Part shown: one piece after another, positions 1 to 64,000 of the stretch
Position numbering within the stretch: the stretch's first letter is position 1
How the letters are laid out: every line of letters begins with the position of its first letter
Source of the DNA: a virus
Reading direction: 5' to 3' (one strand)
IMG/VR virus record: IMGVR_UViG_3300017971_007886
Coordinates: 28,967 to 92,966 of that record
Length of the DNA: 64,000 nucleotides
Made by a program: the position numbers and the translations under genes
The notes under the pieces: model-generated
What the model was told of the DNA's origin: nothing
The model's input: only the letters and a program-made list of their open reading frames with translations
The model's database searches: none

Positions 1-2
1 CT

Positions 3-197
3 GATGGCACGTCAGATCAGGTCGCCGTGTGTTTCATCTGCCAGAAGGAGACGGAGCGCAAGTCGCGAAAGGACGAAGCGGAGTACATGGCTCAGTACAA
101 GGAAGAGCCCGACCCTGGCTACGACCCGGATGAGGTCGAGGATGCTTGGGACGATGCGGCCCGGAGGTATGGAAATGAAAACGGGAACGCAGAGTAG
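3..197 (+). CDS. partial hypothetical protein (5' end outside window)
   Basis: Open frame from nt 3 (DGTSDQVAVCFICQKE...GNAE) to TAG 195-197, codon style like neighbours; not in ORF track. Confidence 0.45.
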   Translation, partial: DGTSDQVAVCFICQKETERKSRKDEAEYMAQYKEEPDPGYDPDEVEDAWDDAARRYGNENGNAE

Positions 198-385
198 TAG
201 CCGTCTCCAGAAGGACATGCGTGCCAAGACGCATTTGGACCGGTGCCGTCATTGCGGGGCACAACAGAACAAGCGGACCAACTTGGTAGGGGTCACGCAA
301 CACGACAAGGAAGGGAGGTGTTTCAGACTGAGAGTTGAGAGGCAGTACCTAGGAACGAACTTTGAACCAGAAACGGAGATGAACG

Positions 386-616
386 ATGGCAATAACGAAC
401 AAGGCCCTGGCCAGGCAGTATGAGAAACGTGCCCAAGCCGAACGAGACGCAGGTGGATTCTGCGTGGTCACGGCGAACATGCCCTGTATCGAGCTGAAGT
501 TGTCCGATGGGTCGGAATACTTCTTCCAGGGTGAGGAGGCAGAGAACCTTTTGAGCGAGGTACCGGATTGGATCTATCCAGACGACTACCTCTTGGCCAT
601 GGCACAGAACTGGTAA
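386..616 (+). CDS. hypothetical protein
   Basis: 76 aa ORF, GGAG upstream, packed with next gene. Confidence 0.7.
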   Translation: MAITNKALARQYEKRAQAERDAGGFCVVTANMPCIELKLSDGSEYFFQGEEAENLLSEVPDWIYPDDYLLAMAQNW

Positions 617-636
617 CCATTAACAAGGAGAGAACG

Positions 637-1116
637 ATGCTACAGATCGAAGACAAAGAGTACCATGGGCAAGTGTTGGCGAAGGCCAAGGAGATGGGCG
701 GCGATTGGCTGGAGCGCCTTTCGGAACGTCTCAACTACCTTGGCAACTACTCGTGCCATGATGGTGACACGGAGCGAACACGGTGTAGGCTGTTCAGTGA
801 CTTCGCCCCACTGTCGTACTACTTCATCATGGAGCTACGGGTGGAGGTACGCGACCGTGAGTGTCTGTCGTGCGGTCACAAGTTCACGGCAAAGGTGGTA
901 CGTGAGAAGCCCACGCCGAACATCAGCGGGGAGGCAACCGTGTGGTGCGAGCGGTGTGGTGCCAAGACGTGTGGCGAGCCCATTCGGCAGGAGTACCAGG
1001 AGTGGTTCAACGGTGGGCTCATCTTCCACGGGCCACATGACAACGGAGGCGATGGAGGGGCACCGACGTTCTCGGTCAACCTCATGCCCAGCCATGGCTG
1101 GAACATTCACACTTGA
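637..1116 (+). CDS. DUF4120-like protein with inserted zinc ribbon
   Basis: AAGGAG then ATG 637; DFAPLS..FNGGLIFHG..PTFSVNL..HGWNIHT resembles DUF4120; internal CLSC...CERC. Confidence 0.6.
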   Translation: MLQIEDKEYHGQVLAKAKEMGGDWLERLSERLNYLGNYSCHDGDTERTRCRLFSDFAPLSYYFIMELRVEVRDRECLSCGHKFTAKVVREKPTPNISGEATVWCERCGAKTCGEPIRQEYQEWFNGGLIFHGPHDNGGDGGAPTFSVNLMPSHGWNIHT

Positions 1117-1142
1117 GAACAACTAACAAGGAGCAAAGAACA

Positions 1143-1598
1143 ATGAGTTTCAAACACACATGCACCATCGAGAACGCCCCGCGATTCGCAGAGTGGATCA
1201 AGACCCGAGGCGGTGTCGCAGTCTGGCGTTCGGTCAACCTTTCCAATCCAGGCGCGTCGTGGAGTACCCCCGCACTCACTGTCGAGGGTGAGCCGACGCC
1301 CAAGCCCACCTGGCAGGCCGACTCTCAGCCGGAGTCGGTATTCACTGACCCCGCAGACATCGGGGTATCCATCGACAAAGAGGTCAAACGCTTTCACGTC
1401 GCGGTACGCCCTGGGAGTAATGGGCTCTCCCTCAAGGTGAGCGACGGCGGATCGCGGAGGATTCGCAAAGAGGTTGAGAAGGCGGGCGAGGGGGCATACC
1501 ACGTCTTCGACTACTACGACTACGACAACGCAGTCATCATGGCCCCTGCGGGCGAGTCCGTCTCCCTCAAGCAATGGATGGAGGACAACAATGTGTGA
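1143..1598 (+). CDS. hypothetical protein
   Basis: AAGGAG upstream of ATG 1143; overlaps next gene start. Confidence 0.75.
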   Translation: MSFKHTCTIENAPRFAEWIKTRGGVAVWRSVNLSNPGASWSTPALTVEGEPTPKPTWQADSQPESVFTDPADIGVSIDKEVKRFHVAVRPGSNGLSLKVSDGGSRRIRKEVEKAGEGAYHVFDYYDYDNAVIMAPAGESVSLKQWMEDNNV

Positions 1599-2184
1599 GG
1601 CAACATTGAAGATCGTCCACGACGATGATGCCGAGGCGCACAATCCTCGCCAGTGGGACAACCTTGGAACGATGGTGTGTTGGCACGATAGGTACAAGTT
1701 GGGGGATGAGCAACCATCATGTACTCCAGAGGAATGGATGCTGGAGGAGGTGCCACGAGGCGCGGTTTGTCTGCCGCTGTTCTTGTACGACCATAGCGGG
1801 ATCACAATGAGGTGTTCTCCCTTCGAGTGCAAGTGGGACAGCGGACAAGTGGGGTACATCTACACCACGCCAGAGAGAATCAAAGAGGCGTTTGCACTCA
1901 AAGATAGTGGCGTGGTGAAGACTGGTAGCAAACTCCACAAACGGGTCACGTCCTGTTTGGTCTCGGAGGTGGCTGTCTACGACCAGTTCCTTCGAGGAGC
2001 CATCTGGGGGTACATGGCAGAGCGGCCAAAGGAGAAGTGCCCAACGTGTGGGCACGTCAAGGAGTACGAGGAGGATTCCTGCTGGGGATTCTTCGGTGAC
2101 TCTTTGGAGGAGACTGGCATCCGAGACCATGTGCCCAAGTGGGCCGAGCCCCTTCTCGAACAGGCATGGGAGGACAGACAATGA
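1591..2184 (+). CDS. conserved phage/mobile-element hypothetical protein
   Basis: NPRQWDNLGTM, LPLFLYDHSGITM, WDSGQVGYIY, DSCWGFFG motifs recall a widespread phage/ICE family; CPTC knuckle. Confidence 0.75.
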   Translation: MCEATLKIVHDDDAEAHNPRQWDNLGTMVCWHDRYKLGDEQPSCTPEEWMLEEVPRGAVCLPLFLYDHSGITMRCSPFECKWDSGQVGYIYTTPERIKEAFALKDSGVVKTGSKLHKRVTSCLVSEVAVYDQFLRGAIWGYMAERPKEKCPTCGHVKEYEEDSCWGFFGDSLEETGIRDHVPKWAEPLLEQAWEDRQ

Positions 2185-2372
2185 AGACGCACATGCGAGA
2201 TATACGATTGAGGAACAATGCGGGCATCGACTTTCCCGTGTGTTGCCGGAACGCACCCGCGTTGGACCTAGACAAGTCGAGGTACCCCACCACTGGCAAC
2301 ATCAAAGAGGTGGATTGTAAACGGTGCCTCAAGTCATTCCCACGGCTATACCCGTGGGCGAGCGGGAGGTGA
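2181..2372 (+). CDS. small Cys-rich hypothetical protein
   Basis: GGAGG RBS, ATGA overlap, VDCKRC. Confidence 0.6.
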   Translation: MKTHMRDIRLRNNAGIDFPVCCRNAPALDLDKSRYPTTGNIKEVDCKRCLKSFPRLYPWASGR

Positions 2373-2373
2373 C

Positions 2374-2562
2374 ATGGACTTCATGCTCAACGTCCAGGGC
2401 CGGTACGTCTGTTGGGATAGCTACCGTGCCGTGTGGTACCTCGGACCCAAGCGGTTGTCGGAGTGGTTCGCTGCCGACTTTCGGAATGGGAGAGTAGGTG
2501 CCAGAGCGGAGAAGGCTTTGGAGTGGTTCCCCACTGCCAAGGCGGTGTGGAGGAGAAGCTGA
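2374..2562 (+). CDS. hypothetical protein
   Basis: GGAGG RBS, tight packing. Confidence 0.55.
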   Translation: MDFMLNVQGRYVCWDSYRAVWYLGPKRLSEWFAADFRNGRVGARAEKALEWFPTAKAVWRRS

Positions 2563-2658
2563 TGTTCTACCTCCCACAAACAAACAGAGAGTGGCTCCAG
2601 TTCTTCTGGGGCATGTTCAAGTGGAAGTACCTAGGAACTACTAACAAGGAGAACAGCA

Positions 2659-3555
2659 ATGAAGAAGTTCAGAGTGATCGGAAAAGAGTGGTGCGAGATG
2701 GAGGCAAAGTTGACCTACACCGATGGGAAGACTCGACTCAGCATTACCGGAACAGCGGGGACTGTGATCCCTAAGAGAAGTGGCAAGAAGATGGCCCGCG
2801 AGTATTGGGAGGGCTTCTTCGAGGAGTGCCCCGAAGAGCTGGGCCGTATGGCGGTCGAGTATGGGAAACGGACACCGAGGTCGGCTGCCAACTACGTCCT
2901 CCAGGTGGATGGAGACTTCCATGGGCTCGATGTCCACAAGGACGAGGACGGGAAGCTGTACTTGGTACAGTGTTGTGGTCAGATTCGGGAGGAGTTGATT
3001 CGCTTCTTCCCTGACTGCGAGGAGTATCTGCCCTGGCACCTCAACGACATGAAGGCCGGGTGTGAGCACCAGGAGGCCCTTGGTTGGGGACACGGGTACA
3101 CGGTGGCGCTGTCGCCCCAGGAGTTGACCCCTGCCCAGCGGGCGACCATCGAGGGCAGGGCCATGAGGGAGTGCGAGCGAATCCGTGAAAAGGAGTTCAA
3201 GGAGGATTGGGCTATCCTGATGAAGGACAAGCGGCGACGTACCAACTGGCTCCTCGAACTCAAGGGAGAAGGGAAGGTCACGTTGCACGATGTCGAGACC
3301 TTCGACACGCCCTGGCCCACGGCTGACAAGCGGAAGTTGGAGGCCGCGCTCCTCAGTCAGATCGAGGAGCGGATCAAGCCCGTCGAGTTCAAGGGCAAGG
3401 TGTACGAGAACAGTCTCGGTGCCCCGTGCCCAGAGTGTGGCTACGAATACGGTACCGCCTGGTTGTACCGAGAACTCCCTCCGCATGTGATTGCGTGGGC
3501 CAAGGGCGAGCCTCTTCCTCCGCACGTCGAGGTGGTTCGGAAAGGAGGCAAGTGA
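2659..3555 (+). CDS. conserved phage hypothetical protein
   Basis: 298 aa; CGQI, WHLNDMKAGC, CPECGYEYGTAWLYRELP motifs; AAGGAG RBS. Confidence 0.8.
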   Translation: MKKFRVIGKEWCEMEAKLTYTDGKTRLSITGTAGTVIPKRSGKKMAREYWEGFFEECPEELGRMAVEYGKRTPRSAANYVLQVDGDFHGLDVHKDEDGKLYLVQCCGQIREELIRFFPDCEEYLPWHLNDMKAGCEHQEALGWGHGYTVALSPQELTPAQRATIEGRAMRECERIREKEFKEDWAILMKDKRRRTNWLLELKGEGKVTLHDVETFDTPWPTADKRKLEAALLSQIEERIKPVEFKGKVYENSLGAPCPECGYEYGTAWLYRELPPHVIAWAKGEPLPPHVEVVRKGGK

Positions 3556-3752
3556 TGTTGGTAGTCAAAGTCGAAACAGACAACGCAGCGTTTGGTGAGA
3601 CCGATGATGAGCTGCGGTACGAGGCGTCATACGTTCTCAGGAATATCGCTGACTGGATCGATGAGGGTTGTGACCTGCCTATGGGCAAGAAGGTCATGGA
3701 CCACAACGGGAACACTATTGGCAAGGTCACTCTGAAGAAAGGAGATGTGTGA
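3555..3752 (+). CDS. hypothetical protein
   Basis: GGAGG RBS; TDNAAF...DHNGNTIG small phage-protein pattern. Confidence 0.7.
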   Translation: MLVVKVETDNAAFGETDDELRYEASYVLRNIADWIDEGCDLPMGKKVMDHNGNTIGKVTLKKGDV

Positions 3753-4546
3753 TGGCTCGATTCTTCAGACTCGGTGGCGATGTCAACTGGTCAGACTATG
3801 GTGGCACATGGTACAGGCGAGTCGGTCCTGGTCGGTACCACATCATGGAGCTGATCAACTGGATTGAAGCGTGTGGGGAGCGTGAGGCAAAAGAGATTGG
3901 CGCGACCTACAACGTCTCGCTCTCCGAGGTAGATGTGGCCGCCGCCTCGGACAAGGTGAAAGAGGAGGCAAAGCGTTCCTGCGGTTGGGAAGGAATGGAG
4001 GAGCAAGTCAACAACGTGGAACTGATGTGGGCCGAGGTGCTATTCCAGTACGGGTACAAGGCCCCGCTCTGGGACAAGAACGGAAACAACTACAGCCTTC
4101 TGATGAAGGAGGCAAGAGAGGAGTCAGCCTCTTTGGATGATCCCGAAGCCCATGAGGCTGCTATGAATCGACCGGTCAACAAGATTGGATCGACAGCCAG
4201 AGAGTTCATGCAGGGTGACTTCGCCTCTGCGATGGACCGTGGTGTTCGAGAAGGGCGCACTGACGCGAAGATCATGGCCAAGATGCACGGTGTACCCGAC
4301 GATGTGATTGAGAAGGTCGAGGGTCAGCCGCTCTGTGTGGGCGTGTCGTTCAGCGTGAAGATGCGCGGGACGGATGCTGTACCAAGCGATGACCCTCTCG
4401 CGTTCACGATGGGGTACATGCACGCCCGCGCCGGTCAGGGTCTCGACCACGACAGAAAGGACTTGGCTTCCGAGTACGTTCGGGGGTATCAGCTCGGTGT
4501 AGACGTGAAAGCGGGACGTGCCCCTAAACCTGAATGGCACAAGTGA
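3749..4546 (+). CDS. hypothetical protein
   Basis: 265 aa ORF, AGGAG RBS. Confidence 0.8.
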   Translation: MMARFFRLGGDVNWSDYGGTWYRRVGPGRYHIMELINWIEACGEREAKEIGATYNVSLSEVDVAAASDKVKEEAKRSCGWEGMEEQVNNVELMWAEVLFQYGYKAPLWDKNGNNYSLLMKEAREESASLDDPEAHEAAMNRPVNKIGSTAREFMQGDFASAMDRGVREGRTDAKIMAKMHGVPDDVIEKVEGQPLCVGVSFSVKMRGTDAVPSDDPLAFTMGYMHARAGQGLDHDRKDLASEYVRGYQLGVDVKAGRAPKPEWHK

Positions 4547-4559
4547 GAAGGAGTACGTT

Positions 4560-4778
4560 ATGGATTACAAAGTCATGGCACCTGTCACCCTGGAGAATGG
4601 TTCGACAGCGTGGGTAGAGATAGGCAAAGGAGTCAAGGGACATCCTGGTCGCAACAAGTACGCCGCCAGGATGACGATCACTTCACTCCCGGTACACGCA
4701 TCTGCGGGGAAGCCGTTCGACGTGTACCTCTTTGACCGAGATGCAGAAGGAGATGATGATGACCAATTCAATCGTTGA
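4560..4778 (+). CDS. hypothetical protein
   Basis: AAGGAG RBS before ATG 4560. Confidence 0.6.
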   Translation: MDYKVMAPVTLENGSTAWVEIGKGVKGHPGRNKYAARMTITSLPVHASAGKPFDVYLFDRDAEGDDDDQFNR

Positions 4779-5241
4779 TTCGATGGCACGTACACTGTGG
4801 GTGAGTACCTACGCAGATTGGTGGGACGAGGCCCCTGATGATGTTCAAGCAAAGTACCCAGGAGCGGGTGCGGGTGAGGACTGGATGGACGTAGCTCCAG
4901 GTGGTATTCCGTGCGATGTGGAAGACCAGGCGTGGAGACTCTGTGGCATGATCGAACAGGCCAACGGAATGGCCCTCGTCTGTTTGGCGGCGGCAGCCCA
5001 CAGAGCGGAGAACGAAGGAGATGGCTGCGAACGTAGTTGGCACTTCGACAACGACTTCGGCCACTGCCTCGCCATGATGGCGATGGGCACTGGAGTCAGT
5101 TGGTACGACAACCACGCAAGGTTCTACCTGGACTCGTGGAGCGATGAGCAGAAGCGAGAGATGGTGGTACCGGCCATTGACATCGCGGGTGAGCTTGATA
5201 TGGACGAGTGTGTCGATGAGGTTTGCCCGGAGGTACCGTAG
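4753..5241 (+). CDS. acidic hypothetical protein
   Basis: GAAGGAG then three tandem ATGs (start 4753-4759 uncertain). Confidence 0.75.
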   Translation: MMMTNSIVDSMARTLWVSTYADWWDEAPDDVQAKYPGAGAGEDWMDVAPGGIPCDVEDQAWRLCGMIEQANGMALVCLAAAAHRAENEGDGCERSWHFDNDFGHCLAMMAMGTGVSWYDNHARFYLDSWSDEQKREMVVPAIDIAGELDMDECVDEVCPEVP

Positions 5242-5315
5242 CAGTACATGAGGGGTACTGACGGGGTACTTTTCTATTGACTGCCCCTAGGTGGTTTGAT
5301 AGGTGTACCCCGTCA
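5233..5315. promoter_or_regulatory. intergenic regulatory element: phased GTAC array, 11-bp inverted repeat, TTGACT -35-like box
   Basis: GTAC at 5233/5244/5255/5266; TGACGGGGTAC (5259-5269) pairs with GTACCCCGTCA (5305-5315); TTGACT at 5277. Confidence 0.5.
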
Positions 5316-5415
5316 ATCCCGAATCAAGATCGTAAACCAAATGGACATGCCAGCACTTGTAATGGTACTCGTGTTGGCAGACCGAACCAAGGCCCAAGTG
5401 GTCAAGGAGAGAGCA

Positions 5416-6240
5416 ATGAACAAGAAGGACATCGAAGAAGCTGTTGCGAACGGTATCTCGGAAGGAATGGCCGAGGTCGTCTCTACGCTGGTAGAGATTC
5501 GTGACGCCATTGGTACAGCGGGGTGGGGCGGAGACAAACCTGCCGCGCCCGCTGACGAAGAGGAGCCCGAGGAACCGGAAGAGGTCGAAGAGGAGGCAGA
5601 GGAGCCCGAAGAGGAAGAGGCGGCAAGCGGGGAGTTCAACCTCGGTGACGAGGTGGTCGCGTACTTGGCTGACGAAGAGGGGAACGCTGACTGGTACGAG
5701 TCCGAGATTGTCGCTATGAACAGCGAAGGCGAGTTCACCATCAAGACGCAGGATGGTGACGAGATTCCTGGCGTGGGGCCAGGGTACTTGGCTGCCCCCG
5801 AGGATGAGGATCGTATCCTCGCAATCGAGGGCGGTGAGTTGGATGAGGAAGAGGCTCCAGAGGAGGAGCCCGAAGAAGAGGAACCCGAAGAAGAGGAACC
5901 CGAAGAGGAGGAAGAGGAAGTGGCTACCAAGAAGACCAAGAAGAAGACCTCGAAGAAGGCCACCAGCAAGAAGGAGACCGCCTCCAAGAAGGACAAGGCC
6001 GCCGAGGAGGCCGCAAAGGAGAAAGCGCGGAAGGCCAAGCGAACTCGGCTCGCGAAGGGTGTTCCCTACACCAAGGAACAGTTGCAGAGCGACAAGTTCA
6101 AGCGACAAGACCTGGTGATGTTGGCCTCGTACATCAACGAGGTCGCAGGGAAGAAGGTCATCAAGAACCCACTGGCGAAACAGGCGTTGCTGATCAACTC
6201 GATCATCAAGTACCAGAAGGTACTGAAGAAGGGCAAGTAG
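5416..6240 (+). CDS. acidic protein with Tudor/Agenet-like barrel, Lys-rich linker and C-terminal Rho-N/HeH-like helices
   Basis: AAGGAG RBS; FNLGDEVVAY...WYESEIVAM...FTIKTQDG flanked by poly-Glu tracts; KKTKKKTSKK; YTKEQLQ..KRQDLVMLA..KQALLINSII. Confidence 0.65.
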   Translation: MNKKDIEEAVANGISEGMAEVVSTLVEIRDAIGTAGWGGDKPAAPADEEEPEEPEEVEEEAEEPEEEEAASGEFNLGDEVVAYLADEEGNADWYESEIVAMNSEGEFTIKTQDGDEIPGVGPGYLAAPEDEDRILAIEGGELDEEEAPEEEPEEEEPEEEEPEEEEEEVATKKTKKKTSKKATSKKETASKKDKAAEEAAKEKARKAKRTRLAKGVPYTKEQLQSDKFKRQDLVMLASYINEVAGKKVIKNPLAKQALLINSIIKYQKVLKKGK

Positions 6241-6243
6241 CCT

Positions 6244-6516
6244 GTGAGCCCCTTCACTGATTGGCTCAAGCCTGACAAGGTAGAGTCCTTCAAAGCCGAC
6301 TACGAGGGCATCGTGTGTGAGGCGCGGTGCCCTTGTGGTGCGGTTACCCCGATCCTCTTTCAACAGGGTACCGAGGAATTGGATACGCTACTGAGTCATG
6401 GTCTCGTGATCGACGTTGAAGTGCAATGTTACTCGTGTGACCAAACTCTGTCCTACCGCACCAGTGAGACTGCGCCAGTGGTGTGGGATTCGAGGAAGCA
6501 CGAACTGAACCAGTAA
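6244..6516 (+). CDS. zinc-binding hypothetical protein
   Basis: CPCG ... CYSC. Confidence 0.6.
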   Translation: MSPFTDWLKPDKVESFKADYEGIVCEARCPCGAVTPILFQQGTEELDTLLSHGLVIDVEVQCYSCDQTLSYRTSETAPVVWDSRKHELNQ

Positions 6517-6568
6517 CCATTAACCCTTGGGTACTCAGCGCACGGGTACTCAGGATCGGAGGGAGGAC

Positions 6569-7117
6569 ATGAGGAAGCTCAGTCCCAGGGAGTACCGCGA
6601 GGTACTTTATGAAAGGGAGGTGTACCGTTCCCGAATTTATGCCCCGCCCACACGGAAGCAACTGAATCTGTACCGGAAGCCCGGTTGTGGCTTCAACCAA
6701 CAACTCTACCGACAACCAGAGAACACCAAGCGGTTGGCTCCGAGGAAGTACAAGCCGAAGATCAAGCCGCGACAGGGGTACCTGGCAGACTACGTGACTC
6801 GAACCACGGTCGCCTTCGCAAACGACAATGGCGGTGAGTGGTACGTGTCCTACGCTGGATACCAGGTGGCGATCCTCGAACGTCTGTTCTACGAGGAGAA
6901 GGCCCCCAGCATGTTGTACGAGGTCGTCGGCGGGATCTTCGCCCATCCGTTGCTGGAGGACGAAGGTATCGTTTTCATCCAGTTGTCGAGACTGGACGCA
7001 CTGGTGGAGGTGTGCCTCGAAGACCTGCGCGTGTCCCTGCAAGGCCAGGTGTCATTGGCCGATGTCCTGGCCGCAGGCGGCGAATCGGTGTTCCAATTCA
7101 GGCCACAGGCATCGTGA
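6569..7117 (+). CDS. hypothetical protein
   Basis: GGAGG RBS; basic N-half, globular C-half. Confidence 0.7.
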   Translation: MRKLSPREYREVLYEREVYRSRIYAPPTRKQLNLYRKPGCGFNQQLYRQPENTKRLAPRKYKPKIKPRQGYLADYVTRTTVAFANDNGGEWYVSYAGYQVAILERLFYEEKAPSMLYEVVGGIFAHPLLEDEGIVFIQLSRLDALVEVCLEDLRVSLQGQVSLADVLAAGGESVFQFRPQAS

Positions 7118-7130
7118 CCCATTTTGGGTA

Positions 7131-7170
7131 TTGACACTCGAAACAATTATCTGATGAAAGGTAAAGCACA
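7131..7170 (+). promoter_or_regulatory. possible sigma70-type promoter
   Basis: TTGACA at 7131 in an AT-rich intergenic gap; no convincing -10. Confidence 0.35.
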
Positions 7171-8145
7171 ATGAAGACATTCACGCAACAAGAACTTGAG
7201 AAGATGAGCCTTTTGGAGATCCGAAAGGTTGCCCGCAAATTGGGAATCACTGACATCGCTGGTAAGCGACAGAACGAAATCGTCAGGAAGATTCTAACCA
7301 AGCAAAAGCCCGGTGGCGTGGACCCACGGGTGAAGCCGAAGGAGGCTGCGGCGGCCAAGAAGAAGACCAAGGCCGAGCCCAAGCCCAAGGCTGCGAAGAA
7401 GACCAAGGCCAAGACCAAGGCTGCTCCAAAAGAGGACATCGAAGAGCCAACGTTCTCTGGTACACTGGAGCAGAGGGTGGCGCGAATCGAGATGGCCTTG
7501 GTGGGGGCAGGGATCATGGATGCGAAGATGGACAAGAAGAAGCCAGCAACGAAGACGCCGCCCAGCGTGGAGCAAGCGGTATTGCCGAGTGAGTGGTTCG
7601 ACGAGGATGGGAATCTCTCGCTCACGCCAGAGGACATCGAGTCGATGAACTTCGATTCCATCCTGGCAGTCAACAACCTCTTGGGTGACTACGCCGCCGA
7701 CATCCCTGAGTCGCAAAGGAAGACGCCACGACTCGCGAGGATGCGGTTGGTTCAGGCACTCAGGAAGATCGGTGATGTCGAACAAGGGGAGGGTGACGAC
7801 GAGCCAGAAGAGGAAGGTGAGCTGGTGGAAATCGAGCCCAACGAAGAAAGCCCGTTCCCGCCCGAGGAGGTCGGAGACCAGTGCTACATCAAGGACGAGA
7901 AAGGCCGGTGGTTTGCGGGGCTCGTCGTTGACATCTCCGAGAAGGATGGAGAGCCCTGGTACCTCATTCGCTACACCGTTGGCGATGCGGTGATCGAGGA
8001 AGAGGTCGATGTCGAGGAGCTGAAGCCTTGGGAGCCCGACGAGGAGGAAGAGGCAGAGGACGAGGAAGGCGAAGAGGAAGAGTACGAAGAAGAGGACGAG
8101 GCTGAAGAGGAAGAAGAAGAGTACGAAGAAGACGAAGACGAGTAG
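7171..8145 (+). CDS. Rho-N/HeH-like domain, Lys/Ala-rich segment, Tudor/chromo-barrel-like domain and acidic tail protein
   Basis: MSLLEIRKVARKLGI..GKRQNEIVRKIL (Rho-N-like); KKKTKAEPKPKAAKK; VGDQCYIKDEKGRWFAGLVVDI..WYLIRY..EEEVDVEELKPW; D/E tail. Confidence 0.7.
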   Translation: MKTFTQQELEKMSLLEIRKVARKLGITDIAGKRQNEIVRKILTKQKPGGVDPRVKPKEAAAAKKKTKAEPKPKAAKKTKAKTKAAPKEDIEEPTFSGTLEQRVARIEMALVGAGIMDAKMDKKKPATKTPPSVEQAVLPSEWFDEDGNLSLTPEDIESMNFDSILAVNNLLGDYAADIPESQRKTPRLARMRLVQALRKIGDVEQGEGDDEPEEEGELVEIEPNEESPFPPEEVGDQCYIKDEKGRWFAGLVVDISEKDGEPWYLIRYTVGDAVIEEEVDVEELKPWEPDEEEEAEDEEGEEEEYEEEDEAEEEEEEYEEDEDE

Positions 8146-8152
8146 CTGACGC

Positions 8153-8192
8153 GAGGGGCGGGTGCCTGTCATGGGTACCCGCCTCTTTGTGT
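8153..8192 (+). terminator. intrinsic terminator-like hairpin
   Basis: GAGGGGCGGGTGCCTG-TCA-TGGGTACCCGCCTCTT stem with G-U pairs, then TGTGT, just after a stop codon. Confidence 0.6.
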
Positions 8193-8225
8193 GCTTGGAG
8201 GTTGAGATGCGATGGAGACCGAACG

Positions 8226-8453
8226 ATGGGTAGCCTAGCACCACGGAGCCGGAAGGGTTTCATGGTGCTGATGAATGTGCCGATGCCCAAGAGCGGGCGT
8301 TGCATGTTCTGTAAACGTACTGTCCCAATTAAGGCCAAAGTCATAAGCTGTGATCATGCCCCACCTACTGGATTCGCCTGTGCTGAGTGTACTCGCCAGC
8401 GATTCCTTCCTACCGATGGCTCGCCCGAGCCCGACTTCTTCCGAAAGAGCTAA
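8226..8453 (+). CDS. small zinc-finger protein
   Basis: CMFC ... CAEC; ends just before the TGT-like gene. Confidence 0.55.
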   Translation: MGSLAPRSRKGFMVLMNVPMPKSGRCMFCKRTVPIKAKVISCDHAPPTGFACAECTRQRFLPTDGSPEPDFFRKS

Positions 8454-8455
8454 CG

Positions 8456-10531
8456 ATGACGCGAATCTACCTTGCCGGTGCGGAGAGTGGTCCGCTCTCA
8501 GATGAGCTAGAAGAGAACAACGTCAAGCACATCCTCTACTCCTATTTCTGGTTGTCGAAGAAGGATCGGGAGAGGGTGATGGTCGAACGCATAAAACGAG
8601 GTCGGGAGAATGGTATCAAATACCTGCTCGACTCGGGTGCGTTCACCTACCTCGATGCCCAACAGGCGGGCTCGCGACTCCCCTTCAACGTCTACAAGAA
8701 GAGGTACTTTGACTTCATTGCCAAGCACGGTGAGTTGTTCGAGGCGTGCGCGGAACTCGATGTCGAAGGTGCTGAGATAGACGGGATGGGTACAATCTCC
8801 CTCGACCAGGTGTGGCACTGGCGACAACAGATGTTCGAGGCTAACCCGAAAGCCACCATCATGCCCGTCTGGCACTTCGGTACTCGTACCCAAGAAGAGT
8901 GGAACACGCTTTGTGAAGATCCTCTCGTCACCTACCTTGGAATCGGAAGTACCCACAGCGGCGCAGTCTTCAATCAAGAAGGAGTATTCCACAGGCTCAT
9001 TGCGAAGGCCCATGCCCACGGCAAGCGGGTACACGGAATGGCCGCGACCAAGGTGAAGACGCAGTTGAAGAAACTCAAGTTCGACAGCGTAGACAGCGCC
9101 TCCTGGCTATCTGCCCAGAAGTTCGGTACGACGTTCATCTTCAAAAACGGGCAATGGATAGTTCTGGACAAGTACAAGAAGAACCAACGCAGAATCCATC
9201 GACGCCACTTCACCAAGATCGGCGTGGACTACCAAAAACTCGAAGCAGACAAGAGTAGCGAATTACGCCATGCAGCGATATTGGCGTGGAGAGACCTGGG
9301 AGAGTGGCTGATGAAGAAACGGGCCAAGATGCACCAAGACCTGGAAGACCAAATTGCGGCTACACCTCAAGTAGACCCAGAAGTGCCACAGGAGAAGAAA
9401 GTGCCAGCTACGAAGAAGGCCAAGAAGTCCAAAAACAAGGTACCAATCAAGGTACCCGCAAAGGTACTTTCAGGGGTACCGGCACCCCAAAAACCACCTC
9501 GCGGGAAGGCAAAATCGAGTGGTGAAGTCTTCAAAATACCGTGTCCCAGTTTTGGACAAAAAGCAGACGACGGTGCGGTAAAAAGGGGCCGAAGGGGTCG
9601 AAAACGCACATTTGCGCGGACCCCAATTACGACCAGCTCGCGGGATGGAAAACAGACTCCCAAGGTCAACGATAAAGCCACTTCTATGGATAAGGGAGAC
9701 CCTACAGAAAAGGCCCCTGATAAAGGTACCCCGTATCTCGAAGAGGTACCCCAACCTACGCTACCCCAGGAGCCAGTGTCTCAGGACGCACTTGCTACGG
9801 TAGAGCAGCCAGATAGCACACTTCCTACCTGGAAACGCCCTGATTATCTACACAAGACCGAGAAGCAGAGGTCGCTACTCCATGATCTACCACAACTGAA
9901 GTGTGGGCTGTGCTCCATAGGTACTGATTGCCCGTCCTATGATGAGTCACTACAACAGTGTGCCTTTGCTGAAAGGCTCAATGCGTTTCCAGTACGTGAT
10001 GCGGACAATCTACTGGGTGCTATGGAGTACATTGTAGATGTCAACAAGTCGCGGCTATGGAAACTACTTCTCATGGAGAACATGATCGAAGGCGGTATGC
10101 CAAGCGAACGTGCTACGCAACTTTCTGAGATTGTACTGAACCAGCTCGAACGGCTCAGAGAACAAAGAACCATGATGGAAGGCGCTGCTGTGAAAGTCAA
10201 TTCTGGACCCGGTATTCTAAGCTCCATATTTGGGGTCTCTGGAAGGGGGTCTGTGGGGGGTACGGCAGTACAGGTAAATATACAGAACGCCCCAGCTCGC
10301 GGCGCAGATGTACGTGATGATAATCCTGCCAATAGTGGGATTGTAGTGGAAGCACAGACAGTACCCCATAATGTACCTACAGAAGAGGGTACCCCTACTG
10401 CGGCTACTGATGCGCAAGTAGTAGAAGCTGAAACAGAGAATGAAGTACCTAGTTCTGGCGAATCAGGTAGCAAAGCTGACACAGGTACCACAGGAGAGGA
10501 CGCCCCCTCGGGCAAGGGGGTGGGGGGTTAA
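8456..10531 (+). CDS. TGT/DpdA-like guanine transglycosylase fused via a disordered linker to a Cys-cluster/helical C-terminal domain
   Basis: TGT-barrel motifs LLDSGAFT, ELDVE, MPVWH, LGIG, VHGMA, DSVDSASW; C-terminal CGLCSIGTDCPSY...C; queC genes nearby. Confidence 0.7.
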   Translation: MTRIYLAGAESGPLSDELEENNVKHILYSYFWLSKKDRERVMVERIKRGRENGIKYLLDSGAFTYLDAQQAGSRLPFNVYKKRYFDFIAKHGELFEACAELDVEGAEIDGMGTISLDQVWHWRQQMFEANPKATIMPVWHFGTRTQEEWNTLCEDPLVTYLGIGSTHSGAVFNQEGVFHRLIAKAHAHGKRVHGMAATKVKTQLKKLKFDSVDSASWLSAQKFGTTFIFKNGQWIVLDKYKKNQRRIHRRHFTKIGVDYQKLEADKSSELRHAAILAWRDLGEWLMKKRAKMHQDLEDQIAATPQVDPEVPQEKKVPATKKAKKSKNKVPIKVPAKVLSGVPAPQKPPRGKAKSSGEVFKIPCPSFGQKADDGAVKRGRRGRKRTFARTPITTSSRDGKQTPKVNDKATSMDKGDPTEKAPDKGTPYLEEVPQPTLPQEPVSQDALATVEQPDSTLPTWKRPDYLHKTEKQRSLLHDLPQLKCGLCSIGTDCPSYDESLQQCAFAERLNAFPVRDADNLLGAMEYIVDVNKSRLWKLLLMENMIEGGMPSERATQLSEIVLNQLERLREQRTMMEGAAVKVNSGPGILSSIFGVSGRGSVGGTAVQVNIQNAPARGADVRDDNPANSGIVVEAQTVPHNVPTEEGTPTAATDAQVVEAETENEVPSSGESGSKADTGTTGEDAPSGKGVGG

Positions 10532-10595
10532 GCACTCGCACCTTAGAAGTAGGGGCTCAGTGATCTACAGAATAAGCAAAAAGCTAGGAGGGCAC

Positions 10596-11015
10596 ATGCC
10601 GAAATCGGGCGGGACATCGAGGGAGAGTGAGCGGGGAGACCTCAGCTCACTTTCGACGACGGGTCAGGTACTCAAAAATGAATCGCTACGCGAAGCGTTG
10701 GCCTCCTGGGAGCATCATCGGTGGGCGTCCTGGCAGGGGTACTTCCATGGAAAATGTGAGCGACAGCCTGACGGCTCCCTGGTGATCCCAGCGGAGTACG
10801 TGCGGGCCTTGGGCAGGTTGATGTACCTGGCCTATTCGGAGTTGACCGAGGAGGAGAAGGGGCTGGACCGCAAGGAAGCAGACCGGATCATCGCGATTGT
10901 GGAGACGTACCTGGGTGGGCAAGTGACCGAGGGTCGCGGGAGGGTCGAAAGTGGGTCGGATCAGGGTCAAATGAGCCCCTGGCGAGGTACCGTCCCCAAA
11001 AGTACCCCAAAATGA
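10596..11015 (+). CDS. conserved phage hypothetical protein
   Basis: AGGAGG RBS; LASWEHHRWASWQ...YSELTEEEKGLDR pattern. Confidence 0.65.
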   Translation: MPKSGGTSRESERGDLSSLSTTGQVLKNESLREALASWEHHRWASWQGYFHGKCERQPDGSLVIPAEYVRALGRLMYLAYSELTEEEKGLDRKEADRIIAIVETYLGGQVTEGRGRVESGSDQGQMSPWRGTVPKSTPK

Positions 11016-11031
11016 CCGCTAGGAGAGCAAA

Positions 11032-11286
11032 ATGAGCAGACATCCGATTGGTGAGTACCTACTCGTTGAGAAGTTGCAGAGGGAAGCAAACCGCAAAACG
11101 GACCAGTGGAAGGTCTACGGACTGCACGACAACCTACTGGGCTTGATCAAGTGGTTTGGCCGGTGGCGTCAGTACACGTTCTTTCCGGCTGCGGGTACCG
11201 TTTTCAATAGTACCTGCCTACTGGACCTCAAAATGCACCTCGATTGGGTGAACAAGGAGTGGCGGGAGGCGAAACGCAATGGGTGA
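11032..11286 (+). CDS. hypothetical protein
   Basis: AGGAG RBS; LGLIKWFGRWRQYTFFP..FNSTCL motif. Confidence 0.75.
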   Translation: MSRHPIGEYLLVEKLQREANRKTDQWKVYGLHDNLLGLIKWFGRWRQYTFFPAAGTVFNSTCLLDLKMHLDWVNKEWREAKRNG

Positions 11287-11518
11287 CATCACGTACTTGG
11301 GTACCTGCAAGGGGAACAACCTGCGGGAAGCGGCGGATATGGCGGATCAAGGTGACATCACCCACGCAGTAGTCGCGTACCGGACAGAAGGGGGAGAACT
11401 CAAGTACCGGCTGATCGGGGAAGAAGACCTGACGTACCTGATCGGCCTGTTGGAACGCACGAAGGTACACATGCACTGTTCGGCGGCCTACGTGATACCC
11501 GGCGGGGAAGGAGAATAG
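11279..11518 (+). CDS. hypothetical protein
   Basis: GGAGG RBS, overlapping junctions. Confidence 0.7.
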   Translation: MGDITYLGTCKGNNLREAADMADQGDITHAVVAYRTEGGELKYRLIGEEDLTYLIGLLERTKVHMHCSAAYVIPGGEGE

Positions 11519-12028
11519 ATGGCAAAGAGAGCGAAACAGGATGTGACACTACGATCACACCAGTACGACGGCAGCGGGTGGGGTACAGGTACCACCTTGG
11601 CGGATCTACAAGACGAGCGGCCCGCAAAGAAGTACCGCCCGCAAGGAGACAAAGCCACCTTGCCGGTCGCGAAAAACCCAGGACGCATTGAGAATCGTAC
11701 CCCACTCCCAGATCGTACCGCCGAATACTGTTGTCAAGGGTGCAAGAACCCACTAGCGGCGCGGGAGGTCAATATACTCCTGGCTATCGAGAATCAGCCG
11801 CGAAGATTTTGTTGCTGGCCCTGTTTCGTCGCATGGGTGAATGACCCCGATAGCGCCCTCAACCAAAATTTGGACCAAAAGCCCGCTCTGTACCAAGTGC
11901 CCATGTACCCCTCTCACTCAAAAAACTGCCCCATTTGTCCAGATGAGCAAATTGACCATCAAACAGTCCCGAGTGTGAAGATGATCAAAAAGACCAAGCA
12001 GCCCAAAAGTAGGAGAAAGACCAAATGA
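11519..12028 (+). CDS. TRASH/MYM-like zinc-binding protein
   Basis: CQGC ... FCCWPC; basic C-terminus. Confidence 0.6.
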   Translation: MAKRAKQDVTLRSHQYDGSGWGTGTTLADLQDERPAKKYRPQGDKATLPVAKNPGRIENRTPLPDRTAEYCCQGCKNPLAAREVNILLAIENQPRRFCCWPCFVAWVNDPDSALNQNLDQKPALYQVPMYPSHSKNCPICPDEQIDHQTVPSVKMIKKTKQPKSRRKTK

Positions 12029-12402
12029 GCCCGAAACTACTCGCAGACGCGCTAGTTGCCGCTGACGTAGTACAGCCAGAGAACCACCCCGATTCGGTTG
12101 AGCGACGGCAACTCGTCAAAGGGTGGATCAAGGCCATACGGTGGGTGTGGAAGCAACCGAAGAGTTGGGTGTACCAGACGTGGGAGCCCAACAAAGACCG
12201 CAGACCACCATATCCGCCTCCGAAGTTCCTCGACGAGCATCGCGTCCGAATGGTCTCCTTCGCGTTTTACCGTGGGAAGGACGGTGCGCCCTACTTGGGC
12301 GATATTCGCATGGCCCTCGAATCGATCAACATCGCTGATCAACAGTACATCTGCGATGCGGTCGCATCTCACTATGAGACGTGGGAGACCAAGAATGGAT
12401 AG
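12025..12402 (+). CDS. hypothetical protein
   Basis: AGGAG RBS, ATGA overlap. Confidence 0.7.
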   Translation: MSPKLLADALVAADVVQPENHPDSVERRQLVKGWIKAIRWVWKQPKSWVYQTWEPNKDRRPPYPPPKFLDEHRVRMVSFAFYRGKDGAPYLGDIRMALESINIADQQYICDAVASHYETWETKNG

Positions 12403-12688
12403 GCGGTATCATCTCGCTCCCTGCGCCATCAAGCCGAATGGCGAGATTTGGGAGCATCCCACTTTTCGGTATGTGGTGCCCGAAGCGGAGCTGGCCTTCA
12501 AGTACCCTCATCGGAACTTTCGGTATGCGAAGGCTGGGGACTACATCGGCCTAGTTCTGTCCAGTACCGGCACGAAAGTAGATTTCCAGATCACCACCAA
12601 CCACCCAAACATGACCGACCCGGCTTGGTTGAAGCGGGTCACTTTCATAACCAGAGTGATTGCAGTCCAAGACAAAGGAGAGTTCTGA
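12395..12688 (+). CDS. hypothetical protein
   Basis: GGAG RBS, overlapping junctions. Confidence 0.6.
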   Translation: MDRRYHLAPCAIKPNGEIWEHPTFRYVVPEAELAFKYPHRNFRYAKAGDYIGLVLSSTGTKVDFQITTNHPNMTDPAWLKRVTFITRVIAVQDKGEF

Positions 12689-12918
12689 TGCCACGCAAGA
12701 TTGACAATGACCACCAGTTGAGGCGAGCCCCGCACAGTACCAAGAAGGTCAAGAGGGGAAGACAGGTCGAACTCAAGTCGGCTGTGAAGGTGAGCGACCC
12801 GGTGATGTTGTCCGAGATGCTTGCCTCCATCGCCAACGACGAGCGCCTTGAGGCCGACATCCAGTTGCTTCCCGGTACCTACGTCATCACGGCCATCGTG
12901 GACGTGAAGAGTTTGTGA
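12688..12918 (+). CDS. hypothetical protein
   Basis: AAGGAG RBS, TGATG coupling. Confidence 0.65.
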   Translation: MPRKIDNDHQLRRAPHSTKKVKRGRQVELKSAVKVSDPVMLSEMLASIANDERLEADIQLLPGTYVITAIVDVKSL

Positions 12919-13424
12919 TGCCTGGCATCTGGGACCAAGTAGAGGCCCTTGTGGCAGAAGGGAAGGGTGCGACGATCACGTTGACCGAGGCGCACGAGGT
13001 CAAGATCCCGTACCAGCGAAAGAAGCTCCCGAAGAAGTACGTCCACAAGGACCGTCCATGGGAAACCTACGACGGTTGCACGCGAGGGACAGGCCGCCCT
13101 CGGTGCCAATGGAAAGGGTGCAACACCTACCTGAAGAAAGATCAACCGGTGGCGTGCTGCATCGAACACGAACAGAAGATTGCCGACTACTGCATACGGA
13201 TGTTGGCCGTGATACGGTACCGTATAGTGGATCGGTTGGACGACTACGACGAGTTGCTTCACGGTGACTCGGTGGTAGCCAAGTTCTTGGAGGAATTGAA
13301 AGATGGCACACTACTTAACGTCAATGGAAACTCTCAACCTCCTTCAGCAGGAGACGAAGGAGGACCAGAAGAGGAACCAACGGAGACAGCAAGCGATAGC
13401 CCTGGTGTCGAGGACGACGGGTAG
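12915..13424 (+). CDS. Cys-containing hypothetical protein
   Basis: CQWKGC...ACCIEH; coupled to upstream stop. Confidence 0.65.
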   Translation: MMPGIWDQVEALVAEGKGATITLTEAHEVKIPYQRKKLPKKYVHKDRPWETYDGCTRGTGRPRCQWKGCNTYLKKDQPVACCIEHEQKIADYCIRMLAVIRYRIVDRLDDYDELLHGDSVVAKFLEELKDGTLLNVNGNSQPPSAGDEGGPEEEPTETASDSPGVEDDG

Positions 13425-13557
13425 GCCCCAGCACGACTTCGGTGCGCGTGATTGGGCCTTGGTCCAAGCGCATGAACAACGAATGGAGAAGGCCGACAAA
13501 CCACCGGCCCCTCGCAGGGCCACGTTCTCCATCGACCCGAGCGGGAGAGCCGTATGA
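13303..13557 (+). CDS. hypothetical protein (overlaps upstream gene by ~120 nt)
   Basis: GGAGG upstream; ATGA overlap with YkgJ gene. Confidence 0.45.
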   Translation: MAHYLTSMETLNLLQQETKEDQKRNQRRQQAIALVSRTTGRPQHDFGARDWALVQAHEQRMEKADKPPAPRRATFSIDPSGRAV

Positions 13558-14132
13558 AGATCGAAGCTGACAGACCTGAACGAGTCCTAGCCAACTTGCG
13601 TGGGATTGAGATTGACCCAGAAACAGATGCAGCCAAGATCAAGTGGTCTCACTACGAAGGCACTCCGGGTGGTGGAGTGATCGAGGTGGTCGAGGAGCAC
13701 ACCTACACGTTCGATGACCCCGTACTTCGCGGGATCACGAAAGAGCTTCACGACTACCTGGTCGAGTGTATCGAGAGGGACGAGCAACAGCCTCACGAGG
13801 AGAACTCGTGTGAGACGTGTACGACTCAGAACTGCTGTTCGAGCGACTTCTCAGAACCACTGTGGTTGACCCAGAGCGACATCGAAATGTTGGAGCTGGA
13901 TGACGACCAGGTGTGTTTCCTCGGTGAAGGCCACTGGGCCGGAAAGGGAGGTGGCAGTTGGGATGGGAATGACGATCCAGCGTGCAGCGACATCATTGGG
14001 TACATGGTCCGTGATCCGTGGTGCCCTCTTCTCGAAAATGGGAAGTGCTCGAAGTATGGTGTTCGCCCGCTTTCGTGCCGACTTGGCCCAGAGCGGAATT
14101 GCGGAATCAAAGACCTAGATAAGGAGACCTGA
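13554..14132 (+). CDS. YkgJ-family (CxxCxxCC) Fe-S/Zn cluster protein, related to FliB
   Basis: CETCTTQNCC, LTQSDI, WCPLLENGKCSKYGVRPLSCR match the YkgJ pattern. Confidence 0.8.
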   Translation: MKIEADRPERVLANLRGIEIDPETDAAKIKWSHYEGTPGGGVIEVVEEHTYTFDDPVLRGITKELHDYLVECIERDEQQPHEENSCETCTTQNCCSSDFSEPLWLTQSDIEMLELDDDQVCFLGEGHWAGKGGGSWDGNDDPACSDIIGYMVRDPWCPLLENGKCSKYGVRPLSCRLGPERNCGIKDLDKET

Positions 14133-14134
14133 TC

Positions 14135-14833
14135 ATGGCAACAGTCGCGTACAGCGGTGGGATCGACAGCACCGTCCTCATGTACGAGTTGGCCTCTCAA
14201 GGCCGCCTCAACCTGGCGGTACTCTGCAACTTCGGACAGCCATCGTTTGATCGACAGCTTCGTTGTGCGGAGTATCAGATCGCCAAACTCGAAGAGCATG
14301 GCGTGGATGTCCACTTCCGGGTGGTGGAGTTCAAGACGCCCGAGGAGTTCCAGGTCAAGGAGGCTTCTCCGTTCTTCTCGATGCGGCCTCTGAACCCACT
14401 GGCCAAGGCACCAAAGAAAATGAAGGACGCCATCGCGTATCGACTCGATAACTTCGCCATCACCCCAGGACGGAACGCTTTCATGGTCTTGATGGTTGGG
14501 ATGGTCGCGGCGGCCTTGGAGACGAACCCGGCAGTGGTCACGGCGTACCAGTACGAACAGGACATCTGGGATACGCAGGACACCATCTCAGGGGACGAGT
14601 CGCCCTCGTTCTGGTTGAAGATGGGCATGGTTTTGGAGACGGCCTTCGAGGTACCTGTGGCGCTTGAGAACCCGTTCTTGGATCGTCATTGGGACAAGGA
14701 GCGCATCATCCGTGAGGGTATCGAGTACGGAATCGACTTCGCACACACGATGTCCTGCGAATTTGAGGAGCCCTGCGGCGAGTGCGCCCAGTGCCAACTG
14801 GTCAAGAAGACGGTTGCCAAAACCAGGGGCTAG
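14135..14833 (+). CDS. divergent QueC-like PP-loop ATP pyrophosphatase
   Basis: YSGGIDS, NFGQ, TPGRN, ENPF, TMSCEFEEPCGECAQC; lacks YPDC and the Arg after the last Cys. Confidence 0.8.
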   Translation: MATVAYSGGIDSTVLMYELASQGRLNLAVLCNFGQPSFDRQLRCAEYQIAKLEEHGVDVHFRVVEFKTPEEFQVKEASPFFSMRPLNPLAKAPKKMKDAIAYRLDNFAITPGRNAFMVLMVGMVAAALETNPAVVTAYQYEQDIWDTQDTISGDESPSFWLKMGMVLETAFEVPVALENPFLDRHWDKERIIREGIEYGIDFAHTMSCEFEEPCGECAQCQLVKKTVAKTRG

Positions 14834-14958
14834 AACGTAATATGGAGTCTGAACATGGCGTGCGGGCTCTTGGAGCGAAAACGTAGACCTCCAATCCCAG
14901 GCCAAAACTGAGCTGGAGTCAAAACAACAACCTCCACTCAAACAGAAGGAGATGCCAA

Positions 14959-15072
14959 ATGGCACGAGGAAAGAAGAGAGCCTACAAAATGACCACCAAG
15001 GGCAAGCGAACCAAGGCGTTCAAGCCCCTCTTCGGAAAGAAGAAGGTCAAGGGCGGCAAGGGCGGCAAGTAG
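14959..15072 (+). CDS. 37-aa Lys/Gly-rich micropeptide 1 (MARGKKRAYKMTTKGKRTKAFKPLFGKKKVKGGKGGK)
   Basis: GAAGGAG 7 nt before ATG; paralogous to next peptide with mostly synonymous differences; below ORF-track cutoff. Confidence 0.85.
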   Translation: MARGKKRAYKMTTKGKRTKAFKPLFGKKKVKGGKGGK

Positions 15073-15075
15073 GTC

Positions 15076-15186
15076 ATGGCCCGTGGGAAGAAGACGCTGG
15101 TGAAGCGTCTCAAGACCAAGGCCGGGGCCGTACTGCGCCGACTCTTCGGCAAGAAGAAGGTCACGGGAGGTAAAGGCGGCAAGTAG
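15076..15186 (+). CDS. 36-aa Lys/Gly-rich micropeptide 2 (MARGKKTLVKRLKTKAGAVLRRLFGKKKVTGGKGGK)
   Basis: Starts 3 nt after peptide 1 stop; same N- and C-terminal motifs. Confidence 0.85.
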   Translation: MARGKKTLVKRLKTKAGAVLRRLFGKKKVTGGKGGK

Positions 15187-15212
15187 CGCCTGAACCAAAC
15201 GTGGGCTGCTCT

Positions 15213-15252
15213 TGGTAGTTCTGACGCCGAGACTTGAGAACTGCCGCTTTCC
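15213..15252 (+). terminator. hairpin between peptides and terL (possible terminator/attenuator)
   Basis: GGTAGTTCT ... AGAACTGCC 9-bp stem followed by GCTTTCC. Confidence 0.35.
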
Positions 15253-15268
15253 CGATTAAGAAGATGCC

Positions 15269-17005
15269 ATGTTCAATGACCAAGTTGCTGCCCAAGATAC
15301 CCAACCCGAGTTACTGAGAACCTGCCCCCTCACAGACAAAGAGCTGATCGACAAGGTTCTGATCTTCGTCGAGGAGTTCACGCGACCAAAGCGCGTCGGT
15401 AAGGCAGACCTCTACACCTACCAGAAGGTGTTCGCCCGCCGCATCATCGAATCGGTGGTACTGGCCGAAGGCGACACCATCACTGCTCTCTTCTCTCGAC
15501 AGGCCGGAAAGACTCAGACCGTTGCCGACGTTGCGGTCTCGCTTTGCGTCATCCTCCCTGTCTTGGCCCGAGAGTTCCCCGACGACACCCGGCTCAAGTC
15601 GTTCTCTGCCGGGTTCTGGGTCGGTATCTTCGCACCAGTCATGGACCAGGCAGGTATCTCGTTCAGTCGCATGAGAGCCCTGGCCTCCTCACCAGAGGGT
15701 GAGGCTGTGTTCCGTGACCCAGAGATCAACATCGAGTTGACCACTGACCGTGGCGATGAGCTTGGGTGGAGTACCGGTAGCGTGGTGCGATCCAAGTCTG
15801 CGAGCCCTGACACACAGATCGAGGGCAAGACCTACCACCTCATCCTCTGCGACGAGGCCCAGAAGCTCCTTCGGTCCAAGGTCGAAAAAGAGATCATGCC
15901 GATGTTGGCCGCGACCGCAGGTACGATGGTCAAGATCGGTACTGCCTGGGAGAGTCGCGGCGGCTTCCATACAGACATCCAGTACAACGTTCAAGCGTAC
16001 AGCGACGGTGGCAGACGGAACCATTTCGAGTTCGACTACAAGATGGTGCTCGCGGAGAAGCGGGCGGCCTACGACCGGGATGGTAACCCGTTCCACCTGA
16101 ACTACGAGAAGTACATCGAGAAGCAGATCAAGCGACTCGGCGGCACTGAGAATGAAGAGTTCAAGATGAACTTCATGCTCAAGTGGTTGGAGAGTCGTAT
16201 CATCGCCATCAAGGCATCGACCCTCATGGCCGGTCGAGAGAAGCGCCACATTGGCGAGCTGCCCATGCCGAGGAATGGTCATGTCCTGGTTGCGGGGCTC
16301 GACGTTGCGAAGTCGAACGACAGTACCGTCCTTACGCTCACCGACATAGACTTGGACAATCCCATCGTGGACATCTCCAAATACGGCACACCTCACGACA
16401 AGATCGGTACCATCCAGGGAGAGAGCGAGCAGAACTACTTCTACATGAAGCGAGTGGTCGCGTGGTTGGAGTTGCAAGGGACGTTCGAGGGTGACACTGG
16501 CCAGTACCAACGTGTGCTCGACTTCCTGATGAGGTTCCCTCCTTTGTCCATGTTCCTTTGCGACGCGACTGGCATGGGCGATCCCGTGTACGAGCGGTTC
16601 ACGGTGTTGCTACCTGACATCGACGTTCAGCCGTTCAAGTACAGCGCCCCCTCGAAGTCCGACCTCTACAAATACTACCTGCAAGAGTGGTCCTCTCGTC
16701 GGTTCAAGTATCCTGCCGATGCCGCTGCTCAAGAAACGCCTGAGTTCCAGAAGTTCGAGACACAGCATTTGGACCTAGACAAAATCTCCTCTGGCAACTA
16801 CATCTCGTGCGTAGCCCCCGAAGATGAGCATGACGACTACCCGGACTCGGCGGCCCTGGCGTGTTGGGCCGAGAAGATTCTCAAGAAAGACGCTATGCCA
16901 TTTATCGAAGTGAGTGGTGTACCTGATGGTGGAGCGCGTGATAGGAGTCAGCAATCCTCCGGTTATAGTAACCGGCAGATGCGGTACATGAGAGGACGAA
17001 GATGA
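15269..17005 (+). CDS. terL: terminase large subunit
   Basis: Q-motif LYTYQ, Walker A SRQAGKT, Walker B LILCDEAQ, nuclease GLDVAK/DST, CDATGMG, HDDYPDS. Confidence 0.95.
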   Translation: MFNDQVAAQDTQPELLRTCPLTDKELIDKVLIFVEEFTRPKRVGKADLYTYQKVFARRIIESVVLAEGDTITALFSRQAGKTQTVADVAVSLCVILPVLAREFPDDTRLKSFSAGFWVGIFAPVMDQAGISFSRMRALASSPEGEAVFRDPEINIELTTDRGDELGWSTGSVVRSKSASPDTQIEGKTYHLILCDEAQKLLRSKVEKEIMPMLAATAGTMVKIGTAWESRGGFHTDIQYNVQAYSDGGRRNHFEFDYKMVLAEKRAAYDRDGNPFHLNYEKYIEKQIKRLGGTENEEFKMNFMLKWLESRIIAIKASTLMAGREKRHIGELPMPRNGHVLVAGLDVAKSNDSTVLTLTDIDLDNPIVDISKYGTPHDKIGTIQGESEQNYFYMKRVVAWLELQGTFEGDTGQYQRVLDFLMRFPPLSMFLCDATGMGDPVYERFTVLLPDIDVQPFKYSAPSKSDLYKYYLQEWSSRRFKYPADAAAQETPEFQKFETQHLDLDKISSGNYISCVAPEDEHDDYPDSAALACWAEKILKKDAMPFIEVSGVPDGGARDRSQQSSGYSNRQMRYMRGRR

Positions 17006-17430
17006 AGCCAGCAGACGTATTGAACCTACTCCCCAGGTACCTGGTTCGAGCGGCCCGCATCAACAACATCATCCCGTCTGATCGCCCCAAGCAGTACAAC
17101 GAGACAGCCCAATACGAGCACATCACTCGGAACATTTACGTTGTACCCAACCTTCCGGCAGAGGTCATGCGCCGGTCGATGATTCACGAGATCGCCCACG
17201 CCCTTGACGACAACTTCGGTGTCGGGCACTACTTTGGAGAATCACCAGCCTGGGCAGAGTTGTCGAGGCGAATGTATGGCGACGTGTCTGTGGTCGAAAC
17301 CTTCGCTGAGAACATGGCGACCCACTTGTTGGACCCCACGTTCTCTCGCATGGTGAATCCATCCGTTGCCAAGTTCATGGATGAAGCGTTGACCTATTTG
17401 CAGATCATGTTCAAAGGAAAGACCCAATGA
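17002..17430 (+). CDS. zincin-like HEXXH metallopeptidase-domain protein
   Basis: MIHEIAHALD with downstream ETFAE third-ligand motif. Confidence 0.7.
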   Translation: MKPADVLNLLPRYLVRAARINNIIPSDRPKQYNETAQYEHITRNIYVVPNLPAEVMRRSMIHEIAHALDDNFGVGHYFGESPAWAELSRRMYGDVSVVETFAENMATHLLDPTFSRMVNPSVAKFMDEALTYLQIMFKGKTQ

Positions 17431-18095
17431 CCAAAGAAGAGAGCAAGTTGGTATTCTGTTCGTGTAGTGGTGGCCTCGATTCGAGCGTGATGGTCCAAAA
17501 GCTCGAAAATGAAGGGTACTACCCGATCCCCATCTTCATCGACTACGGCCAGAAGACGGCAATCGTCGAGTTCGACCGCCTTCGCCAGGTGTGGCCGAAG
17601 TGCAAACTCATTCGATTCGACCTCATGGGTGGCATCCGGTGTTGGGCCACCAATCCGGGGGACCAGTTCATCCCCACCCCGAAGCGTGAACGCGATTTGA
17701 TGTTCATCCCTGGCAGGAACATCTTCTTCCTGACGAGGCTGGCCGTCGAGGCGTACTACTTCCACGCCCATTACCTCGCACTCGGGAACAACACCGATGA
17801 CCTCACATGCGGAGACTGCAAGCCTCCGTTCTTGGAGTCGATGGCCAAGTCCCTCACTCTCGGCATGTCCACCCGTGATGCGGGCGAGTACGAGTACGAG
17901 ATCCTTCAACCCTTTGGTGACATGAGCAAAGCCGACATCGTTCGGTACGGCCATGACCACGGGGTAGCCATCGAGAAAACATGGAGTTGTTACGATTTCC
18001 AAGAGAAGCATTGTGGGGTATGCTGGAACTGTGTGGAAAGGAAGCACGCCTTTGAGAAGGCGGGCGTTGAAGACAAGACAGGCTACATAGAGTAG
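17427..18095 (+). CDS. queC: 7-cyano-7-deazaguanine (preQ0) synthase
   Basis: SGGLDS, DYGQ, IPGRN, GDC.PPF, PF..MSKADIV, TWSCY...CGVCWNCVERKHAF. Confidence 0.9.
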   Translation: MTKEESKLVFCSCSGGLDSSVMVQKLENEGYYPIPIFIDYGQKTAIVEFDRLRQVWPKCKLIRFDLMGGIRCWATNPGDQFIPTPKRERDLMFIPGRNIFFLTRLAVEAYYFHAHYLALGNNTDDLTCGDCKPPFLESMAKSLTLGMSTRDAGEYEYEILQPFGDMSKADIVRYGHDHGVAIEKTWSCYDFQEKHCGVCWNCVERKHAFEKAGVEDKTGYIE

Positions 18096-18117
18096 CCGAC
18101 CAAAAGGAGATGAAGCG

Positions 18118-18384
18118 ATGGCGAATCTACTGGATGATCCTCGCGGCTTTCACCGTCCGATGTCGAGAGCTGTCATCGACAAGTTGGTCTCAGCCCTAAC
18201 GGGCTCGACTCCTACTGTTGTGGCAAAGGACTTTCGGTTCCCGTTGAATCGGGAGTCAGCGGACAAGATTGCCGCAGCAATCAACAGCGTGGACACCTCG
18301 GGTGAACCCGCGATCACTCGGAAGCAGCTCCATGACCCGTGGTCACGGAAGAACATCGAGCGGCTGAAGAAGGTAGTCATCTAA
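18118..18384 (+). CDS. small protein with three internal repeats
   Basis: AAGGAG RBS; FHRPMSRAVIDKL / FRFPLNRESADKI / LHDPWSRKNIERL. Confidence 0.75.
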   Translation: MANLLDDPRGFHRPMSRAVIDKLVSALTGSTPTVVAKDFRFPLNRESADKIAAAINSVDTSGEPAITRKQLHDPWSRKNIERLKKVVI

Positions 18385-18395
18385 GGAGGTGCCCG

Positions 18396-19064
18396 ATGAA
18401 CCAAACACCCAAGGGCTTGACCCATCTTGGAATCAAGCGTGACTCGTTGGGCGGTATCACTCGGGACACCTCTGCTCAAGTTCTGAGCCCACTGAAGCCC
18501 CTCGGAACTCCAGCTCGTGTTCGGGACAGTGACCCCACCCCGCCGCCGCCAGCGGTCTTGGCTACGATTGCCGAGGCCACTCGCACTGGGGGTGGAGAGG
18601 TGCCGACACCAAAGCCCGACACGTCCAAACTCACCAAGGCAGACCTGGCCGTCAAACCCATCGCCTCTCACAAAGACACGAAGGCTCCGGTCTCGGCCAA
18701 GGAGATGCCAAAGGTGGAGGGCAAGAAGGTTTGGCGGAACCAGTACGGTGTTGGGTACTCCGACACCAACTCTTCGCACGGTAGACGTGCGGAGGGATGT
18801 GTTCCAGGTGGTCGTCACGATGGCAAAGGACCAGAGCGTGGTGGCGAGGGAATGGGCGGCCCGTCTCACGGGCGTACACCGGGAATCCGGCGAGCGTTGA
18901 AGGCCCTGGCCAAGAAGAAGCGTGCGAACAAGAAGCGCATCGCCAAAGGTCAGAAGCCGATAATCGCCGGTAAGAAGGTGACGGCCAAACAGTTCGCAGC
19001 CAAGACGAGTACCACTGTCGCGGCTGTGAAGAAGACCATCAAACGTCAACGAAAGAAGAGGTAG
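18396..19064 (+). CDS. basic, largely disordered protein
   Basis: TAAGGAGG RBS; K/R-rich C-terminus. Confidence 0.75.
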   Translation: MNQTPKGLTHLGIKRDSLGGITRDTSAQVLSPLKPLGTPARVRDSDPTPPPPAVLATIAEATRTGGGEVPTPKPDTSKLTKADLAVKPIASHKDTKAPVSAKEMPKVEGKKVWRNQYGVGYSDTNSSHGRRAEGCVPGGRHDGKGPERGGEGMGGPSHGRTPGIRRALKALAKKKRANKKRIAKGQKPIIAGKKVTAKQFAAKTSTTVAAVKKTIKRQRKKR

Positions 19065-19067
19065 AAC

Positions 19068-19367
19068 ATGGCATGGGCACCAGGCGGTTCCATCCCCTCG
19101 GGAGCGCGGGGCGGATTCAGAACCACAGTCAAGACGATCAGCACCATGATCGACAGAGGCCGGAAGCGGATCTCTGCGAGCATGGAAGCCCTCAACATGG
19201 GGAAGGCGTCGGCGTGTACCACTCGGATCACGCCTGCCGAGAAGGATGCACCACCCGCGTTGCCGGGTAGTGGCGAGTACCAACCTCAACAGATGCAGAC
19301 CCTACCGGGTACTGACATCAGGAACTTCGACCGCAGTTCTCGTGCGAAGACTGGAAAGGTGGGATGA
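19068..19367 (+). CDS. basic hypothetical protein
   Basis: GAGG RBS, packed. Confidence 0.7.
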   Translation: MAWAPGGSIPSGARGGFRTTVKTISTMIDRGRKRISASMEALNMGKASACTTRITPAEKDAPPALPGSGEYQPQQMQTLPGTDIRNFDRSSRAKTGKVG

Positions 19368-19368
19368 T

Positions 19369-19587
19369 ATGGCCATCTCAAATGACCAGCTCGACAACTG
19401 GTTCACGTACCACAAGCCAGGCCCAGGCGACGAAGCGAAGTACGAAACGATGCGGGCAGCGGGACGTGCCCTCGCCCAGGCCATCGTGGACAACACGCCT
19501 GAGTCAGCCGATCAAACCGCAGCCGTCCGAAAAGTGAGGGAAGCGGTGATGACCGCGAACTCAGCTCTGGCGTGTAGCGGGAGGTAG
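19369..19587 (+). CDS. small helical-hairpin protein, Acb2/Tad1-like family (tentative)
   Basis: NWFTYH.P...KYE.MR...LA..I...P.S..Q..A.RK.REA.M.ANSA.A pattern. Confidence 0.55.
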   Translation: MAISNDQLDNWFTYHKPGPGDEAKYETMRAAGRALAQAIVDNTPESADQTAAVRKVREAVMTANSALACSGR

Positions 19588-19589
19588 CC

Positions 19590-19892
19590 ATGTCGATCCA
19601 ATCGGAGGTGGCAGACTTCGCCACTGGAAAGACGGACTCTTACCACTTCAATGCAGTGGCGGATTACGTTCGTCTCACGATCCCAGACGCGGAGGACAAG
19701 GACATCCGAAGTGCGTGCATCGTGGAACTCAGACCTCTGGGGAATGATTGGTTCTGTACCGGCAAGCAGTTGCCGTCACCGACCCTTTACCAGATGAAGT
19801 CGGCAATGGGAGACTTCATCGACGACCCCAGCGAGGCAAACGAGGCGGCCCTTGTTGCCTTGATTGCCCAATACCAAACGGAGAACCCGTAG
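19590..19892 (+). CDS. hypothetical protein
   Basis: GGAGG RBS. Confidence 0.7.
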   Translation: MSIQSEVADFATGKTDSYHFNAVADYVRLTIPDAEDKDIRSACIVELRPLGNDWFCTGKQLPSPTLYQMKSAMGDFIDDPSEANEAALVALIAQYQTENP

Positions 19893-20377
19893 TGCATCGA
19901 GTACGATACTACAACCAACTGATCGAGCCCTCGTACTTCCGGGGGCTTCGTGGTTTTTGGATTCGTGTACTCAACCGAATACGAATGATGATCGAGTTTC
20001 GCGTTGCGAAGCATGTTCTAAAGTACCTCGCGAAGGAGGACGGTCACAGTCGGCCAAGACTCAACACGCTTCTGAAAGAGTTCAGACAAGACGTGAAAGA
20101 AGAGAAGGAGTTGTTGAGGCAAGAGCCCTCTGCGACAGTCTCCTCCTTCGACGGGGAACAACCCGCATCATCAGCCGCCGAGAAGATCGGTTCTCGTCGC
20201 GGTACGGAAGCAGCCTTGGCTCGTCTCATGGCGGGTCCACGGTCAAAGCGGTACACGAAGCAACGTGACCGCCATACCTTTTTGGACCTTGAAGGTGACT
20301 TCGAGGCTGTGGATGATGTAGAAGTCCCAACTATGGAGGTGAGCTATGCCCGAGACGAATCCCCAAGACAACATTGA
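19892..20377 (+). CDS. hypothetical protein
   Basis: GTG overlapping upstream TAG; fills gap. Confidence 0.6.
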   Translation: MHRVRYYNQLIEPSYFRGLRGFWIRVLNRIRMMIEFRVAKHVLKYLAKEDGHSRPRLNTLLKEFRQDVKEEKELLRQEPSATVSSFDGEQPASSAAEKIGSRRGTEAALARLMAGPRSKRYTKQRDRHTFLDLEGDFEAVDDVEVPTMEVSYARDESPRQH

Positions 20378-20675
20378 TCTGGAAATCCCAAACGACGAGC
20401 AGGCGGTAGAAGAGGCCCCTGCCCAAGAAGAGCCCGTGGAGGCCCCCGCAGAGGAGGCCCCTGCCGAAGACGCGCCCCCGCCCGAGCAAGCGCCTGAAGA
20501 GGCCCCACCGGAGCCCCAGGACGCCTTGCCAGAGCCCCCGCCAGGACTGCCGAGGCCGATGTCTGGTCATGCCCAGCCCGCAGCAGGCAACGCGGGGTTC
20601 GTTGGCGGTACAATGGGCGTCATGTCCGTACCGGCAGACGCGATGATGAACCAAAACCCACGGTTCAAAAGGTAG
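20346..20675 (+). CDS. acidic Pro/Glu/Ala-rich protein
   Basis: GGAGGTG RBS; EEAPAEEAP repeats. Confidence 0.7.
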   Translation: MPETNPQDNIDLEIPNDEQAVEEAPAQEEPVEAPAEEAPAEDAPPPEQAPEEAPPEPQDALPEPPPGLPRPMSGHAQPAAGNAGFVGGTMGVMSVPADAMMNQNPRFKR

Positions 20676-20681
20676 TCGATC

Positions 20682-22784
20682 ATGGCAATGACGTTCTTCG
20701 CGGACTCCTCCGGTGCGACAGGAGGAGCAGTACCCTTTCAGAGGGTGATCGACCCCTCGAAGTTGGGGATGTACCTCAACCTTGAGCAGGCCGAACTCCT
20801 TCGACTCCAGAGATACCGTCAACACTGGCGGTTCTACTACAACAAGCACTGGGACTTCGCCCGCGAGGACGGTGACCCGCTCGTCACGTTCAACTACTTC
20901 AAGAAGATCATCGACAAAGGTGCTGCTTTCCTCATCTCGCGAGGGTTCAACATCAAGGTACCGGAGCCCTTAGCCGGGTACACGGCACCTTTCCTTCGCG
21001 AGGTGTGGAAGAAGAACAACGGTGGCAGGTTCATTTGGGACATGGCCCTCATGGGCGGTGTCACAGGTGATTGCTTCATCTTGGTCACGTACCAACAGCC
21101 CACACCGTTGGAGAAGCGCATCTTCCCGTTCGCCCAAGGTAGGATCGTTCTGAACCTACTCGGTAGCGAACAGGTCTTCCCCGACTTCAACCCGCTCAAC
21201 AAAGAAGAGATGCGGTCGGTGCGGATTGAGACTCTGTACTATGACGCACGAGCGGTGTCCGAGGTCGGGAAAGAGGACCGCAGTTCCGAAGGCCGCCAGT
21301 TGAACATTCGGCGGTACACCCAGATCATCACACCGACCACCATCACCGAGCACCTTCAAGGTGAGGAGCCTCGGATTCGTGAGAACGTGCTGGGTGAGAT
21401 TCCTCTCGTCCACATCAAGAACCTTCCGGCACCCAACGAGCCCTACGGTCTCCCCGATTGTCTCGAAGTGATTGACGTACAGCGAGAGCTGAACGAGAAG
21501 GCGACCGACGTGTCCGACGTTGTGAACTACAACGCGGCTCCCATCACCGTCATCACAGGTGCCAAGGCCAAACAGCTCGAACGTGGTCCTCGACAGATTT
21601 GGTCGGGCCTTCCCGAGCGTGCGAGCGTGTTCAACCTCAAGCTGGAGGGAGACCTCGGAGCGGCCAAAGAGTACATCGACATGGTGAAGGAAGTGATGCT
21701 GGAGTTGTCGGACACTCCCGAGGGTTCGCTTGGGAAGATGATGCCGATCTCCAACACAGCCGGTGTAGCCCTTCACATGCAGTTCGGTCCTCTCATGGAG
21801 AAGACCATCAAGAAGCGGGCACAGTACCAGCCCGGTCTTGAGAGGGTGAACTACTTCATCCTTCGCATCGGCCACGTACTCGGTATGATCGATCTCCCGT
21901 TCGACATCGACAAGCTGACAGGCGGGAAGATCGCCTTGGTGAAGACCAAGGATGGGGAAGCGTCATTGCCTCGTGCATACCAGATGAACCCAGCCAACTT
22001 CGACTTCCTGGCCCCGATGGACATGCGGCTCAAGTTCCTTCGCGAGTACAGCTTCGGGAAGGAGATTCGAGAGGAGCCGTATTGGAAGATCGTGGCCGAG
22101 CATCGCGGCGTGTCCAGGTCGTTCTGGGATGTCGAGCCCGAGTCCACGATTGAGAAGAAGGCAGAGAAGAAGCGGTCGGAAGAGAACGCCCAGGCAGCCG
22201 AGAACAACAAGGCCGTCGCCCCATCCAAGGAGGGGGTCAAGCCCGGAGTCGCCAAGCAGCTCCCCAAAGAGGTGGAGCCTGGAAAGATTCCGACCTCTCA
22301 GATCGACATTCCGCCCGAGCCAGAACGTGCTACCATTGTAGTGCGGAAGTACGATTCCAAGACAGGGCACCTTGTTGACGAGGAGGAAGTGACGAGAGAC
22401 CTGGTTCCATGCAGTACGTCACTCGAACGAGTGGAGTACCTGAATCCATACGACAGCGAGATCGCCTTCAATGATCCGCTGCCGAAGGATGTCCACCTCC
22501 AAGCCCAACTCTACAAGCAGTACAAAGAGATGGGGATCGTATCGAAGCAGTGGATTCAAGAACACATCCCAGAGATTGCCCCCTACATTGCCGAGATCGA
22601 GAAGCAACTCGAACGGGAAGCCTCGATCAGTCCTGCCCCAGACATCGCCAGCCCTGCGGAGACCGAGTTGCAGGGTGACGAGGACGCCCGTGGTGCGAAG
22701 GCAGCAAGCCACCCGCCCTCTGGGAAAGAGACCCAAGGGGACATGGGCATGAAAGAGCGCGGGTTGAACACCGGGCGTTCATAG
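20682..22784 (+). CDS. portal protein (SPP1 gp6-like) with large insertion
   Basis: VTFNYFKKIIDK, GGVTGDCF, ENVLGEIPLVHIKN..PYGLPD, SNTAGVAL, FNDPLPKD; position between terL and scaffold/MCP. Confidence 0.9.
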   Translation: MAMTFFADSSGATGGAVPFQRVIDPSKLGMYLNLEQAELLRLQRYRQHWRFYYNKHWDFAREDGDPLVTFNYFKKIIDKGAAFLISRGFNIKVPEPLAGYTAPFLREVWKKNNGGRFIWDMALMGGVTGDCFILVTYQQPTPLEKRIFPFAQGRIVLNLLGSEQVFPDFNPLNKEEMRSVRIETLYYDARAVSEVGKEDRSSEGRQLNIRRYTQIITPTTITEHLQGEEPRIRENVLGEIPLVHIKNLPAPNEPYGLPDCLEVIDVQRELNEKATDVSDVVNYNAAPITVITGAKAKQLERGPRQIWSGLPERASVFNLKLEGDLGAAKEYIDMVKEVMLELSDTPEGSLGKMMPISNTAGVALHMQFGPLMEKTIKKRAQYQPGLERVNYFILRIGHVLGMIDLPFDIDKLTGGKIALVKTKDGEASLPRAYQMNPANFDFLAPMDMRLKFLREYSFGKEIREEPYWKIVAEHRGVSRSFWDVEPESTIEKKAEKKRSEENAQAAENNKAVAPSKEGVKPGVAKQLPKEVEPGKIPTSQIDIPPEPERATIVVRKYDSKTGHLVDEEEVTRDLVPCSTSLERVEYLNPYDSEIAFNDPLPKDVHLQAQLYKQYKEMGIVSKQWIQEHIPEIAPYIAEIEKQLEREASISPAPDIASPAETELQGDEDARGAKAASHPPSGKETQGDMGMKERGLNTGRS

Positions 22785-22793
22785 GAGTAGGCA

Positions 22794-22958
22794 ATGAAGA
22801 AGACAAAGAACACGGAGTCAGTCGGAAAGAAGGGTATGGCAATGGGCCATGCCTGTGGGATGACCCACGGGTCGTGCGGTACAACTCCGCACGGATGCGG
22901 TCTGACCAAGCCCATGTCTCATGGATGTTCTGGCGGTAAGAAGAAGCCCAAGAAGTGA
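22794..22958 (+). CDS. 54-aa His/Cys-repeat basic micropeptide
   Basis: AGGAG RBS; MKKTKNTESVGKKGMAMGHACGMTHGSCGTTPHGCGLTKPMSHGCSGGKKKPKK; fills gap exactly; not in ORF track. Confidence 0.75.
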   Translation: MKKTKNTESVGKKGMAMGHACGMTHGSCGTTPHGCGLTKPMSHGCSGGKKKPKK

Positions 22959-22961
22959 AGC

Positions 22962-23300
22962 ATGGCCACGAAGCGCGAGTCTACTCTTAGCCCCTGGATT
23001 ACTGGCACACGAGTTCACCATAAACAGGTGGACGGGATCGCCGGTAGGGGAGAGCGACGACGCAACCGTGACGTGATCTATCGGGGTGGTACCGCCGAGC
23101 GTGTGGACATTCCTGAACTGCAAGATCATCTTCTACTCAACAAGGGGTACCTGCCGAAGTACAGCGGGATACCTCTTGCGGAGTTGCTTCGATCCCAGAT
23201 GAAGGCGAAAGGTGTTCCGAAGAAGGAGCAACAACGGATCATCAAGAACGCCAAAGCCCGTCAGAGGTATTGGGACAAGAAGCGGGAGGGCAACGAATGA
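22962..23300 (+). CDS. basic hypothetical protein
   Basis: Packed ORF, K/R rich. Confidence 0.7.
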   Translation: MATKRESTLSPWITGTRVHHKQVDGIAGRGERRRNRDVIYRGGTAERVDIPELQDHLLLNKGYLPKYSGIPLAELLRSQMKAKGVPKKEQQRIIKNAKARQRYWDKKREGNE

Positions 23301-23725
23301 GGGGACTCACTCACGAGATGCTGTCCGTCTTCGGTTCCGGTCGAGGTCACGCAACACCTCAACCGTCTCAGCCGAAAACAAACAACGGACCACCATCTCC
23401 TGTTCATGGCCGTGCAGCTCCAACGCCTGCGAAGAAGAAGCCCCGATCATCTTGGTACGTCACCAAGGGTGGCAGACGGAAGTTTGGGAATCCAGGTCGT
23501 GGGAGCAAGAAGTTGAAGATTCAATCCGAGGCCCAACACAGGTTCTTCGCAGTCGCCCGACAGGGTGGTGTTCCGGGGTTCGACCCGGAGAAGGCCAAGG
23601 CCGCGATGCGACAGCGGAAGGGTCTCAAGCTACCTCAGTATGTGAAGTTGGGGTACAAGGCGTCAAAGAAGAGAGTCGCTGCCCACAAAGCGAAGCAGCG
23701 AAAAAAGTACCCCCACCTGTCGTAG
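23297..23725 (+). CDS. basic hypothetical protein
   Basis: GGAGG RBS, ATGA overlap; SEAQHRFF...KLPQYV motif. Confidence 0.7.
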   Translation: MRGLTHEMLSVFGSGRGHATPQPSQPKTNNGPPSPVHGRAAPTPAKKKPRSSWYVTKGGRRKFGNPGRGSKKLKIQSEAQHRFFAVARQGGVPGFDPEKAKAAMRQRKGLKLPQYVKLGYKASKKRVAAHKAKQRKKYPHLS

Positions 23726-23741
23726 GGAGGGGGTTGAGGAG

Positions 23742-23774
23742 TATAATGTAGGTTGTCCTACCTGATGGTCAGGT
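23742..23774 (+). promoter_or_regulatory. possible head-operon promoter (-10 TATAAT) with downstream small palindrome
   Basis: TATAAT at 23742; ACCTGA-TGG-TCAGGT at 23760-23774; no good -35. Confidence 0.35.
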
Positions 23775-23823
23775 GGTACAACCTTCTTGCTTACCGGGCG
23801 ATTGTCGCTCAAAGGAGAAAACC

Positions 23824-24132
23824 ATGAAGGACACAACGAAGTTTGCCGGTTCGGCAGGCGGCGGTCGCTATCAGGATGCCGGGGTCGGTAATTCTGAGAG
23901 CACCAACGTCGATGCCACCATTCCGGGGAAGTTCCCGAGTGGCAACACTGGGGAAGGCCGAAGCCAGGGTGAGACCTCTGGTGCCGGTTCGATCTACGCA
24001 GCGGGACTCACCGAGCGCCCGAACGTGTCGAACACCCGCAACCTCGGACCTGACAGAGCCCCAAGTCGTTCGGGCTCGACGGCCATTCCGGTCGCCAATG
24101 TCGGTTCTCGAAAGACAGGAAAGTTGGGCTAA
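23824..24132 (+). CDS. Gly/Ser-rich hypothetical protein
   Basis: AAGGAG RBS. Confidence 0.7.
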   Translation: MKDTTKFAGSAGGGRYQDAGVGNSESTNVDATIPGKFPSGNTGEGRSQGETSGAGSIYAAGLTERPNVSNTRNLGPDRAPSRSGSTAIPVANVGSRKTGKLG

Positions 24133-24159
24133 CACCCAACCCTGAAAGGAGAGACCGAC

Positions 24160-25365
24160 ATGCCAGCGACCGCAAACCCAAATAATGCCCAAGCCACAGT
24201 TACGCCGGTAGTGACCCCTCAACCAGGTCAACCAACAACCCCGGCACCAGCACAGACCCAAACACCTGCCCAAGATCCGGCCCAAGCCCCCTCGAACAAT
24301 CCCCCACAGGATGCGGCGTTGACCGCGCCTGACAACGTGGTGGCGATGATCGAGAAGGCACGTCAGGACGAAAAGGCGAAGCTCTATGGTACCCTCGAAA
24401 AGGTGAAGGCCGACGCGAAAGCGAACGCCGAAGCCCTCGAAGCGGCCAACACGAAGCTGAAGGAGATGGAGGTCATTGCGAACAAAGACCTCACAGCCGA
24501 TCAGCGAGTTGAGGCAAGGATAACTGCCCTACAGGAGCAAATCGCCTCAGAGAAGAAGGCACGAGAGGAAGACGCGAAGAGACACACGGAGGAGAACCGT
24601 CGTATCGAACTGGACTCGTACAAGCATCGCCGCCTCGCAGAGGTTGGTGTTGCCAATCTGATTCCAGAGTTCGTTGGCGGGGATTCGCCAGAGGCCATCG
24701 ACGCATCCATTCTCGTGGCGCAAGCGGAGTACCAACGTTTGCGACAGAAGATGTTCCAAGAGTTCGCGGCTGAACACGGGACACAAGGTACTGGCGATGT
24801 ACCCTCTTCGGTGGGTGGATCTCCTGTTACTCCAAGCCCGCATTTCACCCCGAATGAGGCGGTAGGATTTCCATCGCAGGTTAATCCGATGCCTGTCGCG
24901 GAACAGTCGATTGACATGAACACGCTCGCCAACATGACCAGTGAAGAGGCAGTAAGGTCTGGGGCCTATGAGCAGGTTCGAGGACAACTTCTCAGCAATC
25001 TCAAACAAGCCGCTGGTTCAATGGGTGGTACACCTCTTGGCTCTGCCCCGAGACACATGGCGGTTCCCTCAAACGTTCCTCACGTCGAAGGTCCGAATGG
25101 CGTCATGCAGCCTACCGGTTACCCAACGGGTCCGGTACACCCTGCTTCCGTCCAACCTGGCCGAGCCGCGCCGAACGTTGGAGGACAACCGACAGACCCT
25201 CGGGCGGCTGCTATTGAGGCGGTCAACCGAACCAATGCGGGACAGAATCCGCTGATGAACCAACAACCAGGTGGTGCCCCAACGGGACCAACACCACAGG
25301 GCGATGCGGGTGCAGCAGCGGCGGCGTTCCAGCAGAGGTTCACCCCGACACCACCGCTTCGGTAG
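24160..25365 (+). CDS. capsid scaffolding protein
   Basis: IEKARQDEKAKLY coiled coil, LIPEFVGG.SPEAIDASI; directly upstream of MCP. Confidence 0.8.
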   Translation: MPATANPNNAQATVTPVVTPQPGQPTTPAPAQTQTPAQDPAQAPSNNPPQDAALTAPDNVVAMIEKARQDEKAKLYGTLEKVKADAKANAEALEAANTKLKEMEVIANKDLTADQRVEARITALQEQIASEKKAREEDAKRHTEENRRIELDSYKHRRLAEVGVANLIPEFVGGDSPEAIDASILVAQAEYQRLRQKMFQEFAAEHGTQGTGDVPSSVGGSPVTPSPHFTPNEAVGFPSQVNPMPVAEQSIDMNTLANMTSEEAVRSGAYEQVRGQLLSNLKQAAGSMGGTPLGSAPRHMAVPSNVPHVEGPNGVMQPTGYPTGPVHPASVQPGRAAPNVGGQPTDPRAAAIEAVNRTNAGQNPLMNQQPGGAPTGPTPQGDAGAAAAAFQQRFTPTPPLR

Positions 25366-25440
25366 ATAGGGAGAGCTGGGAAACACAACCTGCGTTTTGG
25401 AAAGAGAAACCTTTTGCAACTCATCTAGGAGGAATTTGAA

Positions 25441-26421
25441 ATGCCATCAGTTCTCAACACAGCCGTACAGTCGGGTGCGGGCTTCAATCAGATCGTCCAA
25501 GCGACGCGGGACGTGTTCTCAGCGGAAATCTGGTTCGCAGCTCTCCCCATCCTGAAGTTCGACCAATTCTCCACCAAGAAGACCGAGCTGGGTGTCCAAC
25601 CTGGTCGAGTCATCCAACTGCCCCGCTATGGAAACATCAAGCGTGGTGGTCGGTTGACCGAAGGAAAGCGCCTGGAGACTCGCGGCATGTCCATGAGCCT
25701 TCAGTCGATCTCCGTGGCCGAGGAAGGCAACGCCATCGGTTTCTCGGAGTTCTTGCTCCAGACCTCGTTCTACGATCAGATGAGCGCCGCGTCGCTCCTC
25801 CTAGGTCGTGACATGGCCCTGGTTCTGGACTCCGAGCTTCGTGACACGGTGAAACTCGGTACCAACGTGGTGTACGGTGGTGGGCAGACCGCCCGTGCCA
25901 ACGTCACCTCTGCGGACGTGTTTGACACCCGCGCCATCAAGGATGCAGTCGAGGTACTGGAAACCAACAACGCTCCCAAGTGGGCGGGCGACCACTACAT
26001 CTGCTTCATCCACCCCCATCAGGCCCGTGGTCTGCGTGACGACAATGACTGGATCAACGCCAGTCTGTATGCCGGTGCCACGCAAATCTACACTGGTGAG
26101 ATCGGGCGGTACGAGGACGTTCGTTTCGTCAGCACCACCGTCATGCCGAATGGTGCGAACAGCGCCATCGACCCCGAGACCGGGGACTACGTGGACGTTG
26201 GCTATGACGCCAACCTCGACGGAGCCGGTTCGGGCGGCATCGACATCTACCAAGCCGTGTTCTTCGGTGAGTATGCGTTCGGTCATGCGACCGCGCTGCC
26301 CGTCGAGTTGCGCGACAATGGCGTCGAGGACTACGGACGTGAGCACGGTCTCGCGTGGTACTCCATCTGGGGCCAGTCGGTGCTGGAGAACTCGAACATC
26401 GTGGTGGCCGAGACTGCGTAA
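25441..26421 (+). CDS. major capsid protein (N4-gp56 family)
   Basis: FAALPILKFDQF..KKTELGVQPG, EEGNA, YICFIHPHQ..LRDD, GEIGRYEDVRF, DYGREHGLAWY; AGGAGG RBS. Confidence 0.93.
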   Translation: MPSVLNTAVQSGAGFNQIVQATRDVFSAEIWFAALPILKFDQFSTKKTELGVQPGRVIQLPRYGNIKRGGRLTEGKRLETRGMSMSLQSISVAEEGNAIGFSEFLLQTSFYDQMSAASLLLGRDMALVLDSELRDTVKLGTNVVYGGGQTARANVTSADVFDTRAIKDAVEVLETNNAPKWAGDHYICFIHPHQARGLRDDNDWINASLYAGATQIYTGEIGRYEDVRFVSTTVMPNGANSAIDPETGDYVDVGYDANLDGAGSGGIDIYQAVFFGEYAFGHATALPVELRDNGVEDYGREHGLAWYSIWGQSVLENSNIVVAETA

Positions 26422-26488
26422 GCAGTACGCGGAGACCGAGAAACGTAACCGTTCATTGAGGGCCTAGAGCCCTCGGAGGATTTGAACC

Positions 26489-26842
26489 ATGACAGCAAGT
26501 TTCGTACCCCACGGCTTGAACGAGGAAAACCTCGTTGTCGTCGAGGAAACCATCGCAGGACCGATTGCCGATGCGGCCAACGCGGTCCTCACTCTCCCAG
26601 AAGATCAACTCGGCAAGGGTCTCATCCCTGTCGGTTGGAACGCCGCCGTCGAGAGCGGTGGACCGGCTGCGGTCGGTGCCCGTACCTGGACGTTGTACCC
26701 CAGCGAAGCCGCTGCCGGTACCGGGTTCCAACCGGTGTCGTACAACGAGGCCACTGGTGAGCTGACCCTCGCCAACCAGACAGGCGGCCCGTTGTCCAAC
26801 ATCAAGATCACCGCTTTGTTCGTGCCTGCGGGCGCGATCTAA
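26489..26842 (+). CDS. putative head decoration protein
   Basis: Small beta-rich ORF after MCP, GGAGG RBS. Confidence 0.55.
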   Translation: MTASFVPHGLNEENLVVVEETIAGPIADAANAVLTLPEDQLGKGLIPVGWNAAVESGGPAAVGARTWTLYPSEAAAGTGFQPVSYNEATGELTLANQTGGPLSNIKITALFVPAGAI

Positions 26843-26886
26843 GCCTCAACCCGAGTCTTTGACAGACCCGATGAAAGGAGGCATTG

Positions 26887-27255
26887 ATGCCATCCAACGC
26901 GGATAAGAAGAAGGCAGAGGAAGAGGCCAAGGCCAAAGCGGAGGCAGAAGCGAAGGCCAAGGCAGAAGCGGAGGCGAAAGCCAAAGCGGAAGCCGAAGCG
27001 AAAGCTGCCGAGGAAGCGAAGGCCAAGGCCGATGCCGAAGCCAAGGAGAAGGCCGACGCAGCCAGCGTGGCCGCCGTCAGTGAGGCCCCTGCGGTTCCCA
27101 CGGGCGGCATGGCCAAGATGGTCAAGGTCAGGCCGAACAAAACCATGATGAGCTGTTCCATCGGCGGGAAACGGTACTCGTTCACAGCAGGAAAAGAGGA
27201 CAAGGTACCGGAGAACGTCGCCCAGTTCTTGAAAGAACGGGGCATGTTGGACTAG
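26887..27255 (+). CDS. head-associated protein with (AEAKAK)n repeat
   Basis: EAKAKAEA tandem repeats then small globular domain (YSFTAGKEDKVPENVAQFLKERG). Confidence 0.7.
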   Translation: MPSNADKKKAEEEAKAKAEAEAKAKAEAEAKAKAEAEAKAAEEAKAKADAEAKEKADAASVAAVSEAPAVPTGGMAKMVKVRPNKTMMSCSIGGKRYSFTAGKEDKVPENVAQFLKERGMLD

Positions 27256-27281
27256 CCCTTTGCTTGTGAGGTCGATGAGAG

Positions 27282-28733
27282 ATGAGCCGAACACTTGTTA
27301 GCAAACTGCGAAACCGTATCAAGGATGAGCGGTACAAGATTTCGGCCTTCTCCATCGGCATCACGGACACGGGTGTCTCCAGTGCCATCATCGAGGTCAA
27401 CCGATCTCGCTTCATTCTAACCATCACTGGAGGTACCGCACCGAGTATCGACTTCGATCTCTCGGATGACCGGTACGAAACTGTAGGGCAACTGATCGCG
27501 GCCCTTCAGGCCATCGACGGGTACAACGTCGAGCCCAATGAGGACGCAGAGAACGATCACCTCAGTAGCGACCTCATGCCCATCCCCGCCTACGAGCTTG
27601 TGAACAAAGTGGCGGCGATGTTTCACCGCCTGTTCTCGGACGAGGAGTTGACCTCATTTCTGGCAGAGGCGGCGAAACGTCACAACCCAAACTACGATGT
27701 GCTGAGTGTCCCTCCTGAAGAGGAGATGTTGGTACTCACACTCGCCCAGGCAGCGGTACTTCGCCATCAGGCCATTGACGCTGCCAAAAGGCGTGGACTC
27801 AGTGAGGACGTAGCGACGCTACTCAGTGTTGCCGACTCACTGGAGACTGTCTACGAGAAGGACAGCGCACGCCTCCAACGTGTCATCCCTTCCCCCGTAC
27901 TCTCTGCCGCCCAGCAGAACGTCATTCGGGAAGGTGATCTCGTCATGGGAACGCTGGTCAGGAAGAGCCCGAGGAACGGGTACATGACTCCTATGGCCGC
28001 TTCCCTCCCGCCCGATGCGGCGGTACTTCTCGACCCCGCCCCCGGAGACATCGAGGACATCAATGCTCGAATCCGGTGGATGCGGAATACCGAACACGAC
28101 TTCTACTCGTATGAGCTTTGGAGAGACACTAAGCCCAACGTCGAGCGGTCCCGGCAGTCGGTACTGTTCAATGATAGGAACATCGATCCCTCGGACCTCA
28201 GTACCAGCAAGTACGACAGGCCCACTACCTCCAAGCTCGTCTTTCGATCATTCGGCCCCAACTCCACTCGTGAGAATCGGGCCTTCTCTGCGTTCATCGA
28301 GTCCTTTGGACAGCTCGTCAATGCCGTCATTGACCGAGACTACAAAGACGATTCGGAGAACGTAGGGCTAGAACCTGAGACGGAGTATTTCTACCGTCTC
28401 TATGTCGTCAACGTGAATGGTGATGCTGTTGCCTCCAATGTTCTGAGAATCAAAACCCTGCCCCTACGAGCCCGCTTTGCGGACACCGATCCGATCACTC
28501 CGGTCACTGGACCGGCAGGTACCTCGATCACCATCAATGCAACGAACGTCGTAGCGAACTGCCGCGTCACCATTGGTGGGAAAGCTCTCTTGAACCCAGT
28601 AGTGACTCCTGGCGCTGTCGGTACCATCGTTGGCGACGTTCCCTCGTTCAACACCGTAGGCGCAAAGGATGTGGTCCTTGAATCGCCTACGGGATTATTC
28701 GATCTCAAGATTCAAGGGTTCACGGTCACTTAA
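27282..28733 (+). CDS. putative head-tail adaptor with Fn3 and IPT/TIG domains
   Basis: LRNRIKD...LFSDEEL adaptor pattern; LEPETEYFYRLY (Fn3); ITPVTGPAGTSITI (IPT/TIG). Confidence 0.65.
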   Translation: MSRTLVSKLRNRIKDERYKISAFSIGITDTGVSSAIIEVNRSRFILTITGGTAPSIDFDLSDDRYETVGQLIAALQAIDGYNVEPNEDAENDHLSSDLMPIPAYELVNKVAAMFHRLFSDEELTSFLAEAAKRHNPNYDVLSVPPEEEMLVLTLAQAAVLRHQAIDAAKRRGLSEDVATLLSVADSLETVYEKDSARLQRVIPSPVLSAAQQNVIREGDLVMGTLVRKSPRNGYMTPMAASLPPDAAVLLDPAPGDIEDINARIRWMRNTEHDFYSYELWRDTKPNVERSRQSVLFNDRNIDPSDLSTSKYDRPTTSKLVFRSFGPNSTRENRAFSAFIESFGQLVNAVIDRDYKDDSENVGLEPETEYFYRLYVVNVNGDAVASNVLRIKTLPLRARFADTDPITPVTGPAGTSITINATNVVANCRVTIGGKALLNPVVTPGAVGTIVGDVPSFNTVGAKDVVLESPTGLFDLKIQGFTVT

Positions 28734-29206
28734 TGGGAAGAACACAGCTCAAGAAGAAGGATTGGGACGCGACCGCCCGCAGACTGACTGCGGCGTGTAA
28801 CCGCGCCAAGTCCGTTCCCAAGAAAGTGGTTGTGGAGTTCGCAGAAGAGGTTGCGAAGGAGTGGCAGAAGCGTATCTACGGTCAACAGTTCAGACTGAAG
28901 AAGCTCACACGCGAGTACATGGACTGGAAGATCGCCTTTGGATATGACCGCCGCATCCTCATTCGTACTGGGAAGTATGTCGAGTCAGTCATAGTAAGGA
29001 GGACCAAGACCGGAGCGATGGTGGACCTGGACGCTCGCAAGAGAACGTTCAGTGGCGAGCCCTTGTGGAAACTGGCGCATTGGTTGGAGTACGGTACCAG
29101 TAAGATGGACCCAAGGCCCCACTGGCGGCCCTTGATTCCCTGGGTACGTGTCGAGTGGCCAAGGCACTTCAAGAAAGAGGTGGACAGTCGTGTACGTGGC
29201 ACTTGA
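28733..29206 (+). CDS. neck/tail-completion protein (HK97 gp10 / virion morphogenesis-like)
   Basis: LIRTGKY, LEYGTSKMDPRPHWRP. Confidence 0.8.
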   Translation: MGRTQLKKKDWDATARRLTAACNRAKSVPKKVVVEFAEEVAKEWQKRIYGQQFRLKKLTREYMDWKIAFGYDRRILIRTGKYVESVIVRRTKTGAMVDLDARKRTFSGEPLWKLAHWLEYGTSKMDPRPHWRPLIPWVRVEWPRHFKKEVDSRVRGT

Positions 29207-30017
29207 TAAAGCGATTCGAGATCGTCTCGAAGGGAACCCCCGCGACCGCATGGATAACCCTGTGGACCCGGTTGGCAACCCTGGCCTGCGGTACCCCATC
29301 TACAATCGCCAACAGTCGATCAAGGACAAGCAGTTCAACCCGTTCGGTGTGGTCCCCAACCAGTGGCGGCAGGTTCCCATCTTCAAGCGGTCCTCTTCTG
29401 GCGAAGATTGGGACGGCGTGTTCCCGTGCTGCACGTACAAGATCATCGCGTTCAATCAGAACTCGGAAGTCTGGTTGCCTCCGGTCAGCAAGAACAAGAT
29501 CAAGTGGAACGAGGGTACCCCCATTGAGATCAGAAACGCCCAGGGTGAGGTCATCAAGGTTGGCTATCCGACCAACGTGACACGACCACTGCCCGAGGGC
29601 TTCAATATCTTGGTCCAGATTGAGCTGCGGTCGAAGATCGAGTACGAGGCGATGTCGATGTTGCACAGCCTCTACAATGTCTTCCCGCAACGAGGATATT
29701 TGAAAGTGGCCCAAGCGGACGGCTCCCTCTACACCTGTGACATGGAGATGATGGGAGACACCGAGGCCGCCGTGCCAGAAGTACCCGCTGTGGAAGGTGT
29801 GGCGTCACAGCAAGGAGACTTCCGAGAGCACGTCTACATCACAACGTACTTGGTGGAAGGATACCAGGACACGACATGGGCGTACTTGCAGGACCGGAGC
29901 GGTGTTCCGATCCAACAGGTTGACCTTGAAATGACCTTTCCTGATATGCCTGAAGCTGATAATCTGACCACACTTGAAGGAGTGCTTGAGGTGATCGATC
30001 TCAAGAAACTCATGTAG
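29190..30017 (+). CDS. putative tail terminator
   Basis: Position before sheath; GTG start after GAGGTGG. Confidence 0.55.
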   Translation: MYVALDKAIRDRLEGNPRDRMDNPVDPVGNPGLRYPIYNRQQSIKDKQFNPFGVVPNQWRQVPIFKRSSSGEDWDGVFPCCTYKIIAFNQNSEVWLPPVSKNKIKWNEGTPIEIRNAQGEVIKVGYPTNVTRPLPEGFNILVQIELRSKIEYEAMSMLHSLYNVFPQRGYLKVAQADGSLYTCDMEMMGDTEAAVPEVPAVEGVASQQGDFREHVYITTYLVEGYQDTTWAYLQDRSGVPIQQVDLEMTFPDMPEADNLTTLEGVLEVIDLKKLM

Positions 30018-30028
30018 AGAGGTGAGCA

Positions 30029-30409
30029 ATGACCACTGGAACCATCGTAACAATCGTGAACCAGACCGGACGACCAGCGACCTTCAACCTGGCTCCAGTG
30101 TCAGATCAGTCTGTATCACTTCCGCCTCATGGGCGGATTGGTATTTTAGAAGAAGAGCTGGCGGCCTACGAGGTAGATGGGGCGATCAATTCGACCCCTC
30201 CTCGGCTGGCGGTAATCCGCCCGAAGCCGGTAGCTCAAGAGAGTGTAACCCCTGCCAAGACCATTCCGAAACAAGAGCCCGCATCAGAGACCCAACCAGA
30301 GGAACCAGCTCCCGTCGAGGAGCCTGCGACTGACGAGCCGCAGGAGGATGCCCCTGAGAAGAAGCCGAAGTCGAGATTCAGTCGGAAATCGAAGCGGGCA
30401 AAACGGTAA
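30029..30409 (+). CDS. hypothetical virion protein
   Basis: GAGGTG RBS; precedes sheath. Confidence 0.65.
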   Translation: MTTGTIVTIVNQTGRPATFNLAPVSDQSVSLPPHGRIGILEEELAAYEVDGAINSTPPRLAVIRPKPVAQESVTPAKTIPKQEPASETQPEEPAPVEEPATDEPQEDAPEKKPKSRFSRKSKRAKR

Positions 30410-30436
30410 ACCTAGGTTTCTTTAAGGAGGATTCTC

Positions 30437-32809
30437 ATGCCAGAGTTCCTAAGCCCATCCATTCAGGTCGTCGAAGTACGGCAAGGGGTAACGGACGTTC
30501 AAGGTGTCTCTACGAGCACTGGCGGGTTTGAGGGGAAAGCCGAGAAAGGCCCCATCAACACCGCAACCCTTGTCACTTCAATCACTCAATTCCAAGAGGT
30601 GTTCGGTGGACCCCTCGCGGACTCGTACCTGTTCGAGCAGGTCGATGCGTTCTTCAAGAACGGTGGTTCACGTTGCTGGATCACTCGCGTTGCCCACTAC
30701 ACGGACATCACCAACGTCAGTACCCTCACGGCGGTCGCAGCGTCCAAGACCATCCAGAGTGCTGCCGGTGGAGCCACTGCGGGTGCCCACACGGGTACCG
30801 TCATGGCACCGTTCAACCTGGAACCAGGGGACACCCTGACGGTTGACGTTGACGGAGGTGGGGCGGCGGCTGCCACTTTCGATGCGACTGCGGCTACCAA
30901 GGCCGGTTCGGGCGCGACCTATGCGGCCCTGACTGGCAAGACCCTCGTTGTTCAGATCGATGATGACGGTGACGACCAGACCATCACGTTCACTGGATCA
31001 GCGACCGATGCTGCTACCACTGCCGCCGAGATCAATGACCAACTGCGAAAAGGCAAGGCCGAGGTCAACGGAGGTGAGATCGATCTCGTCTCCGACAAAC
31101 GAGGTACTGGCTCGAAGGTGGACATCAAGAGCGGTACCGGTCTCGTGGAGATCGGACATACCGTGGGTGCCGCTGCTGGTACCGGCGACGTTGCCGACAT
31201 CGACGCAGTGACCCACGCCGAGGCGAAGGCGGTCATCGAGGGAGACATCCCTGGCTTGACCTATACTCCCGCCTCTGGTGCCGGGTACGCTACTCTCACC
31301 TCGGACACCACGGGGGCCAGTTCGTCCATCCAAGTATCTGCCGGGGCAGGACAGACCGCGTTCGGGTTCGATACCAGTCTTCACTCTGGTAGTGATACTG
31401 CATCACCAACGGACACGATCACTGTCACAGCGTCGAGCGAAGGGGCTTGGGGTAACAACGTCAAGTTCACCATCGTTCGAGACGATACCACGGTGACTTC
31501 ATTGGCGACCTCGTTGGCTGCCGGGGCGGCCACGTCATGCCAGGTCAAGTCTGCCAACCAGTTCCGAGTGGGTGACTGGCTACAGATTGCCGATGGTACC
31601 AATGAGATCCGGGTGAAGGTCACGAACATCAATGGCAGTGAAGTTCAGTTCGCGTCCACTACGGTACCTGCGGGAGGTATCTCGGCAGGTACTTCGTATG
31701 TGATCCGTGAGCGGTTCTCGATTGCCGTCATTGAGAATGGCACCATCACCGCCTCGTTCTCGTACTTGGCGATCAGTTCGGATCAGAAGCGGGACTACTT
31801 CGTGTCTCGCATCAACAACACCGAGAACACCCCCATCTTCGTGACGGACCTCGCGGCGGTAGTCCCCGATCCAAGACCGGCAGCCCAGGAGAACACACTG
31901 TTGTCTGGTGGTTCTGAGGGCGATGCCATCGCGGACACCGACTATGTTGGTAGTGGGGCTTCCAAGACGGGCCTCTATGCGTTCGATCCCATCGACGCAG
32001 TGAACCTGGTCTCGATTCCGGGCGTCACCTCGGTCGCAGTTCAGAAGGCGATTCTGGACTACACGACCAACAGGATGGACTGCTTCGGTATCCTCACCCT
32101 GCCAGCCGGTCTGTCTCCCTCTCAGGCCCACACCTACGTCACCTCGACGGCGAACCTTGCTTCGTCGTATGCGGCGGCGTACTACCCGTGGGTCAAGCTG
32201 CTCAGTACCATCACTGGTACCGATGAGCTGACGCCTGTGGACGGGTTCGCCCAAGGTGCCTACGCTCGTACCGACCGAGTTCGGAACGTGGCCAAGGCCC
32301 CTGCGGGTATCGTCGATGGTCGGCTCAACGGTGTCACGGGTGTCGAGCGAGAGGTCGCAGAGGGCGAGTACGACATCCTGTACCCGGCCAACATCAACTG
32401 CGTCCTCAACATCCCTGGCAGTGGTATCTGCCTCTTCGGGTCGCGTACCTTGGAGACGGGCGAGTTCCGTCAAATCCCAGTACGTCGCTTGTTCATGTTC
32501 ATCGAAGAGAGTTTGGCCGAGGCCAGCCGCTTCGTGTTGTTCGAGAACAACGACCCCGAGACTCGCGCAGCGGTTACCCGACTCTACAAAGGGTTCCTTC
32601 GTAACCTCCGGTTGTCGAAGATGCTCTACGGGAAGTCGGATGCCGAGGCGTTCTTTGTCATCTGCGACGAGCGCAACAACACCCAGACCGTCATCAACTC
32701 CGGGTTGATGAAGGCCCGCGTTGGTGTAGCCGTCAAGAAACCGACCGAGTTCTTGCTCATCGAGGTGATGCAGGATACCCGTGCCCTAGACGCTGAGTTG
32801 TCGGCCTAA
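30437..32809 (+). CDS. contractile tail sheath protein
   Basis: MPEFLSP..VVE, AEKGP, FFKNGG.RCWITRV, AAYYPW, YARTD..RNVAKAPAG, GSRTL, VRRL, FENND, KPTEF. Confidence 0.96.
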   Translation: MPEFLSPSIQVVEVRQGVTDVQGVSTSTGGFEGKAEKGPINTATLVTSITQFQEVFGGPLADSYLFEQVDAFFKNGGSRCWITRVAHYTDITNVSTLTAVAASKTIQSAAGGATAGAHTGTVMAPFNLEPGDTLTVDVDGGGAAAATFDATAATKAGSGATYAALTGKTLVVQIDDDGDDQTITFTGSATDAATTAAEINDQLRKGKAEVNGGEIDLVSDKRGTGSKVDIKSGTGLVEIGHTVGAAAGTGDVADIDAVTHAEAKAVIEGDIPGLTYTPASGAGYATLTSDTTGASSSIQVSAGAGQTAFGFDTSLHSGSDTASPTDTITVTASSEGAWGNNVKFTIVRDDTTVTSLATSLAAGAATSCQVKSANQFRVGDWLQIADGTNEIRVKVTNINGSEVQFASTTVPAGGISAGTSYVIRERFSIAVIENGTITASFSYLAISSDQKRDYFVSRINNTENTPIFVTDLAAVVPDPRPAAQENTLLSGGSEGDAIADTDYVGSGASKTGLYAFDPIDAVNLVSIPGVTSVAVQKAILDYTTNRMDCFGILTLPAGLSPSQAHTYVTSTANLASSYAAAYYPWVKLLSTITGTDELTPVDGFAQGAYARTDRVRNVAKAPAGIVDGRLNGVTGVEREVAEGEYDILYPANINCVLNIPGSGICLFGSRTLETGEFRQIPVRRLFMFIEESLAEASRFVLFENNDPETRAAVTRLYKGFLRNLRLSKMLYGKSDAEAFFVICDERNNTQTVINSGLMKARVGVAVKKPTEFLLIEVMQDTRALDAELSA

Positions 32810-32821
32810 AGGAGGAACCCA

Positions 32822-33295
32822 ATGGCAAGAGCGGTAAATGAAGATCCCTTGAAGGTGTACCGATTCGCAGTTGAAGAGTCGGGATTCAAACGCGCCGGGT
32901 TCCAGAAGGTTGCGGGACTCGAAGCTACCACCGAGGTCGCGGAGTACCGCGAAGGCGGTGACAACGAGACGGTGAAGAAGTCGGGAGGTCTCACCTCCTA
33001 TGGCAACATCACCCTGTCCCGTGGTCAGATCATCGGAGGCAGCGAGGGTGGCGATGACGACCTGTACGACTGGATGAAGGACGTGCGGGACGTGACCACC
33101 CGAGGTCAGGCAGCCAACTACCGGCGAGACTTGGACATCGTGCAGTACGACGCCACCTACGAAGAAGTTCGTCGGTGGTCGGTGTACGAGTGCTGGCCTG
33201 TCCGATTCAAGCCGTTCTCAGACCTGGATGCGCAGGCGAATGACAACTCCATCGAGGAGTTGGAACTTGCGCATGAGGGATTTGAGAAGGCATAG
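32822..33295 (+). CDS. tail tube protein (T4 gp19-like)
   Basis: DPLKVYRF, GFQKVAGL, EYREGG, NITLSRG, ECWP, IEELELAHEG. Confidence 0.95.
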   Translation: MARAVNEDPLKVYRFAVEESGFKRAGFQKVAGLEATTEVAEYREGGDNETVKKSGGLTSYGNITLSRGQIIGGSEGGDDDLYDWMKDVRDVTTRGQAANYRRDLDIVQYDATYEEVRRWSVYECWPVRFKPFSDLDAQANDNSIEELELAHEGFEKA

Positions 33296-33303
33296 TGAAC
33301 CCC

Positions 33304-33364
33304 CTCTATCGTTTCGACGGTAGAGTAACCCCCTGGCACTTTCCTTCGTGGTCAGTGCCAGGGG
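33304..33364 (+). terminator. tandem hairpins after tube gene
   Basis: CTCTATCGT-TTCG-ACGGTAGAG and CCCCTGGCACT...AGTGCCAGGGG. Confidence 0.55.
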
Positions 33365-33388
33365 TATTGCCCTAATGGAGACCCAGTT

Positions 33389-34141
33389 ATGCAAGAGACC
33401 CTTCCGTGTGGCTACTTCGATCCCGATGATGGCGTAACCGATGTGATCAAGACCGTTGAGATGGTCGAGATGACAGGGTACGAGGAAGACCTTCTCGGGA
33501 ACAAAAGCAAACAGGCGAGCGGTATGGCTATCAACGAGGTGCTGTCGAGGTGCCTCGTCTCGATTGGTGACATCGCCCCGCCCAAGGCCGGTCGTGGCAA
33601 GTTCTTCATGCCCCACCTGGACAAGATGTTGGTGGCAGACCGTACCTTCCTGATGATTCGTCTTCGCCAGTTGTCTCTTGGCGATATGTTCCACTTCGAG
33701 GCGGTGTGCCCAAACTGCAAGTACCGCCATCGTCGGGCCGGTATCGACCTGTCGGAGCTGGAACGAAAAGAGATGGAGGAGCCTACCAAGAGGGAATGGG
33801 ATGTCGAGCTTCCGTCCAAGAAGATGGCGACGTTCCGAGCCCTCATTGGAAAGGATGAGCGCAAACTCTTGACGATCAAGAAGCAACGTAAGGAGGATCT
33901 GTTCTCCAGTCTTCTCATGCTCCGGTTGACGGAGTTGGACGGTGAGAAAGTAACGAGTATCGCGCAGATCAAAGGTCTGACTACCAAGGATCGGGACTTC
34001 CTGCGGGGGAGGTTCGACGATTCCGAAGGTGGGCTCGACACTCAGATCGAGATGACCTGTGAGGACTGCGGGTACGAGTGGCAGATGGCCCTGCCGATTG
34101 GAGAGTCGTCTTTTTTCTTCCCCTCGGGGATCAACGCCTAG
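33389..34141 (+). CDS. tail assembly chaperone / baseplate hub assembly protein (T4 gp26-like)
   Basis: EMTGYEED, DRTFLMIRLRQLSLG, CPNC and CEDC, ends FFFP; between tube and TMP. Confidence 0.8.
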   Translation: MQETLPCGYFDPDDGVTDVIKTVEMVEMTGYEEDLLGNKSKQASGMAINEVLSRCLVSIGDIAPPKAGRGKFFMPHLDKMLVADRTFLMIRLRQLSLGDMFHFEAVCPNCKYRHRRAGIDLSELERKEMEEPTKREWDVELPSKKMATFRALIGKDERKLLTIKKQRKEDLFSSLLMLRLTELDGEKVTSIAQIKGLTTKDRDFLRGRFDDSEGGLDTQIEMTCEDCGYEWQMALPIGESSFFFPSGINA

Positions 34142-34305
34142 TCGAGAATCACCTGGCCTTCTTTGCGGAGCATTGGGGGTGGACGGTGGACTCGATATTG
34201 GCGTTGCCCGTATCCCGAAGGCAACGTCTCATTGAGGTCAAACAGGAGGCATTGCAGAACGAGAGGGCGGAACTTGAAAGAGCGAAACGTCGCTCTGGGA
34301 GGTAG
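34111..34305 (+). CDS. -1 frameshift extension of tail assembly chaperone
   Basis: Slippery T-TTT-TTC at 34111-34117 in frame; -1 frame encodes HWGWTVDSILALPVSRRQRLI. Confidence 0.75.
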   Translation, partial: FFLPLGDQRLVENHLAFFAEHWGWTVDSILALPVSRRQRLIEVKQEALQNERAELERAKRRSGR

Positions 34306-34308
34306 TAA

Positions 34309-36909
34309 ATGGCCACTGGTCAAGTCAGCAGATTCGCCCTCGTGTTCGATGTGGATGGGAATTGGGAGACTGCGCTCGAACAACTCCCCAACCTGTTCAA
34401 CAACGCCTCCAACGCCTCTGACCAGTTCGCTACACGAGTAACTGACGCCTCCCAGCGGGCCTCTACCGCGATGGAGGCGTTCGGTCGTATGCAAGAGATA
34501 GGTACCGGGATGATGCGGGCCGGTGCCAGCTACTTCGGAGCCATGAAGAGTACCATGCTCGATGCGATGGGTACTCTCATGCCGATGGAAGCGACGATGA
34601 CTCGCATCAAGAGTCTGACCAAGGCCAGTAAGGACGCCACCCTAGACATCATCGAGAACGCACTGGTCCTTTCTGAGCGTACTCCGTTCGAGTCGCAGAG
34701 CGTTGTGGACCTCACCGCCGCCCTGGCCGTAGCCAAGGTAGAGCTGGGAGCCGTGAAGGACGCCGCCACAGGAATGGATGCGACCATTGCCTCCATGCAG
34801 AAGGCTGGATTCGCGAATGTCGGACAGGAGGCCCTGAACTTTGCGGGGGATATGAAGGTGACACGGGCATCTCTCTTGGCCGACTTGGCCACGATGTCAG
34901 GTGTTGCCCCCGACCGGATGCAGTTCTTCGTTCGGGGTATGCAGCGAGCCCTGATGACAGGAAACCTGCGTATGCTCGATGAAATCCCTCGCCCGTTCAG
35001 GAAGGAGATTTGGGAGACCCTAGGCAACACGGCGAAGGTACCTGCCCAAAAGGCGATGGATAACCTCTACAAGTTCCTCGCCAAGAAGGGGCAGATTGGT
35101 GCCGCACTCGCCGCGTCAACGTCGATGGGGGCCATGCTCCAGACGTTCGGTGAGTCGAAGGGACTCCTGTACCGCAAGATATTCGGGAAGCCAGACGAGG
35201 GAGGGTACTACGACAAGTTCAAGGGTATTTTGGCAGACTTCATCACGACTGTCATGGGTACCTTCAACGATCCCAAGTTCCTCAACTCCGTGAAGGGAGC
35301 TGTCGAGCCGATTGTCTCCTTCTTGGAGAAGCTGGCGAAGGTACTGTCGAGGGTGGTCAAAGGGGCTTTGGAGTTCATCAAGAACCACCCGAAACTTGTG
35401 AAGTTCCTCACCCTCTTTGTCACCTTTGCCGCCGCTGCCCTCACGGTAGCCGGTGCCATACTCGCGGCCATAGGTGCGCTTGGCCTCCTGGTGATCACTG
35501 CCAAGGTGGCCATTGTCGGTTTGGTGATGATCAAAGGAGCCCTCATTGGCATAGCGATTGTTGGGGCAAAGGTGATCGCCGTCATGGCCGCCCTCGCCGC
35601 CATTGGGTACGCGGTATCCAAGGCATACGAGTCGAATTGGGGAGGTGTTCGAGACATCATCGACGGCGTAGCTCTGGTATTCCAGGGGTTGTACGAGGGT
35701 ATCGCCAACATGACCACTCGCACTACTACCCTTTCGGATGAGACGGCCAAGGGCCTTGCGAAGCTGGGTCTGTTGGAGTTCGTCATGGATCTACTGTCTG
35801 TGGCGAACAGCATCTACGTCTTCTTCAAGTCTATCAAGGACGGGTTCATGTCAGCTTTCGGTGACACGTCCCCGACCATCAACGAGTTGAACGAAGCTCT
35901 CCTATTCCTGTGGGATGAGATCAAACTCCTCTTCACTGAGATTGGGAAGCTGGTGGGAGCCAACGTCAACCTCAACTCGGAGTGGTCCGAGACGAGTAAC
36001 ATCGGAGGCATGATTGGCGTCGTGTTCGGTACCATAGTGGGTGTGACCATTAGACTCGTCGAGTGGCTAGTCATCTTGGTTGGTGGGGTAGTTCGTGTGG
36101 CGACGTGGTTCGTGAAGACCATGCAGATTGCCAACGCCTTCCTCAACCCACTGTCGATGATGGTGGACTACGTGAAGTCTCTGTGGAAGGGCTTCAACCT
36201 ACTCCTCGAAGGCGACATCTCCGGGGCCTTCAAGGAATGGGGTCTAGGCATTCTCAACTTCGTTCTGACCCCTGTGCAACTCCTCATCCGAGGAATCGTC
36301 GCCCTACTCGATTTGGTAGGGAAGGAAGCCCCCAAGGTGATGCAGGACATCGGGAAGTACGGTGTCCGTTCGCTCATCGAGACCCCCGAGGAGGCCGGAA
36401 GACAGGCGTGGAAGGTGCCTGAAGCGTTGAAGGGCAGGAAGGAGTACGAAGGTCTGACGCCTGAGACAGTCATGCTCTTGGAGGAGCAGAAGAAGCGCCA
36501 AGCGTACTTCGCACAACAGGATGCGATGGCTACCCCGACTGCGGCGGCGGAAGCCCCTTTGGCGAGTATGCCTGACAACGTACTCATGTTCCCGCAACAG
36601 GCGGCGGTACCCCAGGGAGAGGTCGTTGGTATCAACTGGGCTCCACAAGTACCTGAGTCGGTGAACCCGATTCAGAACAACGTGATCCCGATGGTGCCCC
36701 AGGCCGATCTCCAGAAGAGGGGTATGGCACACGATCAGGTCTCGGCCATTCAAGGTTCTGGGTGGGATCAACGACAACCACAGCAACCGATCAACGTATC
36801 AATGCCTCCCGCAGAGAACCACATCCATCTCTCCATTGATGGCGACGAACTCGCCAGCCACATGGAGTCGCGTGGCGGCATACAGTCACAGAGGGTGGTA
36901 GGAGGATGA
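34309..36909 (+). CDS. tape measure protein
   Basis: 866 aa helical protein, TPF motif, hydrophobic middle, YESNWGG; position after chaperones. Confidence 0.9.
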   Translation: MATGQVSRFALVFDVDGNWETALEQLPNLFNNASNASDQFATRVTDASQRASTAMEAFGRMQEIGTGMMRAGASYFGAMKSTMLDAMGTLMPMEATMTRIKSLTKASKDATLDIIENALVLSERTPFESQSVVDLTAALAVAKVELGAVKDAATGMDATIASMQKAGFANVGQEALNFAGDMKVTRASLLADLATMSGVAPDRMQFFVRGMQRALMTGNLRMLDEIPRPFRKEIWETLGNTAKVPAQKAMDNLYKFLAKKGQIGAALAASTSMGAMLQTFGESKGLLYRKIFGKPDEGGYYDKFKGILADFITTVMGTFNDPKFLNSVKGAVEPIVSFLEKLAKVLSRVVKGALEFIKNHPKLVKFLTLFVTFAAAALTVAGAILAAIGALGLLVITAKVAIVGLVMIKGALIGIAIVGAKVIAVMAALAAIGYAVSKAYESNWGGVRDIIDGVALVFQGLYEGIANMTTRTTTLSDETAKGLAKLGLLEFVMDLLSVANSIYVFFKSIKDGFMSAFGDTSPTINELNEALLFLWDEIKLLFTEIGKLVGANVNLNSEWSETSNIGGMIGVVFGTIVGVTIRLVEWLVILVGGVVRVATWFVKTMQIANAFLNPLSMMVDYVKSLWKGFNLLLEGDISGAFKEWGLGILNFVLTPVQLLIRGIVALLDLVGKEAPKVMQDIGKYGVRSLIETPEEAGRQAWKVPEALKGRKEYEGLTPETVMLLEEQKKRQAYFAQQDAMATPTAAAEAPLASMPDNVLMFPQQAAVPQGEVVGINWAPQVPESVNPIQNNVIPMVPQADLQKRGMAHDQVSAIQGSGWDQRQPQQPINVSMPPAENHIHLSIDGDELASHMESRGGIQSQRVVGG

Positions 36910-37532
36910 GTAGAGCAACAATCACCAAGGGGTCTCTTGCCTTCCTCGACTCTCCGTCGTTGAGGCAGGACTTCATGTATAACCCTGGCGAGATCACCGA
37001 CAGCAAGAAGGCGAATTGGGGGAAGACCCAAGTACCCGGCCTGTCGCATCCCGTCTATATGTTCGGGAACGGTGGGGAGCGTCAGATCAAGTTCACGCTT
37101 CACCATGACGGGGACCGAGCCCGTCTATTGTTGAGAACGTCTCAGCACCAGGCCGGTGTGGAGATCGAGAACTACCTTGACGACACGGACAGGCAGTGGA
37201 CGGATGACCCAGGACTGGACGTTACCAACTGGCTGCTGTTCTACCGGTCTCTCCTGTTCCCTGAATCACCGTGGCCTCTCACAACCCGTGTGGCCGGTAC
37301 CGACCGAACGTTCTGGGCATCGAAGTCCCCCAAGAAGGTGATCTTCAACTTCGGTACCTTTTGGCAGGATGTGGTCTGCGTGGTTATCCAGGCCGACATC
37401 AAGGCAAACTTCTTCACGCCTAATCTCGAAGTAGTGAGAGCCGACGTGGACATAGTTCTGGAAGAAGCGCCGGATGCTCCTCAGTTTGGGAATGACATCC
37501 GACTGCTCTCCGGGTCAGCGGGGATCATCTGA
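36906..37532 (+). CDS. tail tube initiator (CIS-tube-like)
   Basis: FMYNPGEI..SKKANW..VPGLSHP..FGNGGER; VRADVDIVLEE. Confidence 0.8.
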   Translation: MSRATITKGSLAFLDSPSLRQDFMYNPGEITDSKKANWGKTQVPGLSHPVYMFGNGGERQIKFTLHHDGDRARLLLRTSQHQAGVEIENYLDDTDRQWTDDPGLDVTNWLLFYRSLLFPESPWPLTTRVAGTDRTFWASKSPKKVIFNFGTFWQDVVCVVIQADIKANFFTPNLEVVRADVDIVLEEAPDAPQFGNDIRLLSGSAGII

Positions 37533-37855
37533 TGGCCAAGATATACTCAAACAGCATGGCCGAGAAGGCCGGTTTGGTCGAGGTGTACGACGAGAACGAA
37601 GTGCTCCTCACGAAGTTTCAGGCGGTACTCGATGCCCTCTCCCGCACGGACTACGGGGACAACAGTGAGTACATCGTCGAGGTGGGAGACACTTGGCAGA
37701 ATATCGCCCTGCGACACCTTGGTACCGCCGAGTTGTGGTGGGTCATCGCAGAGTTCAATCGGTCTCACGATGCCTTCGACGATTTGGTCCCTGGGAAGCG
37801 AATCATCATTCCCGCAGCCACGCGAGTACGTCTCGCGTTTGACCAGTTGAGGTAG
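37532..37855 (+). CDS. LysM / tail protein X-like baseplate protein
   Basis: YIVEVGDTWQNIA..HLG..ELWWVIAEFN...PGKRIIIP. Confidence 0.85.
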   Translation: MAKIYSNSMAEKAGLVEVYDENEVLLTKFQAVLDALSRTDYGDNSEYIVEVGDTWQNIALRHLGTAELWWVIAEFNRSHDAFDDLVPGKRIIIPAATRVRLAFDQLR

Positions 37856-37860
37856 TGTGA

Positions 37861-39159
37861 ATGTTCGATGAGATGGGCAACCCTGTTGTGATGTTCGACA
37901 TCTTGGACCTTGAGACCAAGAGGCCCATTGATGCGGACACTTCTGACCTTCGCATGGCGATGGAGTCGTTCGAGTACGACGAAAGCCTCGACAAGGTTGG
38001 CCAGCTCGTCCTCACTTTCAACAACGAGAATGGTTGGCTGGATGATGATGACCGCCTGCGCGGCCAGGACAAGATGATCCTGTTTCGCTGGGGGTACCTC
38101 ACTCACCTGTCACCTGAGAAAACGGCAGTCATTCGGTACTCGGTACCGGACTACCCAGCGAACGGCAAGATCAAGCTCAAGGTCTATGCGTGGGATGCGG
38201 TGTCTCGGGCCTTCCGCCGTTCACATCCCCGCAACTGGGGGCGTGTCCCGACAACCCAAATCGCACAGGAGGTTGCCTACCGATGGGACTTGATACCGAT
38301 CATCCCCGTGGAAGACGACGACCGCCGAGAAAAGGCGTACATCCAACCTGGCAAGATGTCCGATCTGCGGTATCTCAAGCGACTCGCCAAACAGAAAGGA
38401 TGGGAGTGCTGGTCGGATGGCGTCAACCTTTTCTACGGCCCAGATAGCTACGATGAGAAGCCCGTCCTGGCCGCCACCTACCGAAGTGGGCTGTACTCGA
38501 ATGAGGCCAATGTCGCCCCCATCGTGTTGTTGAGCTTCAAACCGGAGATCAACCAGGGGAAGACACCAAGTACCCGCCGAATCTCTGTAGACCCCAAGCA
38601 GAAGAAAGTGGCCACTCACAAAAGCGATGACGTGGACGCTACCAAAGACAGCCCCATCCGAAAGAACATCTCTCAGTTCGCGCTCTCGTTCGAGAAGAAG
38701 GTGGGCGAGTTCAAGAGCATCCCCGATACGGATATGGAGGCCGGGGCCGGGAAGGTGGAACCTACACCAGAGCCCACCCCGGAGCAGGTCAAGAAGGACG
38801 CCAAGGCCCGCCATTGGAAGATCACTCGCAAGGGTTCCAAAGCCTCTGCGAAGTTTGTTGGTAATCCAGAGCTTCGTACTCGGAGGATTGTCGAGATCCT
38901 TGGTGTGTCGGAGACCCATGCGGGGAAGTGGAAGATCACCGGAGCCAAGCATCGAATCACCGCGAGTGGGAATGTCTACGAGGTGACGTGTCGCCTCAAG
39001 AGGCCGGGGAGGAACAAAGGCAAGAAGGACAAGAAGGAAGAGGCCGGGAACGAGAACAAGAAGCAAGCCGATACTCAGACTGCGAAGGCCGAGAAGATCA
39101 CCGTTACGCAAGTGGACTTCAAGACGAAGGAAGCCACGATTGTTACTAGGACACAGTGA
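37861..39159 (+). CDS. baseplate hub (late control D / gp27-like)
   Basis: FRWGY, SDLRYLKRLA, GNPELR..IVEILGV...GKWKI..AKHRI. Confidence 0.85.
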   Translation: MFDEMGNPVVMFDILDLETKRPIDADTSDLRMAMESFEYDESLDKVGQLVLTFNNENGWLDDDDRLRGQDKMILFRWGYLTHLSPEKTAVIRYSVPDYPANGKIKLKVYAWDAVSRAFRRSHPRNWGRVPTTQIAQEVAYRWDLIPIIPVEDDDRREKAYIQPGKMSDLRYLKRLAKQKGWECWSDGVNLFYGPDSYDEKPVLAATYRSGLYSNEANVAPIVLLSFKPEINQGKTPSTRRISVDPKQKKVATHKSDDVDATKDSPIRKNISQFALSFEKKVGEFKSIPDTDMEAGAGKVEPTPEPTPEQVKKDAKARHWKITRKGSKASAKFVGNPELRTRRIVEILGVSETHAGKWKITGAKHRITASGNVYEVTCRLKRPGRNKGKKDKKEEAGNENKKQADTQTAKAEKITVTQVDFKTKEATIVTRTQ

Positions 39160-40691
39160 TGGACGCAGAGGACAGATTTGAAGGAGCCGAGGAGGAGACC
39201 AGGTACTATGGGAAGTACCGGGCTTTCGTGCGCGACTTCAACGACCCCGAGAAGAGGATGCGACTGCGGGCATACTGCCCTGCGGTGATGGGGCCTCTCG
39301 ACGACTCGAATCACTGGCTCGATTGGGCCGAGGGATGTTTCGCCACGGGCGGCGTAATGGACCAAGGCCACGTCGCGATGCCCGTCTATGGGGCAGGAAT
39401 TTGGATCGAGTTCGAGATGGGCAACCCAGAGTACCCAATCTGGACGGGTACGTGGTTCGCCGGTAGCGACTCTGGATCATCCGAGGTGCCGCTCACGGCG
39501 AAGGGTGACGGAGACGAAAGCGCAGGAGCGCCAAAGGGAACGGACGTTGCCCAAGAGTACGTCATCGACGAGGAGAACGGTGTCGCAGTAGAGGGCGATG
39601 AGTACCAAGAGAGCCTGAGTCCCTACGCCACGATCTACCCGCACAACAAAGTCATCAAGACGGCCAGTGGTCATGTCATCGAGCTTGACGATACGGATGG
39701 TCAGGAGCGAATCCACGTCTACCACAAGGCCGGTACCTACATAGAGATCAACGCTGACGGCGGTGTGACTGAGAAGTCCATCTCCAACAAGCATGAGATT
39801 GTCACCGACAAACACGTCATCCACGATGCGAAGGAACGCATCATGGTTGTGGATGGAGCCCTCGGTGAGACCGTTGCTGGCCTCGTCTCCCAGGTGTACC
39901 TCGACGGGGTACGCCAGTTGGTCACGAAGGAGTGCAACAAGTGGTTCAAGTCCATCGTGAACCACGTCTACGACGCGGACCTGAAGCATGAGGTTGGTGG
40001 TTCATTCAGTCGCCGTGTGGCCAACAACTTCTCGAACTCCGTCGTGGGTACTGGCAGCGACTTCTTCTATGGGGCCTATGACTTCGTGACCCTGGAGAAG
40101 ATGTCCTTCCAAGCAGGCAACACCGGCCTCGCCACGAACTCCATCGAGTTCCTTGCACAGACAGGGAACATCCTTCACCAAGCCCTCATTGGAAAGATCC
40201 AACTCGATACCCTCGTGGATAGCATCGAACTCCACGCGGCGTTGGGCGACATCCTACTGGCCGCCGACGCAGCCAAGATCAGACTGGAGGCTCTGGTAGA
40301 CAACATCGAACTGAAGGCATCAGCCGGTGACATCCTCCAACAAGCGGACCTGGGGGACATCAAACTCGACGCACTCGCGGGGAGTATCCTTGCCTCTGCC
40401 GTGACCAACATCGAGTTGGCCGCCACGGCAGTAGCGAAGATCAACGGTACTGCGGGGGTCGAGGTTGATGGGGCAGCGGTTGGTGTGAAGATCGGATCTG
40501 CGGCGGTCGAGCCGTTGGTACTCGGAACGAAACTACATACAGCAGCCGTGAACCTGGCGACGGCGGTGAGTTCTCAGCAGTTGGTAGGGAACCTCGGGTT
40601 GCCAGTACCTACGGCCCCTGCCGCTCCTGGGTACGTGGCGTTTGCGGCGGCGGTCTTGGCTGCCCTTAGCCCCCTCAACAAGGTAGCGTAG
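39159..40691 (+). CDS. baseplate central spike (gpV/gp5 OB-fold plus beta-helix)
   Basis: YYGKYRAFV..NDPEKRMR, WIEFEMGNPEYPIW, KTASGHVIELDDT, GDI.L.A repeats, EPLVLG. Confidence 0.9.
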   Translation: MDAEDRFEGAEEETRYYGKYRAFVRDFNDPEKRMRLRAYCPAVMGPLDDSNHWLDWAEGCFATGGVMDQGHVAMPVYGAGIWIEFEMGNPEYPIWTGTWFAGSDSGSSEVPLTAKGDGDESAGAPKGTDVAQEYVIDEENGVAVEGDEYQESLSPYATIYPHNKVIKTASGHVIELDDTDGQERIHVYHKAGTYIEINADGGVTEKSISNKHEIVTDKHVIHDAKERIMVVDGALGETVAGLVSQVYLDGVRQLVTKECNKWFKSIVNHVYDADLKHEVGGSFSRRVANNFSNSVVGTGSDFFYGAYDFVTLEKMSFQAGNTGLATNSIEFLAQTGNILHQALIGKIQLDTLVDSIELHAALGDILLAADAAKIRLEALVDNIELKASAGDILQQADLGDIKLDALAGSILASAVTNIELAATAVAKINGTAGVEVDGAAVGVKIGSAAVEPLVLGTKLHTAAVNLATAVSSQQLVGNLGLPVPTAPAAPGYVAFAAAVLAALSPLNKVA

Positions 40692-40693
40692 TC

Positions 40694-42766
40694 ATGGCCA
40701 TTACAGCAGACCTCATCAAGACCGCGATTCAGACAGCCATTGATGGCAGTGGTACTCTTCACGCCGACTGTAAGGACAAGCTCGGAACAGGTTCCGATGC
40801 GTGGGAAGATTCCACCTATCATGCCCTGTACACCTGGCACGAGGGTCTGGCCACGGTACTGAATGAGAACTTCGTTCCTGGCTCCAGTACGAGTCTGACC
40901 TCGGGACGTGTTCCCTATTGGAATGGCTCTGCCTTGGCCGATTCGATTCTTCATGCGAATGCGACCGACCTTGCGCTCAATGATCAGCCTTTCCGTTTGC
41001 GGACTCTTACAGACCCAAATCACATTCTTCGTTGGTGCGGTCCGGGGGCTGAGTTCGAGTCATTCAACCCAGACGGCCCCGTGTTACACGGGAACAACGG
41101 AGGTATGCTTGGGTCGATGAGCGGCGGTGAGCGGGTCGCACTACGTTGGGATCAGAACCGTGACGTGTACATGTACCGCCACCTGTATCTCAGTAACGTG
41201 GGCGATTGTTCGATCACGATCAATGCAGACACGGACAACAGCGGGGAGGACCACAACGCCTGGCTGCGGTTGGTTCAAGACGGAACAGCCGTCTATGGCA
41301 CACTTGGTCTCGTAGGAAATGCCGGGTACGACCCCGAAGGCAACGTGTTTGCTGGGACAGGTACGAACTATCTGTTCGTCCGAGGGAGTGCCGGTATCAC
41401 TATTGCAGCGGGGTCCAGCGTCACGACCTATGCAGGGGCCAACTGGACCATGCCGGGGAACCTCGACGTTGCCTCGCAGATTCGCGGCGGGGAGATCATC
41501 TCTGATGGTGGTGTAGCCAATACGATGCGCTGCGTTTGGGGGAACTACGGGTACTTCGTTCGGAATGACGGGTCCAACGTCTACTTCATGCTCACCAATA
41601 GTGGCGATCAGTATGGCGGCTACAATAGCTACCGCCCATTTCGGATCGCGTGTTCGACTGGCGACACGTTCTTGGGCAACTCGAATGTTGTCGCGTATCA
41701 CAGCGGTACCTTCTACGCGAACAAGCTGGTGCGACTCAGCGGCGGTGCGGGCGACTCTCGGCAGACATACTTTGGGAGCGGGTGGATGGATGCCAGTTCG
41801 GCTGGCGGTGGTGCCGGTATCATCGGTGCCAATATGTACGTCAATCAGACCGCCAACACCATTGCATGGGCGAACACTCACGCGAGCGGTCTTGCCTGTG
41901 GCATGATCACCAACTATCCGTCGTGGAACCAGATCACATTCACTATCAATTCACAGGCTGCAACTGCGGGTAGTACCTTCACACCAGATCAGACGCTACT
42001 CCTCACGGAGAACAGTCTTGAACTCAAAGGATTCGCAGGTAGTGATCAGATGTGGTTCCGGTTGCGCGAGAGTTCCGACTACGGGGCGTATCTTCGCTAC
42101 GACGGGTCGGCCAACTACGGATTCATAGGGTTCACCACTACGGCAGATACGGATATTTGGCGATGGTCTACCACTGGCGAAATGGCCTGGGGAGTCAATG
42201 GGGCAATCGACAGTGGCGTGACCTACGTGTTCTACGCCAATCAGGCGAACACCTACGCCATGCACCTATGGGCCGATGGGAACAACTCCGCGTATCGTGG
42301 GCTGTTGATTCGGTGTGGAAACGACGCGGGGTCTGGTACCAACTACACGCTGATTGCCGCTGATGGCGACGGTACGGGTCATGGTTCTTTGGCCATCGTG
42401 AATACAGTCTTTTCGCTGACCAACTGGTCTGATGAACGCCTCAAGAAAGACATCGCACCTACGGAGGTCAACGGTCTTGAGGTCATCAACAACCTGGACC
42501 TCATTCAGTATCGCTGGGACACCGAGAAGCGTGGAACGTCCTACGATGGTTTCCAGCGGATTGGGTTCAGAGCCCAGAACGCCGAGCAAGTGTTCCCCGA
42601 GATGGTCTCGGAACAACAGATCGATCGCAAGGGAAAACTCAGTAAGACCTTCTACAAGATGACGGCTGGCGAGCCTTTGATCCCTGTGATCGTGAAGTCG
42701 ATTCAAGAATTGTCAGCCGAGAACGAAGAACTCAAAGCCCGAATCGCGGCCCTTGAGGCAGCATAG
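40694..42766 (+). CDS. tail fibre/spike with C-terminal peptidase S74 chaperone
   Basis: Gly/Ser/Asn-rich shaft; SDERLKKDI, IGFRAQ..EQVFPEMV, IVKSIQEL. Confidence 0.88.
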   Translation: MAITADLIKTAIQTAIDGSGTLHADCKDKLGTGSDAWEDSTYHALYTWHEGLATVLNENFVPGSSTSLTSGRVPYWNGSALADSILHANATDLALNDQPFRLRTLTDPNHILRWCGPGAEFESFNPDGPVLHGNNGGMLGSMSGGERVALRWDQNRDVYMYRHLYLSNVGDCSITINADTDNSGEDHNAWLRLVQDGTAVYGTLGLVGNAGYDPEGNVFAGTGTNYLFVRGSAGITIAAGSSVTTYAGANWTMPGNLDVASQIRGGEIISDGGVANTMRCVWGNYGYFVRNDGSNVYFMLTNSGDQYGGYNSYRPFRIACSTGDTFLGNSNVVAYHSGTFYANKLVRLSGGAGDSRQTYFGSGWMDASSAGGGAGIIGANMYVNQTANTIAWANTHASGLACGMITNYPSWNQITFTINSQAATAGSTFTPDQTLLLTENSLELKGFAGSDQMWFRLRESSDYGAYLRYDGSANYGFIGFTTTADTDIWRWSTTGEMAWGVNGAIDSGVTYVFYANQANTYAMHLWADGNNSAYRGLLIRCGNDAGSGTNYTLIAADGDGTGHGSLAIVNTVFSLTNWSDERLKKDIAPTEVNGLEVINNLDLIQYRWDTEKRGTSYDGFQRIGFRAQNAEQVFPEMVSEQQIDRKGKLSKTFYKMTAGEPLIPVIVKSIQELSAENEELKARIAALEAA

Positions 42767-42775
42767 GAGAACAGT

Positions 42776-43111
42776 ATGCCAATCGTTTTGAACACATCAT
42801 GGACCCCAAGTGAGGCACACGACGATGGGCCGTACCTTCGTGCCAAGATCGTTGAGCTTCGTTGGATCGAATCAGACACAGCCGGTGCCCCTCGCATCTC
42901 CATTTGGGTAGTCTTTGGGAACGTTGTCGGGGGAGAGTGGGTCACTGGTGGTGGCACTTCCCAGGAGGTTTACACCATCGAGGGGAGCGACTACGACGCC
43001 ATCGTTGCCGAGCTATCCCAAACGGATGAGCCCGTGTACGCAGGGGTCAAGCGCCTCTCCTATGCGTGGCTGCAAACGAACGTCGCGAGGTTGGCGGGTA
43101 CCATCGAATGA
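42776..43111 (+). CDS. hypothetical protein (possible fibre chaperone)
   Basis: AGGAG RBS after fibre. Confidence 0.65.
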   Translation: MPIVLNTSWTPSEAHDDGPYLRAKIVELRWIESDTAGAPRISIWVVFGNVVGGEWVTGGGTSQEVYTIEGSDYDAIVAELSQTDEPVYAGVKRLSYAWLQTNVARLAGTIE

Positions 43112-43287
43112 GCCAGCAGGAGAACAACCAGTGGGTGCCAGTGGAACAGCGGGAGAAGCTGCCCGTTGTTTCGTACCTGCGGTCGGTCAAGAACCGACTC
43201 GACTTCTGCATTGACCTAGTGATGCGTCGCGACTTAGAGAAGTTGAAGACGCTTGAGAAGATGATGGAGAGATACCGTGGCAGATGA
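43108..43287 (+). CDS. hypothetical protein
   Basis: ATGA overlap; fills gap. Confidence 0.5.
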   Translation: MSQQENNQWVPVEQREKLPVVSYLRSVKNRLDFCIDLVMRRDLEKLKTLEKMMERYRGR

Positions 43288-44455
43288 TTGGGAAAACCTG
43301 AACGTGTCCACTCTGGTACCTGGGTTTGTCCCGACGTTGGCCAGTAGTGTTGGTGGGGCGATGGGCACCATCAGTACCATCTTGGGAGCGGCTGCTACCT
43401 TGATGGGTACCATCAAGACCTTTATGATCGACGTGACCGATCCTATGGCAGCGGTCGTGAACAGCGTCATCTCTGGCATCGAGACGGAGATCAACGACTT
43501 CTTCACCACAGGTGCCTACGTCACGCACGTAGTACCCAAGACCCTCAACGACAAGCGAGGTCTTCAGGGTACGTTGCGCATGATCACCAACTCCATGATG
43601 GACGAGCGCCAGCCGTTGCGCCCGCAGTTCCTCCCAGGGAACAGTTGTGGTGCCTATGTCCTGGCGTGTGGAGCCCCAGACCTCGTTGGCATGGTCAACG
43701 CGGCGAGACTCCTCAAGCTCATCTTGGACATCCGTGAGATCGAGGCGTTCCTTGACCTGGCCAACCCCGCCTACAAGCCAGAGCACGTTCCGTGGCCAAA
43801 CGGTGCGGGGTCTATCACGTCGTTTCCTGATCGGGCAGATGCCAACCCTCGTACTCACTTCATCGACCTGGCCCGCGTGGAGCAGGTCAACCGATTCACG
43901 AACTGGAGAATCCAGTTCCTCTCAGGGCTCAACGAGAACCTGACAACCAACATCGTCGGGTTTGACCCGAGTACCCGCGAGTTCCAAGTAGGGGCGCTAC
44001 CTCGAAACCTCGAAGTAGGCGATCTCTACACCCTCATTCAACCGCAGAGTAACCGCCCACCGTTCTGGTACTCGAAGCGCGTGGCCGAGGCGTTCCCTCC
44101 CTTGGGTGGAATCCTCGCAATCTTCCAGAACCTCACACGACAACTTGCCGCTGGTCTGGGCGTAGTAGGTGCGGCCACAGAGTTCATCGAGACTCTGGAA
44201 GCCAAGGCTACTCGTCTTCAGGCGATCAGCGATGACTTGAACACACAAATCAGTGACCTCGCAGCCGCCCTGTCTGGTACCGGTGTTTCGATTCTTCGCC
44301 TGCCCCCAGAGACAGGCGGAAACGACCGTCTCATCGAGCGCATCCTCGGAGCGGGGAGCGCCCCTGAGTGGGCAGCAGGAAGTCACTACACCATCGCCGC
44401 CATCCTTGTGGCTGACGATGTGTCGTACAGCGTATTGGAGTTGATCTATGGCTGA
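43277..44455 (+). CDS. putative baseplate-associated protein
   Basis: 392 aa in baseplate operon, GGAG RBS. Confidence 0.65.
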   Translation: MADDWENLNVSTLVPGFVPTLASSVGGAMGTISTILGAAATLMGTIKTFMIDVTDPMAAVVNSVISGIETEINDFFTTGAYVTHVVPKTLNDKRGLQGTLRMITNSMMDERQPLRPQFLPGNSCGAYVLACGAPDLVGMVNAARLLKLILDIREIEAFLDLANPAYKPEHVPWPNGAGSITSFPDRADANPRTHFIDLARVEQVNRFTNWRIQFLSGLNENLTTNIVGFDPSTREFQVGALPRNLEVGDLYTLIQPQSNRPPFWYSKRVAEAFPPLGGILAIFQNLTRQLAAGLGVVGAATEFIETLEAKATRLQAISDDLNTQISDLAAALSGTGVSILRLPPETGGNDRLIERILGAGSAPEWAAGSHYTIAAILVADDVSYSVLELIYG

Positions 44456-44900
44456 GACACCTCAACAAGAGGCCGAACGCCGCCTGCTTGGTGTCGGCCT
44501 GTCCTTCCCGTTGCGTGAGAGCGCGTCGGGGTTCATCAAAACCACCGCAGGACGCCTTCGTGTGTGGGAGTCCATCGAGCAGGTCGTAATGACCGACCCA
44601 ATGGAGCGCCCCTACCGAGTGCGAAACGGTATCCCGTTCGGTACCCGTGTTCGTCGGCTCGTGTTCGAGGATATGGAGGCCGCCAAAACCGTGGCTGTCG
44701 CGGACATCAAGCGAGCCGTTCGCGTGTGGGAGCCGAGGGCCGAGCTGCTATCAGTCGAGGTCAAAGTGGAAGGGAAGCGAGCCATCGGGGAACTGGATGG
44801 CGAGGGAGCTTCCCTGGTCATAACCATCCGTTATAGAATCCGGGCTACTGGGGTCGTTGACTTCGGTGTGATTCGGGTGTCGAAAGAGGGTATCCCATGA
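44448..44900 (+). CDS. baseplate wedge protein gp25/gpW
   Basis: LLGVGLSFP, T.P.ER, FGTRVRRLVFE, WEPR. Confidence 0.9.
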   Translation: MAETPQQEAERRLLGVGLSFPLRESASGFIKTTAGRLRVWESIEQVVMTDPMERPYRVRNGIPFGTRVRRLVFEDMEAAKTVAVADIKRAVRVWEPRAELLSVEVKVEGKRAIGELDGEGASLVITIRYRIRATGVVDFGVIRVSKEGIP

Positions 44901-47032
44901 GCAGTGCGTCTGAAAGAACATCACCTCTAGTGGACTACACTGCGACAGGCTGGCGAAGCCTGTTGGAGATGATGGAGCGGTACGCCCAGGAGCAGTATGG
45001 CGCGGGCGGTGAGGTAGCGTGGACAGACTTCAACCCAGGTAACCCAGGTGCCCTCCTGTTCGACATCATGGCCCAGGTGGGCGAGATGTCGATGTTCAAT
45101 TTGAACGCTGCCGCCCGCGAACAGGTGGTCTCGACACTGCTCAGAAAGAAGTCCTTCCTCAACCTGGCCAAGACCTATTCCTATGAGATGGGTGTTGCCG
45201 ATCAGGCATCTGTTGACATCACGATCACCTCAGACCCAGGCAAGATCCCGTACACCCTTCCCTCGACGTTCAAGATTTCAAACGGTGACGCAGAAGACCC
45301 TGTGATCTTCCAGCCAGACGGTGACGTGTCGATCACTTCCGCCTCACAGACTGCTCCCTTCATCGAGGGAGAGAGCATCCAGAACGAGGCGTTGGGTACC
45401 TCAGATGGTACTCAATTTCAGCGGGTCAAGCTGGCCTCCCGTCCAGTCATCCGGTCTACGCTCGTCATTACTGTCGAAGGTGTGGCGTGGTCTCTGTACG
45501 CCAACTACGCCGATATGCAGGAGACGACTCAGGGGTACCTACTGGAGGATGACGAGGACGGCTATACCTACGTGAAGTTCGGAGACGGTGTGAATGGCAA
45601 GGTACCGTCCACTGGCCAGTCTCTTGTGGCGAACTACAAGATCGGAGGGGGCTCCCGAGGTAAGGTAGGTGCCAATGCTCTGAAGACCATCGTTACGCCC
45701 ATTGATGGTGTCCTCTCGGTGGTCAACAACTCGGCTTCCGGTGGTGGGAACAACGCCCAGACCGTGGCCGAGGGACAGAAGCATCTGCCTGCCTCGATTG
45801 CCTCCATGGGTAGAGCGGTTGCAGAGGGCGACTATGCGGCCCAGGCCCTCAATGTGGCGGGCGTGGCCAAGGCGATTGAGATCGCCGGTAGCGCGGCCAC
45901 CAAAGAGGTGCTTCTCCCCATCGCCCCAAGCGGTGGTGGGACGCCAAGCTCTGTCCTCAAGAATCAAGTGGTTCGGTACTTCCGAACGGTGCGGCCCGTG
46001 ACGTTCAAGGTCGTTCCATTGGACCCGAACTACTCGACCCTCAAGCTGTCGGTGGACCTCTTCATCAAAGACAACTACAGGCAACCCTTGGTACTCAGCC
46101 GGGTCAAGAACAAGATTCTGACTCTGCTGTCCTTTGACAACTTGGACTTCGGTGGGAAGATCCGTTTGCAGGCCCTCTACCCCGAGTTGCGTTCCGACCA
46201 GTACGGCCTTGAGGGTGTGGACTACGTGGTTATCACGGAACTCACTACCATCCCGGCAGTCAATGTGGCCTATGGCCAGTCAAACTCTGGGAATGGTGGG
46301 GTCGAGCAGTTGGAGTACACGAATCTCAGACAGCGACGTACTTGGCTCATTGAGGTGGACCAGACCTCTCCGTACACCAGAGCCGTTGTGACCCAACGAA
46401 TCAGTGGCTACTCATCTGCGATTGCCGAAAAGACTCTAACGGATGAGACGGCAAACTGGACACCCAACGAACACGTTGGGAAGACCCTCAATCCGAACTC
46501 GTCGCAGACCACTACGTTCACGATCACCTCCAACACAAACAACTCGCTGACCATCACCACTGGAAACCTCCAGTCGGTGGCAATCGTTGAAGACGAGTAC
46601 ACCATCGACGAGGCAGATCCAACCTACGCCAAGGTTATCCACGCCGAGGTCGATGCGGCAAGTGCCTCCGGTCAGAAGGTACTGAACGTGGACACAACGG
46701 ACGATTTCACGTCTGGGGACAAGGTGCTTATTCGTGAAGGTCTCGTCAGTGAGGTGGCCGAAATCGACACCATTCAGGCAGGTGTTAGCCTGACGATGGT
46801 GGCCAACCTACAGAACTCATACACGGCAGGGGCGACCGTAGACACCCACTGGACTTCAACGGACGGTACTACCAGCTTTGCCCTTGTCGATGGATCGACC
46901 CCATTTGTGATCGGGGACAAGTTCTATTACGACCTGTATGCACTACTCGGGGATGTGGTGGCGCGTCCCGAGGAGTTGCCAATCATGTTGGAGGAGAACC
47001 TGGCTATCCGAACCGTTGGCGGTCTTTCGTAA
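44897..47032 (+). CDS. baseplate J-like wedge protein
   Basis: VDYTA, WTDFNPGNPG, LGTSDGT, VKFGDGVNGKVP, RAVAEGDY. Confidence 0.92.
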   Translation: MSSASERTSPLVDYTATGWRSLLEMMERYAQEQYGAGGEVAWTDFNPGNPGALLFDIMAQVGEMSMFNLNAAAREQVVSTLLRKKSFLNLAKTYSYEMGVADQASVDITITSDPGKIPYTLPSTFKISNGDAEDPVIFQPDGDVSITSASQTAPFIEGESIQNEALGTSDGTQFQRVKLASRPVIRSTLVITVEGVAWSLYANYADMQETTQGYLLEDDEDGYTYVKFGDGVNGKVPSTGQSLVANYKIGGGSRGKVGANALKTIVTPIDGVLSVVNNSASGGGNNAQTVAEGQKHLPASIASMGRAVAEGDYAAQALNVAGVAKAIEIAGSAATKEVLLPIAPSGGGTPSSVLKNQVVRYFRTVRPVTFKVVPLDPNYSTLKLSVDLFIKDNYRQPLVLSRVKNKILTLLSFDNLDFGGKIRLQALYPELRSDQYGLEGVDYVVITELTTIPAVNVAYGQSNSGNGGVEQLEYTNLRQRRTWLIEVDQTSPYTRAVVTQRISGYSSAIAEKTLTDETANWTPNEHVGKTLNPNSSQTTTFTITSNTNNSLTITTGNLQSVAIVEDEYTIDEADPTYAKVIHAEVDAASASGQKVLNVDTTDDFTSGDKVLIREGLVSEVAEIDTIQAGVSLTMVANLQNSYTAGATVDTHWTSTDGTTSFALVDGSTPFVIGDKFYYDLYALLGDVVARPEELPIMLEENLAIRTVGGLS

Positions 47033-47041
47033 GGAACTATT

Positions 47042-49168
47042 ATGGCAGGTACGAACGTAGTCAGTGCGGTACCCCAGGATAATGTGACCATCCGTGTCAC
47101 GTTTTCTGCGGACATGCTGAATGATGCCAACCTCATTACTCCTGCGCACTACACGTTCAACGGTGGCCTGGTTGCCGAGGGCGTCATTCGAGTTGACGCT
47201 ACCCACGTTGACATCCAAACGTCGCCCCAGGTCGGTAGCAAGATTTACCTACTGACCGTCAACCAGATCATTCGTGATCTCGTTGGCGATCCTCTTGAGG
47301 GGAACACGGCTACCTTCACAGGTATCACCACTCCCGCTGCCTTTGTTGTCCAGAACCTTGTTGCTCGAACCTTCCCTTCTGGGAATCGTATCGATCTGGA
47401 GTGGTTGAATCCCAGCGGTGCCCTCTACACGCGAATCATGCGCAAGACGCGAGGGTTCCCCTACGATGAGAGCGATGGCATCGAGGTTTACGATGGAGCC
47501 GTGCTCACTGAGTATTCGGACACGGGCCTACAGGACAACCAGTTCTATTACTACGCTGTCTTCTGTTCGGAGGACGGTGTTACATGGGAGGTCAACGAGG
47601 CAAGCCTCATCGAGGGGTTGTCCATTCGCCAGATCAATAGCAAAGACTGGATCTGGAAGAACGTCATTCCTCGGTGGGAGAAGAAGAGGCAAACCACTGT
47701 GGTAGAGGGGGCCTTGCTTGAGGCCGTTGTGGATGTACTCGGAGCGGGTCTCGATCTCATCCGTGGGGAGCTTGAAGCCTACGACATGGCGGGAGACCTC
47801 GACAGAGCCCCTATCGGTCTGCTTGAGGAGTGGAACCGGAGCCTAGGGTTCGAGCCCGAGACCGTGTTTGACCATGCCGCACTTCGACGGATGCCCCTTC
47901 ACCTGATCGAAATCTACAAGAACAAGGGAACCATCCCCTCGATTGAGCAGTTGGTGAACGTACTCGTCCAGTGGGAGATCACCGGCATCATCGAGTTCGG
48001 TGGTGAAGAGGGTACCCTGTTCAAGACGTGGGACGGGCTGTCCACGAAGGACTACGGCCTCGATACGTCGGCAGTCATCGCCGCCACTCGTGGTGACGTG
48101 ACTCACACGGGGAAGACCTGGACGCCAAGTGAGTGGGCAGACGGGTTCATTCGAGACGGTATTGGCGATCTCATCAACGTGCTCGACAATGACGCCGACT
48201 CCCTCACCTTGGAACCTCAGACCGACCCCATCACCTCTGTCCGAAACACGAGTCCGAGCGGGCAGAAGGTACTCTATGTCAACTCCACTGCTGGAGCCGA
48301 GCCCTTTGACTACCTGCTCATCTCTGAAGGGTCCAATCATCAAGTCGCTTCCGTGAAGTCCGTGGTACCGAACCAGTCGATCACGTTCCAAGAGAACCTG
48401 AAGTACACGTTCACCACTGCTGCCAAGGTGTACCCCGGTACCGACCTCATCCGTGCAGAAGTGTTGGGTACGGGTTCGGCCATTGCCAACGGACTGTCAG
48501 ACACCTCGAAGCTGTGGGTGACGAACCAGTGGAAGGGGTTCTACTTACTCGACTCCGCGAACACCAAATGGCTCATCACCTCCAATACCGTGAACCAGGT
48601 GTTCGTCAGCGGTGGTAGTCCTGCGGCAGGTAGTTACGCCATCTCCAGGGACTTCACTCTTGGTGGTTCCTTTGCCGCACGTCAGCCGAAGTACCGGTAT
48701 GACGTGTACGTTGGGGCACACTACTTCTTGTACGAGCCCACCATCAGCCCCGCCTACATTGGCACTGTCGAAGACCCGTTCGACCGCCTGTACGCGGGCA
48801 TATCTGGCCTAGGGGCCGGGTTCACGAACGACGACTATGCAATCTTCATCAAGGCGGGGGTCGCCCTGTTCAAGGGGCGGGTCAGTGGTGTGTCGCTGAA
48901 CACGATCACGGACTCTACCGCCACGTTCACTCCTGGGGCTCTGGCCGGTTTGTTCATCAACCCGAGCCGGAAGCAACGTCGGATGTTCGAGATTGTTGAC
49001 AATACAGCGACAGAGATTCAGTTGAACCAGAGCGTCGAGGGAATCGTGGCAGTAGACGATTACTACTTTGTCCTGACCGAGAGGGACATGCTACGGTACC
49101 TCAGACTCAATGCGGTTTTGCCCAAGTTCCATTCCCGCTTCACTCGCGGGTATGTGTTCTTCGAGTAA
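47042..49168 (+). CDS. baseplate/tail protein (P2 gpI-like core) with Ig/Fn3 domains
   Basis: IYKNKGTIPSIE core; YSDTGLQDNQFYYYAVF (Fn3); follows baseplate J. Confidence 0.75.
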   Translation: MAGTNVVSAVPQDNVTIRVTFSADMLNDANLITPAHYTFNGGLVAEGVIRVDATHVDIQTSPQVGSKIYLLTVNQIIRDLVGDPLEGNTATFTGITTPAAFVVQNLVARTFPSGNRIDLEWLNPSGALYTRIMRKTRGFPYDESDGIEVYDGAVLTEYSDTGLQDNQFYYYAVFCSEDGVTWEVNEASLIEGLSIRQINSKDWIWKNVIPRWEKKRQTTVVEGALLEAVVDVLGAGLDLIRGELEAYDMAGDLDRAPIGLLEEWNRSLGFEPETVFDHAALRRMPLHLIEIYKNKGTIPSIEQLVNVLVQWEITGIIEFGGEEGTLFKTWDGLSTKDYGLDTSAVIAATRGDVTHTGKTWTPSEWADGFIRDGIGDLINVLDNDADSLTLEPQTDPITSVRNTSPSGQKVLYVNSTAGAEPFDYLLISEGSNHQVASVKSVVPNQSITFQENLKYTFTTAAKVYPGTDLIRAEVLGTGSAIANGLSDTSKLWVTNQWKGFYLLDSANTKWLITSNTVNQVFVSGGSPAAGSYAISRDFTLGGSFAARQPKYRYDVYVGAHYFLYEPTISPAYIGTVEDPFDRLYAGISGLGAGFTNDDYAIFIKAGVALFKGRVSGVSLNTITDSTATFTPGALAGLFINPSRKQRRMFEIVDNTATEIQLNQSVEGIVAVDDYYFVLTERDMLRYLRLNAVLPKFHSRFTRGYVFFE

Positions 49169-49180
49169 GGGAGAGTCCAA

Positions 49181-52100
49181 ATGGCAGACTATATCAAGGA
49201 CAGTTTCGTAGAGAGCAACCGATTCTCCAAGGTACTCTTCCAGCGTGCCAAGGATGTCATCGACTTTGAGCTGAACGAACTTCAAGACGACATCCGTGTG
49301 AAGATGTATCGCTCGATCATGGGCGTGGGCGGCCACGGAAGCCCGGACAATGGGTGCTTTATCGAGGCCACCGGAGCGGCCAACCAGGTCAACATCAAGG
49401 CGGGCAACTTCGACATCCACGGTGTCCAGTTGGTGTTCCCCTCTGACACCGTGTTCAGCTCCCTGACGACCAACCCCGGTCCTGGTAGTCGAACTGACAT
49501 CATCTACATGAGCTTGACTGAGACCGAGGTTCCAGACCCGGAACAGGTCACCGAGCTTGGCGAGACCACTCGCCGTCGTCAGATCGTCGTAGCCTTTGGT
49601 GTGGCCGAGGGCGTGGCGATTCCTACCGACAGCGCCACAGGCATCTGGGAGGGTGGTACCAAGTACGTGGCCTTGGCCGAGATCACACGGGCTGCTGGTG
49701 TGGCCGCCATCACTCAGGCCAACTGTGCCGACGTTCGTGGCAGACTACCTCGTGCCGCCCAGGATATGTTCACCGAGAAGGACCAGTCCACTACCGCGAA
49801 GCGGTCCAAAGTCATCGTGCAGGCGCTTGACGCGGAGACGGCCTCGAATCCCCAACTTGGTGTGCGGCAGGAGGGCGGTTCCCTCGCGTTCTACGTTGAC
49901 CGAGAGGGCAACATCGTGGCCAGTGGCGACTTGAACTTCAGCGGGCAGGTCCAGAACTCCATTGTACCCGACACCACCAACGCCCACGACCTGGGGTCTT
50001 CTGGCAACCGATTCCGAAACCTCTACATCTCAGGGGACATCTTTGTTGGTGACTCCGAGTTCGACATGCACACCATCAAGGGTGACTTCCAGGTGCAGGA
50101 CAATGCTTCTCAACCGGCGTTGGACGTTGATGGGAGCACTGGCTCTGTCGGTATTGGTGGGGCATATGAGTCTGGTCAAGACCTTGTTGTGCATGGCTAC
50201 TCCAAGTTCAAAGACCGAATCTGGATGGAAGATGATGTTGCTGTCATCCGGTACCTGCGTGAAACACCTATAGCGGTTACCGCTGGTGGTCTGTGGAGAG
50301 AGGTGCTGGACGGTGGTGACTGGCGTATGGATGAGAATACGGCAGCCGGTAGTGACTTCTCCACCAGGCTCCAATGGATGTCTACAGATCGGGCGAACAG
50401 TCACATGAAGTTTGGGACAACCATTGTCCCCGAAACCGACGACAGCCTCGACCTCGGTGTATCTGGTGCGCAGTGGCGTGACCTCTACCTCGATGGCACT
50501 GCCTACATCGACACCTTGTCGTTGAGCACGACCGCAGGCGAAGGTGTGGCGACAGATTTGGTACCTACTGTGGACGAAGGTTCCAACCTTGGAAGCTCTG
50601 CGTACCGGTGGAACTCGCTCTACGTTGGTAGTGGGTCCATCCACATGGGCGACGGGGTAGTCAACGACGTGCTCCTCCACTTCTCCTCTGGGAATCCCCA
50701 GCTCGTCATGGATTCGACGGACTGGTTCCAGTACAACCGAACCAGCAACCTCTTCTCCTGGGCGATTGCGAATGTTGAGTACGCATCGCTTGACGCCAGT
50801 GAGTTCACGGTCAAGGGGAACATCCTCCCGTGGTCTGATGACACCTATGACCTCGGGTCTCCTTCGCAACAGTTCGCCAACATCTACGCACAGAACATCG
50901 CGTTCTCTGGCGACCTCACTCCTGAGTTCGATACTACGCAGGATCTTGGTTCTGGTTCTCTGCGGTGGTTGGAAGGCCACATTCGTCAGCTCTTCCAGGT
51001 TGAGAAGATCGACGGCCCGAACTCCACCATGGCGTGGGGAGCAGGTTCGATCATTCCCGACGTGAACAACTCTTGGGACATTGGGTCCAGTGCTTACGCC
51101 TGGAAGACGGGGTACTTTGGTACCGATGTCAATATCAGGCGGCAAGACTCTTCCAACGCCCCATTCCTCACCTTGGCCCGCTCCCGCGCTGGTGACACGG
51201 CGGTACAGACGGACGACGTTCTCGGGTACACGTTCTACAGTGGCAAGGGTACTACTGCCTACAAGTATGGTGCCTACATCCTTGGCAAGGCCAAGGAGAA
51301 CTGGTCTGATGCCGCCAACGGTGCCGAGCTTCGCCTTGTCACAACTGCGATTGGCGGGGCTGTCCAGGCGGCGGGTCTTGTGGTTCATGACTCCCAGTCA
51401 GTGTCGATCATCAAGGGGCTACGCATCGGTGCCGAGGACGGTACTGTACCCGCCGACCGTATCGTGTTCGACAATGGTTTTTACCTCGAAGCGAATTGGG
51501 GTGCCGGTAATGACAATTTGATCAACTGGGATGCCAATGACTATATGTGGTATGACCGGTCGGCTGACTACCTCTACATGGTGGTCGCCTCGGACAACAC
51601 CATTCGATTTGGTGCCAGTGAGATTCGCATTTACGAAGACCTGGTACCTGATTCGACCTCGTACACCATCGGTACTTCCAGCAACCGGTTCAACTACGGG
51701 TACTTCAACTACGCCAACGTCTACACGCAGATGAATCTGAGTGGTGGGAAGATCAACTGGACGCCTATAGCTGCTCCAACTGGCTCTGATGGTCTCATGT
51801 ATGTGGAGTCAACCACCCGCAGGTTGAGGATCTACAACAGCAACACGTCTCGATACGAGGCCGCCTCTACGAAGGTGTGTACCTCCACTGACTACAACAA
51901 CAGGACTTCGACGGGGGCGTACACTTCTCAACAGCAAACGGTCAAAGGCGGTACGTTCGCTCTCTACGATAGCGTCCGTCTTCATGCCCACTTCGATTTG
52001 TCCAGCTATTCATCGTCGGGAGGAAACATCACCGTGCAGTTGCGGTGGGCGGGAAATGTCCTGGCCCAAGTGTCCTTCCCCAATGCGTACAGTGGATTCC

Positions 52101-52330
52101 AGGTGTGGCTGGACGCGGTTGGTACGTTCTACGACGTGGACACGTCGGCATACCTCAGTGTTCATGGAAAGGGATACTGGCGAGACTCCGACGTTACAAC
52201 CACTACGGCAGTCTTGTATCGGGGAGGTGCCTACGTCAACATGACGGTGGACCAGATTGTGGACTGTTACATCACAGTGCAGGGGTCTGGAAATTATTAC
52301 CTGAGAGACCTGACTGTGTACGCCGGTTAG
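49181..52330 (+). CDS. long tail fibre / receptor-binding protein
   Basis: N-terminal KVLFQ..DFELNELQD baseplate anchor; seven I.P.......LGS....W..LY-type repeats. Confidence 0.85.
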   Translation: MADYIKDSFVESNRFSKVLFQRAKDVIDFELNELQDDIRVKMYRSIMGVGGHGSPDNGCFIEATGAANQVNIKAGNFDIHGVQLVFPSDTVFSSLTTNPGPGSRTDIIYMSLTETEVPDPEQVTELGETTRRRQIVVAFGVAEGVAIPTDSATGIWEGGTKYVALAEITRAAGVAAITQANCADVRGRLPRAAQDMFTEKDQSTTAKRSKVIVQALDAETASNPQLGVRQEGGSLAFYVDREGNIVASGDLNFSGQVQNSIVPDTTNAHDLGSSGNRFRNLYISGDIFVGDSEFDMHTIKGDFQVQDNASQPALDVDGSTGSVGIGGAYESGQDLVVHGYSKFKDRIWMEDDVAVIRYLRETPIAVTAGGLWREVLDGGDWRMDENTAAGSDFSTRLQWMSTDRANSHMKFGTTIVPETDDSLDLGVSGAQWRDLYLDGTAYIDTLSLSTTAGEGVATDLVPTVDEGSNLGSSAYRWNSLYVGSGSIHMGDGVVNDVLLHFSSGNPQLVMDSTDWFQYNRTSNLFSWAIANVEYASLDASEFTVKGNILPWSDDTYDLGSPSQQFANIYAQNIAFSGDLTPEFDTTQDLGSGSLRWLEGHIRQLFQVEKIDGPNSTMAWGAGSIIPDVNNSWDIGSSAYAWKTGYFGTDVNIRRQDSSNAPFLTLARSRAGDTAVQTDDVLGYTFYSGKGTTAYKYGAYILGKAKENWSDAANGAELRLVTTAIGGAVQAAGLVVHDSQSVSIIKGLRIGAEDGTVPADRIVFDNGFYLEANWGAGNDNLINWDANDYMWYDRSADYLYMVVASDNTIRFGASEIRIYEDLVPDSTSYTIGTSSNRFNYGYFNYANVYTQMNLSGGKINWTPIAAPTGSDGLMYVESTTRRLRIYNSNTSRYEAASTKVCTSTDYNNRTSTGAYTSQQQTVKGGTFALYDSVRLHAHFDLSSYSSSGGNITVQLRWAGNVLAQVSFPNAYSGFQVWLDAVGTFYDVDTSAYLSVHGKGYWRDSDVTTTTAVLYRGGAYVNMTVDQIVDCYITVQGSGNYYLRDLTVYAG

Positions 52331-52371
52331 TGGTATGCAGTCCTAAACCAAAGCCCTAGAAGGAGTCAGAA

Positions 52372-52911
52372 ATGCAGAAGAAGGAATTGCCACAACACAT
52401 TGCCAACAAGGTTCTCAACGAGCTGGTCAACTCGGAGCCCCATGAGTTGGACGAGTTGGAGAAGAAGCTGTTGGGAGAGAACTCTGGGTTCTCCCAGCGA
52501 ATCTCCAATCTGGATTCTCAGATCAAGCATCACCAGAATCAGATCGAACAACTCACCGTGGCCAAACACAAGCTCGAAGGGAAGGCCGAGTACGTGATGA
52601 CGATGGCCGTCGAGCACCGTTGGGAGCGTACCAGTAACGTGGATGCGCCTGACGACCCCAGCCTTGGGGCGGGACCGCTGCCCGGAGAACGCCGAGTAGG
52701 TGTTCCTACCAAGGATGGGGAGGTGCAGCCTGATGGCGCTATGAAAAGTAAACGGCCTGCCAGTGACGGAGTGCCCAGCGGACATCGTGATCAAGCGGAC
52801 AAAGGGCGAATCGAACCAGCCATCGCCAGAGACCAGGAGCGAACGACGGCTGAAACGAAAGCTCCTCAACAAGGCCAAGAAGAAGCAGGCCAGGAAAGCG
52901 CGGTAGCCTGA
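52372..52911 (+). CDS. coiled-coil hypothetical protein
   Basis: AAGGAG RBS; TGATG coupling to lysin. Confidence 0.65.
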   Translation: MQKKELPQHIANKVLNELVNSEPHELDELEKKLLGENSGFSQRISNLDSQIKHHQNQIEQLTVAKHKLEGKAEYVMTMAVEHRWERTSNVDAPDDPSLGAGPLPGERRVGVPTKDGEVQPDGAMKSKRPASDGVPSGHRDQADKGRIEPAIARDQERTTAETKAPQQGQEEAGQESAVA

Positions 52912-53507
52912 TGTTCTATCCGCCAACCGCCCCGGAGCTGAAGGCCGTGATGCGCCAGAAGGGGTACACGGTCTTTGGTGGCGGCCAGCAACCCTACGAT
53001 CTGAACCTCTTTGGGGTTCGGACGAAGGACATGCAGGCCAACACCTTCAATGACTGGATCGGCGTCATGTACTTGCTCGAAGGAGTGTGGTCCATGTTCG
53101 CCTTCCCAGGTACGACGGACCCAGGGACGTACTGGCGGAAGCATCCCATGAACGTGGCGGGTACTGCCCTGTTGAAACCGGGGCAGTACCGTGGTGCGTT
53201 CAAGGTCGGCGTTCACAAGGACTACTCAGCGTTGCAGCAGAACAGCGAGTTGCCGGTCTACCGCGACGCTGACCGTGATGATGTGTTGTTCACCGACGAA
53301 CACAGTGTCCAGAAGGGCATGTTCGGGATCAACCTTCATCGAGCCTCTGCGACTCACCCGAGTCTCAAGGTGGACAAGTGGTCGGCAGGATGCCAGGTAC
53401 TTCAAGACCCGATGCACTTCGCGTTTCTCATGGCGTTGTGCAAGCGGGCGGCGAACATCTGGGGGAACTCGTTCACGTACACTCTGCTGACTGAAAGTGA
53501 CTTTTGA
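52911..53507 (+). CDS. putative endolysin, L,D-peptidase (YkuD-like) type
   Basis: LNLFGVR, TTDPG, GINLHRA...WSAGCQV His/Cys motif; followed by membrane proteins. Confidence 0.7.
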   Translation: MFYPPTAPELKAVMRQKGYTVFGGGQQPYDLNLFGVRTKDMQANTFNDWIGVMYLLEGVWSMFAFPGTTDPGTYWRKHPMNVAGTALLKPGQYRGAFKVGVHKDYSALQQNSELPVYRDADRDDVLFTDEHSVQKGMFGINLHRASATHPSLKVDKWSAGCQVLQDPMHFAFLMALCKRAANIWGNSFTYTLLTESDF

Positions 53508-53520
53508 AAGGAGAAAGACC

Positions 53521-54075
53521 ATGAAACGGTTTCTACTCGTAGCAATTCTGATCGGCGGTGTCCTGGTCCCTACCAGTGCCTTTTCCCAAGATCCTGCCCC
53601 TCCAGCAGAGGCAGTGACCGAGACGGCCCAACCAGCCGCCCCGGCCCCGGCAGAGGCGGTGAAACCAGCCCCAGAGCCTTCCAAGGAGGCTGTGGCGGCC
53701 CTGGAGGATGGACAGGTTACGCCCGAGGAGGTACCTGGTACCATCGCTATCTTGGTGAAGGCGATCAAGGACAAGAACTGGAAGGTACTCGTCAGCACCA
53801 TCCTCATGTTGATCATCTTCTTCGCCAATACGTTCCTGCTCAAGTTCCTGAGTGCGGACGCAAAGAAGAACGCCATCCCGTGGATCACCGTGGGTACTGC
53901 CACACTGCTCTTGTTCGCGGGTACCCTCGCGGCGGGAGGTAGTTGGTGGGACGCCCTCAACGATGGCTTCATTACCGGTGCGGCGGCCTCTGGTCTGTGG
54001 TCCCTAGTTGGGAAGCACGTACTGAAGAGGTTCACGGCCAAGGCCGAAGAGAAGCCGAAACCTGCCGAGGGCTGA
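53521..54075 (+). CDS. membrane protein with signal peptide (holin-like)
   Basis: Signal peptide, Pro/Ala linker, three TM segments ending GAAASGLWS. Confidence 0.6.
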   Translation: MKRFLLVAILIGGVLVPTSAFSQDPAPPAEAVTETAQPAAPAPAEAVKPAPEPSKEAVAALEDGQVTPEEVPGTIAILVKAIKDKNWKVLVSTILMLIIFFANTFLLKFLSADAKKNAIPWITVGTATLLLFAGTLAAGGSWWDALNDGFITGAAASGLWSLVGKHVLKRFTAKAEEKPKPAEG

Positions 54076-54076
54076 C

Positions 54077-54379
54077 ATGGACGCCTCTGGGTGGGTCATT
54101 CTGGGCCTCTGCGTTGGCTGGGGCCTCACCGCCTTGGGTCTCGCCATGTGGGTCAAAGCCCGTGGCGAGGCCCTGGACAAGGCCGCTCAGTCTCTCTGTA
54201 AGAAGGACCGAGCAATCGAGAACCTACAACGCCGCCTCAAGGAGATGGCCGAGCAACGTAGGTTGGAGGGACTGAGTGATGCGGACGCTCTCGCTGACTT
54301 TAACTCTCGTGATGATCCTGACCATGCCCACGGTGGCGATGGCCAAGGGGATCATCCTGTTGAAGGGGACAAAGATTGA
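54077..54379 (+). CDS. putative i-spanin-like protein
   Basis: N-terminal TM plus coiled coil, after lysin/holin. Confidence 0.5.
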   Translation: MDASGWVILGLCVGWGLTALGLAMWVKARGEALDKAAQSLCKKDRAIENLQRRLKEMAEQRRLEGLSDADALADFNSRDDPDHAHGGDGQGDHPVEGDKD

Positions 54380-54674
54380 GGGCAAGACCCTCGACGATCA
54401 GAAGGAGGAAACGGTTCTCCAGCTAGAGCTGGACGCGACCCGGTTCCTGATCGAACGGGATGACATCGACCACTACAACCTCGTCGAGAAGAAGCTCCTC
54501 AACTGCGAGGGCGACCTCTCGAAGTGTCAGACGACGGCGTGCGAGTGCAAGCCGGTGGAGAAGCCAGGGTTCCTCGATTCAATCGGACTCCCAGGCATCG
54601 TCACAGGGGTTGTTGTCCTTGCGGCGGCGTTGTTTGTCGGCGGTGTGGTGGTTGGGGCCAAAGCAGTCAAGTAG
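54276..54674 (+). CDS. secreted/membrane protein overlapping upstream gene (spanin-like)
   Basis: Signal peptide, Cys-containing coiled coil, C-terminal TM; 104-nt overlap. Confidence 0.5.
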   Translation: MMRTLSLTLTLVMILTMPTVAMAKGIILLKGTKIEGKTLDDQKEETVLQLELDATRFLIERDDIDHYNLVEKKLLNCEGDLSKCQTTACECKPVEKPGFLDSIGLPGIVTGVVVLAAALFVGGVVVGAKAVK

Positions 54675-54680
54675 AGAGTC

Positions 54681-55106
54681 ATGCGCCTACGGAACCTCGT
54701 CTCAGCCTCCGACCTGGCAATCGTCCAGAACCCGAAGTCGTTCGAGGCTGATTGTCTTGGTACGGATGTCGTAGGGGATTTCGTCTACGTCACTGGCGAT
54801 GTGATCGCCACTCGGAAGCAAGTCACCAAGGCCGACATCTCCGACTTTGGCAAGATGCCAGCGGTCGGAATGATCGTCCACAAACCAACTGCGACCACTT
54901 GCACGGTCCAATGGATCGGTGAAGTGGGAGGGGTGTATAATAGTCTGGTGCCGAACCGTGTGTACTACCTTGGAGCAGATGCAAGATTGACCTTGACGCC
55001 CCCAGCGTCGGGAAGTTCGTTGTACGTTCAGAGGGTTGGCATGGCGGTCGGTGCGAGTATAGTGTTGCTGGTACCCAATTTTGCCCTAACCAAGAGGAGC
55101 GCATAA
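54681..55106 (+). CDS. small structural protein (capsid-cement-like beta fold)
   Basis: VGDFVYV..KAD..PAVG..L.P.RVYYLG..G/A.LT..P..VQRVG. Confidence 0.6.
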   Translation: MRLRNLVSASDLAIVQNPKSFEADCLGTDVVGDFVYVTGDVIATRKQVTKADISDFGKMPAVGMIVHKPTATTCTVQWIGEVGGVYNSLVPNRVYYLGADARLTLTPPASGSSLYVQRVGMAVGASIVLLVPNFALTKRSA

Positions 55107-55498
55107 TGCCCAGGAAGAAGCCCGTACAAATGAAGAAGAAGCCCACAGCGATCAAGAAGACGAGGGGTAAGAAGTCCCTGAAGGATGTAGACCCAGATGA
55201 TCACGTTGAGAAGCTGTCCACCGTGGATGCCCTCAACTTCGGGAAGCTCGATGCGGAGGTGCGGAACCACCTTCTCTCGCAGAAGAACATCGAGTACCAG
55301 ATCAATGAGATTCGGATGAACGCCCGAACTCAAATCGCTGCCCTTCAGGATCAGAAGACCCAATCCGAGATGGAGGTGAAGCGCATCTCGGTTGAGTACA
55401 ATGAGTTGGTACAACGGATCGCAGACCGGTTTGGTCTCGACCCGAAGCAAATGGCGGTAGACCCTGACAAAGGTACTGTGAGGGATCTCCGTAAGTAG
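55106..55498 (+). CDS. coiled-coil hypothetical protein
   Basis: GAGGAG RBS, TAATG coupling. Confidence 0.7.
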   Translation: MPRKKPVQMKKKPTAIKKTRGKKSLKDVDPDDHVEKLSTVDALNFGKLDAEVRNHLLSQKNIEYQINEIRMNARTQIAALQDQKTQSEMEVKRISVEYNELVQRIADRFGLDPKQMAVDPDKGTVRDLRK

Positions 55499-55555
55499 TT
55501 CAACCAAGCCTCTGGCCGGTGCATCGCCGCCGAGGCCAAGAAAGGAAGGAAGCAC

Positions 55556-57265
55556 ATGCCAGAGCGCAAACCAATGTTCATGGGTGATGAGGGTTTCCAC
55601 GAGGAAATGGCCATCACCGATTCCATGCAACTCGGTGGTCTCGCGATGGGCGGCAACATCGTCATGGCCACCCACAAGATCACGGGATTGGGAGCGGCCA
55701 CGGCTGACAACGATGCCCTTGCCTATGGCCAGGCGGGAGGTAACCTCGCCGGGTTGAGCATCGACACCAATCCCTTGACGATGGGGAGCCAGAAGATCAC
55801 TGGCCTCGCGGCTGGTCAAGATCCGGGCGATGCCGTCAACAAAGGACAGCTAGACGCAGCGGTCCAAGGGTTTACCTGGAAAGACCCGGTTGCTGTCCTC
55901 AAGATGGTCAACGACTCGGATGCTGGTGGTACTCCACCGACCGCTGGCCAAGTGGGCGAAGCCCGCGTGGTCAACAACTGGGGCGGCGGCTTCACCGATG
56001 GCGACATTGTGGAGTGGAGCGGGTCGGCCTGGGTTGTGATCGTCGATGAGGGTGGTGCAGGCGAGCCGCCTGACGGTACCCGTGTGGTCGTCAATGGCAC
56101 CCCCGGTGGTTCGTTCACCGGGTACGCTGGTCAGATTGGTCAGTACGATGCGACCGGGAACTCCTGGTCCTTCTATGATCCGGCTGACGGTGATGCCGTC
56201 CTCGTTGCGGGCGAGAACAGCCTGTACGAGAACAATGGCTACGTTTGGGATGATCCTGCGACCTCGTGGATTCAGTTCACGGGTGCCGGTCAGATCATTG
56301 CAGGCGACGGTCTCTCCAAGGATGGGAACACCCTGGATGTGAACGCTGGCGATGGTATCTCCATCGTCGGGGATCGCGTCACGGTGGACCTGGAGACCAC
56401 CAACCCCAGCTTGGCCTTGACCGGGACCACCCCGGACAAGACCCTCGACGTGAAGAAAGGCGACGGGCTCACCTCTGATGCCAACGGTCTCAAGGTGGAT
56501 CTCGAAGACGCTTCCCTTCGCCTCGTGGGAACGAGCCCTGATGCCCAACTCGGAGTCAATCCGGGCGACGGTATCAGCATCGACGCCACCTACGGTGTGC
56601 AGGTTGATCTCACCGCCACCAATCCGGGCCTGGAGTTGACGGGTACTTCTCCCAACAAGACCTTGCAGGCCAAGGTCGATGGTGCCCACGGTATCATTCG
56701 GGCAGCCAGTGGTTTGGAGATCGAGATCGACGACACTCCCGACACCTTGGACGTTGATGCTGACGGTCTCAAGGTTGTTGGTGTGCCGTTGAACTTCAAG
56801 GTCAACGACGTGGCTACCAGTGCCAACGTCACGGCGGCGAACCTCGACGAGCTGACGGGAGGAGGTAGTACCTCTCTCCACAGCCACGCGGGGTCTGATG
56901 CTGCTGAACGTGTGGAGCGTGCCCATGCCGTGGATGAAGCGGTCGCAGTTGCCGATCCTGTCTACATCTCCTCGGCCAACCGAATCGGAAAGGCCCTGGC
57001 GAACAACAATGCCAAGGCCCGCACCATCGGTGTGGCGCGTACTGCTCAGAGTACCGTTGGTCAGAACAGCGACATCGTGCATCACGGTCTCGCCATCGGA
57101 ATCCTGAGTGGGGCGACTCCGGGTACTCCGTACTACTTGCAAGCTGCCGGTGGTATCGGTACCTCGTTGCCCGGTGCCAGCAACCGTGTGATTCAGATGG
57201 GTGTTGCATATGACACCGATGACCTCTGGGTCCAAATCCATGACTATGGCAAGAAGGCTGCGTAG
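55556..57265 (+). CDS. fibre-like structural protein (head or collar fibre)
   Basis: KITGLA..DAVNKGQLD, WIQFTGAGQIIAGDGL, GDG repeats, C-terminal cement-like domain. Confidence 0.75.
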   Translation: MPERKPMFMGDEGFHEEMAITDSMQLGGLAMGGNIVMATHKITGLGAATADNDALAYGQAGGNLAGLSIDTNPLTMGSQKITGLAAGQDPGDAVNKGQLDAAVQGFTWKDPVAVLKMVNDSDAGGTPPTAGQVGEARVVNNWGGGFTDGDIVEWSGSAWVVIVDEGGAGEPPDGTRVVVNGTPGGSFTGYAGQIGQYDATGNSWSFYDPADGDAVLVAGENSLYENNGYVWDDPATSWIQFTGAGQIIAGDGLSKDGNTLDVNAGDGISIVGDRVTVDLETTNPSLALTGTTPDKTLDVKKGDGLTSDANGLKVDLEDASLRLVGTSPDAQLGVNPGDGISIDATYGVQVDLTATNPGLELTGTSPNKTLQAKVDGAHGIIRAASGLEIEIDDTPDTLDVDADGLKVVGVPLNFKVNDVATSANVTAANLDELTGGGSTSLHSHAGSDAAERVERAHAVDEAVAVADPVYISSANRIGKALANNNAKARTIGVARTAQSTVGQNSDIVHHGLAIGILSGATPGTPYYLQAAGGIGTSLPGASNRVIQMGVAYDTDDLWVQIHDYGKKAA

Positions 57266-57280
57266 TCTCTGAGGTGAAGG

Positions 57281-57802
57281 ATGGATCGGGTTCAGGTACT
57301 CAAGCGTGAAACGGCTGACCTAGGTGGTGATCCGTTTGACGAGCAGCCCTGGCCCGAGCCCATCCAGCCCCAGGAGGATGCCGTCGAGGTTGCTGGTGTC
57401 TATTTTCAGGATGCCAGCAATCGCGACGAGTCCACCCTCATCGACCGTAATGGCGATGACATGCAGTTCAAGGACGGGAACAATCCTACACCCGTCACGC
57501 TGACAGACCTCCTCGGGGCCGCTGGTGCCCATGAGACGATCAACTCTCTGGTCCACAATCTCTCAGAGACGATGTACCAGGAGATCACTCGCACGGGTGG
57601 GCGTGTCAGCGGGGTTGTGTGGTGGGCGAACAGCGGCAAGACGCTGAAGATACGAGAACTGAGTCTCACCCGTACTGCCGGGAAGGTCTCGTCTGTGGTG
57701 CTCACCCAGTACGACGACTCCGGTACCCTGATTCAAACGCTGACCGGTACTGTCAATCGAGTGGGCGGTCGGGTGGCCAACATTGAATGGGTGGAGACAT
57801 GA
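57281..57802 (+). CDS. hypothetical structural protein
   Basis: TRTGGRVS-type repeats. Confidence 0.7.
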   Translation: MDRVQVLKRETADLGGDPFDEQPWPEPIQPQEDAVEVAGVYFQDASNRDESTLIDRNGDDMQFKDGNNPTPVTLTDLLGAAGAHETINSLVHNLSETMYQEITRTGGRVSGVVWWANSGKTLKIRELSLTRTAGKVSSVVLTQYDDSGTLIQTLTGTVNRVGGRVANIEWVET

Positions 57803-58512
57803 GCGGCTTCGACATCATAGAAGGCGACGTTACCCTGTACGACGCCAATGGGAACCCCATCAAGTCAACGCAGGATGGTTCTGACTACCGCCTCGGGGTG
57901 GAGGGGAAGGTAGCCAAGGGGGCAAGCGACCTCGTTCATCTGGAAGCCCTAGACATAGCAGCCGGAAAGGGGCGATTGAAGGCGTCCCTATACACCCCAG
58001 AGGGTGAGGCTGTAGCCTTTCCGAGCGTTCCTGCCAGTGCTGCGGCGATTCGCAACGAGTTCGTGAAGAATGGGACAAGCCCCAACTTACTCGTCGATGG
58101 TAGTGCTACTCCCGTGGAGTTCGTCTACAACGCCCACGCGAGTCAGGACACTTCCCTCCAAGAGCTTCACTTCACCCTGGCGTCGAATAGTATCACATTT
58201 GGCTCGAACTACTTTGGCTCTACGTCTGGGCCACTGTCGAATGGGCTGTTGGTCGAGGTCACTTCCGGTGGTGTAACGGGTACTGTGGCCAACCTCGTGC
58301 AGAATGAGGACTTCGTGACGTTCTCCAGTCCTGGCGGGTTCCAGTGGGTGGTGTCCTCGAAAGACTTGTTGAGTAGCACGTACTTGATCGGTGGCGGCCT
58401 GGTTTTGAAGGGAGGCACATCCGACAAGGTGAAGATCACTGTTCGCGACGACATCGACTCAGCAGGCGTGTACCTCCGATGTTTCGTCAAGGGTAACCTG
58501 TTGGCCGCATAG
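57799..58512 (+). CDS. hypothetical structural protein
   Basis: VDGSATPVEF, LSNGLL; GGAG RBS. Confidence 0.7.
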   Translation: MSGFDIIEGDVTLYDANGNPIKSTQDGSDYRLGVEGKVAKGASDLVHLEALDIAAGKGRLKASLYTPEGEAVAFPSVPASAAAIRNEFVKNGTSPNLLVDGSATPVEFVYNAHASQDTSLQELHFTLASNSITFGSNYFGSTSGPLSNGLLVEVTSGGVTGTVANLVQNEDFVTFSSPGGFQWVVSSKDLLSSTYLIGGGLVLKGGTSDKVKITVRDDIDSAGVYLRCFVKGNLLAA

Positions 58513-58520
58513 GAGAGACC

Positions 58521-58934
58521 ATGCCAAGGAACACAAACGAAGAAGGCATCATGCGAGTGATGGTGGTCCCTGGGAAAGAGGACCGCAAGATGGTGGTGAC
58601 TGGCCGAAAGTTCAGTGCAGCTATCAACCAGGATACCCACGACGATGCCACCTTTGCGGAGACTCGGGAGATCCAAGGGGCATGGGTAGAGGTTGCGGAT
58701 CACGAGCCCGGTGACTACTTGGAGATGACTGTTCGTGGAGACCTCGGAGATGGTGAGGTCGAGCTTGGGAAACACGGGGAGACCATCTACATCCCGCCGA
58801 GCGGGAAGATTGAGCAAATCGTGTCAGAGGGTACCGTGTCGTTCCCTCCTGGCTTCAAACTGAGAATGACGTACCACGCGGTAGACGCGGGTACCCCCCG
58901 TACCGTGTACTGCTGGTACCGGATGCGGAAGTAA
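58521..58934 (+). CDS. hypothetical protein
   Basis: AGGAG RBS. Confidence 0.7.
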   Translation: MPRNTNEEGIMRVMVVPGKEDRKMVVTGRKFSAAINQDTHDDATFAETREIQGAWVEVADHEPGDYLEMTVRGDLGDGEVELGKHGETIYIPPSGKIEQIVSEGTVSFPPGFKLRMTYHAVDAGTPRTVYCWYRMRK

Positions 58935-58946
58935 GGAGAAGACCCA

Positions 58947-59516
58947 ATGGCAACCGTACTGAAGACCTACAACCTGACCGACATCTCTTCCGGCACCATC
59001 AAGCCCAGAAAGTTGGAAGCCGAGATTCGGGCTGCCGGATACGTCGAGAACTTCTGGGGGATGCCCTACGACGTGACTACCGGGAACATCGTCATCGAGG
59101 GCGACTCGCTTCTCAACGAGACGGCCTTGGACGCCTTGGTTGCGGCTCACGAAGAGGAGTCTCTGGCTGAGTATAAGGCCCTGAAGAACACTGCCATCGA
59201 CGAGCGCACTCGTGAACTGATCGAGGGCGGGTTCTCCTACAACAGCAAGACGTTCAGCCTGTCACAGGAGGCCCAGGCCAAGCTAACGGGCATCAACCAG
59301 ATTCGTACCGAGGGGGACACGTCCTACCCGATCAAGTGGAACACCATCGACGACCAGGACGTGGAATCGCTCTCCAATGCGGGTGAAGTTCTTCAGTTCT
59401 ACAAGGCTGCCGTTTCGGCCTACCGAGGCCACGTCGATAGTGGCACTTCCTTGAAGGACAGTGTGCGGGCCGCCACGACCAAGGCCGAGGTGGATGCTGT
59501 AACGGACGCGAGGTGA
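58947..59516 (+). CDS. DUF4376-like fibre assembly protein
   Basis: GGFSYNSKTF..SQ..Q, IKWNTIDD, LKDSVRAATT..EVDAV. Confidence 0.7.
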   Translation: MATVLKTYNLTDISSGTIKPRKLEAEIRAAGYVENFWGMPYDVTTGNIVIEGDSLLNETALDALVAAHEEESLAEYKALKNTAIDERTRELIEGGFSYNSKTFSLSQEAQAKLTGINQIRTEGDTSYPIKWNTIDDQDVESLSNAGEVLQFYKAAVSAYRGHVDSGTSLKDSVRAATTKAEVDAVTDAR

Positions 59517-59911
59517 TCATGTCACTGCGCGTCGCAAAGATCGTCACCATCTCCGTCATGGTAGTATCCGTGGCGGCCTGGATCTGTTGGGACATCGTTG
59601 TCGCATCCCTCGGATTGTACCCGGCCACAGAGAGCCAAATCCTGCTGGTATTCGGGTATCTCAACATCTCTGCTCCATCAGCCATCGGATTCGTCCTTGG
59701 CCACCTCTTTTGGCCTGCGCGGGGAAAGGTCAGTTATCGTACTCTCAGGATTGTCGTAGCAGCCACCTATGGTGTACTACTGATCGTAGCGAATGTTCTT
59801 GGCTACCTCCCCGAGGTTGTGCCGATACTCCCTCTGGTAGTCCACATTCCGTTAGGCCACTTGTTGTGGCCGCAGCCTGAAAGGCTGATTACCAGGGAGG
59901 AGCCGCGTTGA
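59513..59911 (+). CDS. multi-pass membrane protein
   Basis: About four TM segments with duplicated GHL(F/L)WP motif. Confidence 0.65.
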   Translation: MIMSLRVAKIVTISVMVVSVAAWICWDIVVASLGLYPATESQILLVFGYLNISAPSAIGFVLGHLFWPARGKVSYRTLRIVVAATYGVLLIVANVLGYLPEVVPILPLVVHIPLGHLLWPQPERLITREEPR

Positions 59912-60192
59912 TGAACGAAGGGGTAGAGTCTGCCGTCAAAACGGCCATCACCTTTGAACAGTTGGGCATCGTTGGCGTCCTGTTCCTGGTGATCGTCTGG
60001 CTGGGGTTTCTGTACTGGAAGGAGCGCCAGAAGACTGAGAAGCTGACTGAGCGTTTGTTTAGTGAGTTGGCCGAGAATAGCAAAGAGATGACCGCCGCGT
60101 TGATGGGTGTGGAGCAGACGGTCGGGGGATTCAAGACTACCTTGGAGTCCCTGAAAATGTACCTATGCAATCCGCCACGGAGGGAACCATGA
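59911..60192 (+). CDS. single-TM holin-like protein
   Basis: QLGIVGVLFLVIVWLGFLYW followed by coiled coil. Confidence 0.55.
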   Translation: MNEGVESAVKTAITFEQLGIVGVLFLVIVWLGFLYWKERQKTEKLTERLFSELAENSKEMTAALMGVEQTVGGFKTTLESLKMYLCNPPRREP

Positions 60193-60593
60193 ACCTACGC
60201 AGTGTGTTCTTTGGGGATCTGGCGGCACTTCGATCACCAGACCCGTCCAATGACCCTGACTCCTTTGGGAACATCGCGATTGAGCTAGGTATGATCACGA
60301 AGGAACAACTGGCGAAAGCCATTCGGATACAGGAGAAGAAGCTCCCTTTGGGGGAGATCCTGGTCGAGATCGGGGTACTCACGGAGACACAGCGCGAGGA
60401 GATCCTGATCGAGCAGGAACGGCGGAAGTTGGACAAGACCACGACCGGGCACAAGGCGGCCTTCGAGATGCGGAGACAGCGGGCCATGATGCGGCAAATG
60501 CGGAACGGCCTGTCGGAGATTCAGGAGCAGACCACACAGTTCGTCGCCACGTTGGCGGTAGCCCAGGAGCCAAAGAAGGAGCCGAGTAAGTGA
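60189..60593 (+). CDS. stand-alone MshEN-like (GspE/PilB N-terminal) domain protein
   Basis: SFGNIAIELGMITKEQLAKAIRIQ-EKKL-PLGEILVEIGVLTETQREEILIEQ tandem motif. Confidence 0.7.
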   Translation: MNLRSVFFGDLAALRSPDPSNDPDSFGNIAIELGMITKEQLAKAIRIQEKKLPLGEILVEIGVLTETQREEILIEQERRKLDKTTTGHKAAFEMRRQRAMMRQMRNGLSEIQEQTTQFVATLAVAQEPKKEPSK

Positions 60594-61597
60594 GCACTGG
60601 TGATACCAGGACTATTATCGTCAACGAGCAGTTTGTTGACACGTTCCCGGTCTTCGACTCGGACGGACACTCCAAGGTCTCTGGTCTCACTGCGGGCGAC
60701 TTTACGATCACGTTCAGGTTCAATGGGGCAGTCATCGCCGCCCCTTCGTATGTACTGGACGAACCCGACAGTGATGGCGAGTACCGCATCACAGTAGCGC
60801 CGGGGGAGTTCGACCAACTGGGCTTCTATCAGATCGAGGTTTTCATCACTCCGAACCTTCAGATTTGGGCGGTTGGCATCCAATCTATCGACAACCTGAT
60901 GGACGTGATACAGGGGTTATTCATGGGCAGTGAACAAGTGAACATCGACGTGGTGGACGGGGTACCCGCTCCTATCACAGACGTTATCGTACAGGTCTTC
61001 GATTCGAGCCTCAGTCGGCTCGTCCAGGGTGGTCGTACTGACCAGGCCCAGGGACGCCTAGCCACTACGCTCGACCCAGGAGACTACAAGGCCATCCTGT
61101 CGAAGAGTCTGACTAGCTTCTCGAATCCCTACGACATCACCGTAGCGGACAACGGAGGAGTCGGCTCTCAGACATTCACTTTGGTAGGTACTCCTCTCTC
61201 GATCCAACCACCGGCAAGCCCTGAGTTCTGCCGGGTCTACGGGTACCTCCAGAGCATGACGGGCCAATACTCGGACAAGTACAACATCCGTGTAGAGGCT
61301 GTCGGGGCGAACCGGAACTCCTATGTCGCCGGTACCGGTGCCATCGACTCTGAGCCACAAGGCGTGGCGCAGGACTCGAAGGTCATCCGTCCGAATCGGA
61401 CTACTGGCATTTGGGAGATCGATCTCGTGAGGAAAGCCATTGTGCGTATCCAAATCGAGGCGCAAGGTGTAGATAAAGTGTTTCGAGTACCGGACGAGAC
61501 CATGCGCAACTTCAAAGACATCGACACATTGGAGACGGCTCAGTTCATCGGAAGTGCCTTGGGAGCGTCGGCACCTTTTGAAGTACCGAAGTCGTAG
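60590..61597 (+). CDS. Ig-like/prealbumin-fold repeat structural protein
   Basis: GLTAGDF, V.VQVFD...GRTD..G...TLDPGDY, P..PEFCRVYG. Confidence 0.6.
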   Translation: MSTGDTRTIIVNEQFVDTFPVFDSDGHSKVSGLTAGDFTITFRFNGAVIAAPSYVLDEPDSDGEYRITVAPGEFDQLGFYQIEVFITPNLQIWAVGIQSIDNLMDVIQGLFMGSEQVNIDVVDGVPAPITDVIVQVFDSSLSRLVQGGRTDQAQGRLATTLDPGDYKAILSKSLTSFSNPYDITVADNGGVGSQTFTLVGTPLSIQPPASPEFCRVYGYLQSMTGQYSDKYNIRVEAVGANRNSYVAGTGAIDSEPQGVAQDSKVIRPNRTTGIWEIDLVRKAIVRIQIEAQGVDKVFRVPDETMRNFKDIDTLETAQFIGSALGASAPFEVPKS

Positions 61598-61611
61598 GTC
61601 AGGAATGGGGC

Positions 61612-61857
61612 ATGGAACACAAACTCATCAGCGTACCCGGCGAGTTCTTCGTCGGTACATGCTCAGACTGCGGACAACGGATCTGGTTGGAGAACCTGAT
61701 CGGGGATGTTCGCTGCCCACACTGCGGGTCCACAGAGGCGAAGTGGACGTGGGTACGTTTGCAACTCATGGGGGTGCCTGAGTACGAACCCAAGACTACC
61801 CAGGAGCACTACGACAGAGCGGCCAAGAAGGTACTCGGCAAGCCCACCTCAGAATGA
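61612..61857 (+). CDS. zinc-ribbon protein
   Basis: CSDCG ... CPHCGS. Confidence 0.7.
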   Translation: MEHKLISVPGEFFVGTCSDCGQRIWLENLIGDVRCPHCGSTEAKWTWVRLQLMGVPEYEPKTTQEHYDRAAKKVLGKPTSE

Positions 61858-61862
61858 CCGAT

Positions 61863-61891
61863 TTGACACGATCTTCGATCTCGACTATTTG
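61863..61891 (+). promoter_or_regulatory. possible promoter of replication module
   Basis: TTGACA-17 nt-TATTTG in intergenic gap. Confidence 0.4.
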
Positions 61892-61934
61892 ATCGTCTCC
61901 GGTCCAAAGATCCCTCTACAACCTGGAGAATGTT

Positions 61935-63338
61935 ATGCACGGTGCCCCCGAGCAACAGTCGGTGTCCGTCTTCACGGACTCGTGGACCTGGATACCGCTG
62001 ACTCATGTGAAAGATGTCGAGGCCCTGAAACTCGCGTTGACCGTTCCAAATGGAGCCTACTTCGCTTCAATGAACGCGGGCCTTCCGACGAACGTTGACT
62101 CAGAGTTCTTCTGCTACACCATCGAGGACGGATACATTGGTGTGCCGAGGAACTTCGCATACGAGAAGTTCTTGATCCACGAAGTGCCGGTCACGGTAGG
62201 CCCTGCTCGACAGATGAGTCCGTGGGATTCGTGGCCTCACAGAATCGAACTCCGAGACGGGCAAGCCCCTGCGGTCGATTCCCTCTTGGAGCCCGGCGAC
62301 AAGATTCTGTCGTTGGCTTGCGGTAAGGGTAAGAGCGTTGTGTCACTGTACGCCCTTTGCCAGCAACCAGAGATTCGGTTGCCCGCCCTCATTGTGGTCC
62401 ACACGAAGGTACTCATGGAGCAGTGGGTGAAGATGATTCGCACCCACCTTCGGATGGGCCTTGCCCGCGTTGGTCGGATTCAGGGCAAGACGGTGGACTA
62501 TCGAGGGCGGCCCTTCACTGTGGCGATGTTGCAAAGCCTCGTGAAGAAAGAGTACCCCGCCGACATGATGCACTACTTCAACACCATTGTCTTTGATGAG
62601 ATCCACCGACTCGGAGCGCCAGGGTTCTCCCAGGCAGCGCCGATGTTCACGGCCCAGCGATGGGGACTGTCGGCTACCCACTCTCGGAAGGATGGGAATG
62701 ACAAGGTGTTCAAGCTCCACTGCGGTAGGGTGGCCTACACAGACCTCACCCAAGAGCTGAAGCCGAAGGTGTACTTCATCCAGACCGAGATAGTGGTGAA
62801 CATGCGGGCACACCAGATGTGGAGAGACCGGACGAAGATCAACTTCGCCAAGCTCCTCAACACCTTGTCGTATGACGAGGAGCGAAACCGTCTCATCATG
62901 TACTACGTGAACAAGGCAATGGCCAAGGACAGAACAGTTCTGGTTCTCGGTGAGCGGGTAGAACAGCTCACGGCCTTGGCCGAGGAGTGCGGAGAGAAAG
63001 CAAGCCCACTCGTTGGTCCTATGAAGGCCGCCGAGAGGACTAAGGCACTCAAGAATCAGACCGTCTTCGCGACTGCGGCCTTGGCAAAGGAGGGACTTGA
63101 TCGACCGGCGTTCGATACACTGGTCATCATCATTCCCACCACCAACCCGGCGTGGCTGCAACAGGCGTTGGGTCGAATACTCAGGAAGTACGGAGACAAA
63201 CAGCAACCGAAGGTACTCATCTTCGAGGACGTGAATGTTCCTCCGATGCAGAAGCGGTGCGACAAGGTGCGTGTCTGGTTGCGTACACAGAAGATCAAAT
63301 CGAAGACCGTGAAAGGAGGCATTGATGGGAGAGATTGA
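61935..63338 (+). CDS. superfamily 2 DEAD/DEAH-box helicase (UvsW/Rad25-like)
   Basis: LRDGQ, LACGKGKS, FDEIH, GLSAT, KEGLD, QQALGRILR. Confidence 0.92.
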   Translation: MHGAPEQQSVSVFTDSWTWIPLTHVKDVEALKLALTVPNGAYFASMNAGLPTNVDSEFFCYTIEDGYIGVPRNFAYEKFLIHEVPVTVGPARQMSPWDSWPHRIELRDGQAPAVDSLLEPGDKILSLACGKGKSVVSLYALCQQPEIRLPALIVVHTKVLMEQWVKMIRTHLRMGLARVGRIQGKTVDYRGRPFTVAMLQSLVKKEYPADMMHYFNTIVFDEIHRLGAPGFSQAAPMFTAQRWGLSATHSRKDGNDKVFKLHCGRVAYTDLTQELKPKVYFIQTEIVVNMRAHQMWRDRTKINFAKLLNTLSYDEERNRLIMYYVNKAMAKDRTVLVLGERVEQLTALAEECGEKASPLVGPMKAAERTKALKNQTVFATAALAKEGLDRPAFDTLVIIIPTTNPAWLQQALGRILRKYGDKQQPKVLIFEDVNVPPMQKRCDKVRVWLRTQKIKSKTVKGGIDGRD

Positions 63339-63624
63339 TGGGGAACTCGAACATGGAATAGAGAGGTTCCGACGTGAGCTGGAAGATTGGTCGTACCACC
63401 TATCGAAGTACGGCCCAACCAACGCAACACCACTACACCTTGGTTCTCTGCGGTCCAAGGTGGACATCCTGACAGCAGACTTTGGTGAACTCGAAGTCTT
63501 GATGTGCAGTTGGATTGAGGAGATGAAGGCCAGAGAGAAAGACCTAGAAGAGCAAGAGAATGAACTCGAAGAGAGTGAAGACCTAGAAGAGGAGGAAGAC
63601 GATGCCGACGACGAGGCAGATTAA
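63325..63624 (+). CDS. acidic coiled-coil protein
   Basis: AAGGAGG RBS. Confidence 0.65.
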   Translation: MGEIDGELEHGIERFRRELEDWSYHLSKYGPTNATPLHLGSLRSKVDILTADFGELEVLMCSWIEEMKAREKDLEEQENELEESEDLEEEEDDADDEAD

Positions 63625-64000
63625 GGTAGGGGAGATTCATCTCCCTGTTTACAAGGACAAGCGGTGGGTCATGGCATACCGGCGGGGCCGGGTGTTTGAG
63701 ATCGATGGCCGTACCCTTGAGCTGTTCCCGGTACAGGTACTCGCGGAGACCATTGCCAGGACATCGCAGTCCATCATCAAGTGGGAGAAGTCGGGATTGT
63801 TTCCGGCACCCATGTTCAAGATCCCGGTAGTACCCAAGCGATCCAACCGCTGGTACTCGAAGATTCAAATTGCCAACATCCGGGCCGTTTACCAACAGTA
63901 CCCAAAGCGGCATGAGGTTAGGTCATTCCTGAAAGCGGTATGGCCGATCTTCTACCAGTTGGAGAAGACGCCCGAGGCAGAGAGAGGAAAGGTTCGATGA
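63602..64000 (+). CDS. MerR-like HTH DNA-binding protein
   Basis: LAETIARTSQSIIKWEKSGLFP.P...RWYSKIQI. Confidence 0.7.
   Translation: MPTTRQIKVGEIHLPVYKDKRWVMAYRRGRVFEIDGRTLELFPVQVLAETIARTSQSIIKWEKSGLFPAPMFKIPVVPKRSNRWYSKIQIANIRAVYQQYPKRHEVRSFLKAVWPIFYQLEKTPEAERGKVR

Follow-up and report, generated by a model that had tools for sequence, protein, structure and literature searches.

The window analysed here is a 64,000-nt stretch of the genome of an uncultured 93-kb phage. Two neighbouring genes on its + strand encode acidic proteins: ORF1 (P0001, positions 5416–6240) specifies 274 aa with a pI of 4.4 and a net charge of −36, and ORF2 (P0002, positions 7171–8145) 324 aa with the same pI and a net charge of −42. 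Both reading frames were found where the initial annotation had placed them, and both genes are real; the ATG of ORF1 at position 5416 is preceded by an AAGGAG ribosome-binding site. ORF1 and ORF2 are located between the replication genes and a DpdA/QueC/terL block. The phage also encodes an H1-like protein, two basic micro-peptides upstream of terL that end in GGKGGK, and a 7-deazaguanine DNA-modification set.

Homologues of the two proteins are rare, and both families are conserved. ORF1 is related to P0007, P0015, P0022, P0039, P0054, and P0055 (29–50% identity among five aligned), and ORF2 to P0003, P0004, and P0005 (45–57% identity). PHROGs assigned no family to ORF1, ORF2, or seven homologues. 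In 50,697 phage records, blastn and tblastn returned no protein match and a single DNA match, which was to a poly-Glu stretch; a search for related loci, run with protein P0054 and alignments A1 and A2 as queries on viral, genome, and metagenome collections, gave no match. P0004 (ORF2 family) and P0007 (ORF1 family) come from the same source, Logan, both on contigs of 4141 nt, and P0005 (ORF2 family) and P0015 (ORF1 family) likewise share a source, NCBI, both on contigs of 17547 nt. P0039 and P0054 come from IMG contigs of 51–86 kb. Judged by equal source and size, the two families appear to co-occur in related uncultured phages. Two families absent from PHROGs are added here, for which Pfam covers only the Rho_N domain of ORF2.

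Domain organization and charged tracts

The order predicted for ORF1, i.e., acidic, barrel, acidic, Lys-rich, and helix-loop-helix, proved correct, and two parts overlooked initially are added. All features described below lie on the + strand. The first addition is an N-terminal helical segment (residues 3–35, positions 5422–5520; alignment A2 and AF2), with conserved G17, V22, and L25 and an 'LVEIRD' motif in alignment A2; AF2 predicts helices at residues 3–16 and 18–35 with low to middling pLDDT. Acidic tract 1 (residues 47–68, 5554–5619) is predicted to be disordered (pLDDT below 50), sits on a 30-nt DNA tandem repeat present twice (5556–5614), and is not conserved in orthologues. The Tudor/Agenet-like barrel (residues 74–127, 5635–5796; net charge about −13, pLDDT 86–91) contains the invariant W93 and is followed by the second addition, a conserved capping helix (residues 129–138, 5800–5829). 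This helix carries the pattern 'DxDRxxxxE' in alignment A2 with D130, R133, and E138 invariant, and AF2 places it at residues 131–138 (pLDDT 84–88). The disordered acidic tract 2 (residues 141–168, 5836–5919) is encoded by 3.7 copies of a 15-nt DNA unit (92% match, 5859–5913) and is missing in P0022 and P0039. A Lys-rich stretch (residues 171–214, 5926–6057), the basic character of which is retained in all five aligned members, leads into a long AF2 helix (residues 190–214). The C-terminal HeH-like helix-loop-helix (residues 215–274, 6058–6237), detected by AF2 and hhalign, comprises predicted helices 230–244 and 256–273 (pLDDT 82–89) and the invariant residues G215, P217, Y218, K229, R230, L259, and I260; Pfam left it unmatched in five of five family members.

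The order proposed for ORF2, i.e., HeH, Lys/Ala-rich, helical, acidic, barrel, and acidic tail, was confirmed as well. The N-terminal HeH/Rho_N domain (residues 4–46, 7180–7308; pLDDT 83–90) matches PF07498 with 26.1 bits (cut-off 24.9), or 29.6 bits when the genome was searched, and all four members of the ORF2 family match this entry. It superposes on residues 1–48 of E. coli Rho (VIA, 1a62_A) with a Z score of 6.7 and an rmsd of 2.7 Å. The strictly invariant motif 'LTKQKPGGVDPRVKPKxAAAAK' (residues 42–63, 7294–7359) is identical in all four homologues, which are elsewhere 45–57% identical, and we infer that it is a partner- or groove-binding motif. The disordered Lys/Ala-rich linker (residues 64–87, 7360–7431) is associated with 12- and 18-nt DNA repeats (7353–7421); P0005 has an acidic linker instead. 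The conserved helical middle region (residues 97–201, 7459–7773; pLDDT 66–76) contains invariant columns and carries 'RxARIE' and 'RxARMRLV'. Residues 150–200 are possibly a second HeH (E 0.034 in a self-alignment to the N-terminal HeH); an ESM Atlas search with residues 95–205 gave low scores only, with a weak SAP-like structural lead. An acidic linker (residues 204–227, 7780–7851), which in orthologues is shorter but retains its acidic character, precedes the Tudor/Agenet-like barrel (residues 232–287, 7864–8031; net charge about −10, pLDDT 80–87), in which G235, D236, W247, G250, G260, and E283 are invariant. The poly-Glu tail (residues 288–324, 8032–8142) is built on 6-, 9-, and 15-nt DNA repeats (8044–8141) and is missing in all three homologues.

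Only four ORFs in the 93-kb genome have dense acidic tracts, and three of these also contain HeH-like and Lys-rich parts. At the DNA level, the acidic tracts and ORF2's Lys-rich tract consist of short tandem repeats, which orthologues lack or replace by sequence of the opposite charge. We conclude that the long Glu runs and ORF2's run of Lys are mostly recent, slippage-generated disordered spacers that vary between lineages. Conspicuous tracts of this kind can thus be recent slippage products, not conserved modules. Four ORF1 homologues are basic, with a pI of about 9, and lack an acidic tract. Acidity as a family-defining trait was rejected, since the whole-protein pI spans 4.4 to 9.3; the net charge of the barrel is −4 to −13 in all nine family members.

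The analogy to histone chaperones, originally drawn from the acidic tracts, was not sustained. These tracts are lineage-specific DNA-repeat expansions, disordered and missing in several orthologues, and neither ORF1 nor ORF2 gave a Pfam or fold match to a nucleoplasmin/NAP-like chaperone. HMGB1-type proteins and acidic histone chaperones do combine a basic part with a long acidic tail, as ORF1 and ORF2 do, but they possess an HMG box or a chaperone fold, both of which are absent here. By analogy, the acidic tails could be self-inhibitory or act as competitors for basic partners. As the families do not conserve these tails, the likeness is at most a lineage-specific overlay. The net charges (−36 and −42) and the long Glu runs would also suit DNA mimics or anti-restriction decoys, in which poly-Glu imitates the DNA backbone and traps host DNA-binding defence proteins. 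Known DNA mimics, e.g., Ocr and ArdA, are folded, whereas the Glu runs show disorder, derive from repeats, and are lacking in most orthologues; four ORF1 homologues have a pI of about 9. We consider a mimic function extremely improbable.

Barrel fold and aromatic cage

AlphaFold2 modelled beta-barrels with a pLDDT of 80–91 at the two predicted places (5635–5800 and 7864–8035), and the GDxV/C...W(Y/F) pattern was found in both. For the ORF1 barrel, Foldseek retrieved PHF20 Tudor2 (TM 0.81–0.83, rmsd 1.8 Å) and TDRD3 (TM 0.80), and VIA retrieved LBR (Z 8.1) and SMN (Z 7.9). The corresponding matches of the ORF2 barrel were TDRD3 (TM 0.78), MRG2 (0.79–0.81), and ERCC6L2 (0.76) with Foldseek, and TbTudor (Z 8.6), ERCC6L2 (8.2), and PHF19 (8.1) with VIA. 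Among PDB entries, both barrels matched best to domains of the Tudor, chromo-barrel, PWWP, and Agenet types (TM 0.76–0.83, Z about 8), and Foldseek and VIA recognised a Tudor-type, SH3-like five-strand barrel in both AF2 models. In the exhaustive VIA search, Tudor-family chains occupied nearly all top ranks (Z 7.5–8.8), with KOW/NusG rows at 6.0–7.2; as this gap amounts to only about 1–1.5 Z units, the fold alone cannot separate the classes. By phmmer, the ORF1 barrel matched algal Agenet-repeat proteins, with a whole-protein E value of 9e-41 that is summed over many repeats. P0022 scored 27.4 bits for Tudor_2, below the cut-off of 31.4, and the ORF2 barrel 16.8 bits for Agenet PF05641, below the cut-off of 27; neither ORF1 nor ORF2 passed a gathering threshold of the Tudor/Agenet clan (Pfam CL0049). 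The models and matches support the assignment of the barrels as Tudor/Agenet-like by fold, and weakly so by sequence.

Tudor/Agenet-type barrels are hallmark modules of eukaryotic chromatin and RNA granules. The phage barrels share the five-strand barrel with the eukaryotic single Tudor, chromo-barrel, and Agenet domains of PHF20/PHF20L1 (Tudor2), TDRD3, SMN, LBR, FXR1/2, and MRG, at a TM of about 0.8, an rmsd of 1.5–2.5 Å, and a Z of 7.5–8.6, as well as the frame 'GDxV...W(Y/F)...(Y/F)xVx(F/Y)xDG'. Chromo-barrels also have a capping helix, as does ORF1. Unlike the eukaryotic domains, the phage barrels are strongly acidic, carry an incomplete cage, and are fused to HeH modules. PHF20L1's tandem Tudor domains strongly bind DNA (PMC13285377). 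Outside eukaryotes, most reports of such barrels concern secreted proteins of bacteria (PMC5906684), and a few RNA-binding cases are the exceptions. The bacterial chromo-like domains (Kaur, Iyer, Aravind 2018, PMC5906684) represent a Tudor-like sequence type outside eukaryotes, as in the phage, but they are consistently secreted and often accompanied by peptidases. ORF1 and ORF2, in contrast, have no signal peptide, carry putative DNA-binding modules, and are phage-borne. Two intracellular phage families here join a Tudor/Agenet-type barrel with an HeH or HeH-like module of putative nucleic-acid-binding function.

A methyl-reader role had been suggested for the barrels, and the cage gave it no support. 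Cage positions were mapped by sequence alignment to PHF20L1 Tudor2, in which the cage is formed by W97/Y103/F120/D122 (PMC13285377). ORF1 has L84/Y94/T111/D113 at these positions, corresponding to one of three cage aromatics, and ORF2 has D242/F248/Y268/V270, corresponding to two of three without the Asp. No cage column is aromatic throughout the aligned ORF1 or ORF2 family. P0022 alone has the full set (F/Y/F/D), and therefore some family members might still read modified residues. According to the alignment, the aromatic cage is degenerate in both proteins and lacks the conservation typical of methyl-Lys/Arg readers, the cage of which comprises three to four aromatics plus Asp/Asn. Because the cage is incomplete and unconserved, methyl-Lys/Arg reading is unlikely as a conserved function. 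A SET-domain methyltransferase is not encoded in the phage. The barrels rank as Tudor-like and not as generic SH3/KOW folds, but a conserved cage is absent.

ORF1 and ORF2 might nevertheless be readers of methyl-lysine or methyl-arginine, or histone-chaperone-like handlers, of phage basic peptides. The Tudor/Agenet-like fold, the retention of Y94 and D113 in ORF1 and of F248 and Y268 in ORF2, the complete set in P0022, and the presence of basic peptides and an H1-like protein in the genome are consistent with this, and bacterial chromo-like domains often keep their cage residues (PMC5906684). The partial cages without a conserved column, the missing SET methyltransferase, and the unconserved acidic tracts argue against it, and we rate it as very improbable.

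Shared modules, proposed nucleic-acid anchor, and proposed role

BLASTP detected no significant similarity between ORF1 and ORF2, and a recent duplication was rejected on this ground. Modules common to both proteins were detected by profile–profile comparison alone. The barrels align with an E value of 2e-4 in full-length profiles, over a span that includes the acidic flanks, and of 1.4e-3 as barrel segments alone. The HeH modules align in register (hhalign, E 5.7e-4 to 1e-3, probability 22–30%), and with isolated barrel and HeH segments, both alignment scores exceed all 100 column-shuffled controls. Because the barrels and the HeH ends align by profile, the comparison indicates that ORF1 and ORF2 share two modules in permuted order. 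The weak profile similarity and the model weakly suggest that the C-terminus of ORF1 is a divergent HeH-like module, the inter-helix loop of which is longer than in Rho_N/HeH/SAP/LEM modules. The pairing of HeH with a Tudor-like barrel is a new architecture assembled from known domains. A third protein (genome positions 24628–25362) also aligns to the HeH of ORF2.

An RNA-directed function, with ORF1 and ORF2 as transcript chaperones or termination/antitermination modulators like ProQ, PSHCP, or the N-terminal region of Rho, is possible but rather unlikely. In its favour, Pfam assigns the N-terminus of ORF2 to Rho_N, which superposes on the N-terminus of the RNA-binding domain of Rho. PSHCP, a Tudor domain that binds tRNA/RNA, is among the structural matches and does so without a cage (bioRxiv 10.1101/542068), and ProQ joins an RNA-binding domain and a basic linker to a C-terminal Tudor-fold domain (PMC5393179). 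In both PSHCP and the C-terminal domain of ProQ, a Tudor fold poor in cage residues occurs in a setting of nucleic-acid binding, and ProQ attaches it via a basic flexible linker, as here. However, the FinO domain of ProQ is absent from the phage proteins, and PSHCP consists of one basic barrel that binds RNA; the phage barrels, in contrast, are acidic, and their ligand is probably a protein. The HeH subdomain of Rho is not known to contact RNA; this contact is made by the OB fold. Neither the OB fold nor the ATPase domain of Rho is present in ORF1 or ORF2, Pfam finds no FinO or OB domain, and the strongly acidic barrels would be unfavourable to RNA contact.

We favour the view, to which we assign about an even chance, that ORF1 and ORF2 act as adaptors: anchored to nucleic acid, they would hold a basic protein partner in the acidic barrel, with no methyl-lysine reading involved. 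Cage-less Tudor domains have prokaryotic precedents in PSHCP and ProQ. The HeH and the adjoining conserved basic segment would bind DNA, or possibly RNA. In ORF2, this anchor would consist of the N-terminal Rho_N domain followed by the invariant KPGGVDPRVKPK motif, and in ORF1 of the K/R-rich stretch followed by the divergent C-terminal HeH-like module. The single barrel, mounted on a flexible linker, would grip a basic protein or peptide through charge and shape. Candidate partners are the phage H1-like protein, the two basic peptides upstream of terL, and a host nucleoid protein; the protein's own basic arm may be a further ligand, leading to self-inhibition. The proteins may handle the DNA of the phage or of its host after replication and before packaging. 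The nucleoid- or DNA-associated role suggested initially is plausible, and ORF2 has a true Rho_N/HeH domain; the chaperone and methyl-reader parts of the initial suggestion are unsupported. If the barrels hold basic tails on DNA, they would provide a simple, testable model for tail recognition without methyl marks and represent DNA-organising phage proteins of a class so far unrecognised.

A more far-reaching reading, which we regard as clearly unlikely, is a small chromatin-like kit. HeH-anchored acidic Tudor-like barrels would take hold of the Lys-rich tails borne by the H1-like protein and the two GGKGGK-ended peptides, loading them onto or stripping them from 7-deazaguanine-modified phage DNA around packaging. 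If true, a prokaryotic virus would possess an analogue of reader modules that bind tails, one that evolved without methyl marks.

Upstream boxes and possible host take-over

A TTGAC box had been noted before each gene. The extended form TATTGAC is indeed present in both spacers as a −35-like box, at positions 5275–5281 (141 nt upstream of ORF1) and 7129–7135 (42 nt upstream of ORF2), but the total count of the box is not above chance. A sigma-70 consensus scan called no promoter at either TATTGAC box, the box at 5275 has no convincing −10 element, and Rfam gave nothing credible over positions 4500–8600. A promoter function of the box upstream of ORF1 is putative.

An own −35-like box before each gene would fit host take-over factors, in which the barrel docks on the RNA polymerase or some other machinery of the host and the HeH brings DNA. 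The strictly invariant motif of ORF2 looks like a peptide that docks on a conserved target, and CarD/TRCF-type Tudor-like domains bind the RNAP beta subunit (PMC4374960). However, CarD/TRCF chains are absent among the structural matches listed, and no Pfam CarD_CdnL_TRCF signal was obtained. We consider host take-over improbable. On the + strand of the window, TATTGAC occurs only at 5275 and 7129. Intergenic ATTGAC was found seven times versus 1.9 expected, and TTGACA is likewise modestly enriched.

Modular composition of two acidic phage proteins

ORF1 (window 5416-6240, 274 aa) and ORF2 (window 7171-8145, 324 aa) are open frames with plausible starts, and both encode strongly acidic proteins (pI 4.4 in each case, with net charges of -36 and -42, respectively). 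The initial annotation had divided ORF1 into acidic, barrel, acidic, Lys-rich, and HeH-like (helix-extension-helix, Rho_N-type) modules and ORF2 into HeH-like, Lys/Ala-rich, helical, acidic, barrel, and acidic-tail modules. Sequence and models agree on both layouts, although two elements of ORF1 had been overlooked, namely a helical segment at its N-terminus and a conserved barrel-capping helix. Dense acidic tracts occur in just four ORFs genome-wide, three of which (ORF1, ORF2, and genome 24628-25362) also contain HeH-like and Lys-rich parts. The fourth, located at the window's far end (63322-63624, 100 aa), has 12 Asp/Glu in 15 residues.

The ORF2 family comprises three homologues with 45-57% identity (P0003, P0004, P0005). 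Exhaustive phmmer searches retrieved four full-length ORF1 homologues with 29-50% identity (P0007, P0015, P0022, P0039), and later look-ups added two. P0004 and P0007 both come from a 4,141-nt Logan contig, P0005 and P0015 from a 17,547-nt NCBI contig; from this we infer linkage of both genes in three or more phages. Searches for related loci found none, and PHROGs holds no family for either protein.

Residues 8-45 of ORF2 exceed the Pfam Rho_N cut-off, as do all its homologues, and the model of this HeH module superposes on Rho residues 1-48. The C-terminus of ORF1 has no Pfam match; it models as a helix-loop-helix (pLDDT 82-89) and aligns in register with the ORF2 HeH (E 5.7e-4 for segments, 1e-3 for full profiles). 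The two barrels align with E 1.4e-3 (segments) and 2e-4 (full profiles, which also span the acidic flanks). On isolated segments, the HeH and barrel scores were higher than those of all 100 column-shuffled controls. The ORF2 HeH furthermore matches that of a third modular protein outside the window (244 aa; G000:C1:24628-25362 in whole-genome coordinates, L003:4628-5362) with E 5.8e-5. This protein lacks a barrel and consists of an N-terminal helix, a Lys/Ser stretch, poly-Glu, the HeH, whose region weakly matches phrog_3281, a Lys-rich stretch, and a Cys-containing C-terminal domain. Given these profile matches, the proposal of the same parts in different order holds at the superfamily level. 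A recent ORF1/ORF2 duplication was rejected, as BLASTP detected no significant similarity between the two.

The charged tracts are disordered in the models of both proteins and derive from tandem repeats of short DNA units, one of which (15 nt) is present in 3.7 copies with 92% match. All three homologues miss the poly-Glu tail of ORF2, and P0005 has an acidic linker in place of the Lys-rich one. Four ORF1 homologues have a pI of ~9 and no acidic tract, an observation that counts against DNA mimicry as a rival explanation for the acidic window proteins. The window-specific Glu/Lys expansions would act as tunable spacers or, at most, constitute a lineage-specific self-inhibition layer. Conserved in the ORF2 family are the invariant 'LTKQKPGGVDPRVKPKxAAAAK' as well as 'RxARIE' and 'RxARMRLV', and in the ORF1 family a basic stretch ahead of the HeH-like module, 'GxPY' and 'KR' positions, and the 'DxDRxxxxE' capping helix.

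Barrel fold and aromatic cage

Both barrels were modeled by AlphaFold2 with pLDDT 80-91. The best small-domain Foldseek matches of the ORF2 barrel were the TDRD3 Tudor (TM 0.78) and the MRG2 chromo-barrel (0.79-0.81), along with ERCC6L2 and PHF20 Tudor, 53BP1, NSD2 PWWP, and plant Agenet domains. The ORF1 barrel matched best PHF20 Tudor2 (TM 0.81-0.83, rmsd 1.8 Å) and TDRD3 (0.80), and also PHF1, LBR, and SGF29. When the barrels were aligned exhaustively to 48,161 chains, nearly all top ranks were Tudor-family domains (Z 7.5-8.8), while KOW/NusG domains reached Z 6.0-7.2. As this gap is small, sequence evidence matters. By phmmer, the ORF1 barrel matches many-repeat stramenopile algal proteins, whose repeats Pfam assigns to Agenet or Tudor; the lowest whole-protein E, to which all repeats contribute, is 9e-41. 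P0022 scores 27.4 bits on Tudor_2 and the ORF2 barrel a sub-threshold 16.8 bits on Agenet; neither window barrel reaches a Pfam cut-off, but the label 'Tudor-like' is justified for both.

The initial annotation had also suggested that the proteins may be readers of basic peptides, given that Tudor, Agenet, and chromo barrels bind methylated Lys/Arg through aromatic cages. In PHF20L1 Tudor2, to which the ORF1 barrel aligns by phmmer together with PHF20 Tudor2, the cage consists of W97, Y103, and F120, with D122 (PMC13285377). We read these four columns from a MAFFT alignment of the nine phage barrels, the algal repeats, and a PHF20L1 fragment. They are L/Y/T/D in ORF1 and P0007, F/S/F/N in P0015, F/Y/F/D in P0022, F/V/L/D in P0039, D/F/Y/V in ORF2, D/H/Y/A in P0003, W/C/Y/D in P0004, and Y/V/V/G in P0005. 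None of the four positions is lost in the algal repeats. No cage column is aromatic throughout the phage families. The sole invariant aromatic, W93 in ORF1 and W247 in ORF2, probably has a structural role; it aligns to the residue that precedes the tyrosine of the cage. The same argument has been used for PSHCP, a cyanobacterial Tudor protein that has one cage aromatic and binds RNA. Because the cage aromatics are not conserved and the phage encodes no SET domain, true methyl-lysine reading is, judged from sequence, unlikely as the conserved function of these barrels.

A possible adaptor role

The basic-HeH ends would fit nucleic acid and the acidic, cage-poor barrels would fit basic protein or peptide, so that ORF1 and ORF2 may be nucleic-acid-anchored adaptors, a reading that we regard as about as likely as not. 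The conserved basic and HeH ends would most likely anchor both proteins on DNA and less likely on RNA; an RNA-directed role, as for ProQ or PSHCP, is the corresponding rival. All nine phage barrels carry a net charge of -4 to -13, which would suit a basic protein or peptide better than nucleic acid. Docking on host RNA polymerase, as for CarD/TRCF, is a further rival, as are true methyl reading and DNA mimicry. The path from fold to ligand is inferred.

The domains of ORF1 and ORF2 are known, and their architecture and context are new. Bacterial chromo-like domains have been reported as consistently secreted (PMC5906684), and ProQ has an intracellular prokaryotic Tudor fold (PMC5393179). PSHCP is another.

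Genome setting and upstream boxes

The source record (92,966 bp, of which the window spans 28967-92966; IMG/VR, provirus class, estimated completeness 98%) carries all genes on the plus strand, with replication and folE/queD/queE-type genes upstream of ORF1 and ORF2. Downstream follow a DpdA/TGT-like (queuine tRNA-ribosyltransferase-like) protein (window 8387-10531, 714 aa; phrog_887, E 1.3e-41 over residues 21-620, a span including a long Lys/Pro-rich insert), a YkgJ-like (CxxCxxCC) gene (13554-14132), QueC (14135-14833), and, directly upstream of terL (15269), two tandem basic micro-ORFs (14959-15072 and 15076-15186; 37 and 36 aa). Both micro-peptides start with MARGKK, end with LFGKKKVxGGKGGK, and are candidate basic partners of the acidic barrels. 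TerL shares only ~35% identity with its counterparts in Bacillus phage BCD7 and in Streptomyces phage BRock, and none of 50,697 phage records resembles the ORF1 or ORF2 protein; the phage thus belongs to an uncultured lineage.

The TTGAC box noted before each gene is present: TATTGAC occurs twice on the plus strand of the window, once in each spacer upstream of ORF1 and ORF2. Its total count is, however, at chance level, and a consensus promoter scan called no promoter at these boxes. Intergenic DNA shows an enrichment of about three-fold for ATTGAC and for TTGACA. TATTGAC is a plausible, albeit unproven, common -35-like element. An intergenic 'GACCGAT-TTGAC(T/A)' occurs three times (G000:C1:691, followed by TATAAT, 24267, and 90829, the last being window 61863) and may represent a phage promoter class separate from the TATTGAC boxes.

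An H1-like protein (G000:C1:26031-26585, L003:6031-6585; 184 aa, pI 10.2) without match in Pfam or PHROG repeats 'KAPKGTAKAKK' in its N-terminal half, and an ATTGACA box lies ~100 nt upstream of its gene. Two small Cys-pair-rich ORFs, between ORF1 and ORF2 (window 6244-6516, 90 aa) and after ORF2 (8187-8453, 88 aa), have no family matches and are probably zinc ribbons. Several CxxC pairs also occur in a 322-aa protein (G000:C1:6993-7961, locus L002), whose C-terminal Asp run and 'EVF' end resemble the acidic tail carried by single-strand DNA-binding proteins.

Follow-up and report, generated by a model that had tools for sequence, protein, structure and literature searches.

A divergent QueC-like protein and a cysteine-cluster protein encoded upstream of terL in a phage: a candidate module for 7-deazaguanine DNA hypermodification

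Introduction

Phage DNA is known to contain eight 7-deazaguanine derivatives, and with every further tailoring enzyme new chemistry and new routes of restriction evasion have come to light. The locus described here raises the question of what a second, strongly divergent QueC-like protein does in a phage that already carries genes for 7-deazaguanine DNA modification, and whether its neighbours, a cysteine-cluster protein and two lysine-rich peptides, take part in the same process. We analysed a window of 64,000 nucleotides (positions 28,967 to 92,966 of the 93-kb virus record IMGVR_UViG_3300017971_007886). An earlier note on this DNA had described a YkgJ-type gene and a QueC-like gene 2 nt apart, followed by twin short peptides, all upstream of terL, and had proposed that they form a peptide-modification cassette. 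The arrangement is confirmed. The proposed function, however, has to be weighed against other explanations.

Results

Layout of the locus and genome context

All features for which coordinates are given lie on the + strand. The YkgJ-like gene (13554..14132; 192 aa) is followed by a gene for a QueC-type PP-loop ATP-dependent enzyme that we call QueC2 (14135..14833; 232 aa), whose start lies 2 nt past the upstream TGA and which has a Shine-Dalgarno sequence, AAGGAG. Next come the peptide genes pepA (14959..15072; 37 aa, net charge +16) and pepB (15076..15186; 36 aa, net charge +14), and all four ORFs are directly upstream of terL, which encodes the large terminase subunit (15269..17005; phrog_2, E 1.9e-16).

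The genome carries the gene set of DpdA-type phage 7-deazaguanine DNA modification, comprising FolE (E 1.4e-59), QueD (E 1.7e-26), a QueE-like radical-SAM enzyme (E 4.9e-13), a DpdA-like transglycosylase (8456..10531; phrog_887, E 5e-41) and a more canonical QueC, here QueC1 (17427..18095; PF06508, E 2.2e-32). In the DpdA-like ORF the transglycosylase domain is fused to a K/P-rich linker and a C-terminal cysteine-containing domain, and its tblastn matches are annotated DpdA-like genes of phages. QueF was not found in the genome, where the sole PF14489 signal is the T-fold of FolE (23.7 bits, below the cut-off), so preQ1, the known substrate of the phage methylase DpdM, would not be made by the phage itself. 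A 142-aa ORF with an HExxH motif links QueC1 to terL by translational coupling. The earlier note had counted on a canonical queC 2.6 kb away; QueC1 is indeed at that distance downstream and groups with the E. coli-type QueC in our tree, but it is itself atypical, with CGDC instead of YPDC and a score below the TIGR00364 cut-off. By tblastn it matched 15 Campylobacter phage records.

Two further properties of the genome concern the interpretation of the locus. A protein with an Acb2/Tad1 hairpin (PF24729, E 7.6e-8) is encoded 4 kb downstream. Furthermore, the whole proteome is acidic (median pI 5.1), and the acidity of the YkgJ-like protein and QueC2 is therefore not specific to them. Intergenic RNA folds were no more stable than those of shuffled sequence.

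Relatives of the locus are scarce. The phage TerL is 35% identical to those of Bacillus phage BCD7 and Streptomyces phage BRock; both of these phages have DpdA, and near their terL genes we found neither que genes nor lysine-rich ORFs. The locus had 0 blastn matches among GenBank phages, and related-locus searches found no relatives in IMG/VR (using QueC2, the YkgJ-like protein, a QueC2 alignment and TerL) or in GTDB species genomes. A corresponding search of metagenomes returned only two distant QueC-like loci, L006 and L007, the latter of which encodes a canonical QueC.

QueC2 is a divergent member of the QueC superfamily

QueC2 clearly falls within the QueC superfamily, with 54.5 bits against PF06508 (E 1.4e-14; cut-off 22 bits). 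In common with canonical QueC (PDB 3BL5; E. coli b0444) it has the fold, the SGGxDS loop (SGGIDS in QueC2) and the four zinc cysteines, in the motif SCE-x4-C-x2-C-x2-C (C208/C214/C217/C220), and it also retains PGRN and a substrate-contacting Asp. Canonical QueC, the preQ0 synthase that forms cluster 1 of Libby et al. 2026, is defined by YxQxHxxE, VPxRN, YPDC and C(x)8CxxCxxC, and the Tyr after its first zinc cysteine is essential (Libby et al. 2026). At these places QueC2 has FGQPSFDRQ, TPGRN, SGDE and SCE-x4-C, so that the canonical YxQxH, YPDC and SCY residues, and with them most residues that define preQ0 synthases, are lost. The replaced positions include ones at which alanine mutants of the E. 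coli enzyme are inactive. The spacing after the first zinc cysteine is shorter than in canonical QueC, and there is a clade-specific insert at about residues 66-95. The TIGR00364 model for canonical preQ0 synthases gives QueC2 only 44.6 bits against a cut-off of 150.3. To judge by these motifs, the substrate pocket of QueC2 is remodelled and the protein is predicted to be something other than a standard preQ0 synthase, as the earlier note had held.

By structure, QueC2 stands equally near to Cap9 and to canonical QueC. An AF2 model of QueC2 (pLDDT 81) was compared by VIA-align with known structures, giving Z scores of 19.3 for Cap9, 18.6 for QueC and 15.0 for QatC, in which Cap9, the nominal top match, and QueC amount to a tie. 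Similarly, the PADLOC Cap9 model scores 54.9 bits, no better than the Pfam QueC model. Among PDB entries, however, a profile of the QueC2 clade matches only Cap9 (E 5e-5).

In a phylogenetic tree, QueC2 groups with the homologues P0002 and P0003, GR7B_00117 of a Vibrio phage and a metagenomic QueC-like protein, and a branch with 100/99 support separates this group from the canonical QueCs, including QueC1. The members from phage GR7B and from the L006 locus share only 24-31% identity with QueC2, and their branches are long. When 50,697 phage records were searched by tblastn, QueC2 matched GR7B and GR11A only, and no Campylobacter phage. A 2026 survey of the QueC family (PMC13329287) describes no clade like this one. 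By its sequence and placement, QueC2 is best assigned to a small, undescribed phage clade.

The partner gene encodes a YkgJ-like cysteine-cluster protein

The product of the upstream gene scores 21.3 bits against PF03692 (CxxCxxCC/YkgJ), where the cut-off is 23, and so falls just short. The homologues P0010 and P0011, which were its only full-length relatives in an exhaustive HMMER search, score 32.5 and 29.5 bits and pass this cut-off, and eight cysteines are invariant (C86xxC89xxxxC94C95, C157, C165, C175 and C183). We therefore take the protein to belong to this family, and the enzyme identities given in the earlier note hold for both genes. A profile of the family matched nothing meaningful in the PDB, and a single-sequence AF2 model (pLDDT 41) was unusable. 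The protein is a candidate Fe-S or Zn enzyme of the FliB/DpdM kind.

Two observations support a coupling between QueC2 and the YkgJ-like protein. Their genes lie 2 nt apart, and the QueC2 homologue P0003 and the YkgJ-like homologue P0010 are both recorded from an NCBI contig of the same length, 17,547 bp, so that the two appear to share one 17.5-kb contig. The other homologues come from shorter contigs, P0002 from a Logan contig of 9,894 bp and P0011 from an ENA contig of 3,137 bp.

The twin peptides are likely to be genuine small proteins

The peptide pepA begins with MARGKK and ends with LFGKKKVKGGKGGK. Its ATG is preceded, 7 nt upstream, by AAGGAG, and pepB follows in the same frame with only TAG-GTC between them. 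The two peptides agree at 22 of the 37 positions of their alignment, and the similarity is unevenly constrained. Across the 20 terminal codons that are conserved, 7 changes are synonymous and 1 replaces the amino acid (pN/pS 0.04; P about 2e-4 for 7 or more synonymous changes out of 8), whereas the middle parts are saturated (pN/pS 0.87). Both ORFs were also called by gene callers in public collections. This pattern indicates that the termini are under purifying selection at the protein level, and that pepA and pepB are more than chance ORFs.

Between QueC2 and pepA there is a sigma-70-like promoter match, TTGCCA-18-TAATAT (14814..14843), which counts as weak evidence, 1 such match being found where 0.6 were expected. 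Searching IMG/VR and GTDB species genomes with degenerate DNA patterns for the two ends of the peptides revealed no peptide relatives. The open frame around pepA matched only itself among the 33-105-aa proteins of a collection of 5.8 billion proteins, and the ESM Atlas returned only unnamed clusters below threshold. The earlier note had tied the peptides to the enzymes. Their adjacency is real, but we found nothing further that links them, and the distant GR7B and L006 clade members are without such peptides.

Discussion

A candidate module of DNA hypermodification

With about even confidence, we propose that the YkgJ-like protein and QueC2 form an accessory module, resembling an amide ligase and a methylase, of 7-deazaguanine DNA hypermodification, and that the peptides are separate small basic proteins. 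FolE, QueD and the QueE-like enzyme can make 7-carboxy-7-deazaguanine (CDG), from which QueC1 can make preQ0, and the DpdA-like transglycosylase can insert a base into DNA. QueC2 would still adenylate the 7-carboxylate of a deazapurine, and might then couple a nucleophile unlike that of QueC1, stop at the amide, or accept an altered, e.g. methylated, deazapurine. Its YkgJ-like partner may methylate or otherwise tailor the product, either as the free base or in DNA. The most likely outcome is that the pair makes a DNA base variant that has not yet been described, a 7-deazaguanine derivative beyond the eight known, which would protect the DNA from host nucleases. The twin peptides, having their own ribosome-binding site, would be real small polycationic proteins, and a role in nucleic-acid binding or packaging, with expression alongside terL, is more probable for them than one as substrates of the pair.

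This proposal leans on a precedent that the earlier note overlooked. DpdM, a YkgJ homologue, N-methylates dPreQ1 in phage DNA, which makes a nucleobase-directed function the simpler reading of a YkgJ-like gene in such a genome. Several observations nevertheless speak against a hypermodification module. The YkgJ-like protein appears to match PF03692 rather than DUF3109, the best profile match of QueC2 in the PDB is a protein-modifying enzyme, QueF is lacking, and the clade relatives in GR7B and L006 are distant. Moreover, the module would leave unexplained why both termini of the neighbouring peptides are so strongly conserved.

Other explanations

That conservation is what would be expected of recognition or modification sites, and the peptides lie directly downstream of the enzymes. 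Both observations favour an explanation like that of the earlier note, in which QueC2, in the manner of Cap9 or QatC, ligates CDG to the N-terminus or a Lys of pepA and pepB, the YkgJ-like enzyme methylates lysines as FliB does, and DpdA might place the adduct in DNA. The precedents invoked for it are real: Cap9 and QatC carry out deazaguanylation, and FliB is a lysine methylase of the same cysteine-cluster kind. The profile match and the nominal structural match to Cap9 agree with it, as do the FxQ variant and the 'CE' start of the zinc motif, which QueC2 and Cap9 have in common. We nonetheless regard peptide modification as unlikely. Known Cap9 and QatC substrates expose Gly2, while pepA and pepB would expose Ala2, and the aromatic residue with which Cap9 stacks on the base (in YxDC) is missing from SGDE of QueC2. 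The peptides have a strong ribosome-binding site and a promoter-like site of their own, they lack relatives in every collection searched, and two members of the clade do without them. Furthermore, a leader/core layout, protease or exporter typical of RiPPs is absent, and the acidity of the enzymes cannot be read as a fit to basic substrates in so acidic a proteome. Insertion of a base-peptide adduct into DNA by DpdA is pure speculation, even though the authors of the Cap9 work noted that the base, its N9 being free in the conjugate, could be open to insertion into nucleic acid. The complete phage deazaguanylation system, with QueC2 ligating CDG to peptide termini or lysines, a FliB-like partner methylating lysines and the DpdA-like enzyme possibly inserting the adduct, strikes us as improbable. 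If the peptides were substrates of QueC2, this would be the first viral deazaguanylation system, and if the adduct entered DNA, the phage DNA would be covalently decorated with peptides, charge-neutralised and nuclease-resistant.

Another explanation is a division of labour between the two QueC proteins. QueC2 could be an ADG synthase or carry out one of the two ATP-dependent half-reactions of QueC, the product being a known base such as dADG, while the cysteine-cluster protein would help in a structural or redox capacity. An ADG synthase in phages has already been proposed in QueC* of Campylobacter phage CP220, QueC1 is atypical, and GR7B also has two adjacent QueC genes. It is, however, QueC1 rather than QueC2 that finds Campylobacter phages by tblastn, and a division of labour gives no role to the conserved eight-Cys partner that recurs with QueC2 homologues; we consider it rather doubtful. 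Finally, QueC2 with or without the peptides might act in counter-defence, interfering with the deazaguanylation immunity of host type IV CBASS or Qat systems, e.g. by consuming CDG or by providing decoy substrates. The resemblance of QueC2 to Cap9 and the nearby Acb2/Tad1-hairpin protein, whose family comprises anti-CBASS/Thoeris sponges, fit such a role, but the phage's own CDG synthesis and DpdA already account for QueC-family genes, and counter-defence seems to us very improbable.

Comparison with known systems

The hypermodification module that we prefer can be compared with several characterised systems. FliB and DpdM, the two characterised members of the cysteine-cluster kind, are metal or Fe-S dependent N-methyltransferases. 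DpdM, an experimentally supported dPreQ1 N-methylase of phage deazaguanine clusters, resembles the present protein in being YkgJ-related and encoded with DpdA and QueC in a phage 7-deazaguanine cluster, and both have an N-terminal C..C..CC motif plus four more cysteines, eight in all. On the other hand, DpdM belongs to DUF3109 and has CxxxCxxCC, the protein here matches PF03692 and has CxxCxxxxCC, and phages with DpdM encode QueF, which makes preQ1 and is absent from the present phage. PF11307 had no match in the genome at E<=1, but this search is insensitive, as it also failed to find the DpdM expected in Vibrio phage VH1_2019, which is closely related to VH7D. FliB, the flagellin lysine N-methyltransferase of Salmonella, performs [4Fe-4S]-dependent methyl transfer and has CX4CX3CC and eight conserved cysteines; the YkgJ-like protein shares the eight-Cys layout, including the N-terminal C..C..CC motif. 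Its substrate, the epsilon-amine of lysine, is attractive given the lysine-rich peptides; its cysteine spacing differs, however, it acts on flagellin in Enterobacteriaceae, and HMMER detected no sequence similarity between the two proteins.

For QueC2, Cap9 of type IV CBASS (PDB 9NTO) is the best PDB match by profile and tied best by structure. The two have in common the QueC fold, the PP-loop, the RN motif and the substrate Asp, besides the FxQ and 'CE' features. Cap9 is a minimal scaffold of ~185 aa with the motifs Y/FxQ(x)5E, H(x)4YxDCxxxF and CE(x)6CxxCxxCxD; the 232-aa QueC2 has FxQ, DxxxxF and 'CE' but replaces E by Q, Y by S and C by E, and thus lacks the stacking Tyr, and it bears the insert. 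Cap9 is encoded alongside a CD-NTase, whose Gly-rich N-terminus is its substrate, and an N-terminal Gly (Gly2 in a Gly-rich tail) is what the known Cap9 and QatC substrates expose. In the phage, the neighbours are the YkgJ-like gene, terL and peptides that begin with Met-Ala, and none of the neighbours scanned with Pfam has a CD-NTase domain. QatC is more distant, at about 400 aa with N- and C-terminal extensions, specific motifs and qatA/B/D neighbours; its structural Z is below those of Cap9 and QueC, and the QatC models NF041925 and PDLC02214 did not match QueC2. Its equal distance from Cap9 and QueC gives QueC2 a bearing on how the conjugation of nucleobases to proteins originated from QueC.

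The uncharacterised cluster of Vibrio phage vB_VcorM_GR7B (GR7B_00119 to GR7B_00112) is a 7-deazaguanine cluster that holds the closest phage relative of QueC2, and it combines, like the present genome, a canonical QueC with a QueC2-type paralogue in one phage. Its partners differ: a YkgJ-like gene and twin peptides are both missing, and the QueC2-type gene sits between the canonical QueC and tailoring enzymes, the cluster including an ArcS-core DUF5591 protein, a lysine-2,3-aminomutase-like radical-SAM enzyme, a GNAT protein and three unknowns. The L006 member lies directly 3' of a gene for a B12-binding radical-SAM enzyme, on a contig that has no twin lysine-rich peptides. Taken together, these contexts indicate that the QueC2 clade recurs beside nucleobase-tailoring or Fe-S enzymes and not beside twin lysine-rich peptides. 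With its rebuilt substrate pocket and its recurrence in phages next to Fe-S or cysteine-cluster enzymes, the clade is a concrete and cheaply testable candidate for the source of a ninth 7-deazaguanine derivative.

Genomic context of a divergent QueC paralogue

The window covers the final 64 kb of an IMG/VR virus record of 92,966 bp, whose completeness is put at an estimated 98%. On its plus strand, a 192-aa ORF (13554-14132) is followed, 2 nt past its stop, by a 232-aa ORF (14135-14833), and this short gap suggests translational coupling. The upstream product, here called the Cys-cluster protein, matches PF03692 (CxxCxxCC) with 21.3 bits, slightly below the cut-off of 23. The downstream product, QueC2, matches Pfam QueC (E 1.4e-14) and phrog_1550. 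On the same strand follow two short ORFs, pepA (14959-15072, 37 aa) and pepB (15076-15186, 36 aa), then terL (15269-17005) and a second QueC gene, queC1 (17427-18095), whose product has a better Pfam QueC score than QueC2 (E 2.2e-32). These ORFs and family matches confirm the gene content reported in the earlier note, namely a YkgJ-type ORF, a QueC-like ORF, twin peptides, terL and a second QueC. A separate small terminase is not evident upstream of terL.

Upstream of the window, the genome encodes QueD (genome coordinates 22042-22494; PF01242, E 1.7e-26), a radical-SAM QueE-like protein (approximately 23051-23305; E 4.9e-13) and FolE (23494-24255; E 1.4e-59), so the phage is able to make 7-carboxy-7-deazaguanine (CDG). 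Judging from the gene set, preQ0 is presumably made via QueC1, and the predicted role of a DpdA-like transglycosylase (8456-10531, plus strand; phrog_887, E 5e-41) is to place such a base in DNA. QueF was sought in this genome and is absent, the sole PF14489 signal being the T-fold of FolE. This set matches a known phage 7-deazaguanine system (PMC10516641). QueC1 is itself atypical, with CGDC replacing YPDC and a TIGR00364 score of 89.7 bits (cut-off 150.3); that it makes preQ0 is therefore an assumption only.

Several neighbouring proteins have unusual features. Roughly the first 300 aa of the DpdA-like protein form the DpdA-like domain; a long linker rich in K and P and a C-terminal domain that contains Cys follow. 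A 142-aa ORF (17002-17430, plus strand), in which HEIAH fits the HExxH motif, shares 4 nt with the end of terL and 4 nt with the beginning of queC1, so the three genes look translationally coupled; it has no PDB relative and matches only phrog_20936, a family of unknown function. A 113-aa protein (19246-19587, plus strand), encoded in the interval from queC1 to the portal gene, carries a hairpin domain of the Acb2/Tad1 type (PF24729, E 7.6e-8, 32.9 bits, cut-off 27) and may thus act as a sponge for the cyclic nucleotides of immune signalling. A 241-aa protein (18339-19064, plus strand) has a net charge of +32 and a C-terminal tail very rich in Lys, so that, counting pepA and pepB, several strongly polycationic proteins are encoded near the packaging genes.

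QueC2 belongs to a distinct clade

We compared QueC2 with the experimentally defined motif set of canonical QueC (PMC13329287). It retains SGGIDS, the RN of VPxRN, the Asp of YPDC and the four zinc cysteines. YxQxHxxE is replaced by FGQPSFDRQ, YPDC by SGDE, and the start of the zinc motif, SCY, by SCE with a shorter spacer. E. coli QueC is inactive with alanine at either Tyr position of YPDC and SCY (PMC13329287). Against the QueC equivalog model, QueC2 scores 44.6 bits (cut-off 150.3).

Close relatives are rare: only two were found in a collection of 5.8 billion proteins (66% and 43% identity), and among GenBank phages tblastn hit only GR7B and GR11A, two Vibrio phages, with a single gene in each. 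In a maximum-likelihood tree, which has long branches and does not include Cap9 and QatC, and in line with reciprocal BLAST scores, a branch with 100/99 support separates QueC2, its relatives P0002 and P0003, GR7B_00117 and a metagenomic QueC-like gene from QueC1, E. coli QueC and other phage QueCs. A 2026 survey of the QueC family describes no such clade (PMC13329287). The AF2 model of QueC2 (pLDDT 81) resembles Cap9 (Z 19.3, 25% identity) and B. subtilis QueC (Z 18.6) to the same degree, and QatC less (Z 15.0). Cap9 is the only PDB match of the clade profile (E 5e-5), whereas HMM scores for QueC2 do not discriminate (54.9 bits for the PADLOC Cap9 model, 54.5 for Pfam QueC).

The Cys-cluster protein has only two full-length relatives (42% and 36% identity) among 1.84 billion representatives searched exhaustively with HMMER, and both exceed the PF03692 cut-off of 23 (32.5 and 29.5 bits). 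The 42% homologue and the 43% QueC2 homologue are assigned to NCBI contigs of equal length, 17,547 bp, which are very probably one and the same.

In Vibrio phage vB_VcorM_GR7B (MT366760.1, 7096-16311), the QueC2-type gene lies in a cluster encoding, in order, DUF5591 (ArcS core), a canonical QueC, the QueC2-type protein, three unknowns, a lysine-2,3-aminomutase-like radical-SAM enzyme and a GNAT protein. No PF03692 or YkgJ-like match was found in this phage, and no twin Lys-rich ORFs near its QueC2-type gene. The next protein past the cluster, GR7B_00111, ends with a Lys-rich stretch that includes KKGGKKGGKK and recalls the GGKGGK ends of pepA and pepB. On metagenomic contig Ga0114919_10038990 (76-2449), a QueC-like gene with its best matches in the QueC2 clade has a start that overlaps a B12-binding radical-SAM gene, and TSCPD-domain and GIY-YIG genes follow; this is probably another phage pairing an Fe-S enzyme with a QueC paralogue. 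What recurs is a second QueC with nucleobase-tailoring or Fe-S enzymes as neighbours, rather than peptides, in phages that also carry deazaguanine genes or have them adjacent.

The twin peptides

Both peptides begin with MARGKK and end with LFGKKKVxGGKGGK. Their 20 conserved terminal codons differ by seven synonymous changes and one replacement (pS 0.52, pN 0.02, pN/pS 0.04, P ~2e-4), and the high pS makes recent gene conversion unlikely, so that the peptide termini are under selection. The 16 middle codons show saturated divergence with the basic character retained. AAGGAG lies 7 nt 5′ of the pepA start, and a sigma-70-like hexamer pair at 14814-14843 is weak evidence, 0.6 matches being expected by chance. 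The two ORFs share a frame, with only TAG-GTC between them (15070-15078) and the pepB start 3 nt past the pepA stop; read-through of the TAG would yield a single 75-aa protein with an internal repeat.

No relatives were found in IMG/VR (degenerate DNA patterns), in 185,579 species genomes (by pattern), among 33-105 aa proteins (word-based search) or in BCD7 and BRock, two distant phage relatives; this is weak negative evidence because small ORFs are often uncalled. pepA and pepB are genuine genes for selected, orphan, polycationic micro-proteins, placed and probably also expressed with the packaging genes.

Possible roles of the pair

The most economical reading, to which we give an even chance, is that the Cys-cluster protein and QueC2 form an accessory tailoring module of the phage 7-deazaguanine DNA modification pathway. 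In it, QueC2, as a QueC paralogue whose pocket has been rebuilt, would activate a carboxylate at the expense of ATP, and the Cys-cluster protein would be its partner, a FliB/DpdM-like metal-cluster enzyme; their product is likely an undescribed derivative. That the pair instead acts on pepA and pepB, as the earlier note proposed, seems improbable: the peptides adjoin the pair and QueC2 resembles Cap9, but nothing past these two points speaks for peptide modification, and clade members elsewhere keep company with tailoring or Fe-S enzymes rather than peptides. The full DNA-adduct version of that idea is more doubtful still, while simple subfunctionalisation of the two QueCs falls between these two in probability. 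A counter-defence role is very improbable. There is a small but appreciable chance that none of these readings is correct.

Comparison with known systems

In substrates of Cap9 and QatC, Gly2 is exposed within a flexible Gly-rich tail; in pepA and pepB the exposed residue would be Ala2. For the Cys-cluster protein, the precedent that the earlier note cited, FliB, holds: FliB combines CX4CX3CC and eight conserved Cys with [4Fe-4S]-dependent N-methylation of lysine (PMC8598068), and the Cys-cluster protein and its relatives also share eight invariant cysteines, although arranged as CxxCxxxxCC plus four more. Overlooked was DpdM, the sole characterised phage member of this kind of enzyme and one active in the 7-deazaguanine pathway. 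A search with PF11307 gave no match in this genome and was equally silent in a VH7D-like phage where DpdM was expected, and is thus insensitive. DpdM, a DUF3109 protein whose E. coli homologue is YkgJ, converts dPreQ1 to mdPreQ1 in phage DNA; compared by description only, it has CxxxCxxCC and further Cys in two metal sites, in contrast to the CxxCxxxxCC of the Cys-cluster protein.

Follow-up and report, generated by a model that had tools for sequence, protein, structure and literature searches.

Twin lysine-rich micro-genes ahead of the large terminase gene of an uncultivated tailed phage with 7-deazaguanine genes

Can two tandem, lysine-rich open reading frames of fewer than 40 codons each be real genes, and what might their products do in a tailed phage? 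The question is raised by a pair of ORFs just upstream of the large terminase gene (terL) in a window of 64,000 nt, which is the whole stretch of DNA analysed here and spans bases 28967-92966 of an IMG/VR virus record that is 92,966 bp long and was judged 98% complete. The window is part of a ~93-kb tailed-phage genome; it also encodes the HK97-type capsid of such a phage, and nearly every gene of this phage lies on the plus strand. An earlier note had described the pair as unannotated, histone-tail-like micropeptides apparently under purifying selection.

Twin micro-genes and their expression signals

14814-14843, plus strand: weak sigma-70-like promoter-like site (TTGCCA, 18 nt, TAATAT; consensus scan)
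14945-14951, plus strand: Shine-Dalgarno (SD) sequence GAAGGAG, 7 nt before the ORF1 ATG (4-mer SD scan)
14959-15072, plus strand: micro-gene A (ORF1), 37 aa, net charge +16, predicted disordered (codon score, GC3)
15028-15072, plus strand: C-terminal conserved block, copy 1, LFGKKKVKGGKGGK plus stop (direct repeat, motif scan)
15076-15186, plus strand: micro-gene B (ORF2), 36-aa paralogue of A, net charge +14 (codon score, GC3)
15142-15186, plus strand: C-terminal conserved block, copy 2, 89% identical to copy 1 in DNA

Coordinates and translations of both ORFs, with their common ends, agree with the earlier note, as does a recount of their composition: ORF1 has 13 Lys and 3 Arg (16 of 37 residues), ORF2 has 10 Lys and 4 Arg (14 of 36), and neither has an Asp or Glu. 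The two lie in one reading frame with the junction TAG-GTC-ATG, and each peptide begins MARGKK and ends LFGKKKV(K/T)GGKGGK, while the middles (16-17 residues) are almost unalignable between A and B. In DNA terms, the C-terminal blocks form a 45-nt direct repeat with 89% identity, the copies lying 114 nt apart and differing at five bases, four of them at codon position 3. A degenerate version of the motif occurred twice in the window and not once in 100 shuffles and, among ORFs of at least 25 aa in the 93-kb genome, only four reach 20% Lys, A and B being two of them. The description of the pair as unannotated is only loosely true, since both had been called as genes before: predicted-protein sets of JGI/IMG, ENA and Logan contain the exact peptides, on four contigs.

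The strong ribosome-binding site previously ascribed to the first ORF is indeed present: its AGGAG is optimally spaced from the ATG, and SD sites are in general use in this phage (a 4-mer SD was seen at the corresponding position in 68% of phage genes, compared with 15% of random positions). ORF2 has no clear SD, and its ATG lies 3 nt past the ORF1 stop, an arrangement usual for translational coupling, which suggests that ORF2 may be translated by stop-start coupling to ORF1. Near-identical 12-mers, AAGGAGATGCCA (14946-14957) and AAGAAGATGCCA (15258-15269), form the initiation regions of gene A and terL, respectively. The promoter-like site, which lies at the end of the QueC-like gene described below and precedes ORF1 by 115 nt, is weak (one found, 0.2 expected), and an Rfam search of the micro-gene region returned no family. 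Read-through of the TAG into one fused protein was rejected: TAG is an ordinary stop in this phage, where it ends 31 of 91 plus-strand genes.

Evidence that the pair is coding

Peptides A and B are very probably the products of real protein-coding genes, a view that rests on four independent lines of evidence, namely the differences between the paralogues, a codon model, codon-position GC and the SD site. Within the 60 bases (20 codons) encoding the common termini, the copies differ at eight positions, of which seven are synonymous changes at codon position 3 and one is a position-2 change (K to T), as counted before; MARGKK itself is kept across three synonymous changes. Nei-Gojobori counting gives dS 0.88, dN 0.022 and omega 0.025 for these termini, and the chance of drawing at most one non-synonymous codon from eight random substitutions is about 2-7e-4, although the 7:1 ratio is partly ascertained because the 20 codons were chosen as conserved. 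The three-base periodicity of the differences is real despite this ascertainment and is unlike what a conserved DNA site would give. The ORFs therefore behave as tandemly duplicated paralogues with purifying selection on their termini.

The codon model was trained on 44 long genes of the same phage. ORF1 and ORF2 scored 0.72 and 0.64 bits/codon, respectively, around or above the 95th percentile of real genes (in-frame windows of real genes: median 0.39, 95th percentile 0.68; off-frame windows: 95th percentile 0.10), and each of the five remaining frames across the micro-gene region scored zero or less. GC3 is 0.81 in both ORFs compared with 0.70 for phage genes, and their GC at the three codon positions (0.41-0.58, 0.46-0.47 and 0.81) matches the gene pattern of this phage (0.58, 0.42 and 0.70).

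A non-coding origin, in which one frame would be open by chance within a duplicated DNA element, for instance a (pac/cos) repeat recognised by the terminase, appears highly improbable. A 45-nt direct repeat just upstream of terL and the absence of peptide homologues would both fit such an element, but a protein-binding DNA site would not place seven of eight differences at codon position 3. Codon usage and GC3 are moreover typical of highly expressed genes of the phage, an SD site and ATG are in place, both frames stayed open while the middles diverged, and Rfam has no match to the region.

Two other frames were considered. The overlapping +2 frame at 14952-15173 (73 aa), whose conservation the earlier note had named as a finding that would speak against the micro-genes, shows one synonymous and 11 non-synonymous codon differences together with off-frame codon scores, and was rejected; its ATG at 14952 abuts the SD with a spacer of 0. 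The synonymous count had also been taken to argue for selection on the peptide, and here the periodicity stands while the count alone is not frame-specific, since a 66-aa proline-rich antisense ORF (14982-15182, minus strand) has the same wobble positions and a count of six synonymous to two non-synonymous differences; codon usage decides in favour of the sense frame. We give next to no credence to that ORF being the real gene: its codon scores of -0.09 and -0.04 bits/codon lie among those of off-frame windows and fall short of the 5th percentile for real genes, its start is a TTG, it runs opposite to essentially all genes in this part of the genome, and antisense frames as a whole were rejected on codon scores and non-synonymous changes.

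Single-sequence AlphaFold (AF2) models were made for both peptides. The ORF2 model has one helix at residues 6-24 (mean pLDDT 72, about 86 at its centre) followed by a disordered Lys/Gly tail, while the ORF1 model has no secondary structure. The amphipathicity of the ORF2 helix is moderate: its hydrophobic moment, 0.56, does not clearly surpass that of shuffled sequences (p = 0.06). Considering that the only predicted helix falls in the non-conserved middle of ORF2 and that ORF1 has none, the models indicate that selection acts on the charged, flexible termini and not on a fold.

A packaging and 7-deazaguanine neighbourhood

8387-10531: TGT/DpdA-like protein (phrog_887, E 1e-41)
13303-13557, plus strand: 84-aa protein ending ..FSIDPSGR..
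13554-14132: CxxCxxCC (YkgJ-type) protein (Pfam 21.3 bits, under the 23-bit cut-off)
14135-14833, plus strand: divergent QueC-family PP-loop ATPase, here QueC1 (Pfam PF06508, E 1.4e-14)
15269-17005, plus strand: terL (phrog_2, phrog_9), 82 nt downstream of gene B
17002-17430: 142-aa protein directly after terL, with weak HEXXH-peptidase similarity
17427-18095: better-conserved, more canonical QueC (Pfam)
19246-19587: Acb2/Tad1-like protein, 113 aa (Pfam PF24729, E 7.6e-8)
20682-22784: portal (Pfam, PHROGs)

Judging from the gene order around them, the peptides are encoded at the head of the packaging and structural block, inside what reads as a 7-deazaguanine DNA-modification module. QueC1 ends 125 nt upstream of ORF1; its 44.6 bits fall far short of the cut-off of 150.3 bits set for the NCBIfam QueC equivalog model, and it retains the SGGxDS motif and four Zn-binding cysteines. 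QueC1 orthologues at 25-30% identity are found in at least seven related phage lineages. Within the 13303-18095 region, terL lies between the two QueC paralogues of the window.

The 84-aa protein at 13303-13557 is a possible small terminase; its counterparts in relatives (..IDTSGRKP..) adjoin a small basic ORF or directly precede terL. That ..IDTSGRKP small protein has an HTH-like segment, and across the phage clade the 7-deazaguanine genes (QueC1-like, QueC and QueF) are enclosed by it and terL. The twin peptides themselves were rejected as a small terminase, being 36-37 aa compared with about 100-200 aa with an HTH and an oligomerisation helix, and having no Pfam or PHROG match.

The 142-aa protein after terL matches Peptidase_M78 at E 0.011 and TIGR04338 at E 0.064, and seems to be a zinc-peptidase-like protein attached to the packaging genes; homologues follow terL in loci L003-L006, L009, L010, L013 and L015. 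The Acb2/Tad1 hairpin protein, encoded between terL and the portal gene, is likely a cyclic-nucleotide sponge (anti-CBASS/Thoeris).

Homologue searches and related lineages

No homologues of the peptides were found in the collections searched, so the comparative test is limited to the two paralogues. A degenerate DNA motif search of viral contigs found none beyond the pair itself, and neither did a word-indexed search of 5.8 billion protein clusters (lengths 30-40 and 41-132) in which the query was both ORFs joined by read-through of the TAG. A profile HMM run against 1.84 billion cluster representatives returned only both peptides and one repeat protein (E 6e-4), back-translated patterns gave 306 matches in JGI metagenomes with none confirmed, and an HMM scan that covered every ORF of 131 terL-related loci gave none. 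There was no match among PDB sequences, an ESM Atlas search with the peptides gave uninformative scores of 0.78, and Pfam, PHROGs, NCBIfam and PADLOC held no family match for either peptide. Neither matched the ultrabasic mini-protein families phrog_7595, phrog_16028 and phrog_6437 at E up to 10; those families differ in phage clade and in module, the present one carrying 7-deazaguanine genes.

The search for terL homologues yielded 560, the closest being P0001 (78% identity) and P0002 (73%), both on short Logan contigs. Among isolated phages, those closest in terL (Bacillus BCD7, Streptomyces BRock and LuckySocke, at ~35% identity) have no similar small gene. The next relatives, with 44-54% terL identity, have a conserved module in the order ..IDTSGRKP.. 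small protein, small basic ORF, QueC1-like paralogue, QueC, QueF, terL and 142-aa protein; the 7-deazaguanine module was seen in the window (13303-18095) and in loci L003, L006, L007, L008, L014 and L015.

In all seven of the other lineages (L003, L006, L007, L008, L014/L140, L015 and L016) the QueC1-like paralogue is adjoined by a small ORF of 44-93 aa (187 aa in L016). These ORFs are mostly basic and acid-poor, most start with 'MA' and have a Gly-rich tail, and GC3 is that of real genes in most (for example, 0.96 in L007 and 0.86 in L008). MAFFT and hhalign detected no similarity between them and the twin peptides (hhalign probability 0.4%). They are positional analogues only, and the lineages are not independent. 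A scan for further QueC1-like loci gave only two new and more distant ones, with a small basic ORF in neither.

Lys-rich, acid-poor ORFs longer than 40 aa in the 131 terL-related loci are all on the terL strand (9 of 9, with none on the other). Such Lys-rich ORFs lie just before or after terL in L012 (1922-2152 and 4263-4529), L070 (1959-2243) and L125 (530-727), and in L012 and L009 Lys/Gly-rich proteins are encoded between a QueC and terL.

The 187-aa ORF of L016 (1577-2140), Gly/Pro/Arg-rich and located between the QueC1-like gene and terL, is an internal tandem duplication with halves starting M(S)KFLKTFGGASTS, which echoes the tandem pair in the window.

Several terL relatives are 830-950 aa long and contain intein/LAGLIDADG domains (PF14890, PF14528, PF05203/4), examples being L013 1226-4021 and L015 2447-5194 and the proteins P0003, P0037, P0041 and P0053; terL in the window has no intein.

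A possible role in genome packaging

The role that we favour, tentatively and as possible rather than probable, is that the peptides are cationic, nucleic-acid-binding and charge-neutralising, and serve genome packaging. Built on what is observed at the locus (signs of coding, tandem duplication, selected termini and gene neighbourhood), such a scheme would run as follows in an uncultivated ~93-kb tailed phage that would modify its DNA with 7-deazaguanine. Genes A and B would probably be transcribed together with terL, A being translated from its own strong ribosome-binding site and B by stop-start coupling, with selection presumably holding the two ends (MARGKK and LFGKKKVxGGKGGK) and leaving the middle free to vary. 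The peptides would bind nucleic acid electrostatically and could act as counter-ions or condensers of the genome while the terminase packages it or afterwards, and they might be carried into the capsid; their presence in the virion and the timing of their expression are inferred. In this capacity they would be analogous, in a dsDNA phage, to the J/VP8 proteins of Microviridae, which are small, basic and DNA-binding. For such a role speak the location of A and B on the terL strand, 82 nt upstream, the similar translation-initiation sequences, the terL-strand placement of all nine Lys-rich ORFs in the related loci, and the small basic ORF found within the packaging/Que module of the seven other QueC1-bearing lineages; against it, the collections searched hold no homologue, low-complexity basic ORFs can arise easily, the positional analogues in relatives have no profile similarity to the peptides, and the peptides lack a hydrophobic C-terminus of the J type.

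In tailed phages, host polyamines and metal ions are generally taken to do most of the neutralising of packaged DNA, and the literature searches made here did not find a small basic condensing peptide of a tailed phage. If the packaging role is correct, the pair would amount to a genetically encoded counter-ion, like microvirus J or the adenovirus core peptides, in viruses where none is established. Even on an ordinary reading, the locus exemplifies how genes of fewer than 40 codons can be validated from sequence only, through the codon periodicity of paralogues and codon usage. Strongly basic small proteins encoded close to terL are not in themselves new among phages. New here are three features: the duplicated pair is an orphan under clear selection at both termini, it lies within a combined 7-deazaguanine/packaging module, and its positional partnership with a divergent QueC recurs.

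The nearest functional analogue of the peptides would be protein J of phiX174, a phage-encoded accessory to genome packaging of 38 aa and charge +12, annotated 'DNA condensation, core protein'. J and the twin peptides (37 and 36 aa) are of one size class, highly basic and acid-free, and their N-termini are alike (MSKGKKR in J, MARGKKR in the peptide). At the same time, J comes from ssDNA phages that have no terminase, whereas the peptides come from a tailed phage with terL, portal and an HK97-type capsid; the C-terminus of J is aromatic/hydrophobic and buried in the capsid (..LWYVGGQQF), whereas the peptides end GGKGGK; and the peptides are Lys-rich, unlike the Lys/Arg/Pro/Gly mix of J. BLASTP of the peptide against J gave 11/28 identities at a pairwise E of 0.036, with no Pfam or PDB-sequence match. 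Membership in the Microviridae J/VP8 family was therefore rejected on sequence, hydrophobic anchor and virus type. J/VP8 proteins guide DNA into the procapsid and remain within the capsid (PMC11281519).

The likeness to histone tails that the earlier note had seen is compositional only, since no histone or protamine family match was found and the peptides are Lys-rich rather than Arg-rich. The peptides resemble histone tails in a Lys/Gly-rich composition, GGK repeats and an N-terminal A-R-x-K; towards the tail motifs ARTK and GKGGKG the likeness is one of low complexity, confined to MARGKK and GGKGGK. For comparison, H3 tails have ARTK.. and H4 tails GRGKGGKGLGKGGAK; protamine-like and adenovirus core peptides offer further parallels, protamines being Arg-rich. 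Unlike histones, the peptides have no histone fold or family match, and their host is prokaryotic, with no tail-reading machinery identified. Histone membership (PF00125) was rejected, considering that Pfam gave no match at E up to 10, that 36-37 aa is too short, and that the AF2 models have at most one helix. The packaging-module context and the QueC-family neighbour may nevertheless keep alive the ideas of a virion core peptide and of a modification substrate.

Host-directed peptides or QueC1 substrates

A different and rather less likely explanation is that the peptides are real and directed at the host, as RNA- or ribosome-binding, anti-defence, or membrane-active cationic amphipathic peptides. 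The predicted amphipathic helix of ORF2 followed by a Lys/Gly tail would suit such a role, as would the Acb2/Tad1-like anti-defence gene 4 kb downstream, which indicates that counter-defence genes are interspersed in this region; according to a review, host processes are reportedly common targets of phage small proteins. But ORF1 has no predicted helix, and the helical middle of ORF2 is the part that is not conserved, the conserved parts being the highly charged termini. The hydrophobic moment does not clearly exceed that of shuffled controls, and a position in the packaging module beside terL is atypical of early host-takeover genes.

It seems quite unlikely that the peptides are instead acceptor or carrier substrates of the adjacent QueC1, a scheme in which QueC1 would activate 7-carboxy-7-deazaguanine by adenylation and link it either to the free amine of the peptide N-terminus (Ala2 once Met is removed) or to a lysine side chain; the TGT/DpdA-like enzyme might then act on the conjugate or, alternatively, the YkgJ-like neighbour might modify the lysines. 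QueC-family enzymes can modify the flexible N-terminus of a partner protein: Cap9 and QatC attach 7-amido-7-deazaguanine to, or act on, the partner N-terminus, a TGT-like enzyme then binds the adduct, and acceptors are known to carry the motif M-G-(G/T)-S, in which Gly2 is essential (bioRxiv 10.1101/2025.04.06.647259; PMC13279940). The present locus resembles CD-NTase/Cap9 and QatB/QatC in that a flexible tail is encoded beside a divergent QueC-family enzyme, with a TGT-like enzyme in the genome. Consistent with a substrate role are the gene order (YkgJ-like, QueC1, peptide A, peptide B), the position of QueC1 far under the canonical QueC cut-off with its PP-loop and Zn-binding cysteines kept, the second, more canonical QueC and the TGT-like protein elsewhere in the phage, the conservation of MARGKK at the protein level through synonymous change, and the small, mostly basic ORF beside the QueC1-like paralogue in all seven other lineages.

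Several observations weigh against this. Residue 2 is Ala, followed by Arg, in both copies (M-A-R-G-K-K), not M-G-(G/T)-S; the neighbouring small ORFs of relatives have no detectable similarity to the peptides; and QueC1 matches neither QatC nor other defence-type QueC-family models (NCBIfam, PADLOC). Moreover, kinship among the lineages that have a QueC1-like paralogue means that finding QueC1 together with a small ORF in each is not independent evidence, and the YkgJ-like match is below cut-off, with the gene absent from all relatives. Cap9 and QatC also differ in belonging to bacterial defence systems and not to phages, and in using as acceptor the Gly2 of MGGS/MGTS on a folded 30-kDa partner, compared with a free 37-aa peptide starting MARGKK here.

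A still more doubtful extension is that the twin peptides and the small basic proteins of sister phages are dedicated QueC1 partners, coupled to 7-deazaguanine carboxylate, with the conjugate used by the TGT/DpdA-like transglycosylase. If so, the conjugate could tether cationic peptides to phage DNA or target modification during packaging, and the deazaguanylation chemistry recently found in type IV CBASS and QatABCD could have its counterpart, or its evolutionary origin, in such a phage system. As QueC-family enzymes attach deazaguanine to protein termini in bacterial immunity, the pair makes an inexpensive, testable candidate for deazaguanine chemistry on the phage side.

Other lysine-rich proteins of the phage

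A 184-aa protein encoded ~2.4 kb before the window start (G000:C1:26031-26585) begins MARQAK and has AKKAPKGT-type repeats, with an H1/AlgP-like Lys/Ala/Pro-rich N-terminal half and a structured C-terminal half; with it, the phage encodes several Lys-rich proteins. Directly after the portal gene, a 54-aa Lys/His/Cys-rich ORF (22794-22958, plus strand) is preceded by a GGAG SD 6 nt upstream. Its ends are Lys-rich (MKKTK.. and ..GGKKKPKK) and its centre has four H-x-C-G-type motifs, and it may be a metal-binding micro-protein of the head module.
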